Below, piece by piece: positions 1 through 64,000 of a stretch of DNA of 64,000 nt (position 1 is its first letter; each line of letters begins with the position of its first letter). Where the stretch lies: assembly GCF_035594765.1 (NCBI RefSeq), contig NC_085842.1:9361256-9425255 (forward strand), written 5' to 3'. Below the pieces are notes generated by a model. That model was not told the DNA's origin and made no database searches. It saw only the letters and a list, made by a program, of their open reading frames with translations. The translations under genes and the position numbers were made by a program. Source of the stretch: Anolis carolinensis (taxonomy: Eukaryota).

Positions 1-13341: not shown

Positions 13342-13581
13342 TGTCAGGATCTCCAATCCTTGACATCTCTGCTCAGCGGACAAAGAACAGATGCCAGCCA
13401 TAAAGCAGGCCGGCCATAAAACATCAATGACCCTCTGGTATGTAAGAGTCCCTATATATGTGGCACAAAAGAAGGTTCTGGTATTCAGTACAATAAAACT
13501 TGTTGGAATCTACCCGCGTGTGTCTTGGTGCTTTCTTTGGAAGACAGACCCACAGCACAACTGGGAGAAGAGAACCTGACA
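13342..13581 (+). mobile_element. 3' LTR, 240 bp, preceded by a G-rich PPT
   Basis: TG...CA ends; G-rich tract at 13310-13337. Confidence 0.95.
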
Positions 13582-14779
13582 GGCGGAGAGAGACAGCTGG
13601 GTATGTTTAATTTGGAGGAAAGAAGGAAGGGCTTCTCCCTCGGCAGGAAGGAAACGTTGGATCCCAAAAGGGTTGGCCGTGGTCAGGATGAGAGGTGGAC
13701 GGAGAGGAAAGGCGTATCCATGAGACCCCGTGTTGCCTACTCCTGGAATGGACTCCTAGGACCCTAGAGCCGGAAGAGACCCCCAAGGGCCACCCCGTCC
13801 TGCCCCCTGCCATGCAGGAAGGCACAATCAAAGCACTCCCGATAGATAGCCTCTGCAGAAAAGCCTCCAGAGAAGGACACTCCACCACACTCTGAGGCAG
13901 CCTAGGCCACTCTCCAACAGCTCTTACTCGTTCTTATTGTTTTTCTAAGTATCTTTGTATATTAACAGAAGACCTGTAAATAGTTATAAGTAGTGAATAA
14001 ATCAAGAATAAAACCTCCAAGGACTTTGGATGAAATTCAGAACTCAAGAGTGTTTATTCAAAGAGACGAACTACTTTACAAGGCCAGAGGCTGTGAAACT
14101 GTGACCAGGACTCTGCAGTGTTTTGGGGGTTGGAATCCACTCCTTGCCTATGAGACAGTTTGTCCCATTGTATAGCTGGAGGAGGCCGTGAGAGGACTGA
14201 ATTCACCTGCCTGTCTAGCAGGGGTCTTGTGTGTGTGTTTTCCTCTGCTTCTCCTTTCCTTCCATCACTCATTAACACTTGACTAGTTGTGCAGGCCTCA
14301 CCTACACAACAGAAAGCATTTCCTGAAGGTAAGAGCTGTTCAGTAGTGGAGTCTGCTCCTATCGGGAATCCATAAGAGTCTCCTTTGGAGGTTTGTAAGC
14401 AGAGACGGCATGCCCATCTGTTGGGGGTGCTTTGGTTGTTTATTCCTGCGTGGTCTGAAGATGATTAGCCCCTCAGCACACAACCCAAACTGACTGGGAG
14501 GAGGAGGAGATGTGTGTTCTTTCGCCATGAAACCACTGATCCCGTGGGTCGTGGAGTCCAGCCCCATTCTCTCCAAGCAGCGTCACCAGCCAGACCATCC
14601 TCCGCAGGTCGCTCTCCAGCCCCTTTTTGGGGTCATCCAGAGAGAGGAACCCGCACTTCTCTAGGCCCTTGCCTTCTTACCCAAATCAGAGATTCACAGA
14701 ATAGTATATTTGGAAGAGACCACGAGGGCCATCTAGTCCAACCCCCTTCTGCCAGGCAGGAAAAGCAGAATCCCTTGCC

Positions 14780-15072
14780 AGAATCCCCGCAGGGTTCAAT
14801 ACTGTCTCCCACGCTGTGTAACATCTACATGAAGCCGTTGGGAGAGATCATGTGGAGTTTTGGAGTTCAATGTCATCTGTACGCAGAGGTCTTCCTTGTC
14901 AGTCGCAAGGCCAAACAGGGCACAGGGTCACAGCCTGTGTTGGATGGGTTACCTGTCCAAACGTCTCTCCTCTTATGAACCATCTCGGAGTCTAAGACCG
15001 TCTGGAGAGGCCCTGCTCTCAATCCCGCCCTCTTCGCTGGCATGATTGGCAGGGATGAGAGACAGGGCCTTC
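14780..15072 (+). mobile_element. Internally deleted old L2 fragment
   Basis: PQGSILSPTLCNIYMKPLGEI joined to SYEPSRSLRPSGEALL; shared with 41955-42210. Confidence 0.7.
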
Positions 15073-15452
15073 CTTCTCGGTAGTGGAAAGGATGGGAAGA
15101 GAAGAGAAAAAGGAAGGAAGGGCAAGAGAAAAGAAGACAAAGGAAGGGAAGGAAGGAAGGAAGGGGAAGAGAAAATAAGGCAAAGGAAAATATGGGAAGA
15201 GAAGAGAAAAAGGAAGGAAGGGCAAGAGAAAAGAAGACAAAGGAAGGGAAGGAAGGAAGGGGAAGAGAAAATAAGGCAAAGGAAAATATGGGAAGAGAAG
15301 AGAAAAAGGAAGGAAGGGCAAGAGAAAAGAAGACAAGGGAAGGGAAGGAAGGAAAGAAGGGGAAGAGAAAATAAGGCAAAGGAAAATATGGGAAGAGAAG
15401 AGAAAAAGGAAGGAAGGACAAGAGAAAAGAAGACAAAGGAAGGGAAGGAAGG

Positions 15453-18128
15453 AATAATAATAATAATAATAACTTTATTTTTATACCCCGCCTCTATCTC
15501 CCCGGAGGGGACTCAGGGCGGCTTACATGGGGCCAAGCCCGAATAAAAACAGTAGCGGTATAAAACACAGCAATAGACAACAACTTGCACACAAAAAAAT
15601 AAAATTAAACATTAGCCAATAAAAAACAAGAACTAATAAAAACATGGATTAAAACTGAGAGATTGTAAAAGTAGACTGGGTAAGGTGCACCATATAAATA
15701 TTGTAAACACAAGGTGACTGATAAAGTGCTGCAAATTCTGGAAGTGCAAATTGGGATGGGAATAGACCCTGTGTCTATATCGAGTTGACAAAGGTAAAAG
15801 GTGCAAACCGGTACAAGAATGGTCACAGATACAGATTGCTTCTGGATTAGCAATCTTTATCTAAAGGCTTGAGTAAAGAGCCAGGTTTTCAAGCTCTTTC
15901 TGAATGCTACCAGGGTGGGGGGCTTGCCTGATTTCCCTGGGGAGCGAGTTCCAGAGCCGGGAAGGGGGCCACCACGGAGAAGGCCCTCTCTCTCGTCCCC
16001 ATCAACCGCGCTTGTGACGGAGGTGGGAGCGAGAGGAGGGCCTCCCCCGACGAACGAAGAGATCGTGCAGGTTCGTAGGGGGAGAGGCGATCACTAAGGT
16101 AGGAGGGTCCCAAACCGTTCAGGGCTTTGTAGGTGAACACTTGCACCTTGAATTGGGTCCGGAAGGTGAATGGCAGCCAGTGGAGCTCCTTAAGCAGGAG
16201 GGTTGACCGCTCCCTATAATTTGCTCCAGTTAGAAGCAAGGCTGCCGAACGTTGAACTAGTTGGAGTTTCCGGGCCGTCTTCAAGGGCAGCCCCACGTAG
16301 AGTGCATTGCAATAGTCCAGTCTAGAGGTAACTAAGGCATGGACCACCGTGGCCAGATCAGACTTCACGAGGTAAGGTCGCAGTTGGCGCACAAGTTTTA
16401 ATTGTGCAAAGGCCCTCCCGGCCACGGCCGACACCTGAGCATCAAGTGTCAGTGCTGAGTCCAGGAGGACCCCCAAACTGCGGACCTGCGCCTTCAGGGG
16501 GAGTGCGACCCCGTCAAGCACAGGTAGCCACCCAATACCCCGATCGGACATACGACTGACCTGGAGGACCTCTGTCTTGTCGGGATTAAGCTTCAGCTTA
16601 TTTGCCCTCATCCAGCCCATCACAGCTGCCAAGCACTGGTTCAGTATCTGGGGGGCTTCCTTGGAGTTCGGTGGAAAGGAGTAGTAGAGTTGAGTGTCAT
16701 CTGCGTAGAGATGGCACCGAACTCCAAAACTCCGGATGACCTCTCCCAGCGGTTTCATGTAGATGTTAAAAAGCATGGGGGACAGAATGGAACCTTGCGG
16801 GACCCCACAGGTCAAAGGCCAGGGGTCCGAGCAGGTGTCCCACAGCTTCACCAACTGGGAACGGCCCTCCAGGAAGGACTGAAGCCACGACAGAGCCATG
16901 CCCCCAAGGCCCATCCCGGAGAGCCGTCCCAGAAGGATACCATGGTCGATGGTATCGAAAGCCGCTGAGATGTCCAAGAGAACCAGCAGGGTCACACTCC
17001 CCCTGTCCAGCTCCCTGCGGAGGTCATCCACCAAGGCGACCAAAGCCGTCTCAGTACTGTGACCAGGTCTAAAGCCAGACTGCGATGGGTCCAGAAAATC
17101 GGTGTCATCCAGGAAACCCTGGAGCTGCGAGGCAACCACCCGCTCCAGGACCTTGCCCAAGAAAGGGAGGTTCGAGATTGGTCTGTAGTTGTTTAGAATG
17201 GCCGAATCAAGGGAGGCCTTCTTCAATATAGGCCTCACTATGGCCTGTTTGAGGACAGATGGAAATTTGCCTTGATCCAAAGAGGCATTAATTATCATCA
17301 CAAACCACTCTACCAACCCTCCTCTGGCCGATTTAATTAGCCACGAGGGGCAAGGGTCTGCAGAGCAAGTGGTCACTCTCACCGCCCCAAGGATCCTGTC
17401 CACGTCATCCGGGCGAACAAGCTGAAACGAATCCCACAAGTTTGAACAGACAGGTGCCTCAGTTACCTCTTTTGGCATTGCAACAAAACTAGCATCCAAG
17501 TCGAAGCGAATCTGAGCGACTTTGTCTGCAAAGTGGTGCGCGAACTCGCTGCACCGAGTTGCCGAGTCTTCGGGTGCCCCTCCCCCCTCAGGAGGGTGAA
17601 GGAGCTCCCCGACGACCCGAAACAACTCCGATGGTCTGTTAGTTGCAGACGCTATGCGGGCAGTCGTGAAGGTCTTCCTGGCTGCCCGCAAAGCCGCGGA
17701 GTAGGCCCTAATAGCGGCTCTAGCCCGTGCTCGGTCAGAAACGCTACAAGTTTTCCGCCAGTGGCACTCTAGTCCCCTCCTCGAGCGCTTCATCACTGCC
17801 AGCTCCTCCGTGAACCAGGGAGCCGAAGTGACTCTTCGCAATGAGAGGGGACGTTCGGGGGCGATCATGTCAATTGCCCTGGACATCTCGCTATTGTAGC
17901 GATCTACCAAGGCATCGACAGGATCGTCAGCCTCCATGACAGGAAGATCCCCAAGAGACCTCAAGAATCCATCTGGATCCATCAGTCTCCTGGGGCGGAC
18001 CATCTTAATGGGTCCACCACCCCTGCGGAGGTTTGAGGTCACAGTGAGTCTTAAACTGATCAGGTGGTGATCGGACCATGACAACGGAAGAATATTTTGC
18101 TCTTCCACTCTGACCTCACCATCTGCTG
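15453..18128 (-). mobile_element. Young 5'-truncated L2-clade LINE (endonuclease end, RT, 3' UTR, (TTA)n tail)
   Basis: SWSDHH, YRPISNLPFLGKVLE, LDISAAFD, PQGSILSP and YADD in one long open frame; (taa)n at 15454-15472; absent from copy B. Confidence 0.93.
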
Positions 18129-18742
18129 AAGAGAAAAAGGAAGGAAGGACAAGAGAAAAGAAGGCAAAAGAAGAGAAGGGAAGGAAGGAAGGGGAAGAGA
18201 AAATAAGGCAAAGGAATATATGGGAAGAGAAGAGAAAAAGGAAGGAAGGGCAAGAGAAAAGAAGGCAAAGGAAGGGAAGGGAAGGAAGGGGAAGAGAAAA
18301 GAAGGCAAAGGAAGGGAAGGGAAGGAATGAAGGGGAGGAGAAAAGAAGGCAAAGGAAGAGAAGGAAGGAAGGGCAAGAGAAAAGAAGGCAAAGGAAGGGA
18401 AGGGAAGGAAGGAAGGGGAAGAGAAAAGAAGGCAAAGGGAAATATATGGGAAGAGAAGAGAAAAAGGAAGGAAGGGCAAGAGAAAAGAAGGCAAAGGAAG
18501 AGAAGGGAAGGAAGGAAGGGGAAGAGAAAAGAAGGGAAAGGGAAATATGGGAAGAGAAGAGAAAAAGGAAGGAAGGGCAAGAGAAAAGAAGACAAAGGAA
18601 GAGAAGGGAAGGGAGGAAGGGGAAGAGAAAATAAGGCAAAGGAAAATATGGGAAGAGAAGAGAAAAAGAAAGGAAGGACAAGAGAAAAGAAGACAAAGGA
18701 AGAGAAGGAAGGAAGGGGAAGAGAAAATAAGGCAAAGGAATA

Positions 18743-19251
18743 TGTTCTGCCTCCATGGTTAACTAAATGAACTGGAAGGACCCATAGCACGAAGGACAGA
18801 TTGGACACTGTGTTATGTAAAACAAAATATTTTATTAATAGACAAAATTGATCTCTTTTCCCCTTGTTGCCACTATGAAGTCTCTTGTGAGGAAAGAAAT
18901 CTTTGAGTCTATGCAGTTCTGGATAGATATTGCCACAGAGTATAAAGTCTTGTTATGACTGGATTCTTTGTATCTTTGAGGTGACTTCAATGCAGTGTTG
19001 TTGACATGGCTTTCTCTATTGCTGTAGCCTGTGGCTTTTTAATCTAATTTGAATACAGTTCCAACGTGACGTGAATTTCTGTGATCCTTTTACTTCCTAC
19101 ACTTCCTTCCAGAGCCTCACCAACTGACAAATTCTAACTGACAAAAATAACTGCCATTTCAGGCTGGCAGGAGCCAAGGCTAAGCTCCGCCCCTTTGGAA
19201 CCTTAAAGAGACAGGGCAGCAGGTAATGTTTTGCCTGCTCGTGGCATGACA
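18743..19251 (-). mobile_element. Solo LTR (509 bp) with 5-bp TSD gaata
   Basis: TGTTCTGCC...GGCATGACA imperfect inverted termini; gaata at 18738-18742 and 19252-19256; AATAAA on the minus strand at about 18831; absent from copy B. Confidence 0.8.
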
Positions 19252-20523
19252 GAATATATGGGAAGAGAAGAGAAAAAGGAAGGAAGACAAGAGAAAAGAA
19301 GACAAAGGAAGGGAAGGGAAGGAAGGAAGGGGAAGAGAAAATAAGGCAAAGGAAAATATGGGAAGAGAAGAGAAAAAGGAAGGAAGGGCAAAAGAAAAGA
19401 AGGGAAGGGAAGGGAAGGAAGGAAGGAAGGGCAAGGGAAAGAGGGCAAAGGGATGGAAGGGAAGAGAAAAGGGGAAGTAAAGAATGGCAAGAGAAAATAA
19501 TAATGATGATGACGATGATGATGAATTATATCCTGCTTTTCTCCCTCACTGGACCCAAAGCGGCTTACAACATATTAAACTCACATAAACAATCAGAGTA
19601 CATCAATAATATAACCATAATAGGATAAACAGATTAAGAAAAACAATTACAGTATACATTCAAGTTCTTGAGGCATCAAATGAGACATATATTGTACTCT
19701 ACTCCAGTCCATAACATATGATGGGCAAAGGAAGGGAAGGAAAGAGAAAGAAAAAGCAAGGAAAGAAGGCAAGAGAAAAGAAGGCAAAGGAAGGGAAGGG
19801 AAGAGAAAGAAAAAGGAAGGAAGGGCAAGAGAAAAGGCAAAGGGAAGGAAGGGAAGAGAAAAGGAAGGAAGGGCAAGAGAAAAGTAGACAAAGGAAGGGA
19901 AGGAAGGGAAGAGAAAAGGAAGGGCAAGAGAAAAGAAGGAAAAGGAAATGAAGTGAAGGGAAGAAAAAAGGAAAGAAGGGCAAGAGAAAAGGCAAAGGGG
20001 AGAAAAGGGAGGGAAGAGAAAAAGGATGGAAGAGGAAGAGAAAAGGCAGCAAAGGGCAGGATGGGAAGGGAAGAGAAAAAGGAAGGAATGAAGGGCAAGA
20101 GAAAAGAAGGCAAAGGAAGGGACAAGAAGACAAGGATAGAAGGAAAGAAGGAAGAAAGGGGAAGGAAGGGCAAGAAAAAAGAAAGCAAAGGAAGGGAAGC
20201 TTAGAAGGCAGACTGTATTTTAGTTCTTGCGAACCACTGGTAGTCCGTGGACCACTGGTTGAGAGCCACTGTCTGAAAGGGAAGGGGCTAACTCTGGATC
20301 CCTCCCATAACGGCTATTTACAATATTCAAGCTGACCAGTCCTGACTAAAGAGGAAAACAGAGGATGTGTCTGTAGGGGCACAACGTTCACAAACTGGAC
20401 ATTTAAACCAAGGTGAAAATGGAGCTGGAAACTAAGACCAGAAGAACAAGTGATGGAATCACATATGGTTTATTTCTTTTCAGACGAGGTGACAAGATTT
20501 AACTTAATATTTAACTCTCTGAA

Positions 20524-20855
20524 TGTCAGGATGCAAAAAGATCAGCATTCTCCAAGCTGTTCTTTTCACACCTGACTACAACAAATCGGATAAAGAAGAC
20601 CATTTGGCGGGGAAGGCTGGTTTATGACAGGGTCTGGTCTTCAAACCAAAGGACAAAAGGAAAGGGAGGTGTGAATGGAGAAGAAGAGACGTGAAGGGAG
20701 GAGGGAAGCAACCACCCAATATACTGAGGGGAAAGAGCGGAAGACGGGCAGTAGAAGCTTTGCGGCCATTTTGGCAAGGCGGATTCAATAAAGTTTTCCA
20801 TGGCTACAAGCTGTGTGAGCCTATCTTTGTCTCCTACACCTTCCAGGAACTGACA
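20524..20855 (+). mobile_element. Solo LTR (332 bp) with 5-bp TSD ctgaa
   Basis: TGTCAG...CTGACA; ctgaa at 20519-20523 and 20856-20860; a single ctgaa at the empty site near 43313; AATAAA at about 20787. Confidence 0.88.
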
Positions 20856-20861
20856 CTGAAG

Positions 20862-20996
20862 CAGTGGTCCTCAAGCTGTGGGTCCCCGGGTGTTTTGGCC
20901 TACAACTCCCAGAAATCCCAGCCAGTTTACCAGCTGTTAGGATTTAGGGGAGTTGAAGGCCAAAACATCTAGGGACCCACAGGTTGAGAACCACTG
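20862..20996. mobile_element. hAT-type MITE
   Basis: CAGTGGTCCTCAA...TTGAGAACCACTG TIRs. The paralog at 43319-43453 has an 8-bp TSD ctctgaag/ctctgagg. Confidence 0.85.
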
Positions 20997-21157
20997 CTCT
21001 GAGGGATTTTCACACAGAGCTTTCTTTCTGCTGCTCCAGAGAACAGACCTCCAACTTACAGGTTCAAATGACAAGAACGGGGACTCCACCAAATCTGACG
21101 CAGAACTTCTCAAAGGGTCCTGTTTGAAATCAGACATTTACCCACAATGGCTGTTTT

Positions 21158-24100
21158 TTAGCCAGTATGTGTTCTCTGGTGCTTGTTAAGAGCTGAACTC
21201 TGAGTAAAACATTTTCCACATTCATGGCATTTATATGGCTTCTCTCCTGTGTGGCTTCTTTTGTGCATCACCAAGGCTGAACTGTCAGCAAAACATTTCC
21301 CACACTCCTGACATTGGTATGGCTTCTCTCCTGTGTGGAGTCTTTTGAGCCTCACCAAGGCTGAACTGGAAGCAAAACACTTCCCACACTCTTGGCATCT
21401 GTATTGTTCCTGACCTGTGTGAAATTTCTTGTGTTTCACCACACATTTTGCAGATACTTTCCCTTTAAGATGGCTTTTCCCAACATCAAGTGTCTTGTGA
21501 AGCACAAGTGCCACATTTTGGGTAAAACACTGCCCACATACATTGCATTTGTCGGGCCTTTCTCTGGCAGAACCTCCATCTTCTCTGTGGGCTTGCTGGT
21601 CTCGACGAAAGGCCCAGTTGTGTCCCAAATGCTTCCTGTACTTGGTGCATACATGGCTCTTCTCCCCGTTATCTACTGTGAAGAAGAACATAAACAATCA
21701 TTCCTCAGTGTGAGTCATAAAGACTCTAAGGACGTGGGATAAGGAGTGAATTGAAATGATCCTTAAAATAACACAGACATGGAGGAAAAGGAGATATACA
21801 TGTTGTCCTTTCCCCTCCCCTTGTTCAGTGAAGATGGACCCTGGTTGTCTGCCTGGAGCCTCTAAGAGAGAGATGAGTAACATACGCTCCAGAGGCTCCC
21901 TGTTGCTCAGCCCAGCCTGGTTTTTTATTCCGTCTCCTTTTCTCTGGGGAATGGATGCCTTTTCCCTTCACATCCAAATGCTTGCCTTTTTCTCTAGCTT
22001 TAGACTTTACCAACTACCACCCATTTCACCATCTTCCCTCCTTTGTAGTTCTCTCCCCCAATCCCAGTTCTCTTTTCCCATGCTCCCTTAATGTTTGATT
22101 TTTCCACTCCAACGTAGAAGATCCCATACCTAATTTCAGAGTACAGCAGAGTCTCGCTTATCCAACATAAACTGACCAGGAGAACATTGGATAAGTGAAA
22201 ATGTTGGATAACAAGGAGGGATTAAGGAAAAGCCTATTAAAGGTCAAATTGCATTATGATTTTACAAATTAAGCACCAAAGATCATGTTTTACAACAAAT
22301 TGACAGGAAAAGCAGTTCAATACATGGTAACATTATGAAGAAATCACTGTATTTACAAATTTAGCACCAAAACATAGCAATGTATTGAAAGCAGTGACTA
22401 CAAAAATATTTACTACTAAAAAATTGACTATAAATATAGAATTGCATAAAACAACACTGTTGGAAGTTAAATCCATAAAAAGTTCAGTCTTGTGAAGATT
22501 TTTTAAAATCTGTGACCCTTGCCTGCTTTTCCAGCGATTGCCATTTCTCCGCTGCCAAGTCTCGCCATCTTTGCGAGATCAACTTATTCCATTTCTTCTA
22601 TCCTTGCCGAGAATAGCTTCCTGCAATAGTTCCTTTTGAGCTCTTCCAAAACGCCCTGATCCATCGGTTGGCATATGACGGTTACATTCGGTGGCAGAAA
22701 CATCGCCTTCATGTCCCCCTCTTGAAGCTCCTCTGCATCAGGGTGTGTTGAGGCATTGTCTAGCAACAAAACCACTTTCCTGGGCAGGTAAATTTCCTTC
22801 AAAAATTCCTCCGTGGAAAGAACAAGTTCCTTAGGGCTGGGCTGTAGCACAACTGGTAAATCAACAGCAGTAATAAGATCCACCAACCGAAAGGTGGCCA
22901 GTTTGAAGCCCGGTCGGGGGTGAGCGCTCGACCTCCAGCCCAGCTCACTGTTTACCTAAGCAGTTCGAAAACAGTTTACAAGCTGTAAATAGAGAAATGA
23001 GGTAACGCAAATTGTGGGGGAGGTATTTTAAAACACCATAAAGAACAAGCCCAGAAATGCGGTGACCAAGAGGAAGGTGGAGGGAGGAAGTTCTGATGGC
23101 TCTTTGTCACAGAGAATGAAGCAACAGCACCCCTGTGACTGAATCTGAGCAGAACATCAGCCTCCAAGGCACCAAAAACCTGGACTTCAAGACTACGCAC
23201 CTCCTTCTGTTTGTCTTATTCTGTTCTGTCCTGTCTCCAAACAGCATTGAATGGTTGCCGTGTATGTGTATTGTGATCCGCCCTGAGTCCCCTTGGGGAG
23301 ATAGGGCGGAATATAATAGTTATTATAATAATAATAGTCTTTTGAACATTTCACTGGTCATCAACAAACTTTTTTGATTGTAGTATTTTACAGGAAGAGC
23401 ATTTTTTGAAACTGTTTTAAAGGCTCTTGGATTTTTGGGCTTCCCAATCATTGCGAGGTCCATTTTGTGGTTTGCTGTAGCACTGCTGCATGCTAACATT
23501 GTCAGCCTTTCTTTACTACGCTTTTAGCCTGGGGCTGCTGCTTCAGTTCTGGCTGCAAGACTCCTGCTCGGTAAAATTTTGCAATTGAGGCCAGTCTCGT
23601 CACAATCAAACATCTGATCACCCGTTAGGCTTTCAGTTTCAACAAAGTCTTGAATTTTTTTCCCTTCAGTTCTGGCTGCAAGACTCTTGCTCGGTAAAAT
23701 TTTGCAATTGAGGCCGGTCTCGTCACAATCAAACATCTGATCACCCGTTAGGCTTTCAGTTTCAACAAAGTCTTGAATTTTTTTCCCCTTGAATTTCTTT
23801 CTTGAATGCCTCTATTTCTTGAAAATTTGATGACAGCTTCTCACCACAAACACTTAACTGATGGATTCCATAACGTTTCTTCCACCTGTCGAGCCAATGC
23901 TTGCTGTAAAATCTGATTCCCCTTCATTAAATTCTTTTCGAAAACGCAATACCTTTTGCTGTAAAATAGGCCCTGAAATACACACACCTTTGTCTCTCAG
24001 CTGCGTAAACCAAACATACAAAGCTTCAATAACTTTTTCATAGTCACATTTTTCATTGTTTTCCTCTCTTTCAGCACACCATCGGTAACTTTGGAGAACA

Positions 24101-27100
24101 CCATTTTTCTATCTGCAATCGATTCCATTTCCATTCTCCTACTGCTACCCGTTCGACACCATAGTTGTTGGCTACCTTCTGCCTTGTCTCTCCTTTGTCC
24201 AGGTTTCTGCTCCATGGATCCAACGACCTTCTTTCTCTTCGTCGCCATACTCACGCAGAAGAAAGCACATGCACAGATCAGTGGCCCTCCTGGCAGGTGT
24301 CTGGTGCACAGAGAGACCCACTGTATGTTGCTGCCGAGAGAAACAGCCGTGGATCCCGGTGGGAGACAGACTGCGCCGGATGATACAGATACACTTCTCC
24401 CATCAACTGCCAAATGGGACTCTTACACTTTATGGAAGTTGGCTGTAAATATGAGTTCCAAAGGGATAGATTTGCCTGACAAAGCTGTGAACGTGCAAAA
24501 CCGTGACTGTAAAGAAAAGGTGGAGAACAATGATGAAGGCAGAAAAGGGAACAAAAAAGGGATGTCTGTAGGACTCGGCCAGATAGAGTGGCATCCACAT
24601 AACATCCCACGTGAGAGAGAAGAGACTGCCTCCACACCATCCCAGTCTGTGAGGAAGGACAAGACTGGACCAGAGGAAAGAGCTGCTGATCCATCTGTTG
24701 TGATTCAACCCCACGCTGCTCAAGTCTGCAGTCCCCAATGAGGAACAGGGAGCTAGTTTCAGAAGAGGCTGAGGGAATCCCTCCCCCTTGTCTCCTGATT
24801 GACAGTTGGGATGTATCTATTTGTTCTCTTCTTTCTCTTTCTTTCTCTCATTTCTTTTTCTCATTCTGATTGGTTTTGTAGAATGGTGCAAGATTTCTGA
24901 CTTTTATATCTCCGTGTGTGCTGTGTGCATTGAGACCTCTCTCTGCTTGTGTCTCAGGAGAGATGTAGGGCTTGGAATTTTCCCCTCCCTTTTAAACCCG
25001 AGAAGAGATGGAAACAGAGAGTAGCTCAGACCCAGTCATTGACTATTAAGAAATGTAGTTAGTGTTTTTTGTAAACACTGGGCTGTATGGCCATGTTTTC
25101 TGGGCTGTATGGCTATGTTTCAGAAGTATTCTCTCCTGATGTTTGCCTGCATCTATGGCAGGCATCCTCAGAGGTTGTCAGGTATATGGGAAAAACAGAT
25201 CTATAAACCTCACTAGCCTAGTTTCCAATATACCTCCCACCTCTCAGGATACCTGCCATAAATACGGGCGAAACGTTAGGAGAGAGGGGGAACCAGGAAG
25301 ACAGTTCCATCTTGTCTACTGTGCCATCAGTTGGAGGCCCAACTGATGCTCTGGGGCCCTCCCCCTAGTAACATGCTATGCTAATAATATAATATTTATT
25401 ACATATATATAGTGTATATAATGTACAATATAAAATACAGTAATATATAATATATTTGAGAGAGGGGAAATATGCTTTGACTCCAGTTATGGTAATCTTC
25501 CCACTTGAGTCTGAATTGGCACTAATGTTATATTATTATTATTGTTGTTGTTGTTACTCTTATGCCACATATTTCTGACATAAGCCCTGCCTTACAGACC
25601 CTCAGTGACTGTGATGATTTAGGATAATACTGCCTTTTGAAACAGAAATCCCCATCAGTGAGGGAGCCTTACCAAGAGAGGCCACAATCCCATTCATCTC
25701 CTCCATGATCTGCTTGTGCAAGGCTTTCTGGTCCGGATTCAGGAGAACCCACTCCTCCAGGGAGAAATCCACAGCCACGTCCTCAAAGGCGATTGGGCCC
25801 TGGCGGAAGAAGAAAAGATTCCCTTCTCACATGGGAGCGATCAAGAAAAAGAATAACAAGAAATTCTTTAAAGTAGATTTACATTCCTGTTGGTTGTTTG
25901 AAAGGGAAAGGGCCAAGGCCTCCATGCCACAGTTGTAAGCTTTCTAGAGATGACGGGTTGGTCAGTCAGAACCATTTCTCAATTGATACGTAGAATCAGA
26001 AATGGAATCTGAGCATGTTCCAGCCTTTATTGTGGTGCCCAGAACTGGACACAGTGTTGTTCCAGGTGAGGTCTCCCCAAAGCAGAAAGAAGGACACAAT
26101 ATTCCTTAGGATGGAGCCCAAAATCCCATAGTCCTTTCAGCTGCTGCATCACATTGTTGGCTCATGTTCCACTTGTAGTCCTCTAACACTCCAAGATCCC
26201 ATCATATGAATGACTGTCAAGCCCACCCTGTACCTGTGCATGGCATTTTTATCGTTCCTAAGTGTACTACTCTACATATATTCTTGTTGAAATTAATTAG
26301 GTTAGTTTTGGCCCAGCTATCCACCATGTTCAGGCCATTTTGAATTCTGATCCTATCTTCTAGACTGTCAGCTATACCTGCTAATCTGGTGTCATCTGAA
26401 AATATGATACGCATGTTGAGCAGTACTGGGCCCAGGACAGAACCCTGCGACACTCCACCCTTTGTCGCTCAAACCATTACAAATCCACCGAACAGGAGTA
26501 TTATCCAGCCCACTTTTTACTAGTTGTTTGTGAAACCATGGGAGGCCTTTCCAGAGGTCTTACTGAAAGCAAGATGTGCTACACCCACTGCATTTCCTTC
26601 ATCTACCAAGCTTGTAACTCTACTGAAAAAGAGATTAATCGGGCATGACTTGTTTTGGAGAAACCCATCTTGCCCTTCAGTGATTACAGCCTTTTTTCTA
26701 AGTGATTCCAGACGGCCTTCTTCATGATCTGCTCCAACATCTTCCCTGTTATTTAGGTCAAGATAACAGGCGACTTCAATGCAAGGGTAGGGTCTACTTT
26801 GGTAAATGTGTTGAGAGAAAAGAACCTGGATGAAGATCCCTTCAACTCCCTCCCGACACCTGAAGCCCGACACTCTAAGGACCAAGCGTGAAACCAAGCC
26901 GGAAAATGACGGACCAAAATGGCCACGCAGCTCAACCTGTCTCGGCTAAATGGACTTACTCAGTTTCCTGACTCTGGAGAATATACATTGGTCTCACCAA
27001 GGGGCTCTAGTGTCATAGACTATCTTCTGACTTCACCCTCCATAGCTAGCAACATTCATTCATTTGGTATCGACAATTCCTTGCTTAGAGATCGTTTCCC

Positions 27101-29890
27101 ACTTCCCCTTCCCCTGGTTTTGGAGAGAAGCAGCACTTCCCCACCTGGACAAGCCTACCCACAATACACTAGGCTGAAGCGGAACCTTAAGATGAAGGGG
27201 GTGTGCCTAGATATCTTGAACTCTTATGAAGTGTTGTCCATAGAAACTATGATCATTGAAATCCCAGATTTCAAGGAGGTGATCACCGGGTTTGAATCCC
27301 TTATAAAACCTTTCTTTTAAAAATGATACGATTGGCAAAGAATGCTGAGGCAACCCAGGGTCAGATCCAAAAATTGGTTCGATAAAGAGTGCATAATAGC
27401 AAACAAACAGATCTGCTCCCTCTATAACGATTATCAATCCACATCAAACGATCTCCTCCTTATAAAAATTTGAGAGTCTAAACAGCTGCTGCAACTGCTT
27501 ATGGGCCAGGTCAACATAACTGGATGGTCATTGTTAGGGGACCTCTTTTTGGTCCATTCTTGGAGATAGAGACAACCTTTGCCTCCTCCACCCTGCTGGG
27601 ACTTCTCCTGTTCCCAAAAATGAAGAAAGAGGATTGACAGTGGTTCTGGGATTACTACTCTTAGTTCAATTCTCTTGGGTGTAGTTCACCTGGCCCTGGA
27701 GACTTGGATTCATCGAGAGTGGCCAGGTATTCCTGGGCCACTTCTTTACCTATTTGGGGTTGCATTTCCCCAGTTGCTCCATCTTGCTCAGGAAGAATAC
27801 CCATTTCCTTTTGGGAGAAGACTGAGGCCATGTTCTACCTCTTCCCTATCCCTGGTTAGCATTTCACCACCTTCTCCAGGCACAGACCCTACTCTTGGCT
27901 CATTTCTTCTTCTGACCTCATTTTCTAATTTAGATTGTTAGACCTTTTCCCAACTTATGCAGGTTAGTCGTTTACATTCCTTGGTGACTCTTCCCCCTTT
28001 CCATTTCCTGTACATGTCCTTTTTCAATCTTAGCTCCGTTGAAATTTCTTTGAACATCCATTCTGGTTTCTTTAATTCTCTCTTCATTTTTTCCCTCCTT
28101 GTATTTCACTCCAAGATTTCACTTCTAAGGAAACACATTCAATCTTGTCAGTTTCAATAGATATTTGGCCATTAATCCTGGAACCAAAGGCACCCCGGCA
28201 GGCCCAGCCCTCCTCTCCCAGGAATCCTCCTGCTTACCTGACTCAGTCCCACTCCATCGCAAAGGGGGAGAAACGGCTGAGGATTCGGCCACAGCATCAT
28301 TCCAGACCCTGGAGAGAGAGCAAGGGGTGGAAAGCTGGTCACAGAAACAGGCCTCAGAAGTGACCATTGCAGTCCTATAAAGAGACCGATGAGGAAACGA
28401 CCCTAAGAACACAGGCGCATTCAACAGCCAATGAAGATGTACAATGTGAGGGATTAGGACTTTATCTCGCAAGCCCTGCTGTGAGGATGTTCGAGTGAAA
28501 CTAGCACTGGGCTTGGTGTTTGACTAAAGTGATTCTTTGTTGTCTGTTTGTCTTCCAGCTCAGTTTCAGGGCTTATCTTCACTTAGGGTCCCACCTGAGA
28601 AGACACTGAAGTCCTATTGCAAGAAAGAAAACTGCAAATCAAACTGAAGTCACACCTCTGGCAACCTAATGCCTACATATAACAATAACAATAGCAGTAG
28701 TAGCAGTAGTAGTAATAATAACAATAATTATTTCATTTTTACTCGCCTCTCCTTGCAGTTCGAGGCAGGTTACCACAAAATTTTAAAAACATGAACATTG
28801 CCAAAATTCAACAAAGATACCTATTTCTATAAAAGATACACATTAAAACTGCATTTCTATAAAATACATATTAAAGTCCATAAAACATCACACAAAGGAC
28901 AGGAGTTTAAGATATATACCCCTCTCAAGGCCAAATGATCCTGCGTGTTCATGTTCTGAAGCTCAAACTGTGGGTGTGCAATCATCCCCCAAAGTGGGAT
29001 TTCCACTGGCACAAACCCCCAAAACTCCCAGAAGAGTTCCTTCTCACCCTGCAAGGCAGCAGCCCCGTCTCTTTCCCGCTTCAGCTCCTTCTGCCTGAGA
29101 CTCTGGGTGGTGTCTGGTGGAGATTCCTCTGGTGCAGGGACTTCCATGGAGTTATTATTAGGGGCCTGGAAGAGCACAGAGCGTTCCAGAAGGAGTTTGG
29201 GAAAAGTTCAAAAATATCACAGACCTATAGACCTTTTTGGAAAGAATAACTCTGAGATGGGAACCTAGTTTGGAACCAATGCCCCCCTCCCCCTCCCATG
29301 ATTGTCTATGTTCTATCTTGAGCAGAGCATCAACCAAGCTGACAGTAGAGACGGAGGGGCAGAGCAGGTGGGGAAAGAGGCCGAGGGAGCAGGGCCTTGC
29401 TTATCCCCCACATCGGTCCCATCTTGGAAGAAAGGCAGGATGTACGTTCAACCTGTCCATCAGTCTCCAGGTTAGTGAAACCCAGAGGGAATGCTCTCAC
29501 CTGTCCTTCCTGCTCCTTGTCCTCGGCCCGACTCAGGAGGAAGCCTTCCGCCAGGGCCACCGCCTGGGAACAGGTCTCTGCCCCACACTCTCGGACCCAG
29601 CTCCCCATCTCTGGGGGCAGGATGCTCAGGAACTGCTCCAGGGTCACCAGGTCCAGCACCTCGGCCTTGGTGTGCTGCTCTGGCTTCAGCCACTGGCGGC
29701 ACAGATCGTGGAGACGACTGCAAACCCCTCGGGGTCCTTCACCCTCTTGGTAGGAGGACTGCCTGAAGCGCTGGCGCTGTGTGTCCGAGCTGTCAAGGTC
29801 CACACTCAGGGACTCATGTCTGGTTCTTTCCCAGGATTCCCCACTGCCCCCAGGTCCTGCTTCAGGCCCACGTGAGTTGGGTCTCTCCAT
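21158..29890 (-). CDS. SCAN-KRAB-C2H2 zinc-finger gene copy A; exons 29890-29501, 29165-29048, 28308-28238, 25799-25673, 21675-21158 (407 aa; 2 intact plus 2 degenerate fingers)
   Basis: All introns are GT-AG and phases are compatible (0, 1, 0, 1); SCAN and KRAB-A motifs present. Confidence 0.82.
22144..24290 (-). mobile_element. Degraded pogo/Tigger-like DNA transposon
   Basis: TIR-like ta-cagcagagtctcgcttatccaac; transposase pieces [17 protein letters not shown] and LLLDNA..HP..FLPPN.T...QPMDQG; internal ~120-bp tandem duplication at 23543-23785. Confidence 0.85.
22832..23337 (+). mobile_element. tRNA-headed SINE with L2-type 3' tail, nested in the Tigger element
   Basis: Head gggctgggctgtagcacaactgg; tail ccgccctgagtcccc...(taa)n; interrupts the transposase. 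Partial paralog at 45888-46770. Confidence 0.65.
25078..25285. mobile_element. Older PLE fold-back fragment with two decayed hammerhead motifs
   Basis: Homologous to 7819-8030; cores mutated (ctcagga; GAAA lost); not seen in copy B. Confidence 0.7.
25673..25799 (-). CDS. KRAB-A exon, 127 nt (copy A; not in the ORF track)
   Basis: cag|[42 protein letters not shown]|gtaagg. Confidence 0.92.
26010..26720 (-). mobile_element. Degraded CR1 RT fragments
   Basis: [22 protein letters not shown]; paralog at 49150-49900. Confidence 0.75.
26750..27480 (+). mobile_element. Non-LTR APE endonuclease fragment
   Basis: [10 protein letters not shown] at about 26763 and YT...G.SVIDY in ORF 26919; paralog at 49930-50650. 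Confidence 0.6.
29501..29890 (-). CDS. SCAN-domain exon (copy A)
   Basis: [51 protein letters not shown]. Confidence 0.93.
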
Positions 29891-30299
29891 GTTGGAACCA
29901 CTCTGGTGAAGAACCCAACCGTACCCAAGATGCTTTTCCTCCCTCTTCTTTCTTTCAAGGGAAAGAAATCCCTCCACAGGCTCTACACCAAAATTCTCAG
30001 CCAAAAATCACATTTCCTCTGTGAAAGAAAGGCAGAAAGGTTATGGGACCAGGCTTTTGAGCAATACTAGCAGCAGAAATGACAACTGTATGATCCAAGG
30101 TATAATGACAGACCCGGTTTGTACTTGAAATGCACCTTGAATGTTTATTTATATGTATATTTATGAAGGTTTGAATGTAATTTAATTTAAATGGAATTTT
30201 GAAATGTGATTGTAATTGTTTGATATATGTGTTTTATATTGTAATCCGCCCTGAGTCCCCTTGATGGGTGAGAAGGGCGGGGTAGAAATGTTGTAATAT

Positions 30300-31130
30300 T
30301 GTAATTTTGTTCATTTGTAATAAATGAACAAAAAGAAGACTCAACAATGACATGGTTCCATTATAATCGACTCCAAGAGAGACTCCGTCTAGACAACAAA
30401 ATGGGTAGACAAGAATTGGAGAATCAGCAGAACCAACTGCTACAGACAAAAGACAAGCCAATTGGGAAGCTACATCAATTTCTTCTGAAAGATTTTACAA
30501 TTGATGAAGAAATAAAAGAACCTATGATTCAGTGGGTGAAAACTCTAGGCTAAGCAATAACTCCATGAGAATGGGAAGAGCTCTAGTAAAAATGACTAAA
30601 ATTTACAAGGAGTCACACAATTAAATAAAATTTCAACAAAATGATACATAGATGGTACAAAACTCCAGAAAAACTCTCAAATACAGACACACACACACAT
30701 GTTGGGACTTGCCCAAAAGCTAACGAAATTCTGAATAAAAATCCACAGAGACATGGAAACTATTCTAGAGTAAAAAATCCTATTAAGACCAGAACCTTTT
30801 CTACCGGGAAACATCAAGAAAGACTCTTTCTTTATATGACAACAGAAGCAAGAACTGAATACGCAAAACTATGGAAACAAGAAGACATGCCAACACCAGA
30901 AAACTGGATGACAAAAGGTTTCGAAATGGCCAAAAAGGACAAACTAACTTCAGCTGCACAACAAACAAATACACAGAAACTTCAAGAAGAATGGAAACCC
31001 TTCATTGAATTCATAAAGAAGCAAAGGAAGATGGCCACGGCAGGATCTGTTGACTAAAATAGTATTCATAGTATACAGTTACATTTTGTACTATCTCTAA
31101 ACTCTTTATTCAAGAGACTTTGAATAATTG
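30300..31130 (+). mobile_element. Degraded L1-clade ORF2 3' fragment
   Basis: KMIHRWYKTPEKL, AR..YAKLWK, WKPF; paralog at 53340-54000. Confidence 0.6.
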
Positions 31131-31699
31131 CCCTATCAACACTCTTTGATTAGAATATAGAAGGTGGCAAGCCTCGTTAATTAGATATTTTAGAGCGACA
31201 CATATATAGAAACACATATTTGTGTAGTGTTGAAAGAAGAAAAGATGAAAATCTAACATAGTGAATTATCATCCAGACAATCCTAATTGACTAACCAATG
31301 GAGCGGATATTTGGGATCCATCTGGCAGTCGTGATGATGAGATGAAATGCCTGCAAAGAACGGGAAGAGGAGGCGGGAAGGAGGCCGGATCTCCTGGGAA
31401 GGCCAGAAGGTCCTGAGGAGAAGAGGGCGTTCGCTTCTGTCTCCGAGGCCCTGTGGATCTCCCCAACCCCGAGGCCATGTCTCTCATCCCGGGGCCTGGG
31501 CTGAAGAGAGGGACGTGAAGGCAAAACCAAGGCCAGGCCTCTCTCCCGCCCTCCCTCCCTCTTTCTTGGGATCACAGAAGACACGGAGACACTTCTTTCC
31601 TATTCTCAAAGAGACCTCCTTCGTTCTACAGCAGACCCATCACATTCACTCTTCCAAACAATCCTACCTTTCCTTTTGGCATCCAATGTTCTTTCCACC

Positions 31700-32570
31700 C
31701 TTCAAGCTGAGGTCAAGATTGGCCCTCAGGTCCCGGGAATGGCCGTTCATGGCGGAACGGCGAAGGAAAGGGCCGGGGGAGATTCTGCCCGGAGACGGAT
31801 GACGTCAGGGAGGGAGGCGGATGCCCATTGGCGGACCCTGGGCGTTGGGAAGAAAAGAAAGGAGGAGCGTCTCTCTCTGTCTAGAGCTCCGTTCGACGGC
31901 CGAGAAGCCCCGCCCCTCTCTGGGCATCGTGCCCGCGGCTGCCATGTTGAGCCCGGGCGGAAGTCCACCGAGGAGGGAGGCGTCTTCCTAGAGAGACTCA
32001 GGACGAGAGGCGCCTTTTCCTGTCAGAGCGAGCGCGGGAGGGAGAGGAAGGAGGAAGCGGAGGAGGAGGAGGAGGAGGAGGGGTGAGTGTGCGTGTGCGT
32101 GTTTGGGGGGGGGGCTGAGTGGGTCCCCGAGTCTCCCCCCGCGCCCCCCTCCGGCCTTGGCCTGCCTGGCCCTTCGCCTCAAGGCCTCCCTTCCTGCCTC
32201 CCTTCCTGCCCCCCCCCCCCATCTCCATCTCCATCTCCATCTCCACGCAGAGGCGCCTCCCGCTCCTTGGCCTGGCCCCCCCTTCCCCGCTTCACCCGGC
32301 GCTTCCTCGGGCAGCCTGCCTGCGATGAGGAGCGGGCCAGGAGAGTCCGGCCCAGGGCGAGTCTGCCCGGAGACGGGTGACGCGGAGAGACGAGGCCCAT
32401 TCCCATTGGCCGATTCCTGGAGTGACCGTTAACGGCAGAAGGGTGGAGCGGGGGGCGGGGCGGGGGCGTTCCTGCCCGGAGACCGATGACGCCAGAGAGG
32501 AAGGCGGATTCTCATTGGGCGTTGGGAGGAAAGGAAACAAGGGGCGTGTCTGCCCATTTTCCGCCGGGAA
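31700..32570. promoter_or_regulatory. CpG island, putative bidirectional promoter
   Basis: CpG-dense with GC boxes and three X/CRE/CCAAT modules; + strand donor GGG|GTGAGT at 32083; lies between the 5' ends of divergent genes. Confidence 0.75.
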
Positions 32571-33110
32571 TTAAAAACATGGATGTTCCAGAGCACGTTT
32601 GAATGAACAGGCCCAATACAGCTGGCATTAGAATGCTTCTCTCTGTTTTAAGGGCATACGGCACTTTATCACTCATTTCCATGACACAGCACTTTATGAA
32701 ACCTGTCCCCGCTGGTTGTTTTTAATTCTATGATTTTATTGCTTGGATTTTAATGTATTTATTATTTATTTTGTGAATCGTTGGAATGTTTTTGGTCAAA
32801 TGTCTTGTGTTGTTGTTTTCGGGCTTGTCCCTGTTGTAAGCCACCCCGGGTCCCTTTGGGGAGATGGGGCGGGATATAAAAATAAAGTTTATTATTATTA
32901 TTTATATTATAACAGATTTCATATGCAATAGGGTAACAGTGTAAATCAATGTTTCTCAACCAGGGGGTCGGGACCCCTGGGTAGGTCACGAAGGGGATGT
33001 CAGAGGTGTTGTCAAAGACCATCAGAAATACATATTTCTGATGGTCTTAGGAACCCCTTTGGCAGTCCTTGTGAATGTGATCAACAAATTCTCTGGTTAA
33101 TTGGGGACCA

Positions 33111-34790
33111 TTTTATTTATTTATTTATTTATTTTATTAGACTTGTATACCGCTACTCCCAGTTTGGCTCGGAGCGGTTTACAGAAATAGATTAAAACAA
33201 TACACTTAGCTTTAAATAAACAATAACAACAATAAAAACAACAATAAAAACAGACATAGCCCCGAGTTTTTCACCCATCGAAAGCTTGTTGGAAGAGCAA
33301 GGTTTTGCAGGCTTTCCGAAAGGCAAGTAGGTCTCGGATAGTTCGAGTTTCAACTGGCAAGGCATTCCATAAATGAGGGGCTACAATCAAGAAGGCATTC
33401 TTCCTAGTAGAAGACAAATGATAAGTCCGTATGTTAGGGATTTCAAGCAAATTTTGGTCTTCGGACCGAAGTAATCTCTGGGGTTGGTAGGGGGATAAGC
33501 GGGCCCTCAGGTACGCCGGCCCTAAACCATGTAAGGCCTTAAAGGTTAGTACCAGTATCTTGAAAGTAATCCGGTACTCAATCGGTAGCCAGTGCAGCTG
33601 TTGTAGAATTGGGGTGATACGCCACCTCACCGGCACCCTGGCGAGAAGACGAGCTGCCGCATTTTGCACCAGCTTCAGTTTCCGGATCACTGACATAGGA
33701 AGGCCAATGTAGAGGGCGTTACAGTAGCCGAGCCTCAAGATGACCGTCGCCTGGATCACCGTAGCCAGGTCGTTCCTAGATAGGTAGGGAGCCAGTCGCC
33801 TAGCCTGACGTAGATGGAAAAACGCAGATCTGCTCACAGCAGAGACCTGGGCCTCCATCGTGAGCAGAGGGTCCAATAAGACACCAAGACTTTTCACAGA
33901 AGATGACGGATGTAGTGTCTCGCCATCCAGGGTAGGCAGCTGCATCTCCCCCCCACCCGGACGGCCCAGCCAAAGGATCTCCGTCTTCGCTGGATTCACC
34001 CTCAACCTGCTGGCACGCAACCATCCAGTAACGGCCTCAAGGCACTGATGGAAACTATTGGGTACGGAGTCCGACCGGCCCTCCATCCTCAGAATGAGCT
34101 GTGTGTCATCAGCGTACTGGTGGCACTCAAGCCCAAAGCTCCGCACCAGTCGGGCAAGCGGTCGCAAATAGATGTTAAATAATAGAGGAGAGAGAATAGC
34201 TCCCTGTGGGACCCCACAAGTTAGTGGAGACCTCTCGGAAACCATCCCTCCCCTCACCACCCGCTGTCCCTGATTCTGGAGGAAGGAGGACACCCATTTA
34301 AGGGGTATCTCCCTAACCCCCATCATGGCTAGGCGATGGGTCAATAGATTGACCGTATCAAATGCTGCTGTGAGATCCAATAACACGAGCAGCGCTGATC
34401 CGCCTTGATCCCTTTGGCAGCGAAGCTGATCTGTGATGGCAACTAGCACAGTCTCCGTCCCGTGCCCCCTACGGAAGCCGGACTGGAAGGGATCAAGTCC
34501 GGCTGTGCGATTGAGGAACTGCTGCAACTGTTCCGCTGCTGCCCTCTCAACCACCTTGCCCAGAAACGGAAGATTCGAGACTGGGTGATAGCTAGAGGAA
34601 ACCGAACGATCTAAGTCTGGTTTCTTCAGCAGCGGAGATACCATCGCCTCTTTTAAACCCTCTGGAAAAACTCCTCAAGGGAGCTATTTATTATATTCAA
34701 CAGAGGTTCACGTAATCCCTCCAGGCAAGATTTTACTAGCCAGGAGGGACGCGGATCGAGGGAGCAGGTGGTCGGCCTAGTTGCAGTCAT
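33111..34790 (-). mobile_element. 5'-truncated L2-clade LINE
   Basis: ORF 33271-34644 with QSGFR, PQGAILSP and YADD; (TAAA)n tail at 33111-33137. Confidence 0.92.
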
Positions 34791-36039
34791 CTGGTGGCAC
34801 AAGCTATACCTGGTACTACCCAGATGACAGTCAGAAGCATCATCTTTAGCACATAATTTTAGTTCGAGCCACAACATTGTCTCCTGTGCAAAAGCAAACT
34901 TTTGCCTTTATTTTTCCTTCATTTACAATGTAATGTCTTCCTGTCCTTGTTGCCTTTCTATGAATCTGCTGCAGTTTGCCAATGTCCTTTCTAAAATGGA
35001 CTGAACTGAGCAGAACTGGGCAGGAATCATGTCTCCCACCCAAGGGTGCTGTTGGAGTGCAGAAGGATCTGGAGGGCAGCAGGATTCCCACTCATCCTGG
35101 GGGTCTATCCATCTGTCTCCTCTATACCGCCTTCTCTCATGTACTGCTGCTAGGCTGAGTGCCTTGGCTCTGGCTGAAGTTACATACCTTTGTGGTATAG
35201 GTTTTGTAAGAATGCAGTATGTCAAGGAACTTTGTGGCCTAATGTGCTCTCAGTGTCTCCAGGCGCCTTGCTTTAGAAACGTGGGGCAGGGATCACGCTG
35301 CAGGGAAAGAGAGGATCAGGAAAATATCTTTTTCCCGAGTTGGGAGAAATCTACACAAGAAAATGAAGTATTTTTCTCCCAAGACTGATCACTTGGGATA
35401 GTCTGTCCATACAGATGGCCACTCAGGTTTTGAGTGGAGATGTGAAGAAGCGGGATCTAGGTAGGAAATGCTTTGCATCGTTAGCCCCTTTCCGTGTTGA
35501 CCATATTATTAGAGGCCTTCCTTTACCAAGGTTGGATTAGACACAGGATCTTAGGCCGCTATCCCCTTTGCAGGGATTGTTCTTTGTTGGGCAAGTGTTA
35601 AAGTGCTTCTCAGCAGGCAACGGGCTCTTACCAGTTGGGCCAGTCTTTCTCCCCTCTTCCCCTGTGATTGCTACAGCACTAGGCTATTGTTCTTCATGTT
35701 CAATGAGATCTTTCTGTACTCTGCTCCTGATAAGATTTTCCTCTTATTCATCTCGCAGGTAACCTCTAAACGAACCTTATGAAGAAAACATTGCCCTTTG
35801 CCTTACGTCTGAAAGGAAAGTACGCAGGATTAACAAGAACAAGAAATAAATTGGAGAAATTATATTTCAAGCTACATACCTTTGAATGTAAGGAAAGGAA
35901 GGATTGTGCTGTAAAAAGAGGGGTTGGTAAAGAGAAAATAAGGCTACAGCAATACAGAGACTGGGAAGAGGAAATGTCCTATTCAGGAGTCCATATCTGT
36001 GAACTTCAGGCATAATATTAGAATAATAAATGTTAAAAA

Positions 36040-62999: not shown

Positions 63000-63361
63000 C
63001 AGTGGCTCCCAACCTTTTTTTAACTAGGGATCATTTGTCAAGGGACCACTCTCCAAAATTAGTACCAGAAGGGTTATAAATCAGTTTTTGGTCAACTTTA
63101 GATTTGGTTTGGTTATTTGGAGTGATGATTCAGAAAATTGCATTGGATAGACCACGTCAGCTCTCATTCCTGATATGCCATCCAGTTAGTCGTCATCTGC
63201 TCGCCCACAGAAAACCATATTTAATAATCCTCAGGACTATAAGAGGGTTTCGCAAGACCAGTCACTCTCATTGTAATGGTGTAGTAACTGTGAGGCTGTG
63301 AACCCTATTTTAGTTCTTGCGGATCACTGGTGGTCCATGGACCCCAGGTTGGGAACCACTG
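63000..63361. mobile_element. hAT-type non-autonomous transposon with 8-bp TSD
   Basis: CAGTGGCTCCCAACC...GGTTGGGAACCACTG; ttttagct at 62992-62999 and 63362-63369. Confidence 0.9.
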
Positions 63362-64000
63362 TTTTAGCTGGACTGAAGACTTTAGTTTTCCTATAAAATA
63401 ATATGGTCTTGGCTTGTCTTGTGTTTGTTTAATAAACCTCAGACTTTATACCGAGAGAGCCCTGGAACATGAGACCATCAGCCTTGCTTTGTGTGTACTT
63501 ATCCCTGTGTAGAGTGAAACCCTTTCTGGATATGAGACTGTTCAATCCCCACCTTTGGCAAAGGGTCCATTAGGACACACAGTATCCTTCCCCAACTGCA
63601 GAGAATGGAAGACAAAAAATGACTACAACGACTGATGAAGATTCATGAATCCGTTGAGATGGACATATTAACTACATTCATGAAGTATAGAACCGCATTG
63701 AAAGGAAATAAGAGTAAATAGAGATACAAATCATATAGTGAGTGAGTTTTGTAAATTAGCGTTTGATGTCAGTTAGTTTTGTTCTTATTGTCCAAGGTGT
63801 GTGTCCTTGTTCCCTTTATATTTGTTAAATAGTCCTTTTTTTAAAAAAATGTACCAAAATTATTATTTGTATAAAATATTGTTTTTAAATACCAAAATTG
63901 TAATTTGTGTAAACATGCTTTGATTTGTTTTTCTTCTTTAGTCTTTGAATAAATATTGTTTTTTAAAAACGAGTGTGATACAGCAGCTTTGAAAAGCCAG

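What the first reader, a model, noticed from the sequence alone, without database searches (positions are those of the whole stretch)
31785..32518. Fixed-spacing 47-bp X-box/CRE/CCAAT module repeated five times in the zinc-finger promoters (MHC X-Y enhanceosome-like)
Seen: CTGCCCGGAGACnGrTGACG-N22-ATTGG at 31785-31831, 32363-32409, 32472-32518, 56096-56142 and 56200-56246. The motifs and the exact 22-nt spacing are kept while the spacer sequence drifts. Known: MHC promoters use X1 (RFX), X2 (CREB/ATF) and Y (NF-Y) boxes with constrained spacing to recruit CIITA or NLRC5. Inference: these KRAB/zinc-finger gene pairs may be co-regulated by an RFX-CREB-NF-Y platform, possibly immune-inducible. 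The spacing appears about 2 nt longer than in HLA-DRA as I recall it.
Basis: partly seen in the sequence, partly recalled or inferred. Interest (0 to 1): 0.7.

Follow-up and report, generated by a model that had tools for sequence, protein, structure and literature searches.

The report
MHC-style switch in lizard zinc-finger promoters
A 47-base DNA module that closely matches the X1-X2-Y control element of mammalian MHC immune genes is copied five times in two duplicated promoter regions of zinc-finger gene pairs in an anole-like lizard, where it likely acts as an everyday RFX/CREB/NF-Y on-switch rather than an immune-inducible one, because the MHC S box is missing.

Summary
Observation confirmed: five exact copies, none in 100 shuffles. 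They sit in CpG islands between head-to-head SCAN-KRAB-ZNF (minus) and ZNF-only (plus) genes whose best protein hits are Anolis carolinensis. The copies are tandem and segmental duplicates, not independent sites. All 22 motif columns are invariant against 7 of 22 spacer columns (p about 1e-5), but the fixed 22-nt length alone is expected by descent (P 0.12-0.39). Read contigs give weak support for a spliced first exon 117 bp away and for further tandem copies elsewhere. Most likely a constitutive RFX5(or RFX7)-CREB-NF-Y promoter platform spread with a zinc-finger family; XY boxes at non-MHC and ZNF promoters are known in human. Binding and induction are untested.

The parts
31785..31831 (+). 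XY module B1 (X1 12 nt, N3, X2 here a full palindromic CRE, 22-nt spacer, Y box); lies between the first exons of the minus- and plus-strand genes
32363..32409 (+). XY module A1, first of a tandem pair (period 109 bp), downstream of the predicted plus-strand first-exon donor
32472..32518 (+). XY module B2, second of the tandem pair
56096..56142 (+). XY module A2, first of a tandem pair (period 104 bp) in the paralogous promoter; 19 of 22 bases match H2-K X1-X2
56200..56246 (+). XY module B3, second of the pair
31718..31722 (+). Lone Y box plus homologous linker (31723-31784): remnant of a sixth, A-type module whose X1-X2 is gone
   Evidence: 40 of 66 columns identical to the A-B linker
31501..32750 (.). 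CpG island of promoter 1
   Evidence: 500-bp windows, GC>0.55, CpG o/e>0.6
56001..56500 (.). CpG island of promoter 2
31668..31691 (-). 3' end of the first exon of the minus-strand SCAN-KRAB-ZNF gene 1 (donor after 31668, joined to 30018); 5' end not determined
   Evidence: joint 30018-31668 with CT..AC ends, 1 contig of run X11, 24 letters on the short side; donor word
29333..30018 (-). SCAN exon, gene copy 1
   Evidence: (PF02023, E 2e-35)
25659..25802 (-). KRAB exon, gene copy 1
   Evidence: (PF01352)
21161..21697 (-). C2H2 exon, gene copy 1 (2 canonical fingers by strict pattern; shortened relative to copy 2)
32080..32088 (+). Predicted splice donor of the plus-strand gene's first exon (GT at 32083); not confirmed, reads were skipped at this repeat
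36037..37935 (+). C2H2 array (21 canonical fingers) of plus-strand gene; no KRAB/SCAN found upstream
52451..53125 (-). SCAN exon, gene copy 2; best hits Anolis carolinensis 94-99%
48792..48935 (-). KRAB exon, gene copy 2
   Evidence: tblastn, 98% to copy 1
43619..44914 (-). C2H2 exon, gene copy 2 (11 canonical fingers)
55888..55896 (-). Predicted splice donor of the minus-strand gene 2 first exon (second candidate at 56051-56059); untested
56442..56450 (+). Predicted splice donor of the plus-strand gene's first exon in promoter 2; untested
60972..62141 (+). C2H2 array (13 canonical fingers) of the second plus-strand gene

Best explanation
The module is an X1-X2-Y box, duplicated with its genes, that likely binds an RFX5-type complex, CREB/ATF and NF-Y together and likely gives steady, CIITA/NLRC5-independent activation of the shared promoter of each head-to-head SCAN-KRAB-ZNF / ZNF gene pair. 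Shown: the sequence match to published XY boxes, the order and orientation of the boxes, their conservation against a drifting spacer, the CpG-island position between divergent zinc-finger genes, the duplication history (one module, tandem A-B pair, segmental copies, a further local copy with loss of one X1-X2), and the absence of an S box. Inferred: which proteins bind, cooperative binding on one helix face, and constitutive output.
For: X1 is a one-half-site X box, the type described for RFX5 and RFX7 (passages of PMC8287911 and PMC11344851). Copy 56096 equals H2-K X1-X2 at 19 of 22 bases (by eye). In the Scharer 2015 table the 12-nt X1 word is identical at the NDUFS5 peak and differs at 1 of 12 at PSMB9 and HLA-DQB1; the C19orf81- and SBK2-annotated peaks have the same N22 layout (part 1 of 8, by eye); 20 of 105 model rows have the same length 50. 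22 of 22 motif columns invariant vs 7 of 22 spacer columns. RFX5, CREB1 and NF-YB co-occur at 4975 human sites against 480 CIITA peaks, and most non-MHC CIITA-bound genes did not depend on CIITA; RFX5/NF-Y partnership is described as widespread. No S box, G-rich upstream flank, no ISRE or kappaB word found by simple patterns in either promoter; GC boxes in both, YY1- and ETS-like words in promoter 1 only (patterns recalled). A minus-strand spliced first exon ends 117 bp from module B1 (one contig). Weak hint: in run X10 summed contig depth is 7359-11240 over the module bins against 42-108 in bins 30479-31657, while X1 and X18 show 71-284 there, as a promoter-enriched library would give.
Against: No binding or expression experiment exists here. 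Scharer 2015 reports that high motif quality plus length 46-50 marks CIITA-regulated genes and that most of the 4975 co-bound sites score poorly; this module looks like a high-quality one (not scored), which favours some CIITA response. Fixed spacing is not significant among related copies. The library type of X10 is not on record, the runs were found with the promoter-2 stretch, and the tool warns that summed contig depth ranks nothing. The splice joint rests on 1 contig with a 24-letter side at 80% likeness and may come from a paralogue. Start sites were not determined. RFX7 cannot be told from RFX5 by sequence.
Confidence: 0.58

Rival explanations
1. The module is a working MHC-type enhanceosome that recruits CIITA, so that these zinc-finger genes are modulated in antigen-presenting cells or by IFN-gamma, as reported for human ZNF672.
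For: Near-identity to H2-K X1-X2 and to CIITA-bound human sites; length 50 is inside the 46-50 range of CIITA-regulated genes, SBK2 and PRR14 being 50; W-box-independent CIITA sites exist; ZNF672 and TRIM26 are CIITA-bound and reduced in CIITA-null cells.
Against: No S/W box or pyrimidine tract in 5 of 5 copies; MHC-II promoters are 47-49 long; ZNF672 was not rescued by CIITA in the later study (Group II); of 17 ZNF-named peaks among 480, only 2 score well, 14 score under 2 and 1 has no motif. NLRC5 in particular needs its own S box.
Confidence: 0.17
2. The X1 box is read mainly by RFX7-ANKRA2 next to NF-Y, which would make the gene pairs p53/stress-responsive.
For: RFX7 binds the same one-half-site X box near CCAAT boxes, shares sites with RFX5, NF-Y and CREB1, and activates proximal promoters (passages).
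Against: [quoted passage not shown]
Confidence: 0.1
3. The three words are conserved as separate sites (CRE, CCAAT and a 12-nt site for RFX1-3 or an unrelated factor such as a zinc-finger protein of the cluster), and the 22-nt distance is only inherited.
For: P(no indel in the spacer) is 0.12-0.39 by descent alone; a lone Y box survives at 31718 without X1-X2; the invariant X1 run is longer than the RFX half-site core.
Against: X1-N3-X2 register, orientation and Y distance all fit an independently published XY model; X1 is not a two-half-site palindrome of the RFX1-3 type.
Confidence: 0.13
4. The copies are non-functional repeats (recent duplicates or a transposon terminus) and the MHC likeness is chance.
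For: The region is a young segmental duplication, 6-7% diverged in introns.
Against: Motif columns invariant, CpGs included, while the spacer takes 19-21 substitution steps; in runs X1 and X18 module bins have depth 71-284 against over 21000 at true repeats; the LTRs in the window lack the module.
Confidence: 0.02

Closest known systems
MHC class I SXY module (mouse H2-K; RFX5-CREB/ATF-NF-Y, NLRC5)
   Same: X1-N3-TGACG register, 19 of 22 bases with copy 56096, same order and orientation, C-rich end before the Y box
   Different: TGACG-to-ATTGG distance 22 vs 20; no S box; G-rich upstream; tandem copies; sits in bidirectional zinc-finger promoters
MHC class II W/S-X1-X2-Y module (HLA-DRA; CIITA)
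   Same: Three boxes in the same order; X1 differs at 1 of 12 from the HLA-DQB1 site
   Different: Length 50 vs 48 (MHC-II range 47-49); no W/S box or pyrimidine tract
Non-MHC XY boxes in human (ZNF672, TRIM26, RAB4B, peaks annotated C19orf81 and SBK2)
   Same: XY box outside MHC genes, including at a zinc-finger gene; identical N22 layout at two peaks
   Different: Here multiplied in tandem and across a paralogous SCAN-KRAB-ZNF family of a squamate; no binding data
RFX7-ANKRA2 X-box plus CCAAT promoters (PDCD4, MXD4, RFX5)
   Same: One-half-site X box near a CCAAT box at a proximal promoter
   Different: No fixed X2/CRE or spacing rule in the passages read; p53 link untested here

Membership tests
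MHC SXY enhanceosome module | X1 box of RFX5 type (one half-site) | tested here: met
   10 of 12 to H2-K, 11 of 12 to HLA-DQB1 and PSMB9, 12 of 12 to the NDUFS5 CIITA peak (by eye)
MHC SXY enhanceosome module | X2 (CRE half-site) 3 nt after X1 | tested here: met
   5 of 5 copies; same register in H2-K
MHC SXY enhanceosome module | Inverted CCAAT Y box downstream, same orientation | tested here: met
   5 of 5 copies, NF-Y-like flanks
MHC SXY enhanceosome module | Constrained X-Y distance | tested here: inconclusive
   Length 50: inside 46-50 of CIITA-regulated genes and 20 of 105 model rows, outside 47-49 of MHC-II; constancy among copies not significant
MHC SXY enhanceosome module | S/W box upstream of X1 | tested here: not met
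   The ACCT core that ends 13 nt before X1 in H2-K and H2-E is absent at that place in 5 of 5 copies; ACC(T/C) occurs only at offsets 24, 37 and 38 in 2 copies. A lizard S box could differ from the mouse one.
MHC SXY enhanceosome module | Pyrimidine-rich tract 5' of X | tested here: not met
   1-4 pyrimidines in the 8 bases upstream; feature named in PMC2278383
MHC SXY enhanceosome module | Cooperative binding of RFX, CREB/ATF and NF-Y | not testable with these tools
   No ChIP or binding assay available
MHC SXY enhanceosome module | CIITA or NLRC5 recruitment and dependence | not testable with these tools
   No perturbation data
   No genome held; no MHC gene among the ORFs seen; anole MHC paper places it on chromosome 2 and has no 'zinc', 'ZNF' or 'finger' in its main text
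Palindromic X box of RFX1-3 | Two half-sites in inverted repeat | tested here: not met
   Only the 3' half resembles the consensus given in PMC11344851 (by eye)
Transposon/LTR-borne promoter | High copy number, part of a repeat element | tested here: not met
   Low depth in X1 and X18 relative to true repeats; not in the window's LTRs; no repeat library was available

The most novel reading that the evidence does not exclude
An expanding lizard SCAN-KRAB zinc-finger family has carried a near-MHC-class-I XY enhanceosome, doubled in tandem, into each bidirectional promoter, placing a family of putative transposon repressors under CIITA / interferon-gamma control and so wiring genome defence to the antigen-presentation programme without an S box.
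Probability: 0.13. Interest if true: 0.65.

Novelty: new member of a known kind. Interest (0 to 1): 0.32.

Why it matters
It shows the MHC-type XY box, known mainly from mammals, as a selected promoter element in a squamate zinc-finger cluster, and offers a natural series of paralogous modules (A and B types, one half-deleted) for testing spacing rules and S-box independence. If the genes proved CIITA- or interferon-responsive, it would tie a KRAB/SCAN zinc-finger expansion to immune signalling. If constitutive, it is ordinary promoter architecture of a kind already seen at thousands of human sites.

Tried and rejected
No whole genome is held, so the genome-wide composite scan and synteny test could not be run. 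Metagenome scan with a free 15-30 nt spacer: 10 loci, spacers 15-29 (1 of 10 at 22), CpG o/e 0.81-1.3, long open frames, no blastn match to the window; read as prokaryote-like chance hits. Viral scan: 0. Rfam: 0 matches in the window. Tandem Repeats Finder on 31000-33200 finds only microsatellites, not the 104-109 bp period. Run search: no RNA holder listed on record. The published XY model was compared by eye and by its length columns only; no PWM score was computed. Pfam was given 63 reading frames: 9 long ones and 54 picked from the 256 shorter ones listed; the KRAB/SCAN gap was closed by tblastn with the window's own domains. A weak Toxin_18/dUTPase hit (E 0.006-0.008, below cut-off) was ignored. 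PMC2191754 and PMC11266202 gave no usable promoter sequence. Three of four look-ups of earlier findings were empty. Independent origin of the five copies, a transposon origin, an RNA element and a palindromic RFX1-3 site were considered and rejected as above.

Full report
Observation. The pattern occurs exactly five times, at the stated coordinates, all on the + strand, and never in 100 shuffles. No other copy was found by looser patterns or a 5-mismatch scan, apart from one unrelated hit.

Setting. The window is a vertebrate zinc-finger cluster. The SCAN exon's best hits are Anolis carolinensis proteins at 94-99% identity, then A. sagrei and other squamates (best 120 of 605 listed). Self-comparison shows a segmental duplication: 25473-31700 matches 48600-54607 and 1-3807 matches 34119-37936. 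Each unit has a minus-strand SCAN-KRAB-C2H2 gene head-to-head with a plus-strand C2H2-only gene. The modules lie in the two CpG islands between them. In promoter 2 an A-B tandem pair (period 104) lies between predicted donors at 55893 (minus) and 56445 (plus). In promoter 1 a B copy (31785) lies between a minus donor at 31667 and a predicted plus donor at 32083, preceded by a lone Y box at 31718 and a homologous linker; a second A-B pair (period 109) follows at 32363-32518.

Are the motifs selected? The spacers are homologous, so the copies share descent. On a five-leaf tree the 22 motif columns take 0 changes, the 22 spacer columns 19-21 and the 12 upstream columns 10-12; cores only, 16 of 16 vs 7 of 22 invariant, p 1.1e-5; the 12-column invariant run has p 0.008 under column shuffling. 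This points to purifying selection on protein-binding sites.

What is it? I compared it with published sequences rather than recall. The H2-K SXY primers in PMC4374748 (methods passage) match copy 56096 at 19 of 22 bases over X1-X2, with 20 nt to the Y box against 22 here. The XY-box model of PMC4381081 (supplement file 5 whole) measures HLA-DRA as 48; this module is 50; lengths in the 105 rows are 45:5, 46:8, 47:15, 48:32, 49:23, 50:20, 51:2 (from the printed coordinates). Rows 57, 93, 94 and 97 have the same CCAAT-N22-CGTCA-N3-X1 layout (by eye). In the peak table (part 1 of 8) the C19orf81-annotated peak (score 32.8, all five data sets) and the SBK2 peak have N22, and the X1 word is identical at the NDUFS5 peak (which scores -2.08 overall) and 1 base off at PSMB9 and HLA-DQB1. 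So it is built like an MHC X1-X2-Y box. It lacks the S box and the pyrimidine tract, so I do not file it as a full SXY module.

How does it work? By the established model (passages of PMC1802633 and PMC4381081) RFX binds X1, CREB binds X2 and NF-Y binds Y cooperatively. The S box is reported as the determinant for NLRC5. CIITA can bind without a W box, but most non-MHC bound genes did not depend on it, and RFX5/CREB1/NF-YB co-occur at 4975 sites against 480 CIITA peaks; RFX5-NF-Y partnership is called widespread (PMC4889920 passages; PMC7793273 passages). Of 17 ZNF-named CIITA peaks only ZNF672 and ZNF429 score well. I therefore put a constitutive platform first (0.58). Against this, quality plus length 46-50 marked CIITA-regulated genes in that study, and ZNF672 is a zinc-finger precedent (PMC2278383 passages), so CIITA modulation keeps 0.17. 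RFX7-ANKRA2 reads the same half-site X box beside CCAAT (PMC8287911 and PMC11344851 passages): 0.10. Separate sites with inherited spacing: 0.13.

Read evidence (weak). The search with 55850-56560 listed 24 runs, 18 holding it, none on record as RNA. Four were laid on 29300-33200 at 80% likeness (contigs only; tables cut). X11 has joints 30018-31668 and 31349-31667 with CT..AC ends, i.e. minus-strand introns ending at a first exon 117 bp left of module B1; each rests on one contig. X10 has about 100-fold more depth over the module bins than over 30479-31657, X1 and X18 do not; the library is unknown and the tool cautions against ranking by depth. Back-going joints at 31832-31834 and 32518 carry three sets of between-letters that, by eye, follow none of the six Y boxes of these promoters, which suggests more tandem modules elsewhere in the genome.

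Novelty. Searches for a report of this element found none: RFX5, NF-Y, CREB, zinc finger genes, spacing: 0 papers; 0; listings only; no title on a reptile XY box; 'lizard' absent from all 15 listed. The library is limited to open-licence papers. Supplements of the RFX7 and anole MHC papers and parts 2-8 of the CIITA peak table (beyond the ZNF search) were not read and might hold zinc-finger targets or map positions. The names YY1, ETS, GC box, ISRE and kappaB for the scanned words, and the transposon-repressor role of KRAB proteins, are recalled.

Verdict. Real, selected, correctly recognised as an XY box; new member of a known kind; immune inducibility unshown and disfavoured by the missing S box. 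Interest 0.32.

Noticed in passing
window 31200-31700 vs 54111-54607: This stretch beside promoter 1 is 22% diverged from its paralogue (6-7% elsewhere), with 79 sites G/C here and A/T there against 11 the other way (p 8e-14; 20:18 and 84:78 elsewhere). Fits promoter-proximal GC-biased gene conversion or A/T decay away from the promoter; PMC5519329 (passages) could not detect PRDM9 in the green anole.
   Followed up: partly
window 31663-31671 vs about 54570-54590: The first-exon donor used in unit 1 has no intact counterpart in the homologous sequence of unit 2, whose predicted donor lies at 55893: the two paralogues appear to use non-homologous first exons.
   Followed up: partly
window 7702-13581: Young LTR retrotransposon (gag- and pol-like frames by eye, not run through Pfam); the aligned LTR parts are 100% identical, an imperfect 5-bp target duplication flanks it, the paralogous site near 40900 is empty, and the left LTR is interrupted by a 213-bp palindrome at 7818-8030.
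   Followed up: partly
window 21161-21697 and 1910-3893: The minus-strand zinc-finger exon of unit 1 keeps 2 canonical fingers against 11 in unit 2; the array at 1910 changes frame (19 + 4 fingers).
   Followed up: no
window 36037-37935, 60972-62141, 1910-3893: The plus-strand partners appear to be long C2H2 arrays with a very short N-terminus and no KRAB or SCAN domain.
   Followed up: partly
window 33274-34674 (-): LINE-type reverse-transcriptase fragment (PF00078) in the first intron of the plus-strand gene.
   Followed up: no
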